A stretch of 64,000 bases of DNA from an uncultured Phycisphaerales bacterium (GTDB lineage: Bacteria; Planctomycetota; Phycisphaerae; Phycisphaerales; SM1A02), in NCBI GenBank assembly GCA_938084645.1, contig CALKEP010000005.1, positions 16,771-80,770 on the forward strand, given 5' to 3'. Shown piece by piece: positions 1-64,000 of this stretch (position 1 is its first letter; each line of letters begins with the position of its first letter). The notes under the pieces are model-generated. The model did no database searches. It had not been told where the DNA came from and saw only the letters and a program-made list of their open reading frames with translations. A program made the translations under genes and the position numbers.

Positions 1-402
1 GGTCTGCCGCCACTTGCCGATCAGGTCGACCATGTAGGCCGGGATGTGGATCGGCTGGGTCGCATTGACCAGCATCCGCTTGATCGACTGCTTGATCCAC
101 CACGAGGCGTAGGTGCTGAACCTCGCGCCCTGCGCCGGATCGAAGCCTTCGACCGCACGAATGAGGCCGATGTTCCCCTCCTCGATCAGATCGAGGAGTG
201 GAAGCCCGCGATTCGAGTAGTTCTTGCTGATCGCGATCACCAGGCGAAGGTTCGCCTTGATCATCCGATCCTTGGCTTCCGGACAGCTGTCGTTGACGAT
301 CAACCAGCCGAGATCCTTCTCTTCCTGTGCGGAGAGCAGGTCGATGCCGTTGATTTCGCGCAGATACAACTGGAGCTCAGTATGAACAGCGTTTCGAGCC
401 AT
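1..402 (-). CDS. RNA polymerase sigma-70 factor (RpoD/RpoS-like, lacking region 1.1); 5' part only, runs off the window start
   Basis: Not in the ORF track; translated by hand from ATG at 402: [31 protein letters not shown]...[61 protein letters not shown] (regions 1.2 and 2.1-2.4). Purine-rich AGAAGAGGT lies upstream. Confidence 0.95.
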
Positions 403-795
403 GATCCCTTTACCTCTTCTTCTTCCGAGCTCACTCCGGGCTCGGAACCTCCTTGCGAATCCCGAGGGGGAGCACCCAGGGGATCGGCCAGCCCTCCCAG
501 ACCAGCCACTTCGATTGTATGAAGCGCGGTCGTCGAAACAAGGGTCGACTTCACAGGTTGGTTCCGAACTGGTGGTGATCTCCTCCCGAGGCCCCGTCGG
601 ATGGTCCGACGAATGCCATTTCTTCTCCCTGAATGGGGTTTCGGTTCGATCGATCACGGATCTTCACGGGAGCAAAATTTTTCGCGACGGATCGGCCCGG
701 TCCGGACGGGAGCATCCGGAAGACTCGGCGCGGGGGGGATGATCGGTACGATCCACAGGGTCGATCCACCCATCCGCAACCCCGTTGGAGGCACC

Positions 796-1491
796 TTGAA
801 GCACGATTTGACCGGACTCATGCGAGATTGGCCCTTCGAGGGCAATCGCCTCCAGGCCAGAATCGTCCCTCTGACGGAGGATCGGGCGGTCCTTCAGGTA
901 CGGGTCGAACTGGGCATTCTCCAGATGGAGATGGACGGTCGTCCCGACGGCGATGAGGATCGGCTCGCGTCGGTGGAGTCACGGGTCGCCGAGGATCCGG
1001 GATTCGAGATCGACGAGACGCTCGCGGGTGAGCTGAGAAGCGAAGCCGTGCAGGTCCATCAGCGATACGTCGCCTTCTCGACGCTCGAAGCGTACGAATT
1101 GGTGGTGCGGGACACGAGTCGGAACCTGAGGGTCTTCGACCTGTGCCGCGATCGAGCGAGCCGGGAGGAGGATCGAATCGTGCTCGAGCAGTTCAGGCCG
1201 CAGGTGATCGCGACCAGGGCCCGGGCGGCGTCACTCGTGGCGATCCGGGACCAGGCGTCGAGCGAGGCGCGGAACATCCTCGACGCGGCGATCATCGACA
1301 TTCGTCGCGGGCTGCCCGAAGGCGCGAAGGCGCCGCCGGAGATCGCGATGCTCGAAGGAATGCGGGACGTGCTTCAACCCCAGCTGCCCTCGAGTCAGCG
1401 AAACGATCTCGAACAGCGACTGCTTGCGGCGATCCAATCCGAGAACTACGAACTCGCCGCGATCCTTCGGGACGAACTTCGACAGATGTGA
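796..1491 (+). CDS. UvrB/UvrC (UVR) motif-containing protein
   Basis: Part of ORF 601..1491. Start moved to TTG 796, which follows a GGAGG RBS. C-terminal LEQRLLAAIQSENYELAAILRDEL is a UVR coiled-coil motif. Confidence 0.8.
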   Translation: MKHDLTGLMRDWPFEGNRLQARIVPLTEDRAVLQVRVELGILQMEMDGRPDGDEDRLASVESRVAEDPGFEIDETLAGELRSEAVQVHQRYVAFSTLEAYELVVRDTSRNLRVFDLCRDRASREEDRIVLEQFRPQVIATRARAASLVAIRDQASSEARNILDAAIIDIRRGLPEGAKAPPEIAMLEGMRDVLQPQLPSSQRNDLEQRLLAAIQSENYELAAILRDELRQM

Positions 1492-1539
1492 GACGTGCGG
1501 GCATCCACCGATGCATCGCGGGTCGACGCGAGCGGCCTC

Positions 1540-1700
1540 GGTCCTGTTTGACGGATCGGCGTTCGACCCGAGAGGTTCGGAGGCGGCCTCCAGCGAGGAG
1601 GTCGAAGCAGGCGATTCCCCGGAGAATCGTCGATGCAGCCCGACGACGCGGGTGGTCGTCTCCGGGCCTCGAAGTCCCGATCGATCCGTCAAACAGGACC
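1540..1700. mobile_element. MITE-like element with perfect 19-bp terminal inverted repeats
   Basis: GGTCCTGTTTGACGGATCG at 1540-1558 and its exact reverse complement CGATCCGTCAAACAGGACC at 1682-1700. CTAG at the right boundary. No coding capacity. Confidence 0.55.
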
Positions 1701-3997
1701 TAGGGCGCTGGGGCCGCGACGAGTCCGCGGAGGCGTTCGAATCGGCGTCGAAACGCCTCCGATCCGTAATCGGGACGCTCGGCCCGCAGCCGATCGATTC
1801 GCGGGCCGATTCGATCGAGGTTTCGGCCGAGCAGGTGGAGCAGTTCAAGTCGCTCGATCTCGCATCGCCACCAGATCGGATCGGCGGGCGTCGTTCCGCG
1901 CACGATCCTGGTCAGGATCCCGATCGCCGCGGCGGCATCCGCGTCGGTGGGTGCGGTGCGCGACGCATCGGATGCGGTGGTGATCCGACCTCCCAGCAGG
2001 ATCGCCTGCAGGGCCAGCGGCTCGGTCGCGTCGGGGTTGTCCTCGAGGATCCGTGCCAGTCGCGCAGTCGCCTCTTCCGGTCGCCCGGCGGCGGCGTCGA
2101 TCCACGCCCATTCCAGAAGCGCGGTGTCGTCGACATCGGACCGCCGCGGGTCTTCGCCCGGCGTCGTTCGGGTCGCGACGGCGAGCACCGCCTCGGCCGC
2201 GGCGCGGGCGACGCGTCGATCGTCCGCATCGAGGGAGGCCACCACCGAGCGGTGCGCCTCTCGCCGCGCCGTCGCGAGCAGGCGACGGGCCAGCGCGGGG
2301 TCGTCGCGCTCGAGCCGCGCAAGCATGCCGGCGGCATCGGCGTCGCGGCCGTCGCGTCGCAGGGCTTCGATCGCGAGGGTCGCGAGGCGTACCCGGGTGC
2401 CCTCGTCAGCCGGCAGCGGCGCGGGGGCGGTCCACCTTGCCGCGATCTTCGCCGCCGAACTGACGCGATCGAGATCGAGCAGGAGTTCGATCCGGACGAG
2501 ATCCGCGTCGACCCGGAGGGGGGCGAGCGGGTCCGCGGGCAGTCGATCGTCGATGGCGTCGAGCCGGCGGAGCAGGAGCTCGGTCTCGACGCCCCGCTCC
2601 CGCAGCTCGCAGATCCGCACCAGCGCCTCCGGCCCACGGGTGGATCGTCGATCGATCGCGTTCCATGCGTCGCGGGCGGCGGCTTCGTCTCCGCGCCGCA
2701 TCGCGCGTTCTCCGGACCGCATGATCCAATCATCGAGGCCGGGATGACGAGGCATCGCGGCGGCGAGTCGACCGATCGTGGTGGCATGGCGTCGATCGTC
2801 GGAATCCGCGTCGGCGAGCCGCGCCGCGAGTTCCGCGGCGCGGAGTCCGCTGGGATGGGCGGGAAGCAGTTCGCACGCGGCGACCAACTGTTCGATCGCC
2901 TCGTCGGCGCGATCCGCTCGGAGGGCCAGGTTGGCGAGTTCGAGACGGGCTTCCACCACGACGTCCTCGTTGTCGGCGTCCAACGCCCGATTCGCGAGAC
3001 GCGTCGCCATCGCGAGGTCGCCGGCCTCGCCGAATTCGATCGCGCGACCAAGGGCGATCAGCGGTGGGGTGCCGCCCGCGTCGTCGCCGCGATCCAGTCC
3101 GCTCGCGATGCCCGCGAGGCCGCGGACGAGTCTGGGTCGGATCCTCGGGTTCTCTTCGGTGGTCCGGAGAAGTTCGACGAGGGCGGTCCGGGTCGCCTCG
3201 GCGATCGGCATCGTCTCGGAGGCGGCCTGGAGCAGGATCGCGGCGAGCAGCAGGCGGTCGGCGTCGCGGCGTCGGATGCGAAGCATGCCGCGAGCGACGG
3301 CGAGCCTGCTCGTCGCGGTCGCGGTGCCGGTCTTCGCGAGTCGATCCAGCCACTCGAATTCGAGTGCATCGACGCCCGCGGGATTCTCGCGCACCCGCGT
3401 CAGGAGGGTCGCGGGGGAACGAGTCGACGCCGACTCCTCCGCGACCAGCGCGAGGAACGCGAGGCCGGCGAGCGTCGGCCCGTCGAGGTCGGTGGTTCGC
3501 TCGGCGGCGTCGCCGAGACCGCGATGCAGGCGCCGCAGTGTCTTCGAGTCGATCCGATCCCGATCGGGGCGGCTCATGATCTCGAGGGTCTCGAGCGTCG
3601 CGGCGAGGCAGATGGCCCGGGCGATGCGGCGATCGCGTCCGGCGCCGGTGGTCGACGCGAGGTCGGATGACGCTTCCTCGACGAGCTTTCCGGCCCGAGC
3701 GAGCGGTGATCGGACGGACTCGGCGAGCTTGGGCGAGAACGGCGTCCAGATCAGGCGGGTTCGAACCCGAGGAGGAATCTCCTCCCGCAGGATCGTCGCC
3801 GCGAGCGTCAGGCGACGATCGGCGCGACGCAGCGGGTCCTCGATCGCCTCGAATTCGAGGCCCGCGCCGGTTTCATCGGTGGCGGTCGCGGCAGGGGTGG
3901 CGACGGGATCGTCCGGGGGTGCGTCGGCCAGGACACCGCTCGCGAACGCCATCGCGAGGATTCCGCCGAGGCGGAGGATGCATCCGGTCGTCCGCAT
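1700..3997 (-). CDS. Large exported alpha-helical (TPR-like) hypothetical protein, ~765 aa
   Basis: Start MRTTGCILRLGGILAMAFASGVLA looks like a signal peptide and overlaps the upstream exbD stop (TGATG). Ala/Leu/Arg helical repeats such as EARLELANLALRADRADEAIEQL. Confidence 0.7.
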   Translation of the reverse strand: MRTTGCILRLGGILAMAFASGVLADAPPDDPVATPAATATDETGAGLEFEAIEDPLRRADRRLTLAATILREEIPPRVRTRLIWTPFSPKLAESVRSPLARAGKLVEEASSDLASTTGAGRDRRIARAICLAATLETLEIMSRPDRDRIDSKTLRRLHRGLGDAAERTTDLDGPTLAGLAFLALVAEESASTRSPATLLTRVRENPAGVDALEFEWLDRLAKTGTATATSRLAVARGMLRIRRRDADRLLLAAILLQAASETMPIAEATRTALVELLRTTEENPRIRPRLVRGLAGIASGLDRGDDAGGTPPLIALGRAIEFGEAGDLAMATRLANRALDADNEDVVVEARLELANLALRADRADEAIEQLVAACELLPAHPSGLRAAELAARLADADSDDRRHATTIGRLAAAMPRHPGLDDWIMRSGERAMRRGDEAAARDAWNAIDRRSTRGPEALVRICELRERGVETELLLRRLDAIDDRLPADPLAPLRVDADLVRIELLLDLDRVSSAAKIAARWTAPAPLPADEGTRVRLATLAIEALRRDGRDADAAGMLARLERDDPALARRLLATARREAHRSVVASLDADDRRVARAAAEAVLAVATRTTPGEDPRRSDVDDTALLEWAWIDAAAGRPEEATARLARILEDNPDATEPLALQAILLGGRITTASDASRTAPTDADAAAAIGILTRIVRGTTPADPIWWRCEIERLELLHLLGRNLDRIGPRIDRLRAERPDYGSEAFRRRFERLRGLVAAPAP

Positions 3998-4473
3998 CAG
4001 GGGGCGTTTCCGCTGGAAGTGTCGATGAACCCGACCGAATCGAATCCGGCGCGGACCGCCGCGTTGAACGCCTCGACCGCCTCGCCCCAGTCGACCCCGG
4101 GAAGCGGGTCCACGTGGATCGGGGTGTTCGCGGGCAGCAGTCCGCCGCGATCCAGTCGGCGTGCTTCCAGAAACGCGGTGAGGGCGTCGACGTGGACCGG
4201 TCCGTCCCACGGTCCATCCACCCTGATCCGACCGGAACCCGCGACCTGCACCACGACCGGGGTGACGTCGAGTTCGAACGGATCGATCTCGATCGATTCC
4301 CCCCGATCCGGGACGTCGAGCCGGAAGGTCTGCTCGCCGACCGCGAAACTCGTTCCGAGCAGGAAGTAGATGAGCAACTGGAACACCACGTCGATCATCG
4401 GGGTGAGGTTGAGTTCGACCCGGGCCTTCTGCGGTCGGCCGGTCGCGGTCGAAGGGCGTCGTCGGTGACTCAC
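3997..4473 (-). CDS. exbD: ExbD/TolR family biopolymer transport protein
   Basis: LNLTPMIDVVFQLLIYFLL TM motif with the essential Asp; C-terminal periplasmic domain. Confidence 0.9.
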   Translation of the reverse strand: MSHRRRPSTATGRPQKARVELNLTPMIDVVFQLLIYFLLGTSFAVGEQTFRLDVPDRGESIEIDPFELDVTPVVVQVAGSGRIRVDGPWDGPVHVDALTAFLEARRLDRGGLLPANTPIHVDPLPGVDWGEAVEAFNAAVRAGFDSVGFIDTSSGNAP

Positions 4474-4967
4474 GCGTCCTCCTCCCGTCCGACGACGGAC
4501 TCGTCGATCACCACGAGATTCACACGGACGCCGTCGACCCGGTCGGTCCCTCGTCCAGACCGTCCGAGGGCGTCGAGGACCGGTGACACCGTCGTGTACG
4601 GAAGTCGCCGATCGGCCCGCAGATTGACCTGCAGATCCGGTGTCTCGAGCAATCGTCTCCGGACCTCCGTCTCGAGGGCCGCGATGCCGGCGACGTCGAG
4701 ATCGAAGTCCCGTTGTTCAAGCGTCGCCCGCCGGCGGTCCGCCCGGTCGTCGTGCACGAGGTTGACCACGATGCGGGGCGCTTCATCCGCGGCGCCCGCC
4801 GCGGGGTCCCGCGGCACGGGAAGCTCCATCGGCACCTGCTCGACCGCGGTGATCCGCGAGACGAGGACGAAGAACACGACCAGCAGGAAGGTCATGTCGA
4901 TCATCGGCGTCAGGTTCGCGCCGGTGCGGACCGGACGGCCCACGTCGAGCTTCGAGACGGCGCTCAC
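4470..4967 (-). CDS. exbD: ExbD/TolR family protein (second copy)
   Basis: GTG 4967 overlaps the exbB stop. NLTPMIDMTFLLVVFFVL and VNLRADRRLPYTTVSPVLDAL motifs. Confidence 0.9.
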   Translation of the reverse strand: MSAVSKLDVGRPVRTGANLTPMIDMTFLLVVFFVLVSRITAVEQVPMELPVPRDPAAGAADEAPRIVVNLVHDDRADRRRATLEQRDFDLDVAGIAALETEVRRRLLETPDLQVNLRADRRLPYTTVSPVLDALGRSGRGTDRVDGVRVNLVVIDESVVGREEDA

Positions 4968-5800
4968 GGTTCCGGCGACTCCGATGCGGAGCGGAGACGG
5001 GCGTCGGATGCCGCATCCCCGGGCCTGAACTTCTCCAGGATCGTCTCGGCCTCCGAGATGGCCTCGGTCAGGCTCGCGTCGAGGCGGCCGCGCAACGCGG
5101 CGTACCCGGCGAGGGCGGGGATCGCGACCACGAGGCCCCAGAACGTCGTGACCAGGGCGGTGCCGATGCCGCCGGCGAGGAGCACCGGATCGGCGTTGCC
5201 GCCGCTCGCGACGATCGACTGGAACGCGAGGATCATGCCGTACACGGTGCCGAAGAGTCCGACCATCGGGCTCACCTGCCCGATCACGTTCAGGATCTCG
5301 ACGTGTCGGGTCCGACGCGCGACGACTTCGGTCGCAGCCTGTTCGAGGCCGCCCTCCATCGACTGGAATCCGGCGGGGGCCCGCTCGAGTCCACCCAGGA
5401 GGATCGTCGAGAAGTCGCTGTCGGCGTCCGGTTCCGACAGCATCGCCATCGTCTCCCGGTATCGACCGGCGTCCACGTACTCCGCGGCGCGATGCATCAC
5501 GACCTCGGGTGCGATGCTCGTTCGTCGGTTCGCCGCGGCGAGCTGGCCGATCAGGCCGATGCTTGCGACGCTGGTGGCCATCAGCAGCCAGATGACGAGG
5601 CTTCCCAGCCACTCCACGCTGCGCACGCCGTTGACATCCACCGCGTGCGAGATGAAGAAGGCCTCCGCGAAACTGTGGGCCGTCCCGTCCCCCTGGGCGG
5701 ACGCGGACGCGGTCGCGGCGAGCAGCGTGAGCATGGTGAGCACGCGGACGCCGTGGATCGGGCGTCGGCGGCGTGGACGTGTGTCATGATTCATGGTCAT
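4964..5800 (-). CDS. exbB: MotA/TolQ/ExbB proton channel protein
   Basis: SPMVGLFGTVYGMILAF and GIGTALVTTFWGLVVAIPA channel motifs. Start taken as ATG 5800 (uncertain). Confidence 0.92.
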   Translation of the reverse strand: MTMNHDTRPRRRRPIHGVRVLTMLTLLAATASASAQGDGTAHSFAEAFFISHAVDVNGVRSVEWLGSLVIWLLMATSVASIGLIGQLAAANRRTSIAPEVVMHRAAEYVDAGRYRETMAMLSEPDADSDFSTILLGGLERAPAGFQSMEGGLEQAATEVVARRTRHVEILNVIGQVSPMVGLFGTVYGMILAFQSIVASGGNADPVLLAGGIGTALVTTFWGLVVAIPALAGYAALRGRLDASLTEAISEAETILEKFRPGDAASDARLRSASESPEP

Positions 5801-5895
5801 TCGATCCTGTTCTTTCCTGTGCATCCGCAAGCCCGCCTCCCGGGAATTCGCCGCAAGTCCGGTCCGGCGCGATCGTCACGTCCGTTCCACGCGAC

Positions 5896-6876
5896 TCAAC
5901 GGCCGAGCCCCAGCGCCGCGCGGTCGATGAAGGCGAAACCGGGTTCACGATCGTCGCCGCCGTGCATCCGGGCGATCTTCCGCAACGTCCCGAGTCGATC
6001 CTCGTCGAGCAGCTGGATGCAGCGGATCACCGTCTTTCGTCGACCATCGGCGTCGGCGGGGTTGAGTTCATCGAGCAGTTCCAGCAACGCGTCGCGGTCG
6101 ATCTCGTAGACGCCCGCGCCCGTGATGTCGGTGCTGACGAGATACACCACTTCGGGATCGACCGCGAAAGCCTCTCGAAGGGCCGCCGCCGGGTCGCTCC
6201 GCCCCTCCGGACGGAGGCTTCGCATCCAGTCCGCGGCTTGGTCGATCGCGGGCGTGGTCGCCGCACGGAGTCGACCGTCGATGGGGAGCGGCGCGGCCAC
6301 GCCCGCCCGGAACAGGACCACCGAGAAGGACTGGCGGGGGACGAGTCTGCGAAGGGTCCGTTCGACCTCGTCGATCACCGCCGGGTACGCGCCGATCATC
6401 GAACCACTGGCGTCGACCACGAAGACGATCCGCCGGGCGGCGGGGGCGCCGACGCCACCGAAGTCGATGCCGGGCAGCGATGCATCGCCTTCGGCTCCGG
6501 CGAGATCGGTGCCATCAAGAAGCAGATCGTCGGCGGCGAAGATGAGATCGGCGATCTCCGCGACCTCGACGGTCTCCGGTCTGGATTCGGTCGGCGTCCG
6601 GGTCGGACGAGACGCCATCGATCGGATCGGATCGGCCGGTTGCAGGGTCGACACCGGTTCGAACGTCCTTGGAGGTGGGGGGGCGAGGATCCGGGAATCA
6701 CCCTCGTCCTCCGACGCGTCGACGACGCTCCAGGTGATCAGGAAGGCGAAGGCGAGGAGCAGGACGTGGGCCGTGATCGAGAGCGACCACGCGAGCGGGG
6801 CTCCGGGCCGCCGCTTTCGTGTTCGCCGCCCATTCGGGTCGAACGACGTTGATGGTTCGTTCCAAGAGTTCGTCAT
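5896..6876 (-). CDS. Membrane-anchored von Willebrand factor A domain protein
   Basis: Basic N-terminus, one TM (LAWSLSITAHVLLLAFAFLITW), Pro/acidic linker, then IVFVVDASGSM (MIDAS DxSxS). Confidence 0.85.
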   Translation of the reverse strand: MTNSWNEPSTSFDPNGRRTRKRRPGAPLAWSLSITAHVLLLAFAFLITWSVVDASEDEGDSRILAPPPPRTFEPVSTLQPADPIRSMASRPTRTPTESRPETVEVAEIADLIFAADDLLLDGTDLAGAEGDASLPGIDFGGVGAPAARRIVFVVDASGSMIGAYPAVIDEVERTLRRLVPRQSFSVVLFRAGVAAPLPIDGRLRAATTPAIDQAADWMRSLRPEGRSDPAAALREAFAVDPEVVYLVSTDITGAGVYEIDRDALLELLDELNPADADGRRKTVIRCIQLLDEDRLGTLRKIARMHGGDDREPGFAFIDRAALGLGR

Positions 6877-6965
6877 GCGAGATTGACCCTACCCCCGGCG
6901 ATCACCCCTCGCCTGCGGTCGGGCGGAAAAGGGGTGAGATCGTCCAACGTCGGCGTGGGACCGCA

Positions 6966-7610
6966 TCAGGGCTCGTGGTCGGCCGCATCGTCGAGCTCGG
7001 GATCATCCTCCTCCGCGGGCCGCGCTGCGCCGCCGAACACCGCGTGGTCGATGCTGAGGCCGCCGGGCCCGGTCAGGACGATTCCGGTCGAGAGGGTGAA
7101 CAACGCGACCTGGGCCGCGGCCTTCGTGAAGGTCGGGACATCGAGGTCGAGCGGGCTGACGGTCTTCAGGACGGGCAGCGTCGTCAGGGCGAAGGCGAAT
7201 CCCATCGCGACGGAGAGCCCGACCGCCCAGATCCGGCTGAAGAACCCGATGAGCAGCAGACCGCCTCCGACCAGTTCGGTGATGGCCGCGAGCCAGGCCT
7301 GGGCCACGGGATAGGGCAGTTCGTGGTCGTGAAGAAGCACGGCGAGGCCGTAGAGGCGCCTCGCCTCGAGCGGCGCCTCCGACTCGGCTCGCGCGGCCTC
7401 CGACGGCGGCGAGAGTTCCTGCCCGAGCGCGGCCGGCTTCGCATCCGCGGTCGACACCCCGGTGAGGGTGCGGATCGTGGCGGCCGCGGGGCCGGAGAAT
7501 TCGGCCTGGTTCATGATCTTCGACCACCCCGCGGGCACGAACACCGCGCAGAGGGTGACCCGGACCAGGAGCGGAAGCAGGTGCAGGGCGGCGACTCGGC
7601 TGAATCCCAT
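6966..7610 (-). CDS. DoxX family membrane protein
   Basis: LLVRVTLCAVFVPAGWSKI, ELVGGGLLLIGFFSR and GPGGLSIDH DoxX motifs. Start ATG 7610. Confidence 0.85.
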   Translation of the reverse strand: MGFSRVAALHLLPLLVRVTLCAVFVPAGWSKIMNQAEFSGPAAATIRTLTGVSTADAKPAALGQELSPPSEAARAESEAPLEARRLYGLAVLLHDHELPYPVAQAWLAAITELVGGGLLLIGFFSRIWAVGLSVAMGFAFALTTLPVLKTVSPLDLDVPTFTKAAAQVALFTLSTGIVLTGPGGLSIDHAVFGGAARPAEEDDPELDDAADHEP

Positions 7611-7696
7611 CGGGGCGTCCTCCGTCGCGATTTCGCATGCGACCGGCGGCTCGAGACCGTCGTCGCGGTCCGAACACTCATACGATACGTTCCCAC

Positions 7697-7780
7697 GCGG
7701 GCGTGGCGAAACTGGCAGACGCGCGGGATTTAGGTTCCCGTGGGGTAAGACCCGTGCAGGTTCGAGTCCTGTCGCCCGCA
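7697..7780 (+). tRNA. tRNA-Leu (anticodon TAG), CCA not encoded
   Basis: GCGGGCG...CGCCCGC-A acceptor stem, TGGC D-loop, CGGGA-TTTAGGT-TCCCG anticodon arm, long variable arm, GGTTCGAGTCC T-loop. Confidence 0.97.
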
Positions 7781-7808
7781 TTCGCCCCGATTTCACGGAT
7801 TGGCCCCC

Positions 7809-9215
7809 ATGTCGACGTCCGATCAAAATCACCCCGATTCCCGAGCCGAGCGGGACTGGTCACCTTCCGACTGGCGGGCCAGGCCGACGTCGCAGCAGCC
7901 GGTCTACGAGGAACCCGAGGCGCTGGCGAAGGCGGTCGCGAGCCTCCGAAGTCTGCCCCCGCTGGTCACCAGCTGGGAGATCGATCGACTGAGGCGGCAG
8001 GTCGCGGAAGCCGTCGAGGGGCGGCGCTTCCTGCTCCAGGGCGGGGATTGTGCGGAGCGATTCGACGAATGCGGTTCCGAACCGATCGCGGCCCGATTGA
8101 AGATCCTGCTCCAGATGAGTCTGGTGCTCGCGCATGGCGGCCGGCGTCGGGTGATCCGGGTGGGCCGGTTTGCGGGTCAGTACGCGAAGCCACGATCCGC
8201 ATCCGCGGAGATCCGGGACGGTGTGGAACTCCCGACCTACCGAGGCGACAACGTGAATGCCCCGGCGTTCAACGCGGCGGATCGCGCCGCCGATCCCGAT
8301 CGCCTGGTCGAAGGGCACGCTCGATCGGCGCTCACGCTGAACTTCATTCGCGCCCTCATCGACGGCGGCTTCGCCGATCTCCATCACCCCGAATACTGGG
8401 ATCTCGACTTCGCGAGCCATTCACCCCGGGGCGGTGAGTACCAGGCGATGGTCGAGTCGATCGGCGAGGCGCTGCGTTTCATGGAGTCGCTGGCCGGGAA
8501 GCAGGTGGGGGAGATGTCGCAGGTCGACTTCTTCAGCAGTCACGAGGCGTTGCTGCTCGAGTACGAGGAAGCGCTGACCCGGCAGGTGCCGCACCGTCCG
8601 GGCTGGTGGAATCTCGCCACGCACTTCCCCTGGATCGGACTGCGGACGGCGGATCCGGATGGTGGGCACGTCACCTACTGCAGCGGCATTCAGAATCCCA
8701 TCGGCGTGAAGGTCGGCCCCGGGATGTCCGTCGAGCAGCTGGTGGCATTGGTCGACCGGCTCGATCCGGACCGGGAGGTCGGACGACTCACGTTGATCCA
8801 CCGATTCGGACGCGCCGGCATCGATGCCGGGTTGCCGGCGATGATCGACGCGGTCGCCCGGACCGGCAGCCGCCCCCTCTGGGTCTGCGATCCGATGCAC
8901 GGCAACACGAGAACGGTGGTCCCGGAGTCGGGGCCGCTCGCAGGTGAGACCGTGAAGACGCGTTCCTTCGAGGACATTCTCGACGAGCTCGAACAGGCCT
9001 TCGAGATCCACGCCGCCTGCGGTTCGGCGCTCGGCGGGGTTCACTTCGAACTGACCGGTGAGAACGTGGTGGAGTGCACCGGTGGCGCGCGGGGGCTGGT
9101 CGATGCCGATCTCGGCCGTGAGTACCGCTCCCAGGTCGATCCCCGACTGAACTACGAGCAGTCGCTGGAGATGGCGATGCGCATCGCACGGCGGATGCGA
9201 GCCACGTCCGAGTAG
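7809..9215 (+). CDS. Class II DAHP synthase (3-deoxy-7-phosphoheptulonate synthase)
   Basis: LLQGGDCAE, GRFAGQYAKPRS, YRGDNVN, CDPMHGNT, GGVHFELTGENVVEC and DPRLN motifs. Confidence 0.97.
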   Translation: MSTSDQNHPDSRAERDWSPSDWRARPTSQQPVYEEPEALAKAVASLRSLPPLVTSWEIDRLRRQVAEAVEGRRFLLQGGDCAERFDECGSEPIAARLKILLQMSLVLAHGGRRRVIRVGRFAGQYAKPRSASAEIRDGVELPTYRGDNVNAPAFNAADRAADPDRLVEGHARSALTLNFIRALIDGGFADLHHPEYWDLDFASHSPRGGEYQAMVESIGEALRFMESLAGKQVGEMSQVDFFSSHEALLLEYEEALTRQVPHRPGWWNLATHFPWIGLRTADPDGGHVTYCSGIQNPIGVKVGPGMSVEQLVALVDRLDPDREVGRLTLIHRFGRAGIDAGLPAMIDAVARTGSRPLWVCDPMHGNTRTVVPESGPLAGETVKTRSFEDILDELEQAFEIHAACGSALGGVHFELTGENVVECTGGARGLVDADLGREYRSQVDPRLNYEQSLEMAMRIARRMRATSE

Positions 9216-9298
9216 ACGGTCCGGGACGACGGGATCGAGGTTTCCCGGGACGATCTCGTCCACGAACCGGGTGGGCGGAGGGTGTCCCCGGGTTCGGA

Positions 9299-9304
9299 TA
9301 CACT
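9299..9304 (+). promoter_or_regulatory. Putative -10 box TACACT, 9 nt before the ATG at 9314
   Basis: Matches TAnnnT; the same hexamer class recurs before many starts in this window. Confidence 0.5.
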
Positions 9305-9313
9305 CCCGAGCCC

Positions 9314-10660
9314 ATGTCCAGGACCCAACGTCGCGTCGTCATTTCCGGCCTCGGCCCCATCACCCCAGCCGGTGTGGGCATCGATGCCATGTGGAAGAAA
9401 TCCTGCGAGGGCGGCAGCGCCATCACCCGCATCGAAGCCTTCGATGCGAGTGGATTCCGCAGTCGTCACGGCGGGGGGATCTCCAGGGAACTCTTCAACG
9501 TCCGCGATGCGGTGCCCAAGTCGTATCGCAAGGCGACGAAGGTCATGGCTCGGGACACCGAATTCGCGGTCGGCGGCGCGGCGGCCGCGGTGGCGGACGC
9601 GGGGCTGCTCACCAAGGCCGCAGGCGACGAACCACCCACCATCGCCCCCGATCGGATGGGATGCCACATCGGGGCGGGTCTCATCGCCGCCGACATCGAC
9701 GAACTCACCATGGCGCTCTCCAGGTCCGTCGACGATGCCGGTGACTTCGACTACGCGGCCTGGGGCGAACGGGGAATGGGCAACCTGACGCCGTTGTGGC
9801 TTCTGAAGTACCTCCCGAACATGCTGGCGTGCCACGTCACGATCATCCACGACTGCCAGGCGCCGTCGAACACCATCACCTGTGCCGAGTCGAGCGCGAC
9901 GCTCTCGATCGGCGAATCGATGCGGGTCATCCAGCGTGGTGCCGCGGACGTCTGCCTCTCCGGGGGATGCGACTCGAAGCTCAACCCGATGGCCCTGCTT
10001 CGCCAGCAGTTCGCCGATCGGATCGCGGAGACGGGGGACGACGACGCGACCGCCCACGAGGCGGTGCGGCCCTACGCCGCCGACGCCGACGGCACGCTGG
10101 CCGGCGAGGGTGGTGGGATCCTCGTCCTCGAAGCCCTCGACTCGGTCCGCGAACGCGGGGTACGGGCCTATGCCGAGGTCGCCGGATTCGGAGCGGCCCA
10201 GTCCGACTGCCCGGACACCGTCGGGATGAGGTTCGCCGAAGACGATCCGGGGCTCGAAAGCGCGATCCGTCAGGCCCTCCGCGCCGCGAAGCTCGAACCG
10301 TCCGACATCGACGCCATCGTTCCGAGCGGCACCGGGATCCCCGACGTCGACGCGGCGGATCGACGCGGCATGAAGGCCGTGTTCGGCGACCGGCTCCCTG
10401 AGATACCGATCATCCTCCCGATACCGGTCTTCGGGCTCTGCGGTGCCGGGATCGGTGCGATCTCCGTCTCGATCGCCGCCAAGGCGATCGAACAGCAGCG
10501 ACTGCCCGCCCGCGTCAATGCGGATTCGATCGAGGGGCTCGACGCCGCCGCGGCCGATTCGCGGGAGGCCGACCTCGGCTCGATCCTGGTGTTCACCACG
10601 AATCTCGGCGGGCAGTCCGCCGCCGTGGTCCTGACCCGCATCGAGGAGGACGCCCGATGA
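9314..10660 (+). CDS. FabF-like beta-ketoacyl synthase lacking both catalytic His residues (chain-length-factor-like)
   Basis: RRVVISGLGPITPAG, PNMLACH and GEGGGILVLE support a KS fold. Cys is kept (TCAESS), but HGT is replaced by SGT and GH by GL. Confidence 0.85.
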   Translation: MSRTQRRVVISGLGPITPAGVGIDAMWKKSCEGGSAITRIEAFDASGFRSRHGGGISRELFNVRDAVPKSYRKATKVMARDTEFAVGGAAAAVADAGLLTKAAGDEPPTIAPDRMGCHIGAGLIAADIDELTMALSRSVDDAGDFDYAAWGERGMGNLTPLWLLKYLPNMLACHVTIIHDCQAPSNTITCAESSATLSIGESMRVIQRGAADVCLSGGCDSKLNPMALLRQQFADRIAETGDDDATAHEAVRPYAADADGTLAGEGGGILVLEALDSVRERGVRAYAEVAGFGAAQSDCPDTVGMRFAEDDPGLESAIRQALRAAKLEPSDIDAIVPSGTGIPDVDAADRRGMKAVFGDRLPEIPIILPIPVFGLCGAGIGAISVSIAAKAIEQQRLPARVNADSIEGLDAAAADSREADLGSILVFTTNLGGQSAAVVLTRIEEDAR

Positions 10661-11988
10661 CCGTCGAGCGAAACGACAAGGAACGCGTCGTCATCACCGG
10701 CATGGGCTGGGTCACGCCGCTCGGCTGCGACCTCGACACCGTGTGGCGGCGACTGATGGCCGCGGACAGCGGCATGGCGCCGATCACCCGCTTCGATGCC
10801 GCGACCTTCCCCACCACGTTCGCGGCGGAGGTCCGGGACTTCGACGTCGACGACTTCGTGGACGATCCCACGATCCACGCCGATGCCGGCCTCAACGTCC
10901 AGTTCGCCCTGGGTGCCGCGCGACAGGCGTGGACGCAGGCGGGCCTCGCGGCGGGGAGCTTCGATCCGCTCCGGGCCGGGCTCTACCTCGGGGCGGGCGA
11001 GGGCGTCCTCGACTTCGACAACTACGCGGGCAGCAACATCGCCGGCTGGAACGACGAAACGCGTCGTGTCGATGGTGTCCGGTGGGTCGAGGAGGCGCTG
11101 AAGACGATGAGCGCGATGCGGGAGATCGAGCAGGAGCCGAACATGCCGCTGGCCCATCTGGGTCGTGAGTTCGGGCTCCGTGGCCCCGCCTACAACTGTC
11201 TGACCGCGTGCGCCGCCAGCACCCAGGCGATCGGCGAAGCGACCGACATCCTCCGCCGCGGCGACGCCGACCTGATGCTCTCGGGCGGCACGCACACCAT
11301 GATCCACCCCCTCGGGGTCACCGGCTTCAACCGGCTCACCGCGCTGTCCCAGCACGACGGCGATCCGACCGAGGCTTCGAAGCCGTTCGATCGAACCCGC
11401 GGTGGCTTCGTGATGGGCGAGGGCTCCGGAATGGTGGTGCTCGAGACCCTCGAGCACGCCCGAAGCCGCGGGGCCACGCCGATCGTCGAGGTCCTCGGGT
11501 ACGGATCGAGCTGCGACGCCTACCGGATCACCGACATCCAGCCGGACGGCCGAGGCGCCGCCGCGGCCATGGAACAGGCGCTCGAGGAAGCGGGCATGAC
11601 GCCGACCGGCACCGATGCCGACGGTCGTCCCTGCGTCCACTACATCTCCGCCCACGGAACCGGGACGAAGGAGAACGACTCGATCGAGACCCGCGCCGTG
11701 AAGCGGGTGTTCGGGGAGCTCGCGCCGTCGATCCCCATGAGCTCGATCAAGAGCATGATGGGCCACCTGATCGCGGCGGCGGGTGCGGTGGAGTTGATCA
11801 CCAGCGCGATGGCGATCAAGCACGGCATGGTTCCGCCGACGCGGAACCTCCACCATCCCGACCCCGATCTCGATCTCGACTACGTGCCCAACGAGGCCCG
11901 GGTCGCCCAGGTCGACGTCGCGCTCTCCAACAACTTCGGGTTCGGGGGTCAGAACGACACTCTCGTGATCTCCCGGTTCGAGGATTGA
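10657..11988 (+). CDS. fabF: Beta-ketoacyl-ACP synthase II family protein
   Basis: TACAAS (Cys), SAHGTGT (His), KSMMGHLIAAAG (His) and SNNFGFGG. ATGA overlap with the upstream KS. Confidence 0.92.
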   Translation: MTVERNDKERVVITGMGWVTPLGCDLDTVWRRLMAADSGMAPITRFDAATFPTTFAAEVRDFDVDDFVDDPTIHADAGLNVQFALGAARQAWTQAGLAAGSFDPLRAGLYLGAGEGVLDFDNYAGSNIAGWNDETRRVDGVRWVEEALKTMSAMREIEQEPNMPLAHLGREFGLRGPAYNCLTACAASTQAIGEATDILRRGDADLMLSGGTHTMIHPLGVTGFNRLTALSQHDGDPTEASKPFDRTRGGFVMGEGSGMVVLETLEHARSRGATPIVEVLGYGSSCDAYRITDIQPDGRGAAAAMEQALEEAGMTPTGTDADGRPCVHYISAHGTGTKENDSIETRAVKRVFGELAPSIPMSSIKSMMGHLIAAAGAVELITSAMAIKHGMVPPTRNLHHPDPDLDLDYVPNEARVAQVDVALSNNFGFGGQNDTLVISRFED

Positions 11989-11994
11989 CCGGCG

Positions 11995-12657
11995 GTGGCC
12001 GCCGGGTCGAAGACATCTCGAACCCGTCGTCGTCGGATCATCGCCGCGGTCGCCGGTGGCGCATCGGTGCTGGGCCTGATCGCGGCCGGGCTCGCGCTCG
12101 TCGGCCCGGCATGGTGGTTCCCCGCCACGGATGACCCGCAGGTCGCCATTCGCGGAAACGCGATCGAACAGGGGATCGCCTCCACGGTGACCCGGGTTCG
12201 TCAGGATGCCGCGCCCTGGGGATTCGCGATCGGCGAGGACGATGTCAACGACTGGCTCGCCTCGAGACTCGATCCCTGGCTGGCACACGACGATCGCTTC
12301 CGGCTTCCCGCGGGCTGGACCGATCCGCGGATTCGCTTCGACGAGGACGCGATCCGGCTCGCGGTGCGATCACCGGCGGGACCGGTGGTGGTCTTCGATC
12401 TCGTCCCCAGGCTCGAGTCGACGGCGGTGATCCTCGATCTCGACGGCACGTCGATGGGGCGGCTGCCCGTCCCCGACTTCCTTTCGAATCCGATGCTGCC
12501 GGAGTCGCTGTCGGTGGACGGCGGTCCGGACCGGGCTTCGCCGGGCTTCCTGAACCTGCCTCGAGACTTCGAGCTCGGCGACGGTCGGCGGATCCGGATC
12601 GAGGATCTCGAAGTCGTGGCCGGCGAGATGGGGATCCGCTTTCGAACCCTGCCCTGA
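11995..12657 (+). CDS. Hypothetical protein with an N-terminal membrane anchor
   Basis: Basic stretch plus TM, then a beta-rich domain. Starts 6 nt after the fabF stop. Confidence 0.7.
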   Translation: MAAGSKTSRTRRRRIIAAVAGGASVLGLIAAGLALVGPAWWFPATDDPQVAIRGNAIEQGIASTVTRVRQDAAPWGFAIGEDDVNDWLASRLDPWLAHDDRFRLPAGWTDPRIRFDEDAIRLAVRSPAGPVVVFDLVPRLESTAVILDLDGTSMGRLPVPDFLSNPMLPESLSVDGGPDRASPGFLNLPRDFELGDGRRIRIEDLEVVAGEMGIRFRTLP

Positions 12658-12839
12658 CCGTCGGAGATTCCGCGCGACGGTGGACAGGCATGATCTTCTG
12701 GTCGGGTCGGGAATCGACCGAATCTCCAGAGTCGAGCCGGTCAGTCGACGCGATCGGCCACGTTCTCCGATGATGCGAACGTTGGTTCCAGCGTTCCTTC
12801 CCCGTTCCCGAGACCATCCCCGCCCGAGCGAGGCACTCG

Positions 12840-15692
12840 ATGCCGGCACATCCCACGCCGATCCATCTGGGATTCCGATCACCGCTCGCGACCGCCGCCT
12901 CGATCCTGCTCGATCGACCGACGGACGTGCTGGGTGAGGTCGACCTGTCGCGGGTGCTGGTCGTGGTTCCCGGCGGGCGGGCGGGTCGTCAGTTGCTGCT
13001 GGCGATGGTCGTCGAAGCCGAGGCGCGCGGCATCCGGTTCGTCCCGCCGCGCACCACGACGCCGTCCGAACTCGTCTTTTCGATTCGCGGTCGCCCGGAT
13101 CAGGCGGTGGCGGACCGTCCGCTTCACCGTGGCGTGCTCGCCGGCGTCCTCGGTGCCGCCGACGCGGACGATCTTGCGGGCGTGATTCGTCCCGATGCCG
13201 ATTGGATCGAGCGTTTCACGGTCGCGGATGCGTTGCTCGACGCGGATCGCATCGTCGCAGCGGCCGGACACGACTGGGGAGACGTGGTCTCGACGGTCGA
13301 ACGGTCCGTGGAACTCGGTGGCGAGTCGGATCGATATCGACGCATCGGTGCCCTCCTGACCCGGGCCGAAGCCGATCTCGGAGCCCTGGGGCTGCTCGCA
13401 CCCGAAACGGCGAAGCGTCGGCTGATCGAGGAGGCAACACCGGAGACTCGAGGATCCGCAGCGCTCGACGCGCCGGAGGAGATCGTCCTGCTCGGCGTCG
13501 TGGATCTGTCGGCCCGGGACGAAGCGGTGCTCGCAGGAGCCACGGTCCACACGATGATCCTGGCGGAGGCGGTCGAGGATGGCGACGACCGTCGTTTCGA
13601 CGCGGTCGGAAGACTGGTCCCCGCGTCCTGGATCGCGACGCCACCGGTGATTCCCCTCGAGTCCCTGCGGATCGAGGACAAGCCGATCGACGAGGCCGAA
13701 GCGGTGGTCGAGATGCTCGTGGAGGAGGCGAGCACCACCGAAGCGGGACGCCTCGATCCGGAGTCGGTCGCCATCGTGGTGGCGGACGAGTCGGCCGCCG
13801 AGTCGTTTCGGCGCGAGATCGAAGCCGCAGGCGCCACCGTCCACCTCGCCGGCGGCCGGGCGTTTGCGCGAAGCGGGCTCGCCCGCACGCTCGGGACGCT
13901 CGCGATCCACCTGGAGCGAAACGACTCGGACGGATTCGGTCGTCTGGTCGCGGATCCGGCCTTCGCGGCCGCGATCGGCCGGCGACTCGACGGCCTTGAT
14001 GCGGCCGCCGCGTGGTCCCGCTGGTCCGAATCCGACATGCCGCGTCCCCTCGCCGAGGGATGGCCGGGCGACCCGGAGACCTGCGAACGCTCGGGTCATG
14101 CGGCCGCCCGTCGAACCCTCCACGCCGCCGATGCGGTTCTCTCGGACATCCTCGCACCGCTCGGCGACGCGGAGACGGACCGACTCGATCGAATGCTCAC
14201 CGGACTGCTCGAGGTCCTGCAACGACTGGACGACGAGGACGCGGCGGGACTCTGGTCGGAGGAGATCCTCCGCGTGGTGCGGGACGCGGTCGGCGGCCTC
14301 GTTCCGCTTCCGGCGGAACTCCAGCCGAACGTCACCGCGGCCGAGGCGATTCGACTCCTGCTCCGCACCCTCGAGCAGGCTCGACTTCCCGATCCGCCGG
14401 ATCCGGCCGCGATCGAGACCATCGGCTGGCTCGAGGCGCCGTTCGATCCGGCGGGACGCGTCATCGTCACCGGCTGTCACGATGCGGCGCTGCCGGGTCG
14501 GTTCACCGATCCCGTCCTGCCGGATTCGCTCCGGGCGACGATGGGTCTCGAGGACGAGGCGCGTCGGCACGCCCGGGATCTCTGGGTGCTCTCCACGATC
14601 CTGGGTCGCGACCCGGACGCCCGTTTCCTCGTGCCGCGGCGCGATCCCCGGGGCGAACCGCGGGTGCCGTCCCGACTGGTGTTCGGGGACCGGGGGCCCG
14701 CCCTGGCGGAACGCGTCGTCGAGGTCTTCACGAAGCCTTCGGCCCGGAACCGCGGCGGCGTGGGCGTGTCGGGGTTCGGTCGGCCGCGACCGACCTGGGC
14801 GGACGAGGGGGCGCGAACCGTCACCATCGATCGACTCTCGGTCACGGCCTTCCGCGACTACCTCGCGTCGCCGTATCGGTTCTGGCTGAAGCACGTGCTC
14901 GGCCTCCGTGGCCCCGAACCGGTCGGTCGCGAACTCGATGCCCGGACCTTCGGCACCGTGCTTCACCACGCGGTGGAGGTGTTCGGAAAACAGGACATCG
15001 TGCGACTTGCGGCGGGCGAGCGGCCTTGCACGGATCCCGATCGGATCCACGACGCCATGGTCGGGGCGATGTCGGACGCGATCGATCGCATGTGCGGATC
15101 CAGCCGGGGCGCGGGACTTCTCCTGCAGGAGCGGATCCTCACCGCGCGACTTCGTGAGGTCGCGAACCGACAGGCGGAACTCGCGCGGGATGGCTGGCGG
15201 ATCCATGCGGTCGAAGACCGGCTCGATGCGCTGCTCGACATCCCGGGTGAAGCGCCGATGCCGGTGCGGGGACGGATCGATCGCATCGATCATCATCCCG
15301 AACTCGGCTGGCGATTGATCGACTTCAAGACCTCCGATTCCGGCAAGACGCCGGATCGCAGCCATCGCACCAGGGACCGCTGGATCGATCTCCAGCTGCC
15401 GCTCTATCGCGGCCTCCACGCCGGGACCCTGCCCGACGCGCCACCGCCTTCGGAGGTCGCCACGGGCTACTTCCTCGTCACCGCGGACCCCGGGAAGATC
15501 GGCTTCGCGCCGTCCAAGAAGATCGACGAGTTGCACGAAGAGGCGATGGACATGGCGCGGGAGGTCGTGCGAAACATCCGTGACGGCAACTTCGATCTCA
15601 CCGGCGATCCGCCGTGGGACGGAGATCCCATCGCGCTCGTGCAGCGGATCCGGTCCCTCGGTGTCGAGGACGACGGGGAGGGCGAGGGATGA
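12840..15692 (+). CDS. addB: AddB/RexB-like protein with a C-terminal PD-(D/E)XK nuclease
   Basis: LSVTAFRDYL..PYRF, FGTVLH, RGRIDRID, IDFKT and LQLPLY motifs; degenerate helicase-like N-terminus. Its stop overlaps the addA start. Confidence 0.85.
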   Translation: MPAHPTPIHLGFRSPLATAASILLDRPTDVLGEVDLSRVLVVVPGGRAGRQLLLAMVVEAEARGIRFVPPRTTTPSELVFSIRGRPDQAVADRPLHRGVLAGVLGAADADDLAGVIRPDADWIERFTVADALLDADRIVAAAGHDWGDVVSTVERSVELGGESDRYRRIGALLTRAEADLGALGLLAPETAKRRLIEEATPETRGSAALDAPEEIVLLGVVDLSARDEAVLAGATVHTMILAEAVEDGDDRRFDAVGRLVPASWIATPPVIPLESLRIEDKPIDEAEAVVEMLVEEASTTEAGRLDPESVAIVVADESAAESFRREIEAAGATVHLAGGRAFARSGLARTLGTLAIHLERNDSDGFGRLVADPAFAAAIGRRLDGLDAAAAWSRWSESDMPRPLAEGWPGDPETCERSGHAAARRTLHAADAVLSDILAPLGDAETDRLDRMLTGLLEVLQRLDDEDAAGLWSEEILRVVRDAVGGLVPLPAELQPNVTAAEAIRLLLRTLEQARLPDPPDPAAIETIGWLEAPFDPAGRVIVTGCHDAALPGRFTDPVLPDSLRATMGLEDEARRHARDLWVLSTILGRDPDARFLVPRRDPRGEPRVPSRLVFGDRGPALAERVVEVFTKPSARNRGGVGVSGFGRPRPTWADEGARTVTIDRLSVTAFRDYLASPYRFWLKHVLGLRGPEPVGRELDARTFGTVLHHAVEVFGKQDIVRLAAGERPCTDPDRIHDAMVGAMSDAIDRMCGSSRGAGLLLQERILTARLREVANRQAELARDGWRIHAVEDRLDALLDIPGEAPMPVRGRIDRIDHHPELGWRLIDFKTSDSGKTPDRSHRTRDRWIDLQLPLYRGLHAGTLPDAPPPSEVATGYFLVTADPGKIGFAPSKKIDELHEEAMDMAREVVRNIRDGNFDLTGDPPWDGDPIALVQRIRSLGVEDDGEGEG

Positions 15693-18600
15693 TGCACGAC
15701 CCGCAGGGTGAACTCGAATTCGTGCCGGATCCCGGGGTCGGGGCCGACCTCGATGCGACCGAGTCGTCGGAGATCGCGGATGCCGGGATCGATGCGATCG
15801 GTGACGGTCCGCGGCACCTGCGGATCCTCGCCTCCGCCGGCACCGGAAAGACCTTCCGGCTGGTGGGCCGTTTCCTCGAACTGGTCGATCGTGGGGTCGA
15901 ACCCGAACGCATTCTCGCCACGACCTTCACGCGGGCGGCGGCGGGGGAGATCCGGGATCGGATCTTCCGCGACGCCGCGGCGCTGGTGGTCGATCCCGAG
16001 AAGCGGGAGGAGGCGATTCGCGAACGTGGACTGGCGCGGTCGACGATGGCGGCTGCGGAAGCCGCGTCGCTGCTCGAGCGACTGGTGAAGGCGATGCCGG
16101 GCCTGCAGGTCCGGACCCTCGACAGCGTCTTCGCCTCGATCGCCGCGGGCCTCGGTCCGGCATCGGGCATTCCCGCGGGGGCGCGACTCGTCGAGGCGGA
16201 CGAATCCGCCGCGATCCTTCGAGACGCGATCGATGTCACGGTGTCCGAGACGGACGCGGACGCGATGCTCGAGACGCTCGAGACGCTCGGTTCCCGCGGC
16301 ACCAAGGTCACGATCGTCCCGGTCGTCGAACGCGCCGTCGCGAACCTCCTCACCCTGCATCAGGAATCGACCGCGGATGCGTGGGACTGGTCCGCGCCGC
16401 CGCGCGACGACGAGGATCTCGCGCGGATTCGCGACCTCCTGCTGGACGAGAACGCCGCGAAGGCGTGGACGGCGGGCGTTCGAAAGGCGACGACGAAGAT
16501 CGCGCGGCTCATCGACGAGGTCTGTGCCCGCGACGGCGGCGGGTGGATCCTCATCGCGAAGGAGACGATCATCAAGGCCGCGGTGAACGGCGTCGACTAT
16601 TCGAGGAAGCCCGTACCCGACGAACTGGTGGCGCCCCTTCAGGATCTCGCCGTGCATGCGGCGGCGGGAAACCTCCGGAACATGGGTCACCGGACGGCGT
16701 GCATCCGTGACCTCCTCGGTCGGATCGGACCTCGGATCGCCGATCTCAAGCAACGGAACCGCATCGCGGAGTTCGACGATTTCACCCGCTCGCTCGACGC
16801 CCTTCGGGGCGGAGCCGGTCCCGGTGATCTCGAGGAGCTCTGGTATCGACTCGATTCCCGGATCGAGCATCTCCTGCTCGACGAGTTCCAGGACACGTCC
16901 GCGACGCAGTGGCGGGCGCTTCGCCCCATCGCGTCCGAGATCGCGAGCGTCTCGGACGGCACGCGTTCGCTCTTCGTGGTGGGTGACGTCAAGCAGTCGA
17001 TCTACGGCTGGCGTGGCGGTGACCCGCGGATCCTCCGCAATCTCGAACGCATCACGACCGAGGGGGAGATCGAATTCGTCGAGGAGGAGCTCGAGAAGTC
17101 CTTCCGTTCGAGCCCGGCGGTGATCGAACTCGTGAACACGCTCTGCGGCGAGATCGCCGGGGATCCGGCGCTGCTGGAGCATGCAGGCGGCGCCGCGGCG
17201 GCGTTCGGCGAACTGTTCCGCGAACATCGGACCGCTCGGACTTCGCTCGACGGCGTCGCCACCATCGAACGACTGCCCGAGCCCGACGCCGACGCCGGTG
17301 AGGATGATTCGATGATCCTCGCCCGGGGCGCCGCGGAGGCGGCGCAGCGGCTCGTCCAGCGACATGGTCTCGAGGATGCGGAGGGACGTCCGACCGTCGC
17401 GGTCCTGGTGCGGGCGAACAAGCGGATCGGACCGATCGTCGAGGCGCTTCGCGGGCTCGGGATTCCGGCGACCGGTCGGGGAGGTGGATCGCTCCTCGAT
17501 GCGGAGGCGGCCACCGTGATGATCCAGGCGATGCGACTCGCGGCGGACGTCCGCGATTCGCTCGCGGCGGACGATCTCGCGCGGTCGCCGCTCGCCACGG
17601 TCCTCGGTGTTTCGAGCCCCACGGCCGACGAACCGCTGCCGATGTCCGAGCGGATCGGACTCTCGCGATCGCTTCGCGATCGGTTCTCCGAGGATGGGGT
17701 CGCCCCCGTGATCGATGGGTGGCGGCGACGGCTCGAGCCGGATCTCACGGTGCGGGAGACGGTTCGCCTTCGACAGCTGGTCGAGATCGTCGAGGGACTC
17801 GAGGCGGATCCGACCATCGCACGCGGACCCGGCGAGCTCGCGGCGATCCTCGGTTCGGTGGTGGTCGAGGATCCGGGGGGCGAGGGCGTGGTCGTCATGA
17901 ACATCCACCAGTCGAAGGGCCTGGAGTTCGAGGGCGTGGTGGTGACGGATCTGGCGGGCGACCTGTTCCGGAGTCCGGAAGTGGCACGATCCACGCCGGC
18001 CCTGCCGACGACGGCGATCGACCGGGTCGCGACCTGGTACGCCGAAGAAGCCCGCCCGGAAGACGCCCTCGGGATCCATCGCGAGACGACCGATCGCATC
18101 GTGCTCGAGGCGTTGTGCGGGTTCTACGTCGCGTTGACGCGGGCGTCGCGCGATCTCGTCGTCCAGGTGCCGCCCGCGAAGTTCGGGGCGAAGAACGAAG
18201 AACACAAGAAGAGCCACTTCTCGACCGCGGGCATCGTGCGTCGAGCGATCGGCATCGCCGATCCGCCGGATGACGATGCCGCGGATGTCGAATCCGGTTT
18301 CGAGTCCGAGGTGTCGCTCGAGCCGCTGGAGGCGATCGAGGTCCATCGTGCCCGGGCGTCGGTCGAGCGTGACGCCTCGCCGACCGATCGACCCGATCGA
18401 GCGGCGTGCGCTCGTCCGAACCTCGTCGTCGAACGTCGGTCCCGACGACGGCGTGCGGTGGCGGTCAAGCCGCCATCCTCGTTCCACGCCGACCGGTCGG
18501 AACTCTTCCGGGTCCGCGGTGCGGACGCGGCGGACCGAGGGACCGCGATCCATGCGTGCTTCGAACGCATCGAATGGGCCGCCGACCTCGACGTGGTCGG

Positions 18601-19063
18601 GGACGACGTCCTCGACGCCCGGATCCGGAACGCGGTACCGGGTCGGCTTGAAGCCTGGCGAGCGGACTGCATCCGCGACTTCCGGGCGGCGTGTTCGAGT
18701 CCGGCGATCCGGGCCCTGCTCGACCGGCCGGGAGACGACGCCGTCGTCCGTCGCGAACGACGGTTCGTTTCGGTCGGGCCATCCGGGGTCCAGCAGGGGT
18801 CGATCGATCGGCTCGTCCTCCGTCTGGATCCCGAGGGGTCGACGACCGGGGACGGGGTTCGCGAGGCGTGGATCGTCGATTTCAAGACCGACCGGATCGA
18901 GGGTGATCCGGATCAGGTGGCGGCGACGCTGCTCGCGCGTCATGCGGAGCAGTTGACCGGGTACCGGGAGGCGGTGGCGGCGATCTACGAGCTGCCCGTG
19001 GCCAAGGTCAGAGCCTCCGTGGTCGGGATCGACGCCGGGGTCGTGGCCGACCTCGCGGACTGA
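15689..19063 (+). CDS. addA: AddA/RecB-like UvrD helicase-nuclease
   Basis: ASAGTGKT, TFTRAAA, LLDEFQDT, VGDVKQSIYGWRG, HQSKGLEF and YVALTRA; C-terminal GSIDRL..IVDFKT nuclease. Confidence 0.92.
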   Translation: MMHDPQGELEFVPDPGVGADLDATESSEIADAGIDAIGDGPRHLRILASAGTGKTFRLVGRFLELVDRGVEPERILATTFTRAAAGEIRDRIFRDAAALVVDPEKREEAIRERGLARSTMAAAEAASLLERLVKAMPGLQVRTLDSVFASIAAGLGPASGIPAGARLVEADESAAILRDAIDVTVSETDADAMLETLETLGSRGTKVTIVPVVERAVANLLTLHQESTADAWDWSAPPRDDEDLARIRDLLLDENAAKAWTAGVRKATTKIARLIDEVCARDGGGWILIAKETIIKAAVNGVDYSRKPVPDELVAPLQDLAVHAAAGNLRNMGHRTACIRDLLGRIGPRIADLKQRNRIAEFDDFTRSLDALRGGAGPGDLEELWYRLDSRIEHLLLDEFQDTSATQWRALRPIASEIASVSDGTRSLFVVGDVKQSIYGWRGGDPRILRNLERITTEGEIEFVEEELEKSFRSSPAVIELVNTLCGEIAGDPALLEHAGGAAAAFGELFREHRTARTSLDGVATIERLPEPDADAGEDDSMILARGAAEAAQRLVQRHGLEDAEGRPTVAVLVRANKRIGPIVEALRGLGIPATGRGGGSLLDAEAATVMIQAMRLAADVRDSLAADDLARSPLATVLGVSSPTADEPLPMSERIGLSRSLRDRFSEDGVAPVIDGWRRRLEPDLTVRETVRLRQLVEIVEGLEADPTIARGPGELAAILGSVVVEDPGGEGVVVMNIHQSKGLEFEGVVVTDLAGDLFRSPEVARSTPALPTTAIDRVATWYAEEARPEDALGIHRETTDRIVLEALCGFYVALTRASRDLVVQVPPAKFGAKNEEHKKSHFSTAGIVRRAIGIADPPDDDAADVESGFESEVSLEPLEAIEVHRARASVERDASPTDRPDRAACARPNLVVERRSRRRRAVAVKPPSSFHADRSELFRVRGADAADRGTAIHACFERIEWAADLDVVGDDVLDARIRNAVPGRLEAWRADCIRDFRAACSSPAIRALLDRPGDDAVVRRERRFVSVGPSGVQQGSIDRLVLRLDPEGSTTGDGVREAWIVDFKTDRIEGDPDQVAATLLARHAEQLTGYREAVAAIYELPVAKVRASVVGIDAGVVADLAD

Positions 19064-19281
19064 GATCGCTGGGAACGGGGTTTCGGAGCCCGGCCTCGTG
19101 AGTCCGACGTCCTGAACCCGGCCCGGCAACACCGATTTCGACCTCCGTCATCGACGCTCGAGGAACCCCGATCCGGAGGCCGGAGGGGCCCGAATCCGGC
19201 GTTCTTTCGGGGACGCCTCCTTCATGGGCCTGATACCATCCAAAATCGTCTTTGAGTGCCTCGTATCGACCGGAAAACCGC

Positions 19282-20940
19282 ATGCCCTCGATCACCATCA
19301 ATGGCCAGGCTCACGACTTCGAGCCCGGTGAGACCATCCTGCAGATCGCCCTCCGCAACGAGGTCGAGATCCCGCACTACTGCTATCACCCCGGTCTCTC
19401 GATCGCCGCCAACTGCCGGATCTGCCTCGCCGAGGTCTGGGCCCCGAATCCCCGGAACGAGGGGAAGCTCGAGGCTTGGCCGAAACTCGTCCCGACCTGC
19501 CAGCAGACGGCATCCGACGGCATGGTGATCCACACCGACAGCCCCAAGTCGGTCGCGAACCAGAAGCAGGTCATGGAGCTGCTTCTGATCAATCATCCCG
19601 TCGACTGCCCGGTCTGCGATCAGGCGGGGGAGTGCCACCTTCAGGACTACTCCTATCAGTACGGCCGGGGTGAGAGTCGATTCCGCGAGGACAAGAACAA
19701 GCAGCCCAAGAAGAGCATCGGGCCGAACGTCCTCCTCTACAGCGACCGATGCATCATGTGCACCCGATGCGTCCGGTTCACCCGCGAGGTGACCGGCACC
19801 GGTGAGTTGATGGTCGACGGCCGCGGTTCCACCGGCCAGATCGACGTCTTCCCCGGGATGGCCCTCGACAACGAACTCGCCTCGAACGTGATCGACCTCT
19901 GCCCGGTCGGTGCGTTGCTCGACAAGGACTTCCTCTTCAAGCAGCGGGTCTGGTTCCTCACCAAGACCCCCTCGATCGACGGCATCACCTCGAGCGGCGA
20001 CAACATCTGGGTCGAGCACAACGAGGGCACCGTCCACCGCATCAAGCCGCGGGAGAACCCCGACCTCAACGACTGGTGGATCACCGACGAGGTCCGCTAC
20101 GGTTGGAAGTTCGTGCACGACGAGGGACGACTTCGTCTTCCGGCGGTCCGAGGTCGCGATCCCTTCGATCCGACCCGGGCGGGCGACGCCTGGCGCGAGT
20201 CGCTGGCGGCGGCCAACGACGTGATCGAGGCCGGCGCCCGTGACGGTCGGATCGGCCTTCTGGTCAGTCCGATGCTGTCCTGCGAGGACGCGTATCTCCT
20301 GGCCCAGTGGGTCCGGTCGATCGACGCGGACGTGGTCTTCGGCGTCGGACCGGTTCCGGTCGACGGGGAGGACCGTTCCTACGGCGACTACGTGGTGCGA
20401 GCCGAGAAGGCCCCGAACGCCCGAGGCGTTCGCCGGGTCCTCACCGGACTGCTCGGTGGCGAAGCCGGCGGCGTCCTCGAGGCAGACGCCTTCCTCGCCG
20501 AAGCGAAGGCGGGCCGGTTCTCGGCGACGGTGATCACCGGGAACTATGCGAGCGAATGGGTCACGCCCGAATGGGCCGAAGCCGTGGCGGCGAAGCCGTA
20601 CGTCCTGATCGACACGCTTCCCAGTCGCCTGGTCGACGCCGCATCGGTGCTCCTGCCGGGCGCCACCTGGATGGAGAAGGCCGGTTCCTTCCAGAACGCC
20701 GACGATCGACTGCAGGCGTTCGAGCGGGCGATCGCGACCATCGACTACTGCAAGGGCGAGGCTCAGATCGGCATCGATCTGCTCGCGTCGCATGAAGGCC
20801 TCGCTCCGGTGAAGTTCGATCCCGAACAGACCCGTGCCGAGATCTCGACCCTGCCCGGGCTTTCCGGTTTCCGAGGCGAGATCGTCCGGCCGGAGGCGAA
20901 GGTCTCGCTCGACAGCGACATGCTCACCGTGGATCTCTGA
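19282..20940 (+). CDS. nuoG: NADH-quinone oxidoreductase subunit G-like protein (short form)
   Basis: IPHYCYHP..ANCRIC (N1b), HPVDCPVCDQAGECHLQD (N5) and CIMCTRC..DLCPVGAL (N4). Confidence 0.9.
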   Translation: MPSITINGQAHDFEPGETILQIALRNEVEIPHYCYHPGLSIAANCRICLAEVWAPNPRNEGKLEAWPKLVPTCQQTASDGMVIHTDSPKSVANQKQVMELLLINHPVDCPVCDQAGECHLQDYSYQYGRGESRFREDKNKQPKKSIGPNVLLYSDRCIMCTRCVRFTREVTGTGELMVDGRGSTGQIDVFPGMALDNELASNVIDLCPVGALLDKDFLFKQRVWFLTKTPSIDGITSSGDNIWVEHNEGTVHRIKPRENPDLNDWWITDEVRYGWKFVHDEGRLRLPAVRGRDPFDPTRAGDAWRESLAAANDVIEAGARDGRIGLLVSPMLSCEDAYLLAQWVRSIDADVVFGVGPVPVDGEDRSYGDYVVRAEKAPNARGVRRVLTGLLGGEAGGVLEADAFLAEAKAGRFSATVITGNYASEWVTPEWAEAVAAKPYVLIDTLPSRLVDAASVLLPGATWMEKAGSFQNADDRLQAFERAIATIDYCKGEAQIGIDLLASHEGLAPVKFDPEQTRAEISTLPGLSGFRGEIVRPEAKVSLDSDMLTVDL

Positions 20941-20955
20941 TCGGGCCTGGATGCG

Positions 20956-23025
20956 ATGGGATCACCACCCAGGTCGGACGCTGGGAGCGAACGAGAGATG
21001 AGCTCGTCCCAACTGATGGAGAACGCCGATGCGGTCCGGGCCCTCGCGCCCGAGGCCGAGGTCGCGAGGTCGCGGGCCATCGACGGTCTCGCCGCACTTC
21101 AGCATGACGACGGTCACTGGTGCGGTGAACTCGAGGGCGACTCGATCCTGCAGAGCGAGTACGTCCTCATGAAGTGGATCCTCGAGCAGGAGGCCGCGCC
21201 GCTCGCCGACGGCCGCGGGCCGGAGGTCCTGGTGCGGATCGTCGAGACGCTGCGGACCCAGCAGCGTGCGGACGGTGGATGGGGACAGTTCCCGGGATCG
21301 GGGATCGATCTCAGTGCGACCGTCAAGGGTTACTTCGTTCTGAAGCTGTACGGCGACGATCCGGACGCGCCGCACATGCGGCGAGCCCGGGAGGCGGTGC
21401 TTGATCTCGGTGGCGCGGAGCGGGTCAACACCTGGACGAACTTCTTCCTCGCCTGCCTCGGCCAGGTCTCCTGGAACGCGGTCCCCGCGATCCCGCCTGA
21501 AGTCGTGATGCTGCCTCGGTGGTTCTACTTCCACCTCGACAAGGTGGCGGCGTGGACCCGGACCATGATCCTGCCGTTGTCGCTGGTGACGACGTTCCGG
21601 CCGGCGCGGCGACTGGACGCGGGTCAGGGCATCGATGAGCTGTTCCGCTCTTCGCGGGATCGACACCGACTCCTGATGCGGTCCGACGTTCCCGCGGGGT
21701 GGCGAACCTTCTTTGCGGGGGTGGATCGTGGGCTCAAGATGCTCCATCGACTCGGTGGTTCGCCGTGGCGTCGTCGAGCGATCGATCGTTCGTTCGAATG
21801 GATCCGGCGTCGGGCGGGACAGGACGGCGCCGCCGCGACCGACGGCGTCGGGGCGATCTTCCCGCCGATGGTCTACTGGCAGGTGGTGCTGAAGACCATG
21901 GGTTACGCCCGCGAGCATCCGCTCGTGTCCCGCGCCGAGTCCGAACTCGACGCGTTCATGCTCCAGGAGGAGAGGGAGGGCGGCGAGCCCGGGCCGATCC
22001 GATTGCAGCCGTGTTTCAGCCCGGTCTGGGACACCGGCATCGCGCTCTACGCGTTGACGGACTGCGGACTCGACCACGAGGATCCCCGCTGCGACCGTGC
22101 GGCCCGCTGGCTTCGGGAGAAGGAGTGTCGGTTCCAGGGCGACTGGGTCCGCAACCTCGACTCCGACGTGCCGTTCAGCGGTTGGTACTTCGAGTACCAC
22201 AACGCGTGGTACCCCGACGTCGACGACACCGCGATGGTCGCAATGGCCTTGTACCGGACCGGGGGGGACGCGAACGTCGCGGCCGCGAAGCGCGGGCTCG
22301 CGTGGATGCGGGCGATGCAGAACGAGGACGGCGGATGGGCGGCGTTCGATCGAACCGTCGATCGTCCGATCCTCGAATACATCCCGTTCGCCGACCACAA
22401 CGCGATGCAGGATCCGAGCTGTCCCGACATCACGGGTCGGGTGCTCGAATGCCTCTCGTGGATGGGACTCGACAACAGCGATCCGACGGTGCGAAAGGCG
22501 ATCGACTACGTCAAGCGACATCAGGAGCCGGAAGGCTGCTGGTTCGGTCGCTGGGGCGTGAACTACATCTACGGCACCTGGCAGAGCGTCATCGGCCCGA
22601 TCCGCTGCGGCGAGGACCCGCGGCAGCCGTGGATCCAGCGGGCGGCGACGTGGCTCGAGTCGGTGCAGAAGTCCGACGGCAGTTTCGGCGAGACGGCGAT
22701 GAGCTACGAGGATCGAAGCCTCATGGGCACCGGTCCGAGCACCGCGAGCCAGACCGCGTGGGCGGCGATGACCTTGCAGGAGATCCGCGGCGCCGATCAT
22801 CCGAGCGTCATCCGGGCGATCCGCTGGTTGTGCGACACGCAGCTCGATGCGGACGCCGCGGCGGATCCCGAACGCAATCCCGACGGCGATCCCGCGGGCG
22901 GGTGGTGCGAGACGGAGTTCACCGGCACCGGCTTTCCGAAGGTCTTCTACCTTCGATACCACCTGTATCGGCACTCGTTCCCGCTGATGGCGATCGGCCG
23001 TTGGCTCGAGGCGCGGCGCGGGTAG
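20956..23025 (+). CDS. shc: Squalene-hopene cyclase
   Basis: YPDVDDTA (DXDD), QW repeats (QNEDGGW, QEPEGCWFGRWGVNYIYGT), SPVWDT and TGTGFPKVFYLRYHLY. The start may instead be ATG 20998. Confidence 0.96.
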   Translation: MGSPPRSDAGSEREMSSSQLMENADAVRALAPEAEVARSRAIDGLAALQHDDGHWCGELEGDSILQSEYVLMKWILEQEAAPLADGRGPEVLVRIVETLRTQQRADGGWGQFPGSGIDLSATVKGYFVLKLYGDDPDAPHMRRAREAVLDLGGAERVNTWTNFFLACLGQVSWNAVPAIPPEVVMLPRWFYFHLDKVAAWTRTMILPLSLVTTFRPARRLDAGQGIDELFRSSRDRHRLLMRSDVPAGWRTFFAGVDRGLKMLHRLGGSPWRRRAIDRSFEWIRRRAGQDGAAATDGVGAIFPPMVYWQVVLKTMGYAREHPLVSRAESELDAFMLQEEREGGEPGPIRLQPCFSPVWDTGIALYALTDCGLDHEDPRCDRAARWLREKECRFQGDWVRNLDSDVPFSGWYFEYHNAWYPDVDDTAMVAMALYRTGGDANVAAAKRGLAWMRAMQNEDGGWAAFDRTVDRPILEYIPFADHNAMQDPSCPDITGRVLECLSWMGLDNSDPTVRKAIDYVKRHQEPEGCWFGRWGVNYIYGTWQSVIGPIRCGEDPRQPWIQRAATWLESVQKSDGSFGETAMSYEDRSLMGTGPSTASQTAWAAMTLQEIRGADHPSVIRAIRWLCDTQLDADAAADPERNPDGDPAGGWCETEFTGTGFPKVFYLRYHLYRHSFPLMAIGRWLEARRG

Positions 23026-23329
23026 GAGCGGATACCGTCGCTGGTGGCGGTATGACGGGGACCGTCAAGAGACATCAAGAATGGTCCGTGACTTCTGATG
23101 CCATTCGGGACGCGGTCGTATCGGTTTGCATCGATCCGGGGTGAGCCGCGGCGAATCAGGGCGGTTCCCGAGCATTCAACGAAGGGACAATCGCATGATG
23201 ATGACGATTCGACGGTCGCGTCCGGAATCCATTCGGCGATGGTTGCCGACATCCAGCCTTCATCGCGGAGCGCGTGTCCCCGATGCTCTGAGTCCCGCAA
23301 GGCGATCCCGGTTGAACCCGGGATGATCT

Positions 23330-24316
23330 TCAGTCCGTCTGGAACATCGCCCGCGCCGCGTCGACGCCGATCCGCGCGGTCCGGTCGTCGTCATCCGCGG
23401 TGGGATCGAGTTCCACGACGTCCATCGCGATGCAGCCGCCGTGTGCGGCGAGGCGTTCAAGGACCTGCATGACCTGTTCGACGTGGAGGCCGTCGGGGAC
23501 CGGCAGGTTGACCCCGGGCGCCTCCTTCGGATCGATCACGTCGAGATCGAAACTCAGGGCGAACGCGCCGCCGTCGGGGGCGATCCGTTCGAGCACGCGA
23601 TCCGCGATCGAGCCGGCGGCCTCGGACTTGAATGCATCTCCATCGATCAGCAGAGGAAGGGCCGAGGCGGGATCGGTCGAGACCCGGGCACGTTCGCCGG
23701 GGTCGAGATCGCGACCCCCGAGAAAGACGGCGCGACGTGGATCGAACGTGCCGCGCGGGCCGACGATGTCGACAAGCGGCGCGACGCGATGACCCAGCAG
23801 CGCCGCCGCGGGCATGCCGTGTGGATTTCCGCTGGGCGTCGTGTCGGGAGTGTTGAGGTCGGCGTGGGCGTCGAACCACAGGAGGCCGAGCGGGGGGGCG
23901 TCGGCGATGCCATCCGCCCGGTGACGATCACGCCAGCCGGTGGCCGCGCCGGACATCGAGCCGGCCGCGAGGGTGTGGTCGCCGCCGAGGACCAGGGGGA
24001 TGCCACCGTCGGCGACGATCCGGCGGGACCGATCATGAAGGTGGCGACACATCGTGCGCAGGGACGGCCACTCGGGTCGCCCGGCGTCGGGATCGGGGCC
24101 CCGGACGATGCGGACGCCGGTGGGCAGATCGGGCACCTCGACGTCGCCGTGATCATGCACGACTCGACCCTCGATCGACGCGACGCCCGCGCTTCGCAGT
24201 GTCTGCGGTCCGCCGGAGGCACCCGGCCCGGCGCCGCCGTGGTCGACGGGCGCACCCACGACCTCGATGGTCGCCCTCGGGGCGGTCGTGTCGGGGCTGG
24301 TGGAGGAAGCGGACAT
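23330..24316 (-). CDS. Arginase (ureohydrolase family)
   Basis: GGDH, WFDAHADLNTP, SGNPHGMP and SFDLDVIDP Mn-binding motifs. Confidence 0.9.
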   Translation of the reverse strand: MSASSTSPDTTAPRATIEVVGAPVDHGGAGPGASGGPQTLRSAGVASIEGRVVHDHGDVEVPDLPTGVRIVRGPDPDAGRPEWPSLRTMCRHLHDRSRRIVADGGIPLVLGGDHTLAAGSMSGAATGWRDRHRADGIADAPPLGLLWFDAHADLNTPDTTPSGNPHGMPAAALLGHRVAPLVDIVGPRGTFDPRRAVFLGGRDLDPGERARVSTDPASALPLLIDGDAFKSEAAGSIADRVLERIAPDGGAFALSFDLDVIDPKEAPGVNLPVPDGLHVEQVMQVLERLAAHGGCIAMDVVELDPTADDDDRTARIGVDAARAMFQTD

Positions 24317-24396
24317 CCGCGGTCATTGTCGTCGATCCCGGACTCGGAGGGCGGATCGGGGATCCGTCATGTTCGACTTCCCGGGAAAATCCCACC

Positions 24397-24402
24397 TACA
24401 CT
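24397..24402 (+). promoter_or_regulatory. Putative -10 box TACACT, 6 nt before the ATG (leaderless geometry)
   Basis: TACACT-cggtga-ATG with no SD sequence. Confidence 0.55.
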
Positions 24403-24408
24403 CGGTGA

Positions 24409-27222
24409 ATGGCAACTCTGAACCAAGATCAGCGTGGCGCAGGCTCCTTCCGGGGCGTTGCAGCCGTATCCACCCTCATGTTCGGCGTCCTGGTCACCGG
24501 GATCGCGGTCAACGGACACCCCCCGGATCTCTATCCCTCGCACTACGAGGATCGGGAACTGCACGAGGAGATGTGGCTCGACGTGCCGGACTGGGACCAG
24601 GAGGCGGATCCCTTCAAGCAGATCGACGACCTGCTTCCCACGCCGAACGAGGTCCGGTTGGCCTCTGGCGCACCGGGCCCCGACTACTGGCAGCAGCGGG
24701 CCGATCACGACATCCGGGTGCGGCTCGATCCGATCGCCCATCGACTCGAAGGTTCCGAGACGATCACCTACCACAACCAGAGCCCGCATCGACTGGACTA
24801 TCTCTGGGTGCAGATCGACCAGAACCGCTTCAAGCGGGACTCGCTCGGACGCCTCTCCACCACTGCGCCGAACCTCCGGCGCGACCAGTCCACTCGCTGG
24901 ATGCGTCAGCAACTCGAGCAGCTCGACTTCGACGGAGGCGCGGAGATCACGCGGGTTGAGGCCGCGGACGGCGTCGCCCTGCCGCACGTGATCAACGGCA
25001 CGATGATGCGAATCGACCTTCCCGAGCCGATGCAGTCGGGGGACACCATCGTCTTCGACATCGACTGGAACGCCGCGATCGTCCCCAGCACCACGATGCG
25101 GGCGCGATCGGGCTACGAGATCCTCGACGACGGAATGCCGATCTACGAGATCGCCCAGTGGTTCCCGCGGATGGCGCCGTACACCGACAACGACGGGTGG
25201 CAGAACAAGCAGTTCCAGGGGGAGAGCGAGTTCGCCCTCGAGTTCGGCGACTACGACCTTGCGATCACCGTGCCCGAGACCTACGTGGTCTCCGCGAGCG
25301 GTGACCTGGTCAACCAGGAAGAGGTGATGACCGAGACGCAGCGGGAGCGTTACGCGGCGGCTCGGACCGCGGATCGTCCGACCTTCGTGATCACCCCCGA
25401 GGAGGCGCTGGCGAACGAACTCCGCGATCAGGAACTCTCGGGCGTCTCCGCCGGCTCCGAGGACGGCGAGGATCGCAGGACGGAGCGGACCTGGCGATTC
25501 CGGGCGGAGAACGTCCGGGACGTCGCATGGGCCGCGAGTCCGACCTTCATCTGGGACGCCTGGGGCGTCGAGATCCCCCGCACCGACGGCGACGTGTCGA
25601 TGGCGATGAGCTTCTGGCCCAATGAGGGCGAGCCGCTCTGGAGCCTCTATTCGACCCAGTCGATCGCCCATACCCTCGAGGTCTATTCCGAGCACTGCAT
25701 CCCGTACCCGTATCCCGTCGCGATCAGCGTGAACGGCCCGGTCGGCGGGATGGAGTACCCGATGATCTGCTTCAACGGCCCGCGGCCGGAGGCGGACGGC
25801 ACCTACACCGAGCGGACCAAGTGGGGGCTGATCGGCGTGATCATCCACGAGGTCGGTCACTTCTGGTTCCCGATGATCATCAACTCCGACGAGCGTCAGT
25901 GGACCTGGATGGACGAGGGGCTGAACACGTTCGTGCAGTTCCTCGCGATGGAGACCTGGGAGGACGATCCGCGGACCAAGCGCGGCGAGGCCCACGACAT
26001 CGTGGACTACATGATCAGCGAGCGGCAGCGTCCGATCATGAGCCATGGCGAGTCGATCATCCAGAAGGGCAACAACGCCTATGCCAAGCCGTCCGTCGCG
26101 CTGAACGTGCTTCGAGAGACGGTCATGGGTCGTGAACTCTTCGACCATGCGTTCCGGACCTACTGCGAGCGCTGGGCGTTCCGGCGTCCGGAGCCGGGCG
26201 ACTTCTTCCGAACCATGGACGACGCGAGCGGGGTCGACCTCGACTGGTTCTGGCGCAACTGGTTCTACACCACCCGACACGTCGACATCGCGACCGAGCG
26301 GGTGATGGACTTCACCGTCGAGCCGCGCGATCCCGACGTGCTCAAGCCGATCCTGCAGGCCGAACGCGCGGCGGAGCGGCCGAGCCGGACCCGCCAGCGC
26401 AACGCCGACCTGCCGAGGCGGAGCGCCCGCTATCCCGAACTCCTGGACTTCTACAGTCGCTTCGACGAGCTCGAGGTGACCGACGACGATCGCCGCCGGT
26501 TCGAGCGGTTCATGACGCGGCTGGAGGAGGACGATCGAGCGGTGTTCGAGGCGATCGAGGATCGTCCGCTCCACTTCTCGATCGTTCGGTTCCGGAACCA
26601 CGGTGGCATCCCGATGCCGCTGCCCCTCGAGATCCGGTACACCGACGGCACCGTCGAGGAGACCATGCTTCCGGTCGAGATCTGGAAGGAGAACCCCGAG
26701 GTCGCGACCCGCATGTTCGTGGGTCCGGTGCCGATCGCCCGGGTGCTCCTCGATCCGTACCGGGAACTCGCGGATGCGGATCGCACCAACAACGCCTATC
26801 CGCCGGAGGTCATCGCGGGTCGCTTCGCGGTGCAGCCCGGGTCGGATCGATCGAACCCGATGCAGGCGGCGCGGGCCCGGGACGGCCGGCCGGCGATCGA
26901 ACGGATCGCGCGAGAGATCGCAGCGATCCTCGCCGTCGAATGGGGCGAGGTCGCCGACGAGACGGCCACGCCGCTCGCCGAATCGGGCGTGCTGCTGGAA
27001 AAGGTCGACCCGAAGCTGCTGGTGGATCCCTGGGGCCGTCCCATGCGGCTCGAGTTCTCCTCCTCGCCGGTGGTGTCCGGTGACGGAGACGCGGTGGCGA
27101 CCCTTCGAAGCGACGGGTCGGATCGTCGACGCGGCACGGATGATGACGTGGCCCTCGTGTTGTTCGCCGATGGAAGCGTGCTCGACGAGGAGATCGCGAT
27201 GGCCGAGGAGGAAGATCGATGA
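24409..27222 (+). CDS. M1 family zinc aminopeptidase, exported, with a C-terminal extension
   Basis: GGMEYP, HEVGH and WMDEGLN (HEXXH-X18-E); AYAKP catalytic Tyr; N-terminal hydrophobic signal. Confidence 0.93.
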   Translation: MATLNQDQRGAGSFRGVAAVSTLMFGVLVTGIAVNGHPPDLYPSHYEDRELHEEMWLDVPDWDQEADPFKQIDDLLPTPNEVRLASGAPGPDYWQQRADHDIRVRLDPIAHRLEGSETITYHNQSPHRLDYLWVQIDQNRFKRDSLGRLSTTAPNLRRDQSTRWMRQQLEQLDFDGGAEITRVEAADGVALPHVINGTMMRIDLPEPMQSGDTIVFDIDWNAAIVPSTTMRARSGYEILDDGMPIYEIAQWFPRMAPYTDNDGWQNKQFQGESEFALEFGDYDLAITVPETYVVSASGDLVNQEEVMTETQRERYAAARTADRPTFVITPEEALANELRDQELSGVSAGSEDGEDRRTERTWRFRAENVRDVAWAASPTFIWDAWGVEIPRTDGDVSMAMSFWPNEGEPLWSLYSTQSIAHTLEVYSEHCIPYPYPVAISVNGPVGGMEYPMICFNGPRPEADGTYTERTKWGLIGVIIHEVGHFWFPMIINSDERQWTWMDEGLNTFVQFLAMETWEDDPRTKRGEAHDIVDYMISERQRPIMSHGESIIQKGNNAYAKPSVALNVLRETVMGRELFDHAFRTYCERWAFRRPEPGDFFRTMDDASGVDLDWFWRNWFYTTRHVDIATERVMDFTVEPRDPDVLKPILQAERAAERPSRTRQRNADLPRRSARYPELLDFYSRFDELEVTDDDRRRFERFMTRLEEDDRAVFEAIEDRPLHFSIVRFRNHGGIPMPLPLEIRYTDGTVEETMLPVEIWKENPEVATRMFVGPVPIARVLLDPYRELADADRTNNAYPPEVIAGRFAVQPGSDRSNPMQAARARDGRPAIERIAREIAAILAVEWGEVADETATPLAESGVLLEKVDPKLLVDPWGRPMRLEFSSSPVVSGDGDAVATLRSDGSDRRRGTDDDVALVLFADGSVLDEEIAMAEEEDR

Positions 27223-28178
27223 TCCGGACGTTCTCACATGCCGTGCTCGCCGCCGCGTTCGCATTCCTTCCGGCGACGGGGATCGTCGTCGCGGGGGAGG
27301 GGCGCGGAGCCGCGCCCACGATCGCGGCGGACGGCCCGATCGCGACCATCGAACCAGACGTGATCTACGGACGGGCCGATGCCCTCGCCATGACCTACGA
27401 CCTCCTCAAGCCGACCGTCAAGCCCAACGGCGCGACCGTGATCTTCGTGGTGAGCGGGGGCTGGCGGTCCCGGTGGTTCGATCCCAGGATGGCGATGCTG
27501 CCGAAGATCCGCGGCATCTCGCTGGTCCACGATCTTCTGGTCGACGGGTACCACATCGTGCTCCTTCGGCACGGAAGTTCACCGCGGTACAAGGTGCCCG
27601 ACGCCGCGGACCACGTCGAGGAGGCGATCCGGCACCTTCGATCGACCGCACCGGACCGTGGACTCGATCCCGAGCGGATCGGTTCCTTCGGGCTGAGCGC
27701 CGGCGGTCATCTCTCGCTGCATCTCGCGACGCTTGGTGGCGAGGACGCGCCCCGCGACCTGCGTCGTTCGCGGGCGGGCGGGGATGCCGCCGTCCCCGAA
27801 GATGCGGCACCGATCGCGGCCGCGGTCGCATGGTTCCCGCCGGTCGAACTGGTCGGCTTCGTCGGTCCGAACGAGCGGTACCCCGCGATGGATTTCGATC
27901 CGGAGGAGGCGGCGCGGGTCTCGCCGATCCGGCATGTCGATCGGAACGACGCGCCGGTGCTCCTGATGCACGGTACGGAAGACTCCGTGGTCAGGATCCG
28001 GGCGAGTGAAGCGATGCACGAGACCTACGTCGAGGCGGGACTCGAGTCCGAGTATCACCGGTTCGAAGGCGCGGGTCACGGATTCGAAGGCGAGGACGCC
28101 GCGCGTTCCTCGGCGCTCGCAAAGGCCTGGTTCGACCGCTGGCTGCTTCCCCCGGCCGCTCCGGCGTCGACCGACTGA
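27219..28178 (+). CDS. Exported alpha/beta hydrolase (esterase-like)
   Basis: SGGW oxyanion loop, GLSAGG nucleophile, HGTED and GAGHGF; signal peptide; ATGA overlap with the peptidase. Confidence 0.9.
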   Translation: MIRTFSHAVLAAAFAFLPATGIVVAGEGRGAAPTIAADGPIATIEPDVIYGRADALAMTYDLLKPTVKPNGATVIFVVSGGWRSRWFDPRMAMLPKIRGISLVHDLLVDGYHIVLLRHGSSPRYKVPDAADHVEEAIRHLRSTAPDRGLDPERIGSFGLSAGGHLSLHLATLGGEDAPRDLRRSRAGGDAAVPEDAAPIAAAVAWFPPVELVGFVGPNERYPAMDFDPEEAARVSPIRHVDRNDAPVLLMHGTEDSVVRIRASEAMHETYVEAGLESEYHRFEGAGHGFEGEDAARSSALAKAWFDRWLLPPAAPASTD

Positions 28179-28405
28179 CGGCCGGCGAGCCTCCTCATCG
28201 AAAGCCTGACCGGCCTCGTGGCGAACGTGGTCATCGGCCAGTCGCCGGGTGATCCCGTCGCCAGCGTGATCGACCTCGCACTCATCGGGACCCTCGCGAA
28301 CGTCGCGCCGCGTGGCGGCGGTTGTTCTCGCGGGGATCAGCGCGAGGTCATCGGACGTCGATACCATGAGCCCGGCGGTCGGACGTCCATCGAGGAGGTA
28401 CAGAC

Positions 28406-28762
28406 ATGAGCCAGCCTTCCGTTCCATCGCCGTCGTCGGGCCGTGGTCCGGTGCCGGAGGTTCCTCCGACGTCGCGGGGCGAGATTCGAACGCCCCCAGT
28501 CCCGATCCCGACGGCGATGGACCATGTCATTCCGACGAGGAACATGCCGGCGCTGCTCGGCTACTACTTCGGCGTGTTCAGCATCATCCCGGGTTTGGGA
28601 ATTCCCCTCGGGATCGCGGCCTTCGTCTGCGGGGTGTTGGGTCTGCGGGCGGCTGGGAAGGCCCGTGTCGGTGGTGGGCATGCGATCACGGCACTGGTGC
28701 TCGGCACGGTCTTCGGTGGCGGGCAGTGCCTTCTTCTCGTCGCTTTGCTGATCTACCGGTGA
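28406..28762 (+). CDS. Small two-TM membrane protein (DUF4190-like)
   Basis: GAGGAGG RBS; ALLGYYFGVFSIIP..GIAAFVCGVLGLR..GGGHAITALVLG pattern. Confidence 0.75.
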   Translation: MSQPSVPSPSSGRGPVPEVPPTSRGEIRTPPVPIPTAMDHVIPTRNMPALLGYYFGVFSIIPGLGIPLGIAAFVCGVLGLRAAGKARVGGGHAITALVLGTVFGGGQCLLLVALLIYR

Positions 28763-29300
28763 TGAGCGACGCCGAAGCGAAGGCGATGACGTCGCCTGAT
28801 TTTCGAGGCTTCGACCTGAGGTCTCTGCCGCGGCGGCGATCTTGAATGGTTCCACCGGTCCATGTCGAGAGGCGGGCGTGGCATCCACTTCGGATTTTCT
28901 GTTCGAATTTCGGGAACTCCCTCTCGACGTGGTCCGTATCGCAGACCGATCCGCGCGATGCCATCGACGATTCGATCGTCTGGCGTGATCCGCGGTTCGG
29001 TCGGCGTCGGTCCAGGGGCACGGAGACGCGAGCCGGGTTTTCCTGATTTGAATATCCGAGATCGAGATCGGCCCGCGAACAGGCGGGTGGAGCGTGTCTC
29101 CCTACGCACGGCTTCCACCGTCGCGGCACGCACCACGTTTGTTCGAAAGAGAAATCTCTCTCTCCGATCAGGGATCGAGGGCGACTCCCTCCACGGATCG
29201 TCCGAGCGTGACCGGTTGCCAGGAGTTCCGGCCATCCGCTCGCTTCTCATCCCTGATCCAAGGTGACGTCCGGCCATTCGTGGTCGGGCGTCGCCCCTTT

Positions 29301-32300
29301 TCAGGCCGAGGCGACGTCGATCTCGATTCGTTCGATCGAGGCCTTTCGATCGAAGATCGGGCGTGCTTCGGGGCCGTCGATCCGATCCCCTTCGATGATC
29401 CGGCGCTCGCCGTCGCGGTCGACGAGGGTGATCCGGCTCGAACCGGTTCCCCGCCGATAGATCACCGGGATTCCGCACAATTGGAACCCCAGGCCGTCGC
29501 TGGGAAGATCGACCGTTCGTGCCGCGGCGTGGTCGCCGGCGGGGATCGCCCATTCATCGGCGACGTCGAGCCACTCGTCGTCGAGCAGCAGCGTCGGCGT
29601 GAATCGGATGCCGCCGTCGTCGAGTCGGATGCCGAGCTCCATCCGGCGGGTGATCAACTCCTCCTTCACCTGGCCGGTCATGCCCGGTTGCTGCGCGCCG
29701 CGGTCACCGGGCGTGTGGGAGTAGGCGTCGATCGGCAGGGCGCCGAAGGCCGCCGCGGGTCGTCGGAAACCGAGGCCGTCCCTCACTCGGTGGTACGCGT
29801 CGTGAAGACGGGAGCGCACCGATTCGGGGGCGCTCACGTCCTCGGCGTGTTCGACGCACTCGCCAGCCGCGACGAGGAGTTTCGCGACCATGTGCCAGTA
29901 GGTGCAGCCGATGCCTTCATAGCCGTACATGCCGCCCGACCGTCCGGTGAACCGGTGATGATCGAATATCCGTTCGTAGAGGTCGATCGCGGCGACGCCG
30001 TGTGACTTGACCGAACCTGCGTGCGTCTTCTCCCGGGCGAGTTCCTCGAGTATCGACTCCAGGTCCCGTCGGTTGCGAAGGTCGGTCGCGAAACGGACCG
30101 TTCCGTCGCCGTCGCGCTCGACGAGTCTCCGGTCACCACTCGCCACGAGGCCGGCGATCAGTGGATTTCCCGCGACGGAAGCGGCGTCGATCACGCCCTT
30201 CTCGATCAGAGGCGGGATCTCACGCACCGGATAGAGCAGGAACGTGTCGTGATCCGTGCGGTGGAGGGGCGAGGTGAACAGCGTCTCGAGGAGCGTCGCC
30301 GCTTCCTCGGGATCGAGCACGCCGGCGGACAGCACCGCGACCTGTCCCTCCAGCATCTCGGGAAGGTGATGAACCGTCGCGGTCCGGTCGTCGAAGGAGA
30401 CGAGGTTGTAGCCGTGGTAGAGGCCGTCCGCCCGTCGGTTGGCGGCGATCGCGTGGTCGAGCCATCGCAGGGCCGTCTCGCAGGCCGCGGCGAGTTCCTC
30501 GCCGGTCGTGGCGTCGACGGTCGCCGGTCCCTGCAGACGATGTCGATAGCGTTCGAACGCGAGTCCGAGCGTGTCGACGATGCGACGTCGCTCGAGATCC
30601 CCGATGCTCGGATCGTCGAGCAGGGGGGCGTTGTCCACGAGGACCTTGCCGACTTCCCGGAACCAGTCGAGGACGCGATCGGTCACGGCCAGCGACCCTT
30701 CGTGGCCGCGGAACAGATCGGCGAGCAGGGCGAGATGGCGGCGGAGGTAGGAGGCGGTGACCATCGAGAGGCCGTAGCCCGCGAGGGCGTTGTTCGCGTC
30801 GTTCCACTCCGGACGCTGCGTGTTCATCCAGACCCCGCCGTCGGGGATGAACGACGAGAGCTTCGAGAGCACCGGAATCAGCAGCTTCTCGGCGAGGGTC
30901 ACGTGGACGACGCCCGCGTCGTCGTGCACGAGGCGACCGTCCGCCCCCAGTCGGTCGGCCCGTGCGATCGCGGTGGCGTGGGCCTCCTGGTCGAAGGTGA
31001 TCGTGTTGCGGGGATCGTCGACCAGCGACGCGTGGTCGGCGAGCCGGTAGGGGACATCGGCGTGGGAGAAGATCGGGCGGTCGAGCCAGGTCGCGAGATG
31101 GTCCGGATCAAGCCTGTTCGAGAGTTCGAGCAACCGGGTGAGGTAGCCGATCTGATGATCGCCCCAGTAGCCGATGTTGCTCCACGGATTGTCGGGTTCG
31201 GGAGCCTCCCAGTCGATCCCCTCGCGGGTGATCCGGTACGGGTTGAAGCCGTCGGGGGTCGAGGCGTTGACGAACTTCGCGATCACGTGGTCGATCCAGC
31301 CCGGATTCGAGAACGTGAGCGCCTCCCAGTTCTGGAAGATGTCGCGCCAGTTGCCTTCGTAGGTCAGTCGTCTCGAGCCGTCCGCGTGCTTGACCCGGAT
31401 GTTGAAGGCGTTCCATGGTCGACTCGGATCGCCATGCCGCCGACCGAACCAGACCGGGAGATACTCCCAGGCGATCCGTTCGAGCGAGGGATCGTCGAAC
31501 GCCGCCGCCTCCTCGACCAGGGTGCGGCGGTCGATCACCGCATCGGCGGCGCGGGCATCGAGCCACGCCCGGTGCCGAAGGGCGACATCCGCGTTGCGGT
31601 GGCGGCAGAATTCCGCCCAGTCCCCCCAGGGAAGGTCGACGCCGTCGGTGAACACGCCGCCCCGCATGTCGTTGAACAGGGTGTTGGTGCGATGATGGGC
31701 GTCGAGGATCGGATCGCCCGTCCGTTGAATGCCGTCGGTGTCGACCAGGATCGCATCGATCGCCCGGGTCGAGTCGGCGATCTCGCGGGTGAGCGATGCG
31801 GCCAGATCCTCGTCTCCGGTCAGCCGGCGGCGAATGCCCGCGACCTCCGCCTGCGTCCGGTGGACGTCCGCGACCACCGACCAGGTCGAGGTCTCGTTCG
31901 TCCCGAGCACCAGGCGGGCGTGCACCAGGTAGGCGGCGGCGCGTCCGCGGAGGATCGAGGTCGCTTCGACCGTCTCGCCGCGGATGAAGGCGTCGATCGA
32001 ATCGGAATCGAGCGAGACCGTCGCGTCCGGGAGTCCGGTCGACCAGACCGTGGTCGACCGCAGTGATTCGGCGGGTTCGGCCCGGTCGACCAACGCCGAT
32101 TCCATGGTGACGGTGGCCAGGTCGGATCCGTCCAGGAGTTCGGCCCGGGTGTAGGCGTTGACCAGGCAGCTCATGGACTGCATCACCCCGAGCTCGGCCC
32201 CGCCCGCGACGAGTTCCCGCAGGCCGTCGAGGATCTCGACGTCGAGTTCCCGTGGCCCTGTTCCATCCCGCTCGACGGTCACGGTTCGGACGAATCCGGA

Positions 32301-32711
32301 AGCGTCGCTGAAGGACCACCACGCGCGGACCGTGAGTCCGAGGGTCGGATTGCGTTCCTCGAACACGATCCGATCGCCCGACACCGACCGGGCGAGGTCA
32401 CGGGTGACGCCCGGCGTCGGTCGAGTTGTGAAGGGCTCCCAGACCAGGTCGCCGACGCGGATGCCGGTCCACGGACCCGAGAAGGCGTGGACCCGATGGA
32501 GAAGGTCGTCGGTCCGGTAGGGAAAGAGGCAGTGGCCGCTGTCGACGCGACCCGCGCTCAGGCCGCCGTTCGAGGAGACGTAGAGCCAGTGTTCGGACGG
32601 GCTGACGACGGTGACGAGGAAGGGGGGCATTCGGTCGACGTTCGGAACGCGGTAGCACGCGATGCCGTCGATCTCGCAGAGGCCTTCACGGTGGTCTGTT
32701 TCGGAGCGCAT
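29301..32711 (-). CDS. Glycoside phosphorylase, probably a GH149-type beta-1,3-glucan phosphorylase (~1136 aa)
   Basis: RRHGDPSRPWN, YEGNWRDIFQNWE, NIGYWGDHQ, RPEWNDANNAL and QPGMTGQVKE motifs, recalled from GH149/GH161. Start set at ATG 32711. Confidence 0.8.
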   Translation of the reverse strand: MRSETDHREGLCEIDGIACYRVPNVDRMPPFLVTVVSPSEHWLYVSSNGGLSAGRVDSGHCLFPYRTDDLLHRVHAFSGPWTGIRVGDLVWEPFTTRPTPGVTRDLARSVSGDRIVFEERNPTLGLTVRAWWSFSDASGFVRTVTVERDGTGPRELDVEILDGLRELVAGGAELGVMQSMSCLVNAYTRAELLDGSDLATVTMESALVDRAEPAESLRSTTVWSTGLPDATVSLDSDSIDAFIRGETVEATSILRGRAAAYLVHARLVLGTNETSTWSVVADVHRTQAEVAGIRRRLTGDEDLAASLTREIADSTRAIDAILVDTDGIQRTGDPILDAHHRTNTLFNDMRGGVFTDGVDLPWGDWAEFCRHRNADVALRHRAWLDARAADAVIDRRTLVEEAAAFDDPSLERIAWEYLPVWFGRRHGDPSRPWNAFNIRVKHADGSRRLTYEGNWRDIFQNWEALTFSNPGWIDHVIAKFVNASTPDGFNPYRITREGIDWEAPEPDNPWSNIGYWGDHQIGYLTRLLELSNRLDPDHLATWLDRPIFSHADVPYRLADHASLVDDPRNTITFDQEAHATAIARADRLGADGRLVHDDAGVVHVTLAEKLLIPVLSKLSSFIPDGGVWMNTQRPEWNDANNALAGYGLSMVTASYLRRHLALLADLFRGHEGSLAVTDRVLDWFREVGKVLVDNAPLLDDPSIGDLERRRIVDTLGLAFERYRHRLQGPATVDATTGEELAAACETALRWLDHAIAANRRADGLYHGYNLVSFDDRTATVHHLPEMLEGQVAVLSAGVLDPEEAATLLETLFTSPLHRTDHDTFLLYPVREIPPLIEKGVIDAASVAGNPLIAGLVASGDRRLVERDGDGTVRFATDLRNRRDLESILEELAREKTHAGSVKSHGVAAIDLYERIFDHHRFTGRSGGMYGYEGIGCTYWHMVAKLLVAAGECVEHAEDVSAPESVRSRLHDAYHRVRDGLGFRRPAAAFGALPIDAYSHTPGDRGAQQPGMTGQVKEELITRRMELGIRLDDGGIRFTPTLLLDDEWLDVADEWAIPAGDHAAARTVDLPSDGLGFQLCGIPVIYRRGTGSSRITLVDRDGERRIIEGDRIDGPEARPIFDRKASIERIEIDVASA

Positions 32712-32818
32712 CTTCGAGGTCCGGGGGCGGGTCGGGGAAGTTCCGGAGTGTATCAGCGGCCTCCCGCGAATCGATGCGCCTTCCTTTCCCGGAGCTTCGC
32801 CTCCTCGATTCGCTCCGG

Positions 32819-33874
32819 TCAGGGAACGAGCCGGACGCGGGCACCGTCGACGGAGGCCGAACTCATGATCGCGTCGACGATCCGCTGGGTCTCGTGGGAT
32901 CGCTGGCCCCAGATCGGCTCCAGTGGACGGGCGCCTCGGGCGAGGTCGGAGAATCGTCGGATCATCTCCACCTCCTGCACGCAGTCCTCGATGGAGATTC
33001 GCTCGAGCCTTCGTTCGTGGACCAGGTCCTGTTCGGTGAGCTGGGACTCGGTCTCGAGCTGGATCACGGCTTCGGTCGGACTTCCGATCACGAAGTCGTC
33101 CATCCGCATCGATCCTTCGGGCCCGCAGATCTCCACCCATTGCGCGAGCGGATGCACGAAGGAGCACTGGATGAACGCATGCCGCACGCCGTCGCGGCCC
33201 GGGAAGTCCAGTTCGGCGGAGGAGTGGATCGGGATCGCGCCGTGCATTCGATGGTGACGGGCCCGCACCGAATCCGGCATCGCGCCCATGACCTCGAGCG
33301 CGATCCGAATGCAGTACCAGCCGAGATCGCCCACGCAGCCCAGCGGCTCCGTGTCCACGTCGCCGCGAATGTTGTTCTCGAAGAACGCCGCATCGCCCCG
33401 GAAACTGAATCGACTGGTCACGAGGTCCGGTTCCGGACCGAGGCGGTCCAGCGTCGATTCCACGCGTCGCATGCGCTCGTGGTGCATGAACATGAGGCCG
33501 TCCATGAACTGGACGCCCGCGTCGCGGCACGTTTCGATCATCACCTCCACGTCCGACGCGTTGGCGGCGACGGGCTTCTCGCACAGGACGTGCTTGCCGG
33601 CCTCCGCGGCTCGGATCGTCCACTCCCGGTGAAGGGTGGTCGGGAGTGGGATGTAGACCGCGTCGACCTCCGGATCCTCGAGCAGCGCCTCGTAGCCGTC
33701 GTGGGCGCGGTCGAGTCCGTGTTCCGCCCGGAACGCTTCCGCCTTCGATCGGGACCGGCTTGCGATCGCGAACGGCGTGGCGTTGTCCGCGAGGTGCATC
33801 GCGCGGACGTTCTTCCGTGCGATGGAGGCGGCGCCGAGAATCCCCCAGCGACAGGATGAGGCGACGTCGGTCAT
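32819..33874 (-). CDS. Gfo/Idh/MocA family oxidoreductase
   Basis: WGILGAASIA, DAVYIPLP and GKHVLCEKP motifs. Confidence 0.92.
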   Translation of the reverse strand: MTDVASSCRWGILGAASIARKNVRAMHLADNATPFAIASRSRSKAEAFRAEHGLDRAHDGYEALLEDPEVDAVYIPLPTTLHREWTIRAAEAGKHVLCEKPVAANASDVEVMIETCRDAGVQFMDGLMFMHHERMRRVESTLDRLGPEPDLVTSRFSFRGDAAFFENNIRGDVDTEPLGCVGDLGWYCIRIALEVMGAMPDSVRARHHRMHGAIPIHSSAELDFPGRDGVRHAFIQCSFVHPLAQWVEICGPEGSMRMDDFVIGSPTEAVIQLETESQLTEQDLVHERRLERISIEDCVQEVEMIRRFSDLARGARPLEPIWGQRSHETQRIVDAIMSSASVDGARVRLVP

Positions 33875-33988
33875 GCGTCGGACTCCCGGTGAGGATCGAA
33901 ATCCGGACGGGGCGGACGATCCGCCCCTCGGTCCCGCCGCAGCGTATCGAATCAGATCGATCTCGAGCAGTCCTCGATCAATCGATGT

Positions 33989-35107
33989 TCATTCGACGGC
34001 CACGATCCGCATTCGGTCGATTTCGACGACCCGACTCGCATCGTCCGCGTCGGACGTCTTCGGCGGGACTTCGACCAGCGTCGCGTCCAGGCGCATCGGC
34101 CGTCGCAGATCGACCTGAAGCCGGCCGCGTCCGTCCCCCTCGAGCCGATCGTCACCACGGCCGGCGTCGAGGGCCCTGCGGGTGTATTCGACGGAGAGCA
34201 CGGCCGTCTCGGCGACACCCGTGGCCGACACCGCGGCTTCGTCGACCCCGTCGAGGGTCCACGTCATCACCGTCTCGATCGTGCGGCGCTGGACGAGCGT
34301 GGTCCATCGGGCGGTCCAACTGGCGCCGACGCCCACTGGTCGATCCGGCAGCAGGGGTTCCGCGAGTCGCATCACAGACAGCAACCGTTCGACCTCGTAG
34401 TTCACGCGCGGGTTGGCCTGCTCGAGCTGGATGAGGCCGGAACCGGGAACGATGCCGGCGGTCGTGAACCGCTGCGCGATCGACGCGCCCGCGGTGCGGG
34501 ACGCGGCGTCGTCCTGGATCCGGGCGAGTTGTCGACTGCGTTCGAGGTTGGCCACGAAACGCGGCCGGTCGGTGGTTTGGTCCGTCGGGGCGGCGTCGGG
34601 CGGGACGCCGGCGGTCGATCCGTCATCGTCCTTCGACTCCCTGGAGACATCCGCATCCGTCACGGTCGATGCGTCGGAGATCGGCTCGCGGCTCGGTTCG
34701 GGTTCGACGCCGTGCAGACGAACGGCACCGTTCAGCACCCGCCACTGCGCCACGGGCGCTCCTCCACCAGTGACCGTGCGCAGCGATCCCTGCACGGTCC
34801 AGAGATATTCGAGGGGAGGCCGCTTCGTCGTGGTCATGGCCGCTTCCGGCGTGTCCGCCAGAAGTCGGCCGTTCTGCAGGCTGGAGAGCACGTTGCGGGA
34901 GCTGACCATGATCGTGCTGATCGAGGGTTCCGCGGGACGCCAGCGAAGCAGGACGAGCGTTCCCTCGCCCGGTTCGGTGATCTCGATCATCGGGACCCGC
35001 GTCCGATCCTCCGGAGCCGCCTGGCCCGCGGCCGTGGCGGTGATCGGGACCAGCGAGCACAGGAGGCCTGCGTGGACCGTGAATCGACGAAGTACGGATC
35101 TGATCAT
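33989..35107 (-). CDS. Exported hypothetical beta-rich protein
   Basis: Signal-peptide-like MIRSVLRRFTVHAGLLCSLVPITATA; LPDRPVGVGASW motif; fills the gap between identified genes. Confidence 0.6.
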   Translation of the reverse strand: MIRSVLRRFTVHAGLLCSLVPITATAAGQAAPEDRTRVPMIEITEPGEGTLVLLRWRPAEPSISTIMVSSRNVLSSLQNGRLLADTPEAAMTTTKRPPLEYLWTVQGSLRTVTGGGAPVAQWRVLNGAVRLHGVEPEPSREPISDASTVTDADVSRESKDDDGSTAGVPPDAAPTDQTTDRPRFVANLERSRQLARIQDDAASRTAGASIAQRFTTAGIVPGSGLIQLEQANPRVNYEVERLLSVMRLAEPLLPDRPVGVGASWTARWTTLVQRRTIETVMTWTLDGVDEAAVSATGVAETAVLSVEYTRRALDAGRGDDRLEGDGRGRLQVDLRRPMRLDATLVEVPPKTSDADDASRVVEIDRMRIVAVE

Positions 35108-35190
35108 GCAGGGAGGATGAACGATTCGCGGTGGCGGCACAAGGGAGCAAGGCTCGATTCCCTCGAATCCTCTCGCCGCAGGGGATGACG

Positions 35191-35874
35191 TCAGAACGGC
35201 GGTTCGGAGCGGAACGTGGCCGGAGATCCGTCGGCGGGATGGACGATCGACAACCTCGAGGCGTGGAGACAGAGCCGGTTCGTCGCGGTGCGCAGTGGAT
35301 CCGGTGCGTAGAGGTCGTCACCGAGAATCGGATGCCCGATCGACTTGAGATGAAGCCGAAGCTGGTGACTGCGTCCGGTCCGGGGCTCGAGCTCCAAGCG
35401 AGTGACGGCGGCTCGCGGATCCGCATCCGTGGAGGCGAGTCGTTCGTCGAGATCGCCCAGCACGCCGCGGCTGGTCACCCGCCATCGAGTGAGGCTCGGC
35501 TTTCCATGCTCGAAGTCGACGATCTGCCGAGGCGGATCGTCGAGGTCCTTGCGAATCGGAAGATCGATCGTGCCCGTGTCCTCGGTCGGAAGGCCGCCCA
35601 CCATCGCGTGATAGGTCTTCTCCGTCTCCCGGTCCTGAAACTGCCGACTGAGCTCGCGGTGGCATTCGGCATCGAGCGCCATCACGATCACGCCGCTCGT
35701 GTCCCGATCGAGGCGATGGACGATCCTCGCCTCCGGATGCACCGACTTGACGCGACTCGCCAGGCAATCCGCCTTTTCGGGCCCGATTCCCGGGACCGAG
35801 AGCAGGCCCGTCGGCTTGTCGAGCACGATCATCCGTTCGTCGAGGTGGATCACGGTCGGCAGCACGGGAATCAC
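35191..35874 (-). CDS. rluA: RluA family pseudouridine synthase
   Basis: DKPTGLLSVPG, HRLDRDTSG, TGRSHQLR and GHPILGDDLY. Confidence 0.93.
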   Translation of the reverse strand: MIPVLPTVIHLDERMIVLDKPTGLLSVPGIGPEKADCLASRVKSVHPEARIVHRLDRDTSGVIVMALDAECHRELSRQFQDRETEKTYHAMVGGLPTEDTGTIDLPIRKDLDDPPRQIVDFEHGKPSLTRWRVTSRGVLGDLDERLASTDADPRAAVTRLELEPRTGRSHQLRLHLKSIGHPILGDDLYAPDPLRTATNRLCLHASRLSIVHPADGSPATFRSEPPF

Positions 35875-36015
35875 CGGTTTGAGAGGGAAGAGGGGCGATC
35901 AGGGGAATCAGCGGCAGGGGACCGATAGACTACGGACTTCGATTCAAGCCCGCGTGATCGTGCTGCGATCACCCGGATCCATCCGACCCTCGGCCGCTCC
36001 GGAGCCTTCAGCGTC

Positions 36016-37236
36016 ATGACGTCACATGCCCTCGCTTTTCCGACCGCAGCGTCGGGCCTTCTCCTCGCCGCGTCGATCGTGCAGGCCGCGCCACCGTCGC
36101 CGGGAACGTCGACCGACTGGAGCGTCGACGAGGCATCGATTCTCGTCGATCCCGTCCAGCTCACCTTCAACGACCGGTTCGTCAAGGCGGGTGAGTCCTA
36201 CTTCTCGCCCGACGGGAAGCGTGTGATCTTCCAGGCGGTGGAGCAGACGTCCGGAACGCCACCCGAGGACTTCTACGCGATGTTCGTGGCGGACATCGTC
36301 CGAGATGATTCCGGAAGGACACGGTCGCTCGAGAACATCCGCAGGATCTCGCCGGAAGGATCGGCGAACACCTGCGGCTGGTTTCATCCCGTGGATCCCG
36401 ACATCGTGATCTTCGGCACCACCCTCGAGCCGCCCTCGGACGAGACGCCGCCGGGATACCAGCGGGGGAGTGGACGGTACCGATGGCAGTTCCCGCCCGA
36501 GATGCGGATCGTGGCCACCGATCTCAGCGTCAACGACGGCACCGTGGACACCCTTGATCAGCTGGTGGGCGACGGTACCAACTACGTCGCGGAGGGCAGC
36601 TTCTCCCCGGACGGGCGTCATCTGCTCTACACCTCGCTCGAAGCCGGTCAGGGCGACATCTTCGTGAAGGATCTCGCCACCGGAATCACCGTGCACCTCG
36701 TCGCGGCCCCGGGATACGACGGCGGCCCGTTCTTCTCCCCCGACGGACGGCGCATCGCGTATCGGAGCGACCGGCACGCCAACAACCTCCTGCAGGTCTT
36801 CGTCGCGGACCTCGACTTCGACGACTCCGGAACGATCGTCGGCATCGAGCGGGAGATCCAGGTCACCGACGACGGCCACGTGAACTGGTGCCCATTCTGG
36901 CATCCCGACGGACGGCACCTCGTCTTCGCGACCAGCGCGGTGGGACACCGGAACTACGAAGTGTTCCAGGTCGATGCCGCGGGCGATTCGACGGCTTCCC
37001 CGCCGTCGATGAAGTACGGCACCGGTCTTCGTCGCGTCACCTTCGGCCCCGGCGCCGACGTGCTGCCCGCGTTCGACGCCGACGGCACCGAGATGATCTG
37101 GACCAGCAAGCGAGGGCCCACCGACACGAGCCAGCTCTGGGTGGCGGGTTTCGCGGCGGATCTCGCCTCACCGAGTGCCGGGACTCCCGGTGGATCGGGT
37201 CGTCCCGAGCCGCGGAAGGAGACCGCGCAACCGTGA
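36016..37236 (+). CDS. TolB-like beta-propeller (PD40 repeat) exported protein
   Basis: Repeated FSPDG motifs (AGESYFSPDG, YDGGPFFSPDG, PFWHPDG); signal peptide. Confidence 0.88.
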   Translation: MTSHALAFPTAASGLLLAASIVQAAPPSPGTSTDWSVDEASILVDPVQLTFNDRFVKAGESYFSPDGKRVIFQAVEQTSGTPPEDFYAMFVADIVRDDSGRTRSLENIRRISPEGSANTCGWFHPVDPDIVIFGTTLEPPSDETPPGYQRGSGRYRWQFPPEMRIVATDLSVNDGTVDTLDQLVGDGTNYVAEGSFSPDGRHLLYTSLEAGQGDIFVKDLATGITVHLVAAPGYDGGPFFSPDGRRIAYRSDRHANNLLQVFVADLDFDDSGTIVGIEREIQVTDDGHVNWCPFWHPDGRHLVFATSAVGHRNYEVFQVDAAGDSTASPPSMKYGTGLRRVTFGPGADVLPAFDADGTEMIWTSKRGPTDTSQLWVAGFAADLASPSAGTPGGSGRPEPRKETAQP

Positions 37237-38942
37237 TCGACTCGACGCCGTCTCCGATCGACGATCGCCGGTACCTGGTGCCGTTCAGATCCGCACTGCT
37301 TCCGCAGCTCTTCGCGGACGTGCTGGTGATCGGAAGCGGCGCCGCGGGACTCCGGGCCGCGACGGTGGCGGCGGAGGCCGGGCGTGACGTGGTGGTGCTG
37401 TCGAATCGCGAGGCGACACTGTCGTCCACCGCGTGGGCGCAGGGCGGGATCGCCGCGGCGATGGATGCCGCCGATCATCCGGAGGCGCATGCCCGCGACA
37501 CGATCGAGGCCGGCGCGGGGCTCTGCGACGAACCTCGCGTTCGACTGCTCTGCGACGGTGCGCCGGACGAGATGGACCGACTCCTCGAGTGGGGAATGCG
37601 TTTCGACCGGGAATCCGACGGTGGACTCAGCCTCGGCCGCGAAGGCGGTCATCGCCACAATCGAATCCTGCACACCGACGGCGCGGCCACCGGGCAGGCG
37701 CTCTCCGCGTGTCTGCTCGCCAAGGCGAGGTCGTTCGAGAATCTCCGCATCTTCGAGTCCTGCACCGCGATCGATCTGCTCACCGCGGACGAAGCGCCCG
37801 GCGCGCCGGTGACCGGCGTGCTCACGCATCATCCACGACACGGGCTCCAGGTGATCTGGGCCGCGTCGGTGGTCCTGGCCGGCGGCGGGGCGGGGCGGCT
37901 CTTTCGAGAGACGACGAACCCCTCCACCGCGACCGGTGAAGCGATGGCGATGGCCTTCCGGGCCGGTGCCCTCGTCGCGGACGCCGAGTTCGTCCAGTTC
38001 CATCCGACCACGCTCTACGTGGCGGGCTCGGGTCGCGCCCTCATGAGTGAAGCGGTGCGCGGCGAAGGCGGCCGTCTGCTCGACCGGCGAGGGGTGCCGA
38101 TCATGGACGGGGTGCATGAACTCGGCGATCTGGCCCCGCGTGACGTGGTCACCGCCCAGATCGCGAAGGTCCTCGCCGAGACCGGAGATCCGTGCGTCTA
38201 TCTCGACGCGACGCGACTCGAAGGGGGGCTCGCCGCCCGATTCCCCACCCTGGCGGCATCGCTGGCGGAATTCGAGATCGATCCCGACACCACGCCGATC
38301 CCCGTTCATCCCGCGGCGCACTACACGATCGGCGGGGTCGCGACCGACGAGGACGGCGCGACCTCGGTCCCCGGGCTCTTCGCCTGCGGGGAAGTGACCG
38401 CGACCGGCGTCCACGGGGCGAATCGTCTCGCCAGCAACTCCCTGCTCGAGGGACTCGTGTTCGGAGCCCGGGCCGGTGCCGCCGCCGCCGCCACCGAGGA
38501 TTCGGGACGTCGGCCGCGACTGGTGGCGGAGGCGCCGCAGGGCCGGGCCGGGGAACTCGATCTGGTCGACGTGCGGGCGAGCCTTCGAAGCGCGATGTGG
38601 CGGAACGTGGGCATCGAACGCGATGGTGGCAAACTCGGCGATGCGCTCGAGATGATCGACTTCTGGGGTCGGTACTGCCTCGACAAGACCTTCGACGATC
38701 CCGACGGCTGGCGGATGCAGGGAATGCTCGCGGCGGCCCGGTTGATCGTTCGTGGCGCGATGGTGCGTACGGAGTCGCGCGGCACCCATCGCCGCTCCGA
38801 TCATCCCGGCCGAAACGCCGGCTTCGAGGTCCGTTTCGCGTGGCGACGGGGTCGGGTCGATCCCGAAGTGCTTCCGGTGGCGAGACTGGCCGCCGACGAA
38901 TCGGACGTCAATCCCGTCGGCGATCGCGTGGTGGGCGGATGA
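37233..38942 (+). CDS. nadB: L-aspartate oxidase
   Basis: IGSGAAG, AQGGIA, REGGH, QFHPT, SEAVRGEG and GVHGANRLASNSLLEG. GTG start overlaps the upstream stop. Confidence 0.95.
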   Translation: MIDSTPSPIDDRRYLVPFRSALLPQLFADVLVIGSGAAGLRAATVAAEAGRDVVVLSNREATLSSTAWAQGGIAAAMDAADHPEAHARDTIEAGAGLCDEPRVRLLCDGAPDEMDRLLEWGMRFDRESDGGLSLGREGGHRHNRILHTDGAATGQALSACLLAKARSFENLRIFESCTAIDLLTADEAPGAPVTGVLTHHPRHGLQVIWAASVVLAGGGAGRLFRETTNPSTATGEAMAMAFRAGALVADAEFVQFHPTTLYVAGSGRALMSEAVRGEGGRLLDRRGVPIMDGVHELGDLAPRDVVTAQIAKVLAETGDPCVYLDATRLEGGLAARFPTLAASLAEFEIDPDTTPIPVHPAAHYTIGGVATDEDGATSVPGLFACGEVTATGVHGANRLASNSLLEGLVFGARAGAAAAATEDSGRRPRLVAEAPQGRAGELDLVDVRASLRSAMWRNVGIERDGGKLGDALEMIDFWGRYCLDKTFDDPDGWRMQGMLAAARLIVRGAMVRTESRGTHRRSDHPGRNAGFEVRFAWRRGRVDPEVLPVARLAADESDVNPVGDRVVGG

Positions 38943-39685
38943 GTCGTCGCCCGCACGTACCAGGTCGGGCATGGTTCGCGGCGGCGATCTTCGGATCGTC
39001 GATGGCCGGCTCGGGATGCGAGACCGTCGTCACCGAGTATCACAAGCGCCCGAGCTTCTACCGGATGGCCAGCGACAAGGAACTGGTCGACGAGTACGTC
39101 GACGCCCGCGGTCATCGGGTGGTGTTCGTCGAGGACGGCCCGTTGCCCGAGGAACAGCGCCGGATCGACGAAGCCGCCCTCGCCCGCGAGGAGGCCAAGC
39201 GCCTCGAACGGGCTCGCATCAGGTCGGAGGCCATCCGGGCGGGCAAGCCGATTCCCCCCGAGGGTCTCGAGCCGGAGGAGCCTCAGGCCTTCATGGCGAG
39301 AGAGGTGCTCGACGACGGTTCCGTGGTGATGCGGGCGCTGCTCCCCGATCACGTGCTGGCCAACACCATGACGTCGCTTCGAAACCAGGAGTACGTCCAG
39401 CTCTGGGAGCAGGTGGTCGCGGAGTCGACCAAGCGGCAGTACGCGGCCGAGGGCATGGGCGTCGAGGACTTCGTGCGGTACTGCACCAAGAACCGATCCG
39501 AACTCATGATGACCTTGAACCGGATGAGCTTCGGTTACTACGGCGGTTCGGACGTGGTGCTGGATCGACTTCCGGATCTCTCGGTCCGGATGCGGTTCTC
39601 GAACAAGATCGCGTCGCAGTTCAAGTTCCGCGAGATCTACGTGGTGCAGGAGCGGGACGGCCTGAAGCTCGCCGGCATCAGATGA
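38939..39685 (+). CDS. Hypothetical protein, possible lipoprotein
   Basis: ATGA overlap with nadB; N-terminus ends in a GSGC lipobox-like motif; protein-like composition. Confidence 0.7.
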   Translation: MSRRPHVPGRAWFAAAIFGSSMAGSGCETVVTEYHKRPSFYRMASDKELVDEYVDARGHRVVFVEDGPLPEEQRRIDEAALAREEAKRLERARIRSEAIRAGKPIPPEGLEPEEPQAFMAREVLDDGSVVMRALLPDHVLANTMTSLRNQEYVQLWEQVVAESTKRQYAAEGMGVEDFVRYCTKNRSELMMTLNRMSFGYYGGSDVVLDRLPDLSVRMRFSNKIASQFKFREIYVVQERDGLKLAGIR

Positions 39686-39725
39686 CGCTCGATTGAACGC
39701 GTGTCGCGTGGCGTCGCCGCCGGTC

Positions 39726-40214
39726 TCACGGGGCCGTCGATCCGAACGCCGGCGCGGTCAGGTGCCGAAGGCCTGACTCCAGATGGCGATACAGCCCGAC
39801 GAAGACGCGGGATGCCAGCGTTCGGCCGTTCCTGCGTTCCGCCCGATCGACGGCGGGAGGACGGTCGAACCTGACGGAGAACTCGGGTGAGGAGCCGGTC
39901 GCGTCGGGCCGGCCCATGCGGACGACCCCGGGCCACTGGAATCCGGTCACGGCCGCGGGCTCCCGGACGGATTCGCGGGGCTGCAGATCGATGTCCGCCG
40001 AAGCGGGCTCGGTGATCCGGAAGGTTCGACCGTCGATCGTCTCTCGACTCGGGGCCGGCTCATCCAACGCCGCGATCGCGATTCTCGCGGCGGGGGTCGT
40101 CGCCAGGAATGCCACCGCGAGGACGATCGCACCAATGACCGCCGAGGACCTCGAGGCCCAGGTCGGAATGCGGGATTCCGCATCGCCTGATCTGATGGTG
40201 TCGTTCGTGGTCAT
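39726..40214 (-). CDS. Hypothetical protein with one TM segment
   Basis: ATG 40214; TM AVIGAIVLAVAFLA; no recognised motif. Confidence 0.45.
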   Translation of the reverse strand: MTTNDTIRSGDAESRIPTWASRSSAVIGAIVLAVAFLATTPAARIAIAALDEPAPSRETIDGRTFRITEPASADIDLQPRESVREPAAVTGFQWPGVVRMGRPDATGSSPEFSVRFDRPPAVDRAERRNGRTLASRVFVGLYRHLESGLRHLTAPAFGSTAP

Positions 40215-40414
40215 GGTGGTCGGTCCCTGAGAGCAAGTCGTTTCGTGGCAGTCTCTTTCTCCGATTCGCCGGAATCCGGTTTCTTCAATTCGCGGCCGGA
40301 AACGGGAATGGGGTGAACACCCACCCGAAGGATCCGCCGGTTCCCCGGGTGGAACGCGACGCATCCACGTTCATTGCAGGCCGATCGCCGATCGGACGAC
40401 GCGACCGCATGACG

Positions 40415-40446
40415 AAAAGGCGGAGCGTCCGAGTGGACGCTCCGCC
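40415..40446 (-). terminator. Rho-independent terminator of clpC
   Basis: Perfect 12-bp stem GGCGGAGCGTCC / GGACGCTCCGCC with a 4-nt loop, followed by TTTT on the minus strand, about 30 nt past the clpC stop. Confidence 0.85.
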
Positions 40447-40474
40447 GATGGCTTTCTGAATGTCGATCCCCGGG

Positions 40475-43033
40475 TCAGGCCGAGGCGGCGTTCGCGGGAT
40501 CGGGCTCCGGTTCCGGCGAATCGTCGTCACCGCCGCCATCCTCGTCGCCGCCGCTTCGGGTCGCTTCGAAGGAGAGGTGATCCTGTTCCTCCTTGCGGGT
40601 GACCTTGATCGAATCCCCTTCGAGGAACTCACCGGAGAGGAGGTTCTCCGCGAGCGGATCCTCGATGTAGGTCGAGAGGGCCCGGCGAAGCGGACGTGCA
40701 CCGAAGTCGGGGTTGTATCCCTTGTCGATGAGGAAGTCCTTCGCCGCCGCGTCGAGGTCCAGGGTCATGTTCTTCGCGGCGAGCCGCTCCCGGACCTTGG
40801 AGAGTTCGAACTCGATGATCGAGGTGAGGTTCTCGCGATCGAGCGGACGGAAGACGATGACCTCGTCGAGGCGGTTGATGAACTCGGGGCGGAAGAACTT
40901 CTCGATCTCGCTCATCAGCGAGTTCCGCATCTTGTCGTAGTCCTGCACGTCGGTCCGCTTCGCGAAACCGAAGCTGGCCCCGCCCTTGATCAGGTCGGCG
41001 CCGATGTTCGACGTCATGATCAGGATCACGTTCTTGAAGTCGACGTGTCGACCGAAGGAGTCCGTGAGTCGCCCCTCCTCCATGATCTGGAGGAGCATGT
41101 TGAAGCAGTCCGGATGCGCCTTCTCGACTTCGTCGAGCAGCACCACCGCGTAGGGGCGGCGACGGATCCGTTCGGTGAGCTGGCCGCCCTCCTCGTATCC
41201 GACGTATCCCGGAGGGGCACCGATCAGTCGACTGACGTTGTGCTTCTCCATGTACTCCGACATGTCGAGGTAGATGAGCGCGTCGGCGTCCCCGAACAGG
41301 AACTCCGCGAGCGCCTTCGCGAGCAGCGTCTTGCCCACGCCGGACGGGCCGACGAAGATGAACGATCCCATCGGACGTCGCGGATCCTTGAGACCCGAGC
41401 GGGCCTTCCGGATCGCCTTCGCGACGGCCCTGACCGCGTCGTCCTGGCTGACCACGGTCTTGTGGAGCTCGTCCTCGAGGGCGAGAAGCCGTTCGGACTC
41501 CTCCTTCTCGAGCCGGGTGAGCGGGACGCCGGTCATCTTGGAGACGACCTCCGCGATCACCTCTTCGTCGACGGTGCCGATCGTCTCGTTCATCTGCTCG
41601 CGCCACTCCTGCTGGATCCGCTCCTTCTCCTTGCGGAGCTTTTCGGCGGTGTCCCGGAGTTCGGCGGCCTTCTCGTAGTCCGCGCCCTTGACGGCTTCGT
41701 CCTTCTCGACGGCGAGACGCTCGATCTTCTCCTCGAGCTCCGCGAGATCAGGCGGCTTGGTCATGCTCTTGAGTCGCAGCCGAGCGCCGGCTTCGTCGAT
41801 CACATCGATCGACTTGTCGGGGTGGACCCGGGAGGGGATGTAGCGACCCGAAAGGTCGACCGCCGCCCGGAGCGCCTCGTCGGTGATCTTCACCTTGTGA
41901 TGCGTTTCGTACTTCTCGCGGATGCCCTTGAGGATCTCGACCGTCTGGTCGGGGGTCGGGGGCTCCACCGCGATGGACTGGAATCGTCGCTCCAGCGCGG
42001 CGTCCTTCTCGATGTACTTCCGGTACTCGTCGAAGGTGGTGGCACCCACGCACTGGATCTCGCCGCGGGCGAGCGCCGGCTTCAGGACGTTCGATGCGTC
42101 GATGGCGCCTTCGGCACCACCGGCACCCACCAGGGTGTGGAGTTCGTCGATGAAGAGCAGGACGTTCTTGGCCCGACGGACCTCGTTCATCACCGCCTTG
42201 ATCCGCTCCTCGAACTGGCCTCGGTACTTGGTTCCCGCGACCATCGCCGCGAGATCGAGGACGACGAGTCGCTTGTCCCAGAGGAGGTCGGGGATGTCCT
42301 GATCGACGATCCGCTGGGCGAGGCCCTCGACGATCGCCGTCTTGCCCACGCCCGCCTCGCCGAGCAGGACGGGGTTGTTCTTGGTGCGGCGGCAGAGGAC
42401 CTGGACCAGTCGTTCGATCTCCATGGAACGCCCGATCACCGGATCGAGCTCGCCCTGCTTGGCGAGTTCGGTCAGGTCGCGGCCGAAGGAGTCGAGGGCC
42501 GGCGTCTTGCTCTTGCCGGCGGCACGACGGGGGCCTCCGCCCTGCGGACCCGCGGGGGTCTCGCCGGATTCGGGGGACTGTTCGTCGGGTTCGACACCGG
42601 CGCCGAGGAGGTTGAGCACCTCGTCGCGGACTTCTTCGAGCTTCAATCCGAGGTTCATGAGCACCTGGGCGGCCACGCCGTCGTGTTCACGGAGCAGGCC
42701 GAGGAGCAGGTGCTCCGTGCCGACGTAGTTGTGGTTGAGGTTCCGGGCCTCCTCGATGGCGTACTCGATGACCTTCTTGGCTCGCGGCGTCTGCGGCAGC
42801 TTGCCCATCGTCACCATCTCGGGGCCGCTCTTGACGAGCTTCTCCACCTCGAGGCGGACCTTGCGAAGATCGATGTCGAGGTTCTTGAGGACGTTCGCAC
42901 CGACCCCGGAACCCTCCTTCACGAGGCCGAGCAGGATGTGCTCCGTACCGATGTATTCATGGTTGAACCGCTGCGCCTCCTGATTGGCGAGGGCCATCAC
43001 CTTGCGAGCTCGGTCGGTCAGTCTTTCGAACAT
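40475..43033 (-). CDS. clpC: ATP-dependent Clp protease ATPase ClpC
   Basis: [12 protein letters not shown] start, two Clp-N repeats, [12 protein letters not shown]-domain, GPSGVGKT and a FGF ClpP-docking loop. Confidence 0.97.
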
Positions 43034-43229
43034 GGGAATCTCCGGATTGTTGGCTGGTCGGCCTGCTTCACAATGGTACGCACGTGCCCGTCGCAGGGTC
43101 GTCCATCCCACGAGGTGGGGGGCAACATCCATGCCGGAACCACCTGTAGCCCTTGCATCGGCCCGGAAACTGCCTCGATCGACCGGATATCCCGAATCGA
43201 AGTCAGGAATCCGCCCGTATGGTGGTTTC

Positions 43230-44663
43230 ATGCGTCGACTGGCTCCTGTCATCCTGACGGCTTGCGGCGTCCTGGCCTGCGGGGTTGCCACACCCGCCGC
43301 GGCCTCGACGGACGACCCGCCCGCAGAATCCACGGAACCCGCGTCTCCGGCAACGGCGTTCCAGGAGGGAGTGGTCGGGCTCGCGTCACCGCTGCCGCTT
43401 CGAATCGAGGATCTCGCGGGAAAAACGTACGTTGGAAAGGTCGATCGTTTCGACGACGACGGCCTCTACGGTGCGATCGGATTCGTTCGCTGGGTGGATC
43501 TGAAGCCTGCGGATCGCTTCCGAATCGGGCGTTCCCTGCTCAGTCGGGCGCGTCGGGAGGATGTCGCAGGGCTCGCATGGCTGGTGTACATGCTGGAGGC
43601 GACTCGGACGGATGCGTTCCGGGATCGAGCCGTGAACCTGCTGATCGCGGCGGCGGGCGACGACGCCGACGCCTGGCTGGCGGAATCGAGTCGAAGAGCG
43701 CAAGAATTGCTCGATGCCTCAGCGGCGTTGGCGGCGGCGTCGGAAGCGGCCCGATTCAGGCGGGGGCGACCACATCACCACCCTCGTGGATCCAACGCCT
43801 GGCCGCCGATCGACGTTCGGACCGGGGTCGAGGCGGCGGACCGCCTCCGCGCGGCTGGCGAGGAGGCCACCGAAGGACTGGGGCTCGAGGGGGTTCGAAC
43901 GCGAAGGACGATCGTGATCGGCGGTGGCGGGGTCGACCGACTCGCTCGCGTCGGTGTGCGATGCGACCGCTGGCTCGACGGAATCGCGGCGACGCTCGGA
44001 CTTCCGCCGGGCCTCGACCCGTTCCCGGGCGGTGTTCTGCTGGTCGAGGTCGCGGATCATGATCAGCTTCGGATGTTGAGCGCCGGCCGGTTCGGGCATG
44101 AGGTGCTCGACGCCGACGACGCCATCGTCTTCGTGACCGACGATGGGCCGTTCATCATCACCGCGCCGCCCCGGGCCGAGCGGATCTCGAACGTCGCCCG
44201 GGGCATCGATCCCGATCGCGACCCGAACGCCGGCCTCGTCGCGGAAGAGGAGGTGCGATGCATCACCCGCGGCATGCTGGCGATGCTCGAGACGCGGCGT
44301 ACGCTTCCCGCGTGGTTCGTCGAGGGACTGGCCGAGGCGATGGCGTCGACCCTCGTCCCCGGTTCCCGCATCGATGCGATTCGACGGCCCCGCGCCCTCG
44401 CTTCGATCCGGGAGGGGCGTTCGCCGCGATGGATCCTCGACGTCGATGGTCACGATTCGGTCTTCGATCCGGGGGGGCTCGGGCGGGACGTCGCCTTCAT
44501 CGTCGTCACCCGCCTGCTCGAAGCGGGGCCCGGCGTGGTCCCGGGCCTCGTCACCGATCTGAAAGCGGGACGATCGCTGGACGAAGCGTTCCGACGGCGG
44601 CTCGGCGTCTCGGCCGCCGCATGGTTCGCGGATACTGCCGACTGGTTCCGCTTCAACGACTGA
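43230..44663 (+). CDS. Exported hypothetical protein with a degenerate gluzincin-like motif
   Basis: Signal peptide MRRLAPVILTACGVLACG; PAWFVEGLAE motif but no HEXXH. Confidence 0.65.
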   Translation: MRRLAPVILTACGVLACGVATPAAASTDDPPAESTEPASPATAFQEGVVGLASPLPLRIEDLAGKTYVGKVDRFDDDGLYGAIGFVRWVDLKPADRFRIGRSLLSRARREDVAGLAWLVYMLEATRTDAFRDRAVNLLIAAAGDDADAWLAESSRRAQELLDASAALAAASEAARFRRGRPHHHPRGSNAWPPIDVRTGVEAADRLRAAGEEATEGLGLEGVRTRRTIVIGGGGVDRLARVGVRCDRWLDGIAATLGLPPGLDPFPGGVLLVEVADHDQLRMLSAGRFGHEVLDADDAIVFVTDDGPFIITAPPRAERISNVARGIDPDRDPNAGLVAEEEVRCITRGMLAMLETRRTLPAWFVEGLAEAMASTLVPGSRIDAIRRPRALASIREGRSPRWILDVDGHDSVFDPGGLGRDVAFIVVTRLLEAGPGVVPGLVTDLKAGRSLDEAFRRRLGVSAAAWFADTADWFRFND

Positions 44664-44677
44664 TGCGCACGCCGGGT

Positions 44678-46093
44678 TCAGGCGGGACTCGTGCGACGGT
44701 CGACCGGGACGACGCACCAGGTCAGGAGGAGCGCCGCCGCCGCGAGCCCGAGGGCGAACAGGTAGCTCGTGGCGATTCCGGGTGCGTAGTCGGTCATCGC
44801 CGCACCGCCCTCGGCCCGGATCATCGCCGCCGATGCGACCACGCCGATGTTCCCGCTCATGATCATCACCGTGAGCATCGAGCCGCTGGCGAGCCCGACG
44901 TTCCGTTCCGGGATCGTGGCGATGCCGCCGGCCTGCGACATCGACCAGCCCCACGAGCAGCCGAAACCGACCACGAGCAGTCCGATCGCCAGCCAGGGAG
45001 AGACCTCGGACATCCAGAAGACGACGCAGGCCGCACTTTGAATCGCGGTGGCGAAGAGCAGCATGCGACGGGTGCCGACCCGACGCTGGATCGCGGGACC
45101 GATGAAGCCGGCGATCGCCACGGGGCCGCTGAGATACAGGAACTGGAATCCGGTGGTCATCGCATCGTCGCCACGCACCTCCTGCAGGTACAGGGTCGTC
45201 GCGAAGATCAGCACGCACCAGCAGGTGTTGCTCAGGCTGCCTCCGAGGAGGTAGCCCGCGAAGTGGCGATTGCCGAGCAGCCGGAGATCGATCAGCGGAC
45301 TCGACCGCCGCAGCTCGCAGGGGATGAAGAGGATCAGGGCCAGGAGGCCGCCCCCGAGCATCGGGAGCCACGTCGTCGGGGGTGAATCGGGAATCCACGC
45401 GACCCCGATCGAGAGGCCGCCGATCCCCAGGGTGAGCAACGCGATGCCCGGGAAGTCGATGCGGCCTTCGCCGATGTCGGGGTTCCTGCTCTCCGAGGCG
45501 GAGATCAGGATCAGGACGAAGGCGATCGCGGAGAGCGGGAGATTGATGAGGAACACCCACCGCCAGTCCGCCAGTTCGGTGAAGACGCCGCCCACCACCG
45601 GACCGATCGCCATGCCGATGGTGGCGATGCCGGTGAGGATCGACATCATTCGCGGCAGTTCGGATCGGCTGGTGCTCGCGCCGACCACCGCGGTCGAAAG
45701 CGGGAAGAGGAGCCCGGCACCGACGCCGAGCGCGAGTCTCGACACGATCAGCATCGTCACGGAACCGGCGTATCCGACCCAGAGCGATGCCGCGCCGAAC
45801 AGGACGATGCCCAGGAGAAGAAGTCGACGTCGGCCGTACCGGTCGCCGAGCGGACCTGCGATCGCGAGCACGATCGAGAAGGTCAGGACGTAGCCGGTGA
45901 TCACCCATTGGAGGCTGTCGGCGGAGACGTCGAAGTCCCGTGCCATGCTCGGAAGGGTGATCGCCGTCGCGGTGTAGTCGATGACCACCAGCATCTGTGC
46001 GATGCCGGCGGCGAGAAGCAGGAGCAGGTTGGCGATCGGTCGCCGATGGGCGGGAAGCGGGGTGGAATCTGCTTCAGCGGCCTTCGGGCTCAA
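44678..46093 (-). CDS. MFS transporter (DHA2/EmrB-like)
   Basis: GPLGDRYGRRR motif A, GPVVGG..WRWVFLINLP and PLIDLRL; many TM segments. Confidence 0.93.
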   Translation of the reverse strand: MSPKAAEADSTPLPAHRRPIANLLLLLAAGIAQMLVVIDYTATAITLPSMARDFDVSADSLQWVITGYVLTFSIVLAIAGPLGDRYGRRRLLLLGIVLFGAASLWVGYAGSVTMLIVSRLALGVGAGLLFPLSTAVVGASTSRSELPRMMSILTGIATIGMAIGPVVGGVFTELADWRWVFLINLPLSAIAFVLILISASESRNPDIGEGRIDFPGIALLTLGIGGLSIGVAWIPDSPPTTWLPMLGGGLLALILFIPCELRRSSPLIDLRLLGNRHFAGYLLGGSLSNTCWCVLIFATTLYLQEVRGDDAMTTGFQFLYLSGPVAIAGFIGPAIQRRVGTRRMLLFATAIQSAACVVFWMSEVSPWLAIGLLVVGFGCSWGWSMSQAGGIATIPERNVGLASGSMLTVMIMSGNIGVVASAAMIRAEGGAAMTDYAPGIATSYLFALGLAAAALLLTWCVVPVDRRTSPA

Positions 46094-47052
46094 GGGCTCG
46101 TCTCCACCGCTCGCCCGTCTTCGAGTCGCACCACTCGGTCTGCGTACTCCGCGACGTTCGGATCATGGGTCACCATGACGATGGTCAACCCCGCGTCGTG
46201 TCGTTTCTTCAGGAGGTCGAGGATCTCGCGTCCGGTCGCGGCGTCGAGGTTCCCCGTCGGTTCGTCGGCGAGCAGGATGCCGGGGTCGCTGGCGAGGGCC
46301 CGGGCGATGGCGGTTCGCTGCCGCTCGCCGCCCGAGAGCTGACTGGGTTTGTGCCGGAGCCGGTGACCGAGGCCGAAGTCCTCGAGGGTCGCCCGGGACG
46401 CGGCGGCTTCCGGCCCCGACTGGAGTCGGATCCGCTCGCCGATCACCTGGCCGATCTGGAGGAGCACCACGCCGACCGCGGCCCCAAGCACGCCGAAGAC
46501 GGCCGCGATCACCGCCATCTTCGAGTCGGTCGCGACGTCCGCGTCCGGAAGGACGCCCTGGCCGGCGAAGAAGCCGATCGCGGCGCCGATGCCGCCACCC
46601 ACGATGGCGGCGAGCAGGGGCAGGGTCGCGGCGATCCAGCGATTCGGAACGAGGCACGGCAGCATCGCGTTCTCGAGCACGCTCAGTTCGGGCAGCAGGT
46701 GATAGAACTGGAACACGAATCCGACGCTTCGATTCCGGTAGTGATTCAATTCGGCGTTGTTGAACCGGCTCACGTCCCGGCCTTCGTGCCGGATCGCGTC
46801 CCGTGTCGTGCCGCGGTCGGGCCGGTCCAGGCCGCCGAGCAGATGGAGAAGGGTGCTCTTTCCGCTTCCGCTCGCGCCGAGAATGGCGACCCATTCGCCC
46901 CGACGCACCTCGATCGACGCGTCCTCCAGCACCCGGACCGGGATGCGTCCGAGTCGGTAGGTCTTCCGGACGCCGGTGGCCTGCAGGACGACCTGCGACG
47001 GTTCGCGGTCCGAGGCGGTCTTCGAGGATGTCGTCTTCGGTTCCTCGTTCAT
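46090..47052 (-). CDS. lolD: LolD/MacB-type ABC ATPase with an internal hydrophobic hairpin insertion
   Basis: GASGSGKSTLLHLLGGLD, GFVFQFYHLLPEL, LSGGERQR, LADEPTGNLD and VTHD. ATG 47052 overlaps the permease stop. Confidence 0.88.
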   Translation of the reverse strand: MNEEPKTTSSKTASDREPSQVVLQATGVRKTYRLGRIPVRVLEDASIEVRRGEWVAILGASGSGKSTLLHLLGGLDRPDRGTTRDAIRHEGRDVSRFNNAELNHYRNRSVGFVFQFYHLLPELSVLENAMLPCLVPNRWIAATLPLLAAIVGGGIGAAIGFFAGQGVLPDADVATDSKMAVIAAVFGVLGAAVGVVLLQIGQVIGERIRLQSGPEAAASRATLEDFGLGHRLRHKPSQLSGGERQRTAIARALASDPGILLADEPTGNLDAATGREILDLLKKRHDAGLTIVMVTHDPNVAEYADRVVRLEDGRAVETSP

Positions 47053-48677
47053 TCGTAGCGAAGGGCTCGTACCGGATCGGTGTCCGCGGCCTTGGCCGCC
47101 GGGATGGCGGCGCCGAGGACGCTGAAGACGACCGCACCGGCCATGGTGAGGGTGGCGCTGAACCAGTCGACCTGGTTCGGGATGGAATTGAAGTAGTAGA
47201 CGGCGGGATCCCACATCAGGAATCCTCGATGCAGAAGCAGCGCCGTGCCGACGCACCCGAGCACCAGCACGCCCACGATGGAGAGCAGCGTTCGAAGCAT
47301 CGCACCGCGAATCGCGGCCTGGACCACCACGCCGAGCATCGCCGTGGCGAGGACGAAGGCGGTGATCCACGTCCAGGTGGGGGCCGGTTCCCCCATGGCT
47401 TCGTGGATCGAGTTGATGTTGTTCACCACGATCCAGCCGAGCACCGCGCCGAGCACCGCGCCGGCGAGTCCGATCACCAGCCCGTACGCCAGGAACACGC
47501 CGAGCACCCCGGGACGCGACGCGCCGACGGCTCGCAGGATCCCGATGTCGCGGGTCTTCTCGTGGACGATCGCCCAGAAGATCGAGAGCACGAGTCCGGC
47601 ACACACCAGGTAGACGATCGAGAAGAGGATGCGCATGAGTTCACGCTCCTTCTCCACCGGGCCGATCATGTCCCGCAGCTGTTCGCGCCAGGTGCGGATG
47701 CCGACGAATGCCTCGTCGGGGGGGCGGATCGTCACCCCGCCCTCGTCGGCGATCTTCGCGGCGAAGGACGCGTAGGCCTCGCGGACCGCGTCGCGGAGCG
47801 CTTCGGGCGCGACGCCTTCCGCGGCCCGGACCAGGATCATCTGCACCCTGGCCGGATAGGTGCCGATCTTCGAGAGTTCTCCGGTCTCGTCCAGAAGCTG
47901 CTGATCGTAGATCGGCGCCGCGTCGAGCCCCAGCATCCGCTGGCCGGTCTCGATTCCGATCATCGCCCGGCGGGAATCGATCTGGTAGACGCCCGATTGG
48001 AACTCGTTGGCGACGGAGAAACGACGATTGTCCGGCTTCTCGATCCGACCGCTGGTCGAGATCGGGATCAGCGTGATCTCCACGTCGCGGAGTGGCAGCC
48101 AGAACGCCGGCGCGCGCACCTCGTAGTCGCCGGATGGACCGCGTGCCTTGGTCGCCGAATCGATCTCGACGCCGAGCACCACCTTCGGCGAGTCGCCCTC
48201 GGTGACGGGATCCAGCTGCGGCAGCCCTTCGAGATCGGGAAGGTCGATGCCGTCGAACTCCTTCGCGAGTTCCTCGACCTCCGGGGGGATGCCGTCCCAG
48301 ACGAGGCTCGGTCCGAAGTCCACGACCCGGTCGAAGCTCTCGGGATCGATGCCCCACACCTGCACCCCTTCGGTGCGATTGCCGTAGGGGAGCTTCAGCA
48401 GTCCGAAACTCTCCACCACCGGGGTGGCGGCGTCCGCTTCCGGCCGGGACTCGATCTCGTCGACGAGCAGGTCGTAGTGGGGGATCCCCGGATCCGCGTA
48501 CCGAACGATCACGTCGCCCATCAGGGTCCGACCGGAGTTCAGGAGCATGTCGAGGAAACCCGACATGACGCTCACCACGATGATCACCAGACCGACGCAC
48601 AACGCGACCGCCGCCACCGCGATGAGCGGGATGATCCGGCTGGCGAGATAGCGGTTGGCGAGGAGCGGCTGGTACAC
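47049..48677 (-). CDS. LolC/E-type (type VII ABC) permease
   Basis: RYL..IIVVSVMSGF TM1, large periplasmic domain, EKTRDIGILRAVGA, VYYFNSIP and PAAKAADTDPVRALRYE. Confidence 0.9.
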   Translation of the reverse strand: MYQPLLANRYLASRIIPLIAVAAVALCVGLVIIVVSVMSGFLDMLLNSGRTLMGDVIVRYADPGIPHYDLLVDEIESRPEADAATPVVESFGLLKLPYGNRTEGVQVWGIDPESFDRVVDFGPSLVWDGIPPEVEELAKEFDGIDLPDLEGLPQLDPVTEGDSPKVVLGVEIDSATKARGPSGDYEVRAPAFWLPLRDVEITLIPISTSGRIEKPDNRRFSVANEFQSGVYQIDSRRAMIGIETGQRMLGLDAAPIYDQQLLDETGELSKIGTYPARVQMILVRAAEGVAPEALRDAVREAYASFAAKIADEGGVTIRPPDEAFVGIRTWREQLRDMIGPVEKERELMRILFSIVYLVCAGLVLSIFWAIVHEKTRDIGILRAVGASRPGVLGVFLAYGLVIGLAGAVLGAVLGWIVVNNINSIHEAMGEPAPTWTWITAFVLATAMLGVVVQAAIRGAMLRTLLSIVGVLVLGCVGTALLLHRGFLMWDPAVYYFNSIPNQVDWFSATLTMAGAVVFSVLGAAIPAAKAADTDPVRALRYE

Positions 48678-48726
48678 GAGGGTCGGGCCGAGAGTGGTTG
48701 GAGGCGGTGTTTCGAGGCGATCGGCA

Positions 48727-49479
48727 TCATCCCCGATTTGGAGCGTTCCTGCCGGAGACGTCGAAGGCGTCGATCAGTTCGGCTGGAACACCGATGTCGA
48801 CGATCTCCATCCGGCCCCGGAGGGCCTCGGCGCCCGGTGAGAGGAGTCCGATCTTCGGCGCCACCATCGTGGCGGTGACGTCGGCGGGGAGACAGGTCCC
48901 GAGCACCGAACCGGTGTCGGCGTCGAGTCCGCTCGGGACGTCGATCGCCACCACGAGGGCGGGGTGGCCTCGAATCGCCTCGATCAGGGCCGCGGCAGGA
49001 CCGGCGAGCGGACGGGCGAGGCCGGTCCCGAAGAGGGCATCCACCACGAGGGCGTCTTCGAGCGTGTTCGCGAACGCCGGATCCCGAAGGTCGGAGGCCG
49101 GTCGGACGGGAATGCCGAACGAGATCGCGATCGTGCGATTCGTCGCCGCGTCGCCGGGGGCCGGGGGCGAGGCGAGTTCGATCACCTCGACCGGAACATC
49201 GCTCCGTCGGAGGAGTCGGGCGATCGCCCAGCCGTCTCCGCCGTTGTTTCCCGGTCCGCACAGGACGACCACGCGTCGAATGCCGGTCCTGGCGAGCTCG
49301 CGTTCGATCAGCGCGGTGGACCCGATCGCGGCGTGTTCCATGAGCAGGAGGCCGGGAATCCCGCACCGGGTCGTGGCGGCGGCGTCGAGCGCGGTCGCGG
49401 CGGCTCGGTCGAGCCACGGACCTCCGGACGGGAGATCGGCGGGGTCTGGATCGGCGTCGGCCCTGGCGGCTTGGGACAT
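48727..49479 (-). CDS. nnrE: NAD(P)H-hydrate epimerase (stand-alone YjeF N-terminal domain)
   Basis: LMEHAA, CGPGNNGGDG, VDALFGTG and AIDVPSG. Confidence 0.92.
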   Translation of the reverse strand: MSQAARADADPDPADLPSGGPWLDRAAATALDAAATTRCGIPGLLLMEHAAIGSTALIERELARTGIRRVVVLCGPGNNGGDGWAIARLLRRSDVPVEVIELASPPAPGDAATNRTIAISFGIPVRPASDLRDPAFANTLEDALVVDALFGTGLARPLAGPAAALIEAIRGHPALVVAIDVPSGLDADTGSVLGTCLPADVTATMVAPKIGLLSPGAEALRGRMEIVDIGVPAELIDAFDVSGRNAPNRG

Positions 49480-49485
49480 GGGCGG

Positions 49486-49538
49486 AGTGTAGACCCGAAG
49501 TCGGCGTCGCCACCGTCCGGACGGCACCTTCGTACCAT
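49486..49538. promoter_or_regulatory. Back-to-back putative -10 boxes: TACACT (minus, 49486-49491) and TACCAT (plus, 49533-49538)
   Basis: They lie 6 nt and 9 nt before the divergent ATGs at 49479 and 49548. Confidence 0.55.
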
Positions 49539-49547
49539 GCACGGCCC

Positions 49548-50762
49548 ATGTCTTCCGCGACGGTCGCCATCACCCTGATCCTCGCCGTGCTCGCGACCGC
49601 GACCGCCGTCTACTGGGGTTTCGTGCTGGGGCGGTTGATCCGACTCGCCCGGCACACCCCGCTGCTCGAGGACGGGTTGGATCTTCCCGTGGTCGACGAT
49701 CTCGTGTCGGTGATCGTGCCGGCCCATGACGAGGCCCGGGTGATCGAACGCATGGTCGCGTCGATGCGGGCCCAGCGTGAGGCGCGGATCGAACTCGTGG
49801 TGGTGCTCGATCGATGCACCGACGACACGCTCGCCCGGCTCGAGGCCGCGGCGGAGAACGACCCGCGGATTCGTCCCATCGTCAACGACAGCTGTCCCGA
49901 CGACTGGGCCGGCAAGTGTCACGCGGCGTCGGTCGGTGCCGCGGCTGCGCAGGGCGACTGGCTGCTCTTCACCGATGCGGACGTGCGATTCGACGCCGAC
50001 GTCGTCCGATCGGCGGTCGCGATCGCGGATGCCGAAGGCATCGACCTGCTCAGCGCCTACACCCGGCTCACCTCCGGGCACTGGTGGGAGGCCGTGGTCC
50101 AGCCACCCGCGGCGATCACGCTGCTCCGCATGTTTCCCCCGGACCGCACCAACCACGTCGAACGACCGCGTTCCTTCGCGAACGGTCAGTTCATGCTGTT
50201 CCGGCGAACGTTCTACGATCGCCTCGGCGGTCACGCGGCCGTGAAGGACGATCTGCTCGAGGATCTCGCCTTCGCCAAGGCCGTGCACCGGCTCGACGGA
50301 CGCGTCCGCGTCGTCGACTCCGGTGACAGGATCCAGACCAGCATGTACGAATCGCTCGAGGATCTCCTCGGCGGCTGGCGTCGGATCTTCATCGAATCCT
50401 GCCACCGGAACATCGGGCGGATGAATCGAAACGTGGTGCGGGTCGCCGCCGCCGGACTCGGTCCCGTGACCGCGATCGCCAGTCTCGGGACCGGCGTCGT
50501 GGCCGCTTCGCTGGGCGGGACGCTGCTCGGCATTCTCGCGATGGTCGCGGGCGTGGCCGGCCTCGTGTTCTCGGGGGCCGCACTCCTCGTCGTCTTCGGT
50601 CGGGGCGGCATGCCTCGGATCGGCATTCTCGGCTGGCCGCTTGGCTGCCTGCTGGTCGCGGGCGCGATCCGCGGGGGCGCGGTCGACCTCGCCCGAGGGA
50701 GGCCGGTCCGCTGGGGCGGCCGCGCGTACGTCATCGAACCCGAGCGGTCCGCCCGGGCCTGA
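49548..50762 (+). CDS. Family 2 glycosyltransferase (HpnB/CrtQ-like)
   Basis: VSVIVPAHDE, WAGKCHA, LFTDAD, ANGQFM and LEDLAFA; TM segments at both ends. Confidence 0.88.
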   Translation: MSSATVAITLILAVLATATAVYWGFVLGRLIRLARHTPLLEDGLDLPVVDDLVSVIVPAHDEARVIERMVASMRAQREARIELVVVLDRCTDDTLARLEAAAENDPRIRPIVNDSCPDDWAGKCHAASVGAAAAQGDWLLFTDADVRFDADVVRSAVAIADAEGIDLLSAYTRLTSGHWWEAVVQPPAAITLLRMFPPDRTNHVERPRSFANGQFMLFRRTFYDRLGGHAAVKDDLLEDLAFAKAVHRLDGRVRVVDSGDRIQTSMYESLEDLLGGWRRIFIESCHRNIGRMNRNVVRVAAAGLGPVTAIASLGTGVVAASLGGTLLGILAMVAGVAGLVFSGAALLVVFGRGGMPRIGILGWPLGCLLVAGAIRGGAVDLARGRPVRWGGRAYVIEPERSARA

Positions 50763-50818
50763 ACCATCGCGGGACCGCGGGTCCCGCGTCCATCCTTGCA
50801 ACCACGCTGGAATCCATC

Positions 50819-51607
50819 GTGAAGATCCTGCTCACCAACGACGACGGCATCGAAGCCCCCGGAATCCGCGCCCTGCATCGCGCGCTCGCGGGCCTCGGCG
50901 ACATCACCACCATCGCGCCGTACACCGTCCAGTCCGCGACCAGTCACGGCGTGACCTTCAACGAACCGATGATGATCCACTCGACGACGATGGACGACGG
51001 TTCGATCGGGCATGCGGTCGACGGACGTCCCGCGGACTGCGTGAAGGTCGCGCTCCGATCGCTGTGGGCGGAACTGCACGGCGAGGGAACCCTGCCCGAC
51101 ATCACCATCTCCGGGATGAACAGCGGGGCGAACGTCGGCATCAACGTGATCTATTCCGGAACGGTCGCGGCCGCGGTCGAGAGCGCATTCCTCGGCGTCC
51201 CGTCGATCGCGGTGAGCCTGCATCTCGGTGATCGCGACTCGATCTGCTACGACCGGGCCGCGGAGATCGCACGGGTCGCGATCGACCGGATCCTCGTCCA
51301 TCCGCTCGACCCGCACGCGGTGGTGAACGTCAACGTGCCGCGGACCGAGACACCGGATGCCCCGATGCCGCCGATCAAGGTCTGCGCGATGAACACCGCG
51401 GCGGGTTCGGGCGGCTACGAGAAGCGGACCAGTCCCTACGGCCAGCCGTACTACTGGGCGGCGGGCAGCGGGATGGAGTTCATGCACACCCACCCCGACA
51501 CCGACGTGGATGCCCTGATGAACCGTTGTCTCACCGTCACGCCGCTCGAGTTCGATCTCACCGATCATCCGCGAGTGCAGACGTGGCGGGAACGGCTCGA
51601 GGACTGA
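50819..51607 (+). CDS. surE: 5'/3'-nucleotidase SurE
   Basis: ILLTNDDGI, GRPADCV, SGMNSGAN and YSGTVAAA. Confidence 0.96.
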   Translation: MKILLTNDDGIEAPGIRALHRALAGLGDITTIAPYTVQSATSHGVTFNEPMMIHSTTMDDGSIGHAVDGRPADCVKVALRSLWAELHGEGTLPDITISGMNSGANVGINVIYSGTVAAAVESAFLGVPSIAVSLHLGDRDSICYDRAAEIARVAIDRILVHPLDPHAVVNVNVPRTETPDAPMPPIKVCAMNTAAGSGGYEKRTSPYGQPYYWAAGSGMEFMHTHPDTDVDALMNRCLTVTPLEFDLTDHPRVQTWRERLED

Positions 51608-51633
51608 TCACGGGCCGCCGGTCCGACGGCGGA

Positions 51634-52785
51634 TCAGTTCAGGAGCAGTTGGAGCTCGATCGTCACGGTCTGGTCCCCGGTGAGCTGCTTGAGTCGGGAG
51701 CCCTTGGCCCGCCATCGATAGAGCATGTCGATCAGGCGCTCGTCGAGATCCGGTTCCTGGCTTCGCACCACCAGTGACGCCCGTTTCGGTTTCCCCGTGC
51801 GATCGAATTCGATCCGCGCGACCGGGTTGTACTTCGGGCGGTAGCTCAGCCAAGACGTCACGGGAATCGTCGGGCGACGGGTGGTGATGTTCAGTCCGCG
51901 GGCCGCGAGCGGCTTGCCCTGCTTCCATTCCGACGCCGGCACCTCGATCAGGCTCGTGGCTTCCGCATCCTTGTCCGCGTCGTTCCCTGATTCCGGGGCG
52001 GGTTCGCCCGGACCGTCGCCCTCGCCGGTGGCGTCGCCCTTCGTGTCGCCTTCGTCGCCGTCCGCTTCGGGCGTGGGGGTCGGCGTGGGTTCGGGAGCGG
52101 GACCGGGATCCGCTTCGGTCGTCGGTACCGGCTTCTCATCGGTTTCGGGTTCGGACTGCTCGTCGGCCGGCGGCACCGAAGTCGGTTCCTCGGGAGCCTC
52201 CTCGCTCGTGGTGGTCTCCTTGTCCGGGCGGGTCGATGGATCCGGCGTCGCTTCGGCGTCCGACGTGGTCGCCTCGTCGATGGTCTCGGATTCCACCGGC
52301 TCCGGATCCACGGTCGGTCGGGTCTTCGGTTCGGTCACGATCTTCGGGTCGAGGATCACCTCCGCCTCCGAGGTCTCGGGTGCCGGTGCGGTCGAAGTCG
52401 GCGCCGCGCTCGAGGGGAGATTCGCGGTCGGGATGGCCGGGGTCGATGGCGAGCTTCGCGGTCGGCTCGGTGGTGGGGTGCCGCCACCGCCCGCGACCGG
52501 GGACGCGAGCATCGCCGCCTGTTCGACTTCGGAGAGGCGCGCGAGATGTTCCTGGTACTCCTCGTACCCGATCCAGGTCAGGGTCTCGGCGTCGCTCTGT
52601 TCGATGCCGAGCGCTTCCGGTTCCGGGGTGGATTCACGCCGGTCCTCGAGTTCGTGGTCGAGGGAACGGTCGCGTCCGTCCGCGGCGGCGGCGCGCAGCA
52701 GGAGGACGGCGACGCCCAGATGCAGCAGCACCGAGACGACCAGGGCCGTCGGTTCCGAGATGGATGTTCGTCCACGCGATCGCAC
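51634..52785 (-). CDS. TonB/TolA-like energy transducer
   Basis: N-terminal TM with S-x3-H (VSVLLH), long Pro/Glu/Thr linker, and a TonB-C-like end (ARIEFDRTG..SQEPDLDERLIDMLYRW). Confidence 0.7.
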   Translation of the reverse strand: MRSRGRTSISEPTALVVSVLLHLGVAVLLLRAAAADGRDRSLDHELEDRRESTPEPEALGIEQSDAETLTWIGYEEYQEHLARLSEVEQAAMLASPVAGGGGTPPPSRPRSSPSTPAIPTANLPSSAAPTSTAPAPETSEAEVILDPKIVTEPKTRPTVDPEPVESETIDEATTSDAEATPDPSTRPDKETTTSEEAPEEPTSVPPADEQSEPETDEKPVPTTEADPGPAPEPTPTPTPEADGDEGDTKGDATGEGDGPGEPAPESGNDADKDAEATSLIEVPASEWKQGKPLAARGLNITTRRPTIPVTSWLSYRPKYNPVARIEFDRTGKPKRASLVVRSQEPDLDERLIDMLYRWRAKGSRLKQLTGDQTVTIELQLLLN

Positions 52786-52838
52786 GAAAGGATGGTAGTC
52801 GGAGGATCCCGGATCGCGCTGCGGGAACGCGATCGCGT

Positions 52839-53357
52839 TCAGGAATCGCCGTTTCCGTCCGGTCCCGCGGAGATCGGGCGGCCGACCATGCGAATCGGGA
52901 TCTCCGCGAGTCGAAGCTGGTTCCAGAGCTCGAGCAGCACGGGGATCCGATCGGTGGGGCCGACCTCGTCGGAGACCGCCAGGTAGAGGACGGTTTCCGG
53001 ATCCCCTTCGAGCGTCTTCCGGAGTTCCGGCACGACCGCCTCGAGGGTGATCGGTTCGCGATCGAGGAACATTCCGCCCGCGCCGTCGAGACTCAGGGTG
53101 CGGGCCGGCGGCGGTGCCGCGTCGGCCACCACGGCGCCGGCCTCGAGGGGCTTCAGATCGAGCGGTACCAGCTCGATCCGGTCCATCAGGACCATCGCGT
53201 AGATGAAGAAGGTGAGCAGGAGGAAGATGACGTCGATCAGCGGCGTGAGCTCCACCCGGAACGGTGGCTCGCTCCGACGCAGTCGGACCCGACGGACCCT
53301 CGGGGCGGAATCGTCGGCGCCGGTGTCCGCGACGGGTTGGACGGTCGCGTCGTTCAC
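52839..53357 (-). CDS. exbD: ExbD/TolR family protein (third copy)
   Basis: ELTPLIDVIFLLLTFF. GTG start overlaps the STAS gene stop. Confidence 0.88.
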   Translation of the reverse strand: MNDATVQPVADTGADDSAPRVRRVRLRRSEPPFRVELTPLIDVIFLLLTFFIYAMVLMDRIELVPLDLKPLEAGAVVADAAPPPARTLSLDGAGGMFLDREPITLEAVVPELRKTLEGDPETVLYLAVSDEVGPTDRIPVLLELWNQLRLAEIPIRMVGRPISAGPDGNGDS

Positions 53358-53704
53358 GCCTCGAGTTGCAGCGAAGCGATCGCGGTGGCGACGTCGTCGT
53401 GGAATTCGAAGAGCTTGTCGAGTCCGGTCACGAGGATGACGCCCCAGACCTGGTCGCCGACCGAGCAGACCCGGAGCCGGGCGCCGGCCGCGGCGAGTCG
53501 CTTGCGCAGCCGGAGCAGCTGGGCGATGTTCGAGGAGTTGAGGTAATCCACCTCCGCGAGATTCACGACCATGTCGGGCATGTCCCGGCCACCCTGTTCG
53601 GAGTCCTCGACGATCGCCATGAGCGAGGTCATGTCCTCGCTGAAGGTCGGTTCCTCGCCGGTCTCGGCGAGAACGATGCTGTCGGACCATTCATTCAGGC
53701 TCAT
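53354..53704 (-). CDS. STAS domain protein (anti-sigma-factor antagonist-like)
   Basis: VVNLAEVDYLNSSNIAQL and ILVTGLDKLFEF; AAGGA RBS before ATG 53704. Confidence 0.88.
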   Translation of the reverse strand: MSLNEWSDSIVLAETGEEPTFSEDMTSLMAIVEDSEQGGRDMPDMVVNLAEVDYLNSSNIAQLLRLRKRLAAAGARLRVCSVGDQVWGVILVTGLDKLFEFHDDVATAIASLQLEA

Positions 53705-53790
53705 GCGATCAGTTCCTTGCGGTTGCCGACGTGTTCGCTGGATCGGGAGTGGGGCACGTCTGGGAGGCGGGAGGGAGCGTCGGTCGGTGA

Positions 53791-56442
53791 TCAATCGGTG
53801 GCGGGTGGGGCCGGATCGTCCACGGCCTCGTCCGGTTCCGCGGGCGTGGTGGCGCAGTCGATGAGTCGGTCATCGACCTTCAACTTGACGACCCGGACGC
53901 CCTGCGTGTTCCGTCCCAGTCTCGACACGTCCGCCGCGGACGTGCGGATCATCATGCCGCCCGAGGAGATGAACATCAGGCTGTCGGAATCCGTGACGGA
54001 CCGGACCGTCACGACCGGGCCGTTCCGACCGGCGGTCTTGATGTCGATCCGTCCCTTGCCGCCCCGGCTCTGCGGGCGGGCGCCGTCTTCGGCCTGGACG
54101 AGGTACTCGGTGAGCGAGGTCCGCTTTCCGTAGCCGTTCTCGGTCACGGTGAGCAGGTCGGTGTCGTCCTCGGCCCGGACCAGGCCGACGACCTTGTCCG
54201 AGTCGGCGAGGTCGATGCCCTTCACGCCCGCCGCGGCACGCCCCATGACCCGGGCGTCGTTCTCGTCGAAGCGGATCGCCATGCCCCGCGAGGTCGCGAG
54301 AAGGACGTGGTCGTCGCCCCGGGTGAGCACCACGCCGACGAGATGGTCCTCGTCGTTGAGATTGAGGGCGATGATCCCGCTTCGGTTGACGTTCCGGAAG
54401 TCCTTGAGCGACGTCCGCTTGACCCGGCCGGCGCCGGTCGCGAAGAAGAGGTAGTCCTCGCTCTTCTCGAAGTCGCTGATCGGAAGGAAGAACCGGACCG
54501 ATTCGCCTTCCTTGAGATCGAGGACGTTCGCGATCGATCGTCCCTTGCTGGTCCGGCCCGCTTCGGGGATCTGCCAGACCCGGATCTTGAAGACCCGTCC
54601 GGTGTCCGTGAAGCAGAGGAGATCGTGGTGGGTGCTCGCGGTGAAGATGTGTTCGGTGAAGTCGCCCTCCCGGGCGTCGCCACCCTTGATGCCGACGCCG
54701 CCTCTTCCCTGCTGGCGATAGGTGTCGACGGGAAGTCGCTTGATCCAGCCGCTGTGGGTGATGGTGACCACCACGCGATGCTCCTGGATCAGCTCCTCCA
54801 TCTCGAAGCCTTCGACTTCGCCGTCCTCGATCTCGGTTCGGCGGGTGTCGGCGAACTTCTCTCGGATCTCGAGGCAGTCCTCGCGGATCAGCTGCCGCAC
54901 CTTCTCGTCGTCGGCGAGGATCGCCTCGTAGCCTTCGATCTCCTCGTGGATCGATCGAAGTTCCCCGGCGAGCTTCTCGATCTCGAGTCCGGTGAGCTGG
55001 ATGAGTCGGAGGGCGCCGATCGCCTCGGCCTGCACGCGGGTGAGCAGGGCGCCGATCTCGCCGTCGACCTCGGCGTTCCCCGCGTCGAGCAGCCGCTGCG
55101 GGATCAGCGGTGCGTAGGCATGGTCGGCGGGAATCTGGAATCGCCGTTCCATCAGTCGGTTGATCGCCTCGTCCCGGGTCCGGCTGGCGCGGATCAGGCG
55201 GATCACCTCGTCGATGTCGCAGACCGCGTAGATCAGGCCTTCGAGCTTGTGGGCCTGCTGGCGGGCCTGCCGCAGCAGGAATTCGGTCCGGCGACGGATC
55301 ACTTCACGTCGATGTTCGATCCAGTAGTCGATCAGCGCCCGCAGATCGAGGGTCCGCGGCTGGCTGTTGACCAGCGCGATGTTGATGATCGAGAACGTCG
55401 ACTGCAGCGGGGTGAACTGGTAGAGCTGTCGCTCGACGACGTCGGGGTTTCCGCCCTTCTTCAGGACGACCAGGATCCGGGTGCGGGCATCGCGACCCGA
55501 ATGGTTCCGGACGTCGGAGATCTCGGCGATCTTCCCGGTCTTCGCGGCCTCGACGATCTTCTCGATGAGGCTGCTCTGATTCACCTGATAGGGGATCTCG
55601 TCGATGATCAGCACGTCGCGGCCGTTCTGGATCTCCTGCCGCACGCGTCCACGAACGGTGATTCGGCCGCGTCCGGTGGTGTAGGCCTGTGCGATGCCCT
55701 GGCGACCGACGATCACGCCGCCGGTCGGGAAGTCGGGCCCGGGGACGGTCTGGAGAAGTTCCGCCAGCGGCAGTTCGGGATCGTCGAGGACGCGGATCAC
55801 CGCGTCGCAGATCTCGCCCGCGTTGTGGGGCGGCATGGAACTCGCCATGCCCACCGCGATGCCGCTCGAGCCGTTCACCAGGAGGCTGGGGAACTTCGCG
55901 GGCAGGACCACGGGTTCCATCAGGCGTTCGTCGTAGTTCGCCTTGAAATCGACCGTCTCGTACTTGAGGTCCTCGAGCATCGCGACCGCGGCCGCGGTCA
56001 TCCGGGCCTCGGTGTATCGCATCGCCGCCGGGGGATCGCCTTCGATCGAACCGAAGTTCCCCTGCTTGTCGATCAACAGGCAGCGGGTCTTCCAGTTCTG
56101 GCCGAGGTTGACCAGGGTCGGATAGATCACCGACTCGCCGTGCGGGTGGTAGTTGCCCGAGGTGTCGCCGGCGATCTTCGCGCACTTGATGTGCTTGCGA
56201 CCGGGCGACAGGTTGAGGTCGTTCATCGCGACGAGGATTCGTCGCTGCGATGGCTTCAGACCGTCGCGCACGTCGGGCAGCGCGCGGTCCATGATCGTGC
56301 TCATCGCGTAGGTGAGGTACGAGTCGTGGAGTTCGCGTTCGATCTCCAGATCGACGACTTCGCCGATGGCGCCGACCGCCGAGGCGTCGTCGGTGCCGTC
56401 GTTTTCCGGGGGCGGTTCGGGCGTGGTCGAGTCTTCGCTCAT
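53791..56442 (-). CDS. gyrA: DNA gyrase subunit A
   Basis: [24 protein letters not shown] catalytic Tyr, GyrA-box-like QGRGGVG and a beta-pinwheel CTD. Confidence 0.96.
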
Positions 56443-56628
56443 GCGGGGCGTCGCTGCTCTCGAGGGGGCGTCGAAGTGACGGGGGGAGTCCTTCGAAGGG
56501 CATGCCTTCGAGGGTGTTTTCCGGACACCGAATTCTACCGGAAACCGGCCGTTCGCGGGTTGCTCGGACCTCGGTCGGAGCGAGGATTCGGTTCGCTTTC
56601 CGGGAGGCTGGAGCGGTGGTTCGACCGG

Positions 56629-57246
56629 TCAGTTGGACGGGGTCAGCAGCGCCACGTATTCGATGTTCCCCGGGACCCCTCGGCGTTTCGCGGTCTTGCC
56701 GCCCACCAGTGGTGACGCGGTGGCCCCGAGCACCTCCACGCCGAGATCCGGCATGGCCCGGAGCACCGTTTCGAGGACCCGTGGCGCGTGTTCCTGTGGG
56801 AGAAAACCTCGGTCCAGCAGGTCCTTCTCGTCGGGGGCGAGCTCGTAGTGCGGCTTCACCAGCGTGAGGATCCGACGTGCTCCGGCGGGATCGAGCCACC
56901 GAAGCGCCGCCGGGATCGCGAGGCGTTGCGGCGTCCACGCGAGATCGATCACGACGAGGTCGACGCCACCCTCCGGTGGATCATCGTGCAGCGCATTGGT
57001 CCGTTCGCGGGTCTCGACCCGCGCATCCTGCCGGAGCGGCCAGGCGAGGACGCCTCGGCCGGTGTCGATCGCGACGACCCGGGACGCGCCGCGCTGGAGA
57101 AGGCAGTCCGTGAAGCCACCGACGTTCGCCCCGAAGTCGGCGCATCGGAATCCGGTCACGTCGAGTTCGAACGCGTCGAGGCCGTGTTCGAGCTTCAGTC
57201 CCGCTCGGCTCGCGAAGCGTCGTTCGGATCCCGCGGAATCCGTCAC
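56629..57246 (-). CDS. TlyA/FtsJ-like SAM-dependent RNA methyltransferase lacking the S4 domain
   Basis: FASRAGLKL, DFGANVGGFTDCLLQRGA, ERTNA, LVKPHYE and GNIEY. GTG overlaps the lpxI stop. Confidence 0.85.
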   Translation of the reverse strand: MTDSAGSERRFASRAGLKLEHGLDAFELDVTGFRCADFGANVGGFTDCLLQRGASRVVAIDTGRGVLAWPLRQDARVETRERTNALHDDPPEGGVDLVVIDLAWTPQRLAIPAALRWLDPAGARRILTLVKPHYELAPDEKDLLDRGFLPQEHAPRVLETVLRAMPDLGVEVLGATASPLVGGKTAKRRGVPGNIEYVALLTPSN

Positions 57247-58124
57247 GCGTCGGGCCCGGACCCGGCGGAGGGCGAGGCGTCCGCATTCTCGTCGACCCCG
57301 ATGATCGCAATGCCCGCGGCGTCCGCGGCGGCGATCACCTTCGGGCGATCCGCGAGAATCACGCGGCCGGCGCCGAGGGCGATGCAGGTGCAGCCCGCCT
57401 CGGCGGCGTTGCGGATCGTCCGTTCGCCGATCGTGGGGACGTCGGAGCGGGTGTCGTGGGTCGGCGACGCGGTCTTGAGGAGCGTCCAGCCGCCGCGAGG
57501 GCAGAGTTCGGCGGTGCGGGCGATCATCCGATCGGTGCCCTCGACCGCCTCGACGCTGATCACGTCGCGCTGCCGGACCGCGATCGCCTGCCCGATCTCG
57601 AGTTCGCTCGTGCGGGCGAGCAGAGGCCAGCCGAACGACACGTCGCCCGCCTCGTCGGCGGTGGGCCGTCGGGTGGTGCAGACGCCGGCGGTGGCGAGGT
57701 GTTCCTTCAGGTAGGTGGTGGAGTCCACGAGATTGAGTCCACGGGCGTTGAGGTCGTCGGCGAGGATCTTCAGGAGTGTCGCGGAGCGACGATCGAACCG
57801 CAACTTCCGGTACCAGAGGTCGATGACGAAGAAGTCGGGGATCTCGCGAAGCATCTCGAGTTTGAAGCGTCGGCGATGCATCACGCTCTTGCCGACGCGG
57901 CCGATCAGGATGGAATCCTCGCAGCCGGCGCGCTTCGCGGCCCGCACCCAGCCCGTCGGTCGGAGGAAGCCCACTTCGCGGAACTCGTCGCACGATGCGG
58001 GAAAGGTGGGGTCGTACATCCCGCGGAGACCGAGGCCCACCGCTCGCCGCCCGGCCGCACGCACGCCTTCGGCGGTGAGTCGAGGCAGGTCGCCCTGGCC
58101 GGCGATGATCGCGGTGGCGTCCAT
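57243..58124 (-). CDS. lpxI: LpxI family UDP-2,3-diacylglucosamine hydrolase
   Basis: IIAGQGDLP, EIGQAIAV, VEAVEGTDRMI and DTRSDVPTIG. Confidence 0.9.
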   Translation of the reverse strand: MDATAIIAGQGDLPRLTAEGVRAAGRRAVGLGLRGMYDPTFPASCDEFREVGFLRPTGWVRAAKRAGCEDSILIGRVGKSVMHRRRFKLEMLREIPDFFVIDLWYRKLRFDRRSATLLKILADDLNARGLNLVDSTTYLKEHLATAGVCTTRRPTADEAGDVSFGWPLLARTSELEIGQAIAVRQRDVISVEAVEGTDRMIARTAELCPRGGWTLLKTASPTHDTRSDVPTIGERTIRNAAEAGCTCIALGAGRVILADRPKVIAAADAAGIAIIGVDENADASPSAGSGPDA

Positions 58125-58176
58125 GGGAGAAGGGTAGCGACGGTCGGTTCCGCGCCGTCGGCGGGAACCGGCCGGA

Positions 58177-58773
58177 TCAGGTCTCCAGTTCGGCGAGCGG
58201 AGGGATCAGGTCGGACTGGGAGAGTCCGTGTCCTCGATCCGTGGCGAGCGCGTGCAGCACCTTGACGGGATCCCGGTCGATCGAGAGCAGCCGACGGATC
58301 GCCGGTCGGATGAACTTCTGCTCGATGCCGTGTTCGATCATCGCGAGGAGCGGGTCGAAGTAGCCGTGATCATTCACGATCCCCATCGGCTTGTCGTGCT
58401 CGGAGAGCACCCGTCCCACGAGGGTCTCGAAGAACTCCTCGTAGGTTCCGAGGCCGCCGGGCAGCACCAGGAACGCGTCGCCGCGTTCGACCATGATCCG
58501 CTTTCGTTCCCGCATCGTCTCGACGGTGATGAGCTCGGTGCATCCCTCGAACGCGACCTCGAGGGTCGCGAGATGGCTCGTGATGACGCCGACGACCTCG
58601 CCACCCGCATCCGCGCAGGCGCGGGCGACGTCACCCATCAGGCCGGTCGAGCCGCCACCGTAGACGAGGGCCCGGCCGCCCTTCGCGATCTCCCGGCCGA
58701 CGATCTCGGCGGTACGGGTGAAGTGCGGGTCGAGCGAGGAGGAACTGGCGCAATAGACGGTGACGGACTTCAT
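58177..58773 (-). CDS. LOG family nucleotide phosphoribohydrolase (TIGR00730-like)
   Basis: VYCASS, LVYGGGSTGLMG, MRERK and PGGLGTYEE. Confidence 0.93.
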   Translation of the reverse strand: MKSVTVYCASSSSLDPHFTRTAEIVGREIAKGGRALVYGGGSTGLMGDVARACADAGGEVVGVITSHLATLEVAFEGCTELITVETMRERKRIMVERGDAFLVLPGGLGTYEEFFETLVGRVLSEHDKPMGIVNDHGYFDPLLAMIEHGIEQKFIRPAIRRLLSIDRDPVKVLHALATDRGHGLSQSDLIPPLAELET

Positions 58774-58781
58774 GGCCGGAC

Positions 58782-58835
58782 AGGGTAGCGGACGGGCTCG
58801 TCGGACGAGGGTCGGGCTCGTCGGGCGGATACCAT
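58782..58835. promoter_or_regulatory. Back-to-back putative -10 boxes: TACCCT (minus, 58782-58787) and TACCAT (plus, 58830-58835)
   Basis: They lie 8 nt and 6 nt before the divergent ATGs at 58773 and 58842. Confidence 0.55.
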
Positions 58836-58841
58836 GCGAGG

Positions 58842-59978
58842 ATGCTCGGACCGACGCTCCTCTCCATCCCGTTCGGTTTCCTGATCGCCGCACCGCTGAC
58901 CGCACTGCTGGTCCGGATCGGCCGTCGGGCCGGCACGCTCGATTCGCAGGGGACGGCGGGGCACGCCAAGGAACTCCGAGCGGTCCCGAACATCGGTGGG
59001 ATCGCGATCGCGGCCGCGACGCTGGGCCCGCTCGCGATCGGCCTGATCGTGCTCGCGTTGGCGCCGGGCATGCTCGGTTCGTTCGGGGTCTCCGCGGATT
59101 CGTTCGCGGATCGGCTCGACAGCGAACGATCGGCCTGGTGGACCATCGTGATCGGCGGCATCGTCATGCACGCGGTCGGTCTCTACGACGATCGTCGGGC
59201 GCTTCCGCCGCTTCCGAAGCTCTTCGTCCAGCTCGGCGTCGCCGCGGCGGTCGTGGTGGTGGGCGGACTTCGGCTCTTCACGGTGCTCGACGCCTTCGGC
59301 GGGGCGGGGATCGCCCTGTCCGCCACGCTCACCGTGGCCTGGATCGTCGTGATCTGCAACGCGATCAACTTCCTCGACAACATGGACGGCCTGGCCGGGG
59401 GCGTCGCCGCGATCGCGGCCGCGATCTTCATGGCGGCCACCATCATCAACGGGCAGTGGTTCACCGCCGCCGCCTTCGGACTGCTCTGCGGCGGGCTCAT
59501 GGGGTTCCTCGTCTACAACGTCCCGCCGGCGCGGATCTTCCTCGGCGACGGTGGCTCGCTGGTCATCGGCTGGCTGCTCGCCACGCTGACCGTGCGCACG
59601 ACCTTCGTCGATACCGCGGATCCGGATTTCGCACTCGGCAGTGCGTGGTACGGCGTGCTCATGCCGGTCATCGTGCTCGCGATTCCCATCTACGACCTGG
59701 TCTCGGTGAGCCTGATCCGGATCCGGCAGGGCCGGAGTCCGCTCGTCGGCGATCAACAGCATCTCTCGCATCGCCTCGTCGGACTCGGACTCTCACGGCG
59801 CTCCGCGGTGCTGGTCATCTGGGCCCTCTCCGCCGCGACCGGGATCGGGGGCATCGTCCTCGGTTCCGTCCAGCCCTGGCAGGCGGTGATGATCGGCGCG
59901 CAGACCGCCTCGATCCTCCTCGTCCTCGGACTTCTCGAATCCGGGGCCCGGCGTCGGCGTGACGGAGTCGGCGGTTGA
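58842..59978 (+). CDS. WecA/TagO-like undecaprenyl-phosphate sugar-1-phosphate transferase (MraY superfamily)
   Basis: PNIGG, GLYDD, NAINFLDNMDGL, IFLGDGG and GDQQHLSHRL. Confidence 0.92.
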   Translation: MLGPTLLSIPFGFLIAAPLTALLVRIGRRAGTLDSQGTAGHAKELRAVPNIGGIAIAAATLGPLAIGLIVLALAPGMLGSFGVSADSFADRLDSERSAWWTIVIGGIVMHAVGLYDDRRALPPLPKLFVQLGVAAAVVVVGGLRLFTVLDAFGGAGIALSATLTVAWIVVICNAINFLDNMDGLAGGVAAIAAAIFMAATIINGQWFTAAAFGLLCGGLMGFLVYNVPPARIFLGDGGSLVIGWLLATLTVRTTFVDTADPDFALGSAWYGVLMPVIVLAIPIYDLVSVSLIRIRQGRSPLVGDQQHLSHRLVGLGLSRRSAVLVIWALSAATGIGGIVLGSVQPWQAVMIGAQTASILLVLGLLESGARRRRDGVGG

Positions 59979-62203
59979 CGGTCGCCGCGGACGGGGCGGG
60001 GACGCGGGGCCACGGTGATGGGACCGCGACCGGCGCGGTCGTCGCGATGCTCATCGCGGGCCTCGGTTCGCTCCGACTCCTGCTTCCGTTCGCGCCGGAT
60101 CGGCTCTTCGACGTGGATCCGGCGAGCGTCGCCGGACCGTTTCCCGCGGTGGGTTCCGCCGGATCGCTGCTGCTCGACGCGATGCTCGTCCTGCTCGCGG
60201 GAATCGGGCTCGCGATCGCGTCCCGCCGCGGAGGCATCGATCGCCCGATGCTTCTGCTGCTTCTGCTGCCGCTTCCGGTGGTCGTGTGGCACGGATGGTC
60301 CGACCTGCTCGACGCGTGGCGGGGATTCGACTGGTTCGCCGCGGTGGCGGCGGGCGTCGCCCTGGCGCACCTCGTCCGAACGCCTTCGATCCGCCGTGCG
60401 GTGCTCGCGATCGTGCTCGCCGCGGTCGCCGCGAACGTCGTCCGCGGGCTGCACCAGGTCTTCGTCGAACATCCCGACACCGTCGCGTTCTTCGACGCCA
60501 ATCGGGACGCGATCTTCGCCGCCCGTGGATGGTCGGCCGACTCGCCGGCGGCGTTGATCTACGAACGTCGGCTGCGACAGCCGGAAGCGATCGGCTGGAT
60601 CGGATTCTCCAACGTCCTCAGCGGGTTGCTGGCGGCCGGCGGCGTGCTCGCGATCGGGTTGCTGGTCGCGGCTCGGAAGCTCGGAGACGGGGAACATCGG
60701 GGCGCGGGTGGGCCCGTCATGCTCGGGGTCGCCGGCACCGGCTGCCTCTTGCTGGTCGGACTGAACGGTTCGAAGGGGGCGATCGCCGCCTCCGCCGTCG
60801 GCGTTCTCGGCCTGCTTCTGCTGCTCGGACCACTGCGCCAGGCGTTCCTTCGGCGTTCGGGTTCGTGGTTGATCGCGGTCGGCGTGCTCGCCTTCGCCGC
60901 GATCGTCCTGCGTGGCCTCCTGCCCGAGGACTTCGCCGGGGATCGCTCCCTGCTCTTTCGCTGGCACTACCTGCAGGGCGGGCTCGCGATGTTCCTCGAG
61001 CACCCGTGGCTGGGCGTCGGTCCCGACGGGTTCCAGGACGCCTACCTCGCGACGCGGCCGATCCGCAGTCCGGAAAGCGTGGCGAGTGCGCACTCCGTCG
61101 TCGTCGACTGGATCGCCTGTCTCGGCGTCTCCGGCGTCGCGTGGCTCGGTGCCGCCTGCCTCGTGTTGATTCGGCACGAGCCGTCGCGGTCGGAGTCGGA
61201 TGAATCCGACTCGGGCACGCGGTTCGGTCTGCGTTTCGCGATCGTCGCCGGGCTGATGGCGTTGATCGCGGTGCTCCTGCAGGCGTGGGCCGAAGGTCCG
61301 CTCCTCGGCGACGGCCTCGCGGTCCGGGTCGCGGCGATTCTGGCGGCCGTGATCACCGGCGCCGCGGCGTGGTCGGTGTCATCCCGGCTCGCCGACGGAT
61401 TCGTCCGAGGCGTCGCGGTGGCCGCGGTCGGTGTCGTGGTGGCCCAGTCCCAGATCGAGATGCTTCTCTGGCAGCCCGGCGCCCTGGTCGCGTGCTGGGC
61501 GTTGCTGGCGAGTGCGGGCGGGGCCGGCAGTCGGTCCGCCGGTGCGGACGTTCCGCCGCGAGGTGCGCGATCCTTCATGATGCCGGCGCTCTTCGCGGCG
61601 ATCGCGGGCGTCATGGTGTTCGGTGCGCTGCGAGACGGTCTCACCACCGCCCAGGCGACGCGTTCGATCTCCGGACTTCATCGAACGCCGGGTGACGGAC
61701 GACCGCTCCCGTCGGCGGCCGATCGGCGGGAGGCGGCGGAGTCGCTGGTCGTGGATCTCGTCGAACGGAGGGCCTGGAACGACCCTCGACGCGTGCGCGG
61801 CGCGATCACGCTGTTCATGACGACCGGTACCGACGCCGATCGACGACGGGCGGCGACCATCGCCGGTGCATGGTCCGACGCACGCCCCGGCGTCGCGTCG
61901 GCGGCGACGTACGCGTCGGTGCTGGAGGCGATCGCGATCGCCTCCGACGACCCGGACGATGGAGGCGAGGCGGTGTCCGCGATCGAGCGGGTGATCGAAT
62001 TCGATCCCCACGATGCGAGCTGGCGGCTCCGGCTCGCGGAACGCCTTGCGGCGCTCGGGCGTTGTGACGAGGCGATCGTCGCGGTCGAGGACGCGATCAG
62101 GCTCGACGCGACCCGGGATCTCGACCCGCTCTCGCAGTTCGGGCCGCAGCAGGCTCGACGAGTCGACGCGGTGCGCGCTTCCTGCGGGTCGGGCGCCGAC
62201 TGA
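59975..62203 (+). CDS. O-antigen ligase (Wzy_C) family membrane protein with a C-terminal TPR
   Basis: Many TM segments; SKGA, SLLFRWHY..HPWLGVGPDGF..SAHS; C-terminal AIERVIEFDPHDASWRLRLAE TPR. Confidence 0.82.
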   Translation: MTVAADGAGTRGHGDGTATGAVVAMLIAGLGSLRLLLPFAPDRLFDVDPASVAGPFPAVGSAGSLLLDAMLVLLAGIGLAIASRRGGIDRPMLLLLLLPLPVVVWHGWSDLLDAWRGFDWFAAVAAGVALAHLVRTPSIRRAVLAIVLAAVAANVVRGLHQVFVEHPDTVAFFDANRDAIFAARGWSADSPAALIYERRLRQPEAIGWIGFSNVLSGLLAAGGVLAIGLLVAARKLGDGEHRGAGGPVMLGVAGTGCLLLVGLNGSKGAIAASAVGVLGLLLLLGPLRQAFLRRSGSWLIAVGVLAFAAIVLRGLLPEDFAGDRSLLFRWHYLQGGLAMFLEHPWLGVGPDGFQDAYLATRPIRSPESVASAHSVVVDWIACLGVSGVAWLGAACLVLIRHEPSRSESDESDSGTRFGLRFAIVAGLMALIAVLLQAWAEGPLLGDGLAVRVAAILAAVITGAAAWSVSSRLADGFVRGVAVAAVGVVVAQSQIEMLLWQPGALVACWALLASAGGAGSRSAGADVPPRGARSFMMPALFAAIAGVMVFGALRDGLTTAQATRSISGLHRTPGDGRPLPSAADRREAAESLVVDLVERRAWNDPRRVRGAITLFMTTGTDADRRRAATIAGAWSDARPGVASAATYASVLEAIAIASDDPDDGGEAVSAIERVIEFDPHDASWRLRLAERLAALGRCDEAIVAVEDAIRLDATRDLDPLSQFGPQQARRVDAVRASCGSGAD

Positions 62204-62243
62204 TCGGCGAAGCCGTCGATGATCCGGCCCGGTCGCCGCCGGC

Positions 62244-62561
62244 TCACTCCGGAAGCAGGATCTCGCCGATGGTCCGGGAGAACGTCACCCCGCGGCTCGG
62301 CGGGAACCGCTCGGCCCCCTCGTCGCGAAGGCCGGGGGCATGGTTGGCGAGGTAGTGGTCGAAGGCGGCCCGATCGGGGAAGCGATACCGCACGGTGACG
62401 GTCGTCTCCTCCTCCTCGGGCTCCGTCCAACGGACGACTTCGGCACGATCGGCGCCGCCGTCGAGCACGGCTCGCATGTGTCCGAATCGCAGCCAGTGGA
62501 CGAACTCCTCGGCGACGTCGTGTTCCTCGAAACGCGCGGTGACGGTGTAGGCGATCGGCAT
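62244..62561 (-). CDS. Small hypothetical protein (DUF4286-like)
   Basis: YTVT..EFVHWL..HM..V..Y..YLANHAPGLRDEG..RF pattern. Confidence 0.7.
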   Translation of the reverse strand: MPIAYTVTARFEEHDVAEEFVHWLRFGHMRAVLDGGADRAEVVRWTEPEEEETTVTVRYRFPDRAAFDHYLANHAPGLRDEGAERFPPSRGVTFSRTIGEILLPE

Positions 62562-62641
62562 GGCGGCATTTCAACCGCCGGCCGGACCTGGAGAGGCGTC
62601 ATCGAACACTCGTCAACAATCGAAGCGGGCGGGATCCGGCT

Positions 62642-64000
62642 TCAGGGGCCGTCGGGGCCGGCTTCGGCGATCGCCTCGAGGACCTGGCTCGGAGTGTAGG
62701 CGTCGCTCTTCCAGACTTCGTTCCCGTTCCGGTCGTAGACCACGAGGAGCGGAATCGTGCGACGAGCGGCCTCGATGAGCTTCGCCCGACCGTCCGGGTT
62801 GTCGCCGGTGAGGTCGATCTTCATCGGCACCACGTCGGGACGGTCGAGGGCCGCGACGACGCGATCGGTCTGCAGGACCGTCGCTTCGAGGGTCTTGCAG
62901 TTCAGGCACCACTCGGCGGTGAAGTCGAGGACGACCACCTTGTCCTCGGCGACCGCGTTCGCGAATCGTTCCGGGGTGTAGTAGACCCAGTCGATGGGCC
63001 CCTTCGCGGTCATGGTCAGACCGACCCAGATCGAAAGCGCGGTGATGAAGCCGCCCACGATGGTGAAGACGATCCTCGGGGGCCATCGATCCGCGATTCG
63101 CCAGGTCTGGACGAGGAGCCAGACGCCGGAAGCGACCGCCGCCGCGGACACGAACCACCAGTAGATCCGACTCGGGGGTTCGCCCGGAACGACGGTGAGT
63201 CCCGAGATCCCGCTCCCGACGAAGTAGATGCCGGCGGCGAGAAGCAGGAGTCCCATCACCTGCTTGACCACCTCGCTGGCCTTGCCGGTCCGCGGCATTT
63301 TCTTCACCAGATCGGGGAAGGCGCTCAGGATGAGGTAGGGGATCGCCATGCCGGTGCCGATCGAACCGAACACCGTGAGCACCGTGCCGGGCGACTGGGT
63401 GGTCGCCCAGGCCGCGGCGGCGCCCATCAACGGCGCCGTGCATGGCGTCGAGAGGATCGCGGTCATGATGCCGAAGACGAACGAGCCGCCGATGGTGTCG
63501 TGGCTGGTCTGCACCGCGTAGAAGCGGCTCGGCAGGTTGATCGTGAAGAACCCGGCCATGCCGATCGCCATGACGACGATGATCGCGCCGACGCTGATCG
63601 TGAAGACCGGATACTGGAACAGTTCGCTGATCGACTGGAAACTCTTGAGTCCCGCGATCATCCCGCCCAGCACCATCCAGAAGAAGACCACGCCCACCGA
63701 CATCGAGAGGCCGAGGGTGAAGCACCGGCGTCGATTCTCGGCCGCGGCGCTGAGGCCCATGATCTTCAGGGGAATGACCGGGAGCACGCAGGGCGTGAGA
63801 TTCAGGAGCAGCCCGCCGACCGCGGCGACGAGGAGCAGCAGGAGAAATCCACCGGTACCCGCGGCGTCGACCGAGAAGGTCAGCCCGAAGACGTCGAACT
63901 CGATGACGTCCGCCGCGACCGCACCACCCCGGATCGCCGCGAAGATCGCGGGATCGAAGGCCGCGAACACCGGGTCGTCCTCGTTGGTCGTGCCACCGCC
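62642..64000 (-). CDS. DsbD-like thiol:disulfide interchange protein (TM domain plus thioredoxin); 5' end outside the window
   Basis: LNLTPCVLPVIP and LSTPCTAP membrane cysteines; DFTAEWCLNC thioredoxin. The frame stays open to the window end. Confidence 0.9.
   Translation of the reverse strand, partial: GGGTTNEDDPVFAAFDPAIFAAIRGGAVAADVIEFDVFGLTFSVDAAGTGGFLLLLLVAAVGGLLLNLTPCVLPVIPLKIMGLSAAAENRRRCFTLGLSMSVGVVFFWMVLGGMIAGLKSFQSISELFQYPVFTISVGAIIVVMAIGMAGFFTINLPSRFYAVQTSHDTIGGSFVFGIMTAILSTPCTAPLMGAAAAWATTQSPGTVLTVFGSIGTGMAIPYLILSAFPDLVKKMPRTGKASEVVKQVMGLLLLAAGIYFVGSGISGLTVVPGEPPSRIYWWFVSAAAVASGVWLLVQTWRIADRWPPRIVFTIVGGFITALSIWVGLTMTAKGPIDWVYYTPERFANAVAEDKVVVLDFTAEWCLNCKTLEATVLQTDRVVAALDRPDVVPMKIDLTGDNPDGRAKLIEAARRTIPLLVVYDRNGNEVWKSDAYTPSQVLEAIAEAGPDGP

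Follow-up and report, generated by a model that had tools for sequence, protein, structure and literature searches.

A LolD-like ABC ATPase encoded in the 64,000-nucleotide stretch of planctomycete DNA analysed here (the window) carries, within its nucleotide-binding domain (NBD), a conserved in-frame insert of about 72 residues with the composition and charge pattern of a pair of transmembrane (TM) helices, and its gene is paired with that of a permease. In our opinion, with a probability of about 0.65, the insert forms a membrane-spanning hairpin that is docked on TM3 and the last TM helix of the permease, is held together by a zipper of glycines, and perhaps passes the movement of the NBD helical subdomain into the membrane. 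ABC transporters are described with soluble or fused NBDs, which are linked to the membrane domains only by cytoplasmic coupling helices. A membrane-spanning hairpin within an NBD would, if real, be an exception to this textbook plan. It would also pose a problem of biogenesis: half of a cytoplasmic domain would be made, the hairpin inserted, and the domain then completed. Membrane insertion, which we infer, would probably be co-translational.

A conserved insert within a LolD-like ATPase

The ATPase gene (46090..47052, minus strand; stop codon 46090..46092) encodes 320 residues. The translation is the very protein quoted in the original prediction, with the same Q-loop stretch, hydrophobic segments, acidic loop, and LSGGE. 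Its match to Pfam PF00005 (ABC_tran; 1.6e-29, 103.7 bits against a cut-off of 25) identifies it as an ABC ATPase. The prediction that all catalytic motifs are intact is borne out by an alignment of 105 homologues. Invariant in this alignment are G59, S61, G62, G64, K65, S66, and T67 of Walker A (residues 59-67, 46852..46878), the ABC signature LSGGE (residues 239-243, 46324..46338), and L260, A262, D263, and the catalytic E264 of Walker B (residues 259-264, 46261..46278), all three motifs being encoded on the minus strand. Q115 and H296 of the H-switch are invariant as well.

The best NCBIfam family of the ATPase is LolD (TIGR02211), which it matches with 227 bits, below the cut-off of 307.75; the score against the curated LolD equivalog NF008639 (192) is likewise below its cut-off of 360. 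The closest solved sequences are LolD chains (2e-52 to 6e-49), represented by Aquifex 2pcj, the LolD of Acinetobacter LolDF (9w35), and E. coli LolD. A conserved stretch around the Q-loop of LolD proteins, the "LolD motif," contacts the coupling helix. In the ATPase studied here, the stretch G111-L123 is invariant among the 105 homologues, and the alignment with solved LolD chains is gapless as far as residue 135. The term "LolD motif" itself has no occurrence in PMC13575116.

Beyond residue 135 the similarity is interrupted. The NCBIfam LolD match is split by the insert, covering residues 22-137 and then about 214-320, and residues 135 to 221 of the ATPase align to residues 109 to 123 of solved LolD chains, i.e., 86 residues stand against 14, which leaves about 72 extra. 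Taken together, the split HMM match and the alignments with PDB chains place the insert at residues about 138-213 (about 46414..46641, minus strand), where it separates the helix after the Q-loop from the one ahead of the signature motif. This agrees with the original prediction, in which an insert of about 70 residues was located at 46420..46650, between the Q-loop and LSGGE.

The hydropathy of the insert (Kyte-Doolittle, 19-residue window, peak threshold 1.6) has two maxima, at residues 144-162 (2.02) and 180-198 (2.72). The former lies in the hydrophobic core of putative helix 1 (residues 144-164, 46561..46623), which contains G152xxxG156xxxG160, and the latter in that of putative helix 2 (residues 179-199, 46456..46518), which contains G190; the acidic loop between them (residues 165-178, 46519..46560; all three on the minus strand) is predicted to be periplasmic. 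Across 90 insert-bearing sequences, two stretches of about 21 residues, at positions 145-164 and 180-199, are essentially free of charge, and there is no lysine or arginine at all at 180-199. The ten residues preceding helix 1 contain on average 1.73 K+R and 0.04 D+E and the fifteen residues past helix 2 contain 3.12 K+R, while the loop between the helices has 2.12 D+E versus 1.23 K+R. The glycines are highly conserved (G152, 0.90; G156, 0.90; G160, 0.82; G190, 0.97), and in the loop L168, P169, D/E172, T175, and R/K178 are each conserved at about 70% or more; apart from the glycines and these few loop residues, the sequence of the insert is weakly conserved. To judge from the sequences, such a composition is characteristic of in-out-in hairpins in which the positive-inside rule is followed. 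Thus, the hydrophobic glycine-rich segments, acidic loop, and basic flanks originally noted in a single protein recur as one pattern in its homologues.

The partner permease and the predicted docking of the hairpin

The gene directly upstream (47049..48677, minus strand) encodes a LolF/LolCE-like permease of the FtsX family (542 aa; Pfam FtsX and MacB_PCD), and the ATG of the ATPase gene overlaps its stop codon (ATGA). Compared with solved chains, the permease matches LolF first (3e-25), then LolE and LolC (to 1e-13); its score against TIGR02212 is 155.5, below the cut-off of 362.45. It has six Kyte-Doolittle peaks, and six TM helices are predicted for it, versus four. The AlphaFold2 (AF2) model of the permease (pLDDT 81.9) places TM1 at residues 15-53, followed by a periplasmic domain, TM2 at residues 335-373, and a coupling helix at residues 375-384 (47526..47555, minus strand). 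The extra TM pair is a predicted hairpin in the TM3-TM4 "door-bar" segment (residues 434-482, 47232..47378, minus strand), modelled by AF2 as helices 434-457 and 460-482; in the profile alignment, residues 430 to 499 stand there against residues 347 to 362 of LolF. Of the features of type VII architecture, the FtsX C-terminal domain is present, the periplasmic domain lies between TM1 and TM2, and TM2 is followed by a coupling helix; in place of a four-TM permease with a soluble or N-terminally fused NBD, six TM helices are predicted in the permease and two in the NBD.

The extra hairpin of the permease occurs in each of the 30 sequences aligned, 12 of which are encoded beside ATPases without the full insert. 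Since it is present whichever form of the ATPase adjoins it, the permease hairpin is an older, family-wide trait and was not gained together with the insert, and a co-occurrence of the two was rejected for the same reason. Rejected as well was the possibility that the ATPase hairpin was copied from the permease hairpin (hhalign probability 0.4%); the best hhalign match of the ATPase hairpin, a non-significant one at 20.6%, is to permease TM3, a low-complexity stretch of Gly, Ala, and Leu.

Of the 31 insert-bearing loci, 27 have a same-strand permease gene directly upstream, and the remaining four end at contig edges; the 19 family loci without the insert that were retrieved all have one as well. 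By position, this shared arrangement makes the insert-bearing ATPase the orthologue of the ordinary one. Within its 97%-complete genome, no other genes match LolCE/LolD better than this permease-ATPase pair, which is also the only LolDF-like one. Directly downstream of the ATPase gene is a gene for an MFS transporter (44678..46093, minus strand; Pfam MFS_1, 6e-53), whose listed TTG start overlaps the ATPase stop by 4 nt (TTGA). This overlap suggests a single operon consisting of the permease, ATPase, and MFS genes.

Functional LolD partners a LolC, LolE, or LolF permease that hands lipoproteins to periplasmic LolA. Lgt is present in the 97%-complete genome, and the Pfam model for LolA finds nothing there. 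Lipoprotein release is therefore a likely function of the pair to judge by similarity, not an established one, because the LolD and LolCE cut-offs are missed and LolA was not found. For the label "LolD type" given in the original prediction this means that LolD is indeed both the top family and the top solved relative of the ATPase; the label is valid as a statement of similarity, the scores lying below the curated cut-offs.

The AF2 model of the ATPase (105 sequences; pLDDT 92.7, pTM 0.85) shows the insert as a long helical hairpin, with predicted helices at residues 139-167 and 176-212 (29 and 37 residues, respectively). Foldseek comparison of this model with the PDB returned the NBDs of MacB, LolD, YbbA, BceA, FtsE, and HrtA, matched over about 225 residues, with a TM-score of about 0.87-0.91 when normalised by the target and about 0.63 when normalised by the query; the latter value implies that the hairpin is covered by no solved chain.

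Modelling of the complex, which had been proposed as a check, was carried out with one permease and one ATPase, whereas a 2:2 assembly is expected. The model reached an ipSAE of 0.70 (0.71, 0.67, and 0.70 in individual runs), compared with 0.00 for the best control; the mark applied is passed by 116 of 157 solved complexes and by 2 of 215 mismatched pairs. Contacts agreed between runs by at least 88%, and partner pLDDT was at least 77. Permease residues 376-390, which comprise the coupling helix, contact ATPase residues 99-135 in the model, including the Q-loop stretch 118-123. This canonical interface between NBD and coupling helix is like that of solved LolCDE and LolDF and may have been memorised by the predictor.

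The docking of helix 2 predicted by the same model has no solved precedent. Residues 181-206 of helix 2 contact permease residues 397-407 in TM3 and 504-517 in the last TM helix. Low-error pairs on TM3 join permease residue 404 with ATPase residues 192 and 196, and 400 with 192, 195, and 196; those on the last TM helix join 513 with 185, 188, and 189, and 516 with 188, 189, and 192. The register of the contacts is compatible with helix 2 lying antiparallel to TM3 and parallel to the last TM helix. The hairpin tip (residues 166-172) contacts permease residues 39-47, at the periplasmic end of TM1, and 504-506. Because the modelled tip reaches the periplasmic ends of the permease helices, the hairpin would run the full height of the TM bundle. 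The caveat to these contacts is that predictors tend to pack hydrophobic helices together. A co-evolutionary signal at the permease contacts was considered and rejected: A/G at position 513 and a residue other than Arg at position 397 characterise one clade and do not track the insert.

In the 1:1 model, helix 1 and the extra hairpin of the permease make no confident contact. This runs counter to the original suggestion that GxxxG motifs could pack against the permease: helix 1 is the one that bears G152xxxG156xxxG160, the modelled contacts are made by helix 2, and the near-invariant G190 is not among the contact residues. The model makes it more likely that the glycines hold the hairpin helices together than that they bind the permease. 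The broader claim that the NBD is anchored in the membrane draws support from hydropathy, from the charge distribution in 90 sequences, from the AF2 hairpin, from the complex model, and from conservation; insertion as such is predicted, not measured.

These observations can be combined into the following mechanism. The ATPase would belong to a LolDF-like ABC transporter (type VII, MacB/FtsX superfamily), its partner being the putative product of the single upstream permease gene. The insert of about 72 residues would span the membrane with both ends in the cytoplasm and the acidic loop in the periplasm, rising from the membrane-facing helical subdomain directly past the helix that binds the coupling helix. 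Helix 2 would settle into a groove formed by two peripheral helices of the permease, TM3 and the last TM helix, and the conserved glycines would zip both hairpin helices together. The hairpin would turn the ATPase into an integral membrane protein, positioned side by side with the permease, and would probably connect the moving helical subdomain to the TM bundle a second time, within the membrane. The helical subdomain of ABC NBDs rotates on ATP binding; a hairpin located in this subdomain may therefore pass the movement directly into the membrane. A stronger version, in which each half-transporter has eight TM helices and the hairpin acts as an intramembrane lever on TM3, the last TM helix, and the gate segment, is tentative, and we regard it as possible though doubtful. 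Such a lever would, if real, constitute a second force-transmission route beside the coupling helix; to our knowledge, no described ABC transporter has one.

Distribution of the insert and alternative readings

Relatives of the ATPase were compared as a set of 121 sequences, comprising the protein itself and its 120 best database relatives. The spacing between the Q-loop and the signature exceeds 90 residues in 103 of these (113-137 in 102, and 93 in a deletion variant), is 57-79 in 17, and could not be assigned in one sequence, from which the motif is missing. Among the 103 long-spacing relatives, 87 have two Kyte-Doolittle peaks in the interval, 15 have one, and 1 has three; as a control, 16 of the 17 short-spacing relatives have no peak of 1.6 or more there. 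The length of the insert is steady within a few residues down to 47% identity. The source names of the relatives are Phycisphaerales, Phycisphaeraceae, or Planctomycetota bacterium.

At the level of genomes, the insert was found in 40 of 304 members of the family, distributed over 19 of 71 genera; 39 of the 40 give an uninterrupted full-length profile match (E <1e-120), and one is a fragment at a contig end. The profile matches the remaining family genomes in two halves (E about 1e-41 to 1e-63). In a class-level sample of 401 genomes, the insert was present in 4 of the 18 members of the family and in the window's own genome, and in none of 23 other families. A phylum-level sample, also of 401 genomes, added one full-length match, in a genome of another class (G250). 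The locus concerned (1727..2722, plus strand) encodes a LolD-like ATPase with 39% identity over residues 10-304 and a two-segment hydrophobic insert at the same site; there is no adjacent permease gene, and the order is represented by 2 genomes only. This insert could be homologous or convergent. A search of 1.84 billion representatives at 50% identity gave a single-stretch match for one (P0055) of the best 150; the remaining 149 all lack a pair of hydrophobic peaks in the interval. Within the window's genome, this is the sole NBD with the insert, which the other MacB/LolD-type NBDs lack. The insert architecture is thus real, conserved, and rare, and the question of conservation among planctomycete homologues, raised with the original prediction, is answered by its presence in 103 of 121 relatives and 40 of 304 family genomes.

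The ordinary orthologues are instructive with regard to function. Insert-less loci (such as L123 and L130-L136) resemble the one described here in having a permease gene directly upstream, a six-TM permease, and 60-65% identity in the NBD core; they differ in their Q-loop-to-signature spacing of 52-59 residues and in having no hydrophobic segment. As many as 264 of the 304 family genomes have orthologues without the full insert that work with the same six-TM permease, which means that the hairpin is dispensable for the basic machine. This insert-less majority, the absence of permease contacts that track the insert, and the existence of a variant without helix 2 (P0003, see below) are counterpoints to any strong functional claim. 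They invite a more modest reading, in which the hairpin resides in the membrane as a passive anchor or assembly aid, keeping the ATPase near the membrane and the permease much as fusion does in MacB, and takes no part in conformational transmission. The weak conservation of the insert beyond its glycines and a few loop residues is in line with this reading, as is the ATGA overlap, a sign of translational coupling and hence that co-assembly matters. We nonetheless consider a purely passive role unlikely, because such a role needs neither a fixed length nor a conserved loop nor specific docking: the length is kept within a few residues down to 47% identity, P169, D/E172, T175, and R/K178 of the loop are conserved, and the modelled docking on TM3 and the last TM helix is specific and reproducible.

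Between the two principal forms are three loci (L120, L121, and L129) and the database proteins P0087, P0097, and P0182, with a spacing of 78-79, in which about 20 extra, mostly hydrophobic residues occupy the insert site. These are too short for two membrane crossings and may be deletion remnants of the hairpin or interfacial, membrane-dipping loops. That such forms exist lends some weight to the view that the full insert does not span the membrane either and is a hydrophobic arm lying on the cytoplasmic surface, a dip into one leaflet, or a cytoplasmic contact element, serving, for example, NBD dimerisation. Helix 1, moreover, is rich in Gly and Ala and only moderately hydrophobic (2.02), and in 15 of the 103 homologues with long spacing its hydropathy does not reach 1.6. 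The two charge-free stretches of about 21 residues, the positive-inside charges, and the conserved polar loop argue against a non-spanning arm, however, as do the predicted helix lengths of 29 and 37 residues and the modelled contacts of the loop with the periplasmic ends of TM1 and the last TM helix. In view of this evidence a non-spanning insert appears quite improbable, and a membrane-spanning hairpin remains the preferred reading.

A tree of the NBD core, built with the insert columns removed, places the ATPase in a clade of 66 sequences, all insert-bearing (SH-aLRT 98). The other half of the tree contains 34 sequences with the insert, 10 without it, and 1 intermediate. The tree needs 10 changes of state, of which its starred branches force only 1; a tree that joins all insert-bearing sequences is 50 log-likelihood units worse (p-AU 0.0535). 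A single clade and one gain followed by several losses are indistinguishable by the tree. The insert is in register across both halves and has the same glycines in each, which favours a single origin.

An insert of this kind might also be an artefact of assembly or annotation, or a recent neutral insertion in a decaying gene: it is the most GC-rich portion of the ATPase gene (0.72-0.73), and a deletion variant with GCGT microhomology at its junction exists. This reading is refuted by conservation across independent assemblies: the insert keeps the reading frame and leaves every catalytic motif intact, occurs in 103 of 121 relatives and in 40 genomes of 19 genera, is steady in length to 47% identity, and is part of the only LolDF-like pair of a 97%-complete genome. 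Fourteen DNA sequencing runs contain at least half of the sampled words of the stretch. Contigs of three of them, from different studies, cover the insert free of indels, and one 5973-nt contig covers 46000-47200 with a single differing letter, which settles the earlier concern about misassembly.

The deletion variant is a near-identical protein of 288 residues (P0003) that lacks 32 residues, G187-A218, including helix 2 (about 46398..46493 in the window); at the DNA level, the gap fits a 96-nt deletion between the GCGT microhomologies. The deletion was not seen in the contigs of four sequencing runs. Since P0003 keeps one TM helix, its topology would break, and the variant represents either a natural loss of function or a fault of assembly. 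In run X3, two short contigs of low depth differ from the window at 8-9 positions of the insert (46420..46524), while their flanks are near-identical; strain-level variation seems to be concentrated in the hairpin.

Several further observations concern individual sequences. Genome G1009 has two full-length insert-bearing copies, on contigs C41 and C6 (E 2e-146 and 3e-146), which could reflect a duplication or a mixture of strains. The insert-bearing protein P0107 (363 aa) has a further insertion of about 40 residues shortly past Walker A; with its two Cys-x-x-Cys pairs, this insertion looks like a zinc ribbon. One metatranscriptomic run yielded short contigs at 46115-46248 and 46754-46900, none of them across the insert, and these are not proof of transcription. 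An apparent joint that skips from 46275 to 46688 in a 698-nt contig was discarded: its shorter side is 33 letters long, and the contig most likely represents another ABC ATPase. Long match spans at loci L023, L029, L035, and L052 were likewise set aside as adjacent ATPase genes joined across stop codons.

Comparison with known transporters

The closest known systems are LolDF of Acinetobacter (9w35, 9w36, 9w37, and 9w2w) and LolCDE of E. coli (7arh, 7mdx, and 9rlc). The presence of one permease gene implies a homodimer, as in LolDF, and the order of elbow helix, TM1, periplasmic domain, TM2, coupling helix, TM3, and TM4 is common to all. Both components differ from their solved counterparts. 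The solved LolD chains, 218-241 residues long, are soluble domains in which 14 residues take the place of 86 in this ATPase, and LolF, LolC, and LolE have four TM helices with a short door-bar between TM3 and TM4, where this permease has its extra hairpin. According to PMC13575116, the door-bar of LolDF extends in the direction of the lateral gates, with TM3 and TM4 wrapped around the periphery.

PDB sequence and Foldseek comparisons yielded no solved structure in which an NBD contains a TM hairpin. Nor was a TM insert in an NBD described in the literature searched, a scope that left out most subscription journals and is hence not proof of novelty. To this extent, the architecture is as unfamiliar as the original prediction held it to be. 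Close relatives share one permease type whether or not they have the hairpin, and would thus provide a natural experiment on the transfer of helical-subdomain movement to the TM helices; the practical reach of such a comparison is limited, the hosts being uncultured marine Planctomycetota.

Two other kinds of membrane-attached ABC ATPases deserve comparison. MacB (5lil, 5nik, and 5gko), in which NBD and permease are fused and which serves in tripartite efflux pumps, shares the type VII fold family, and its NBD superposes on that of the ATPase with a target-normalised TM-score of about 0.87. The MacB NBD is likewise permanently attached to the membrane, but by a fusion of its C-terminus to TM1, whereas here the two polypeptides are separate and the link would be a TM hairpin inside the NBD fold. 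In ABC ATPases of the TagH type, which are membrane-anchored polypeptides too, the TM segment follows a complete NBD; in the protein described here, the NBD itself is split by the predicted hairpin, which separates the Q-loop from the signature motif.
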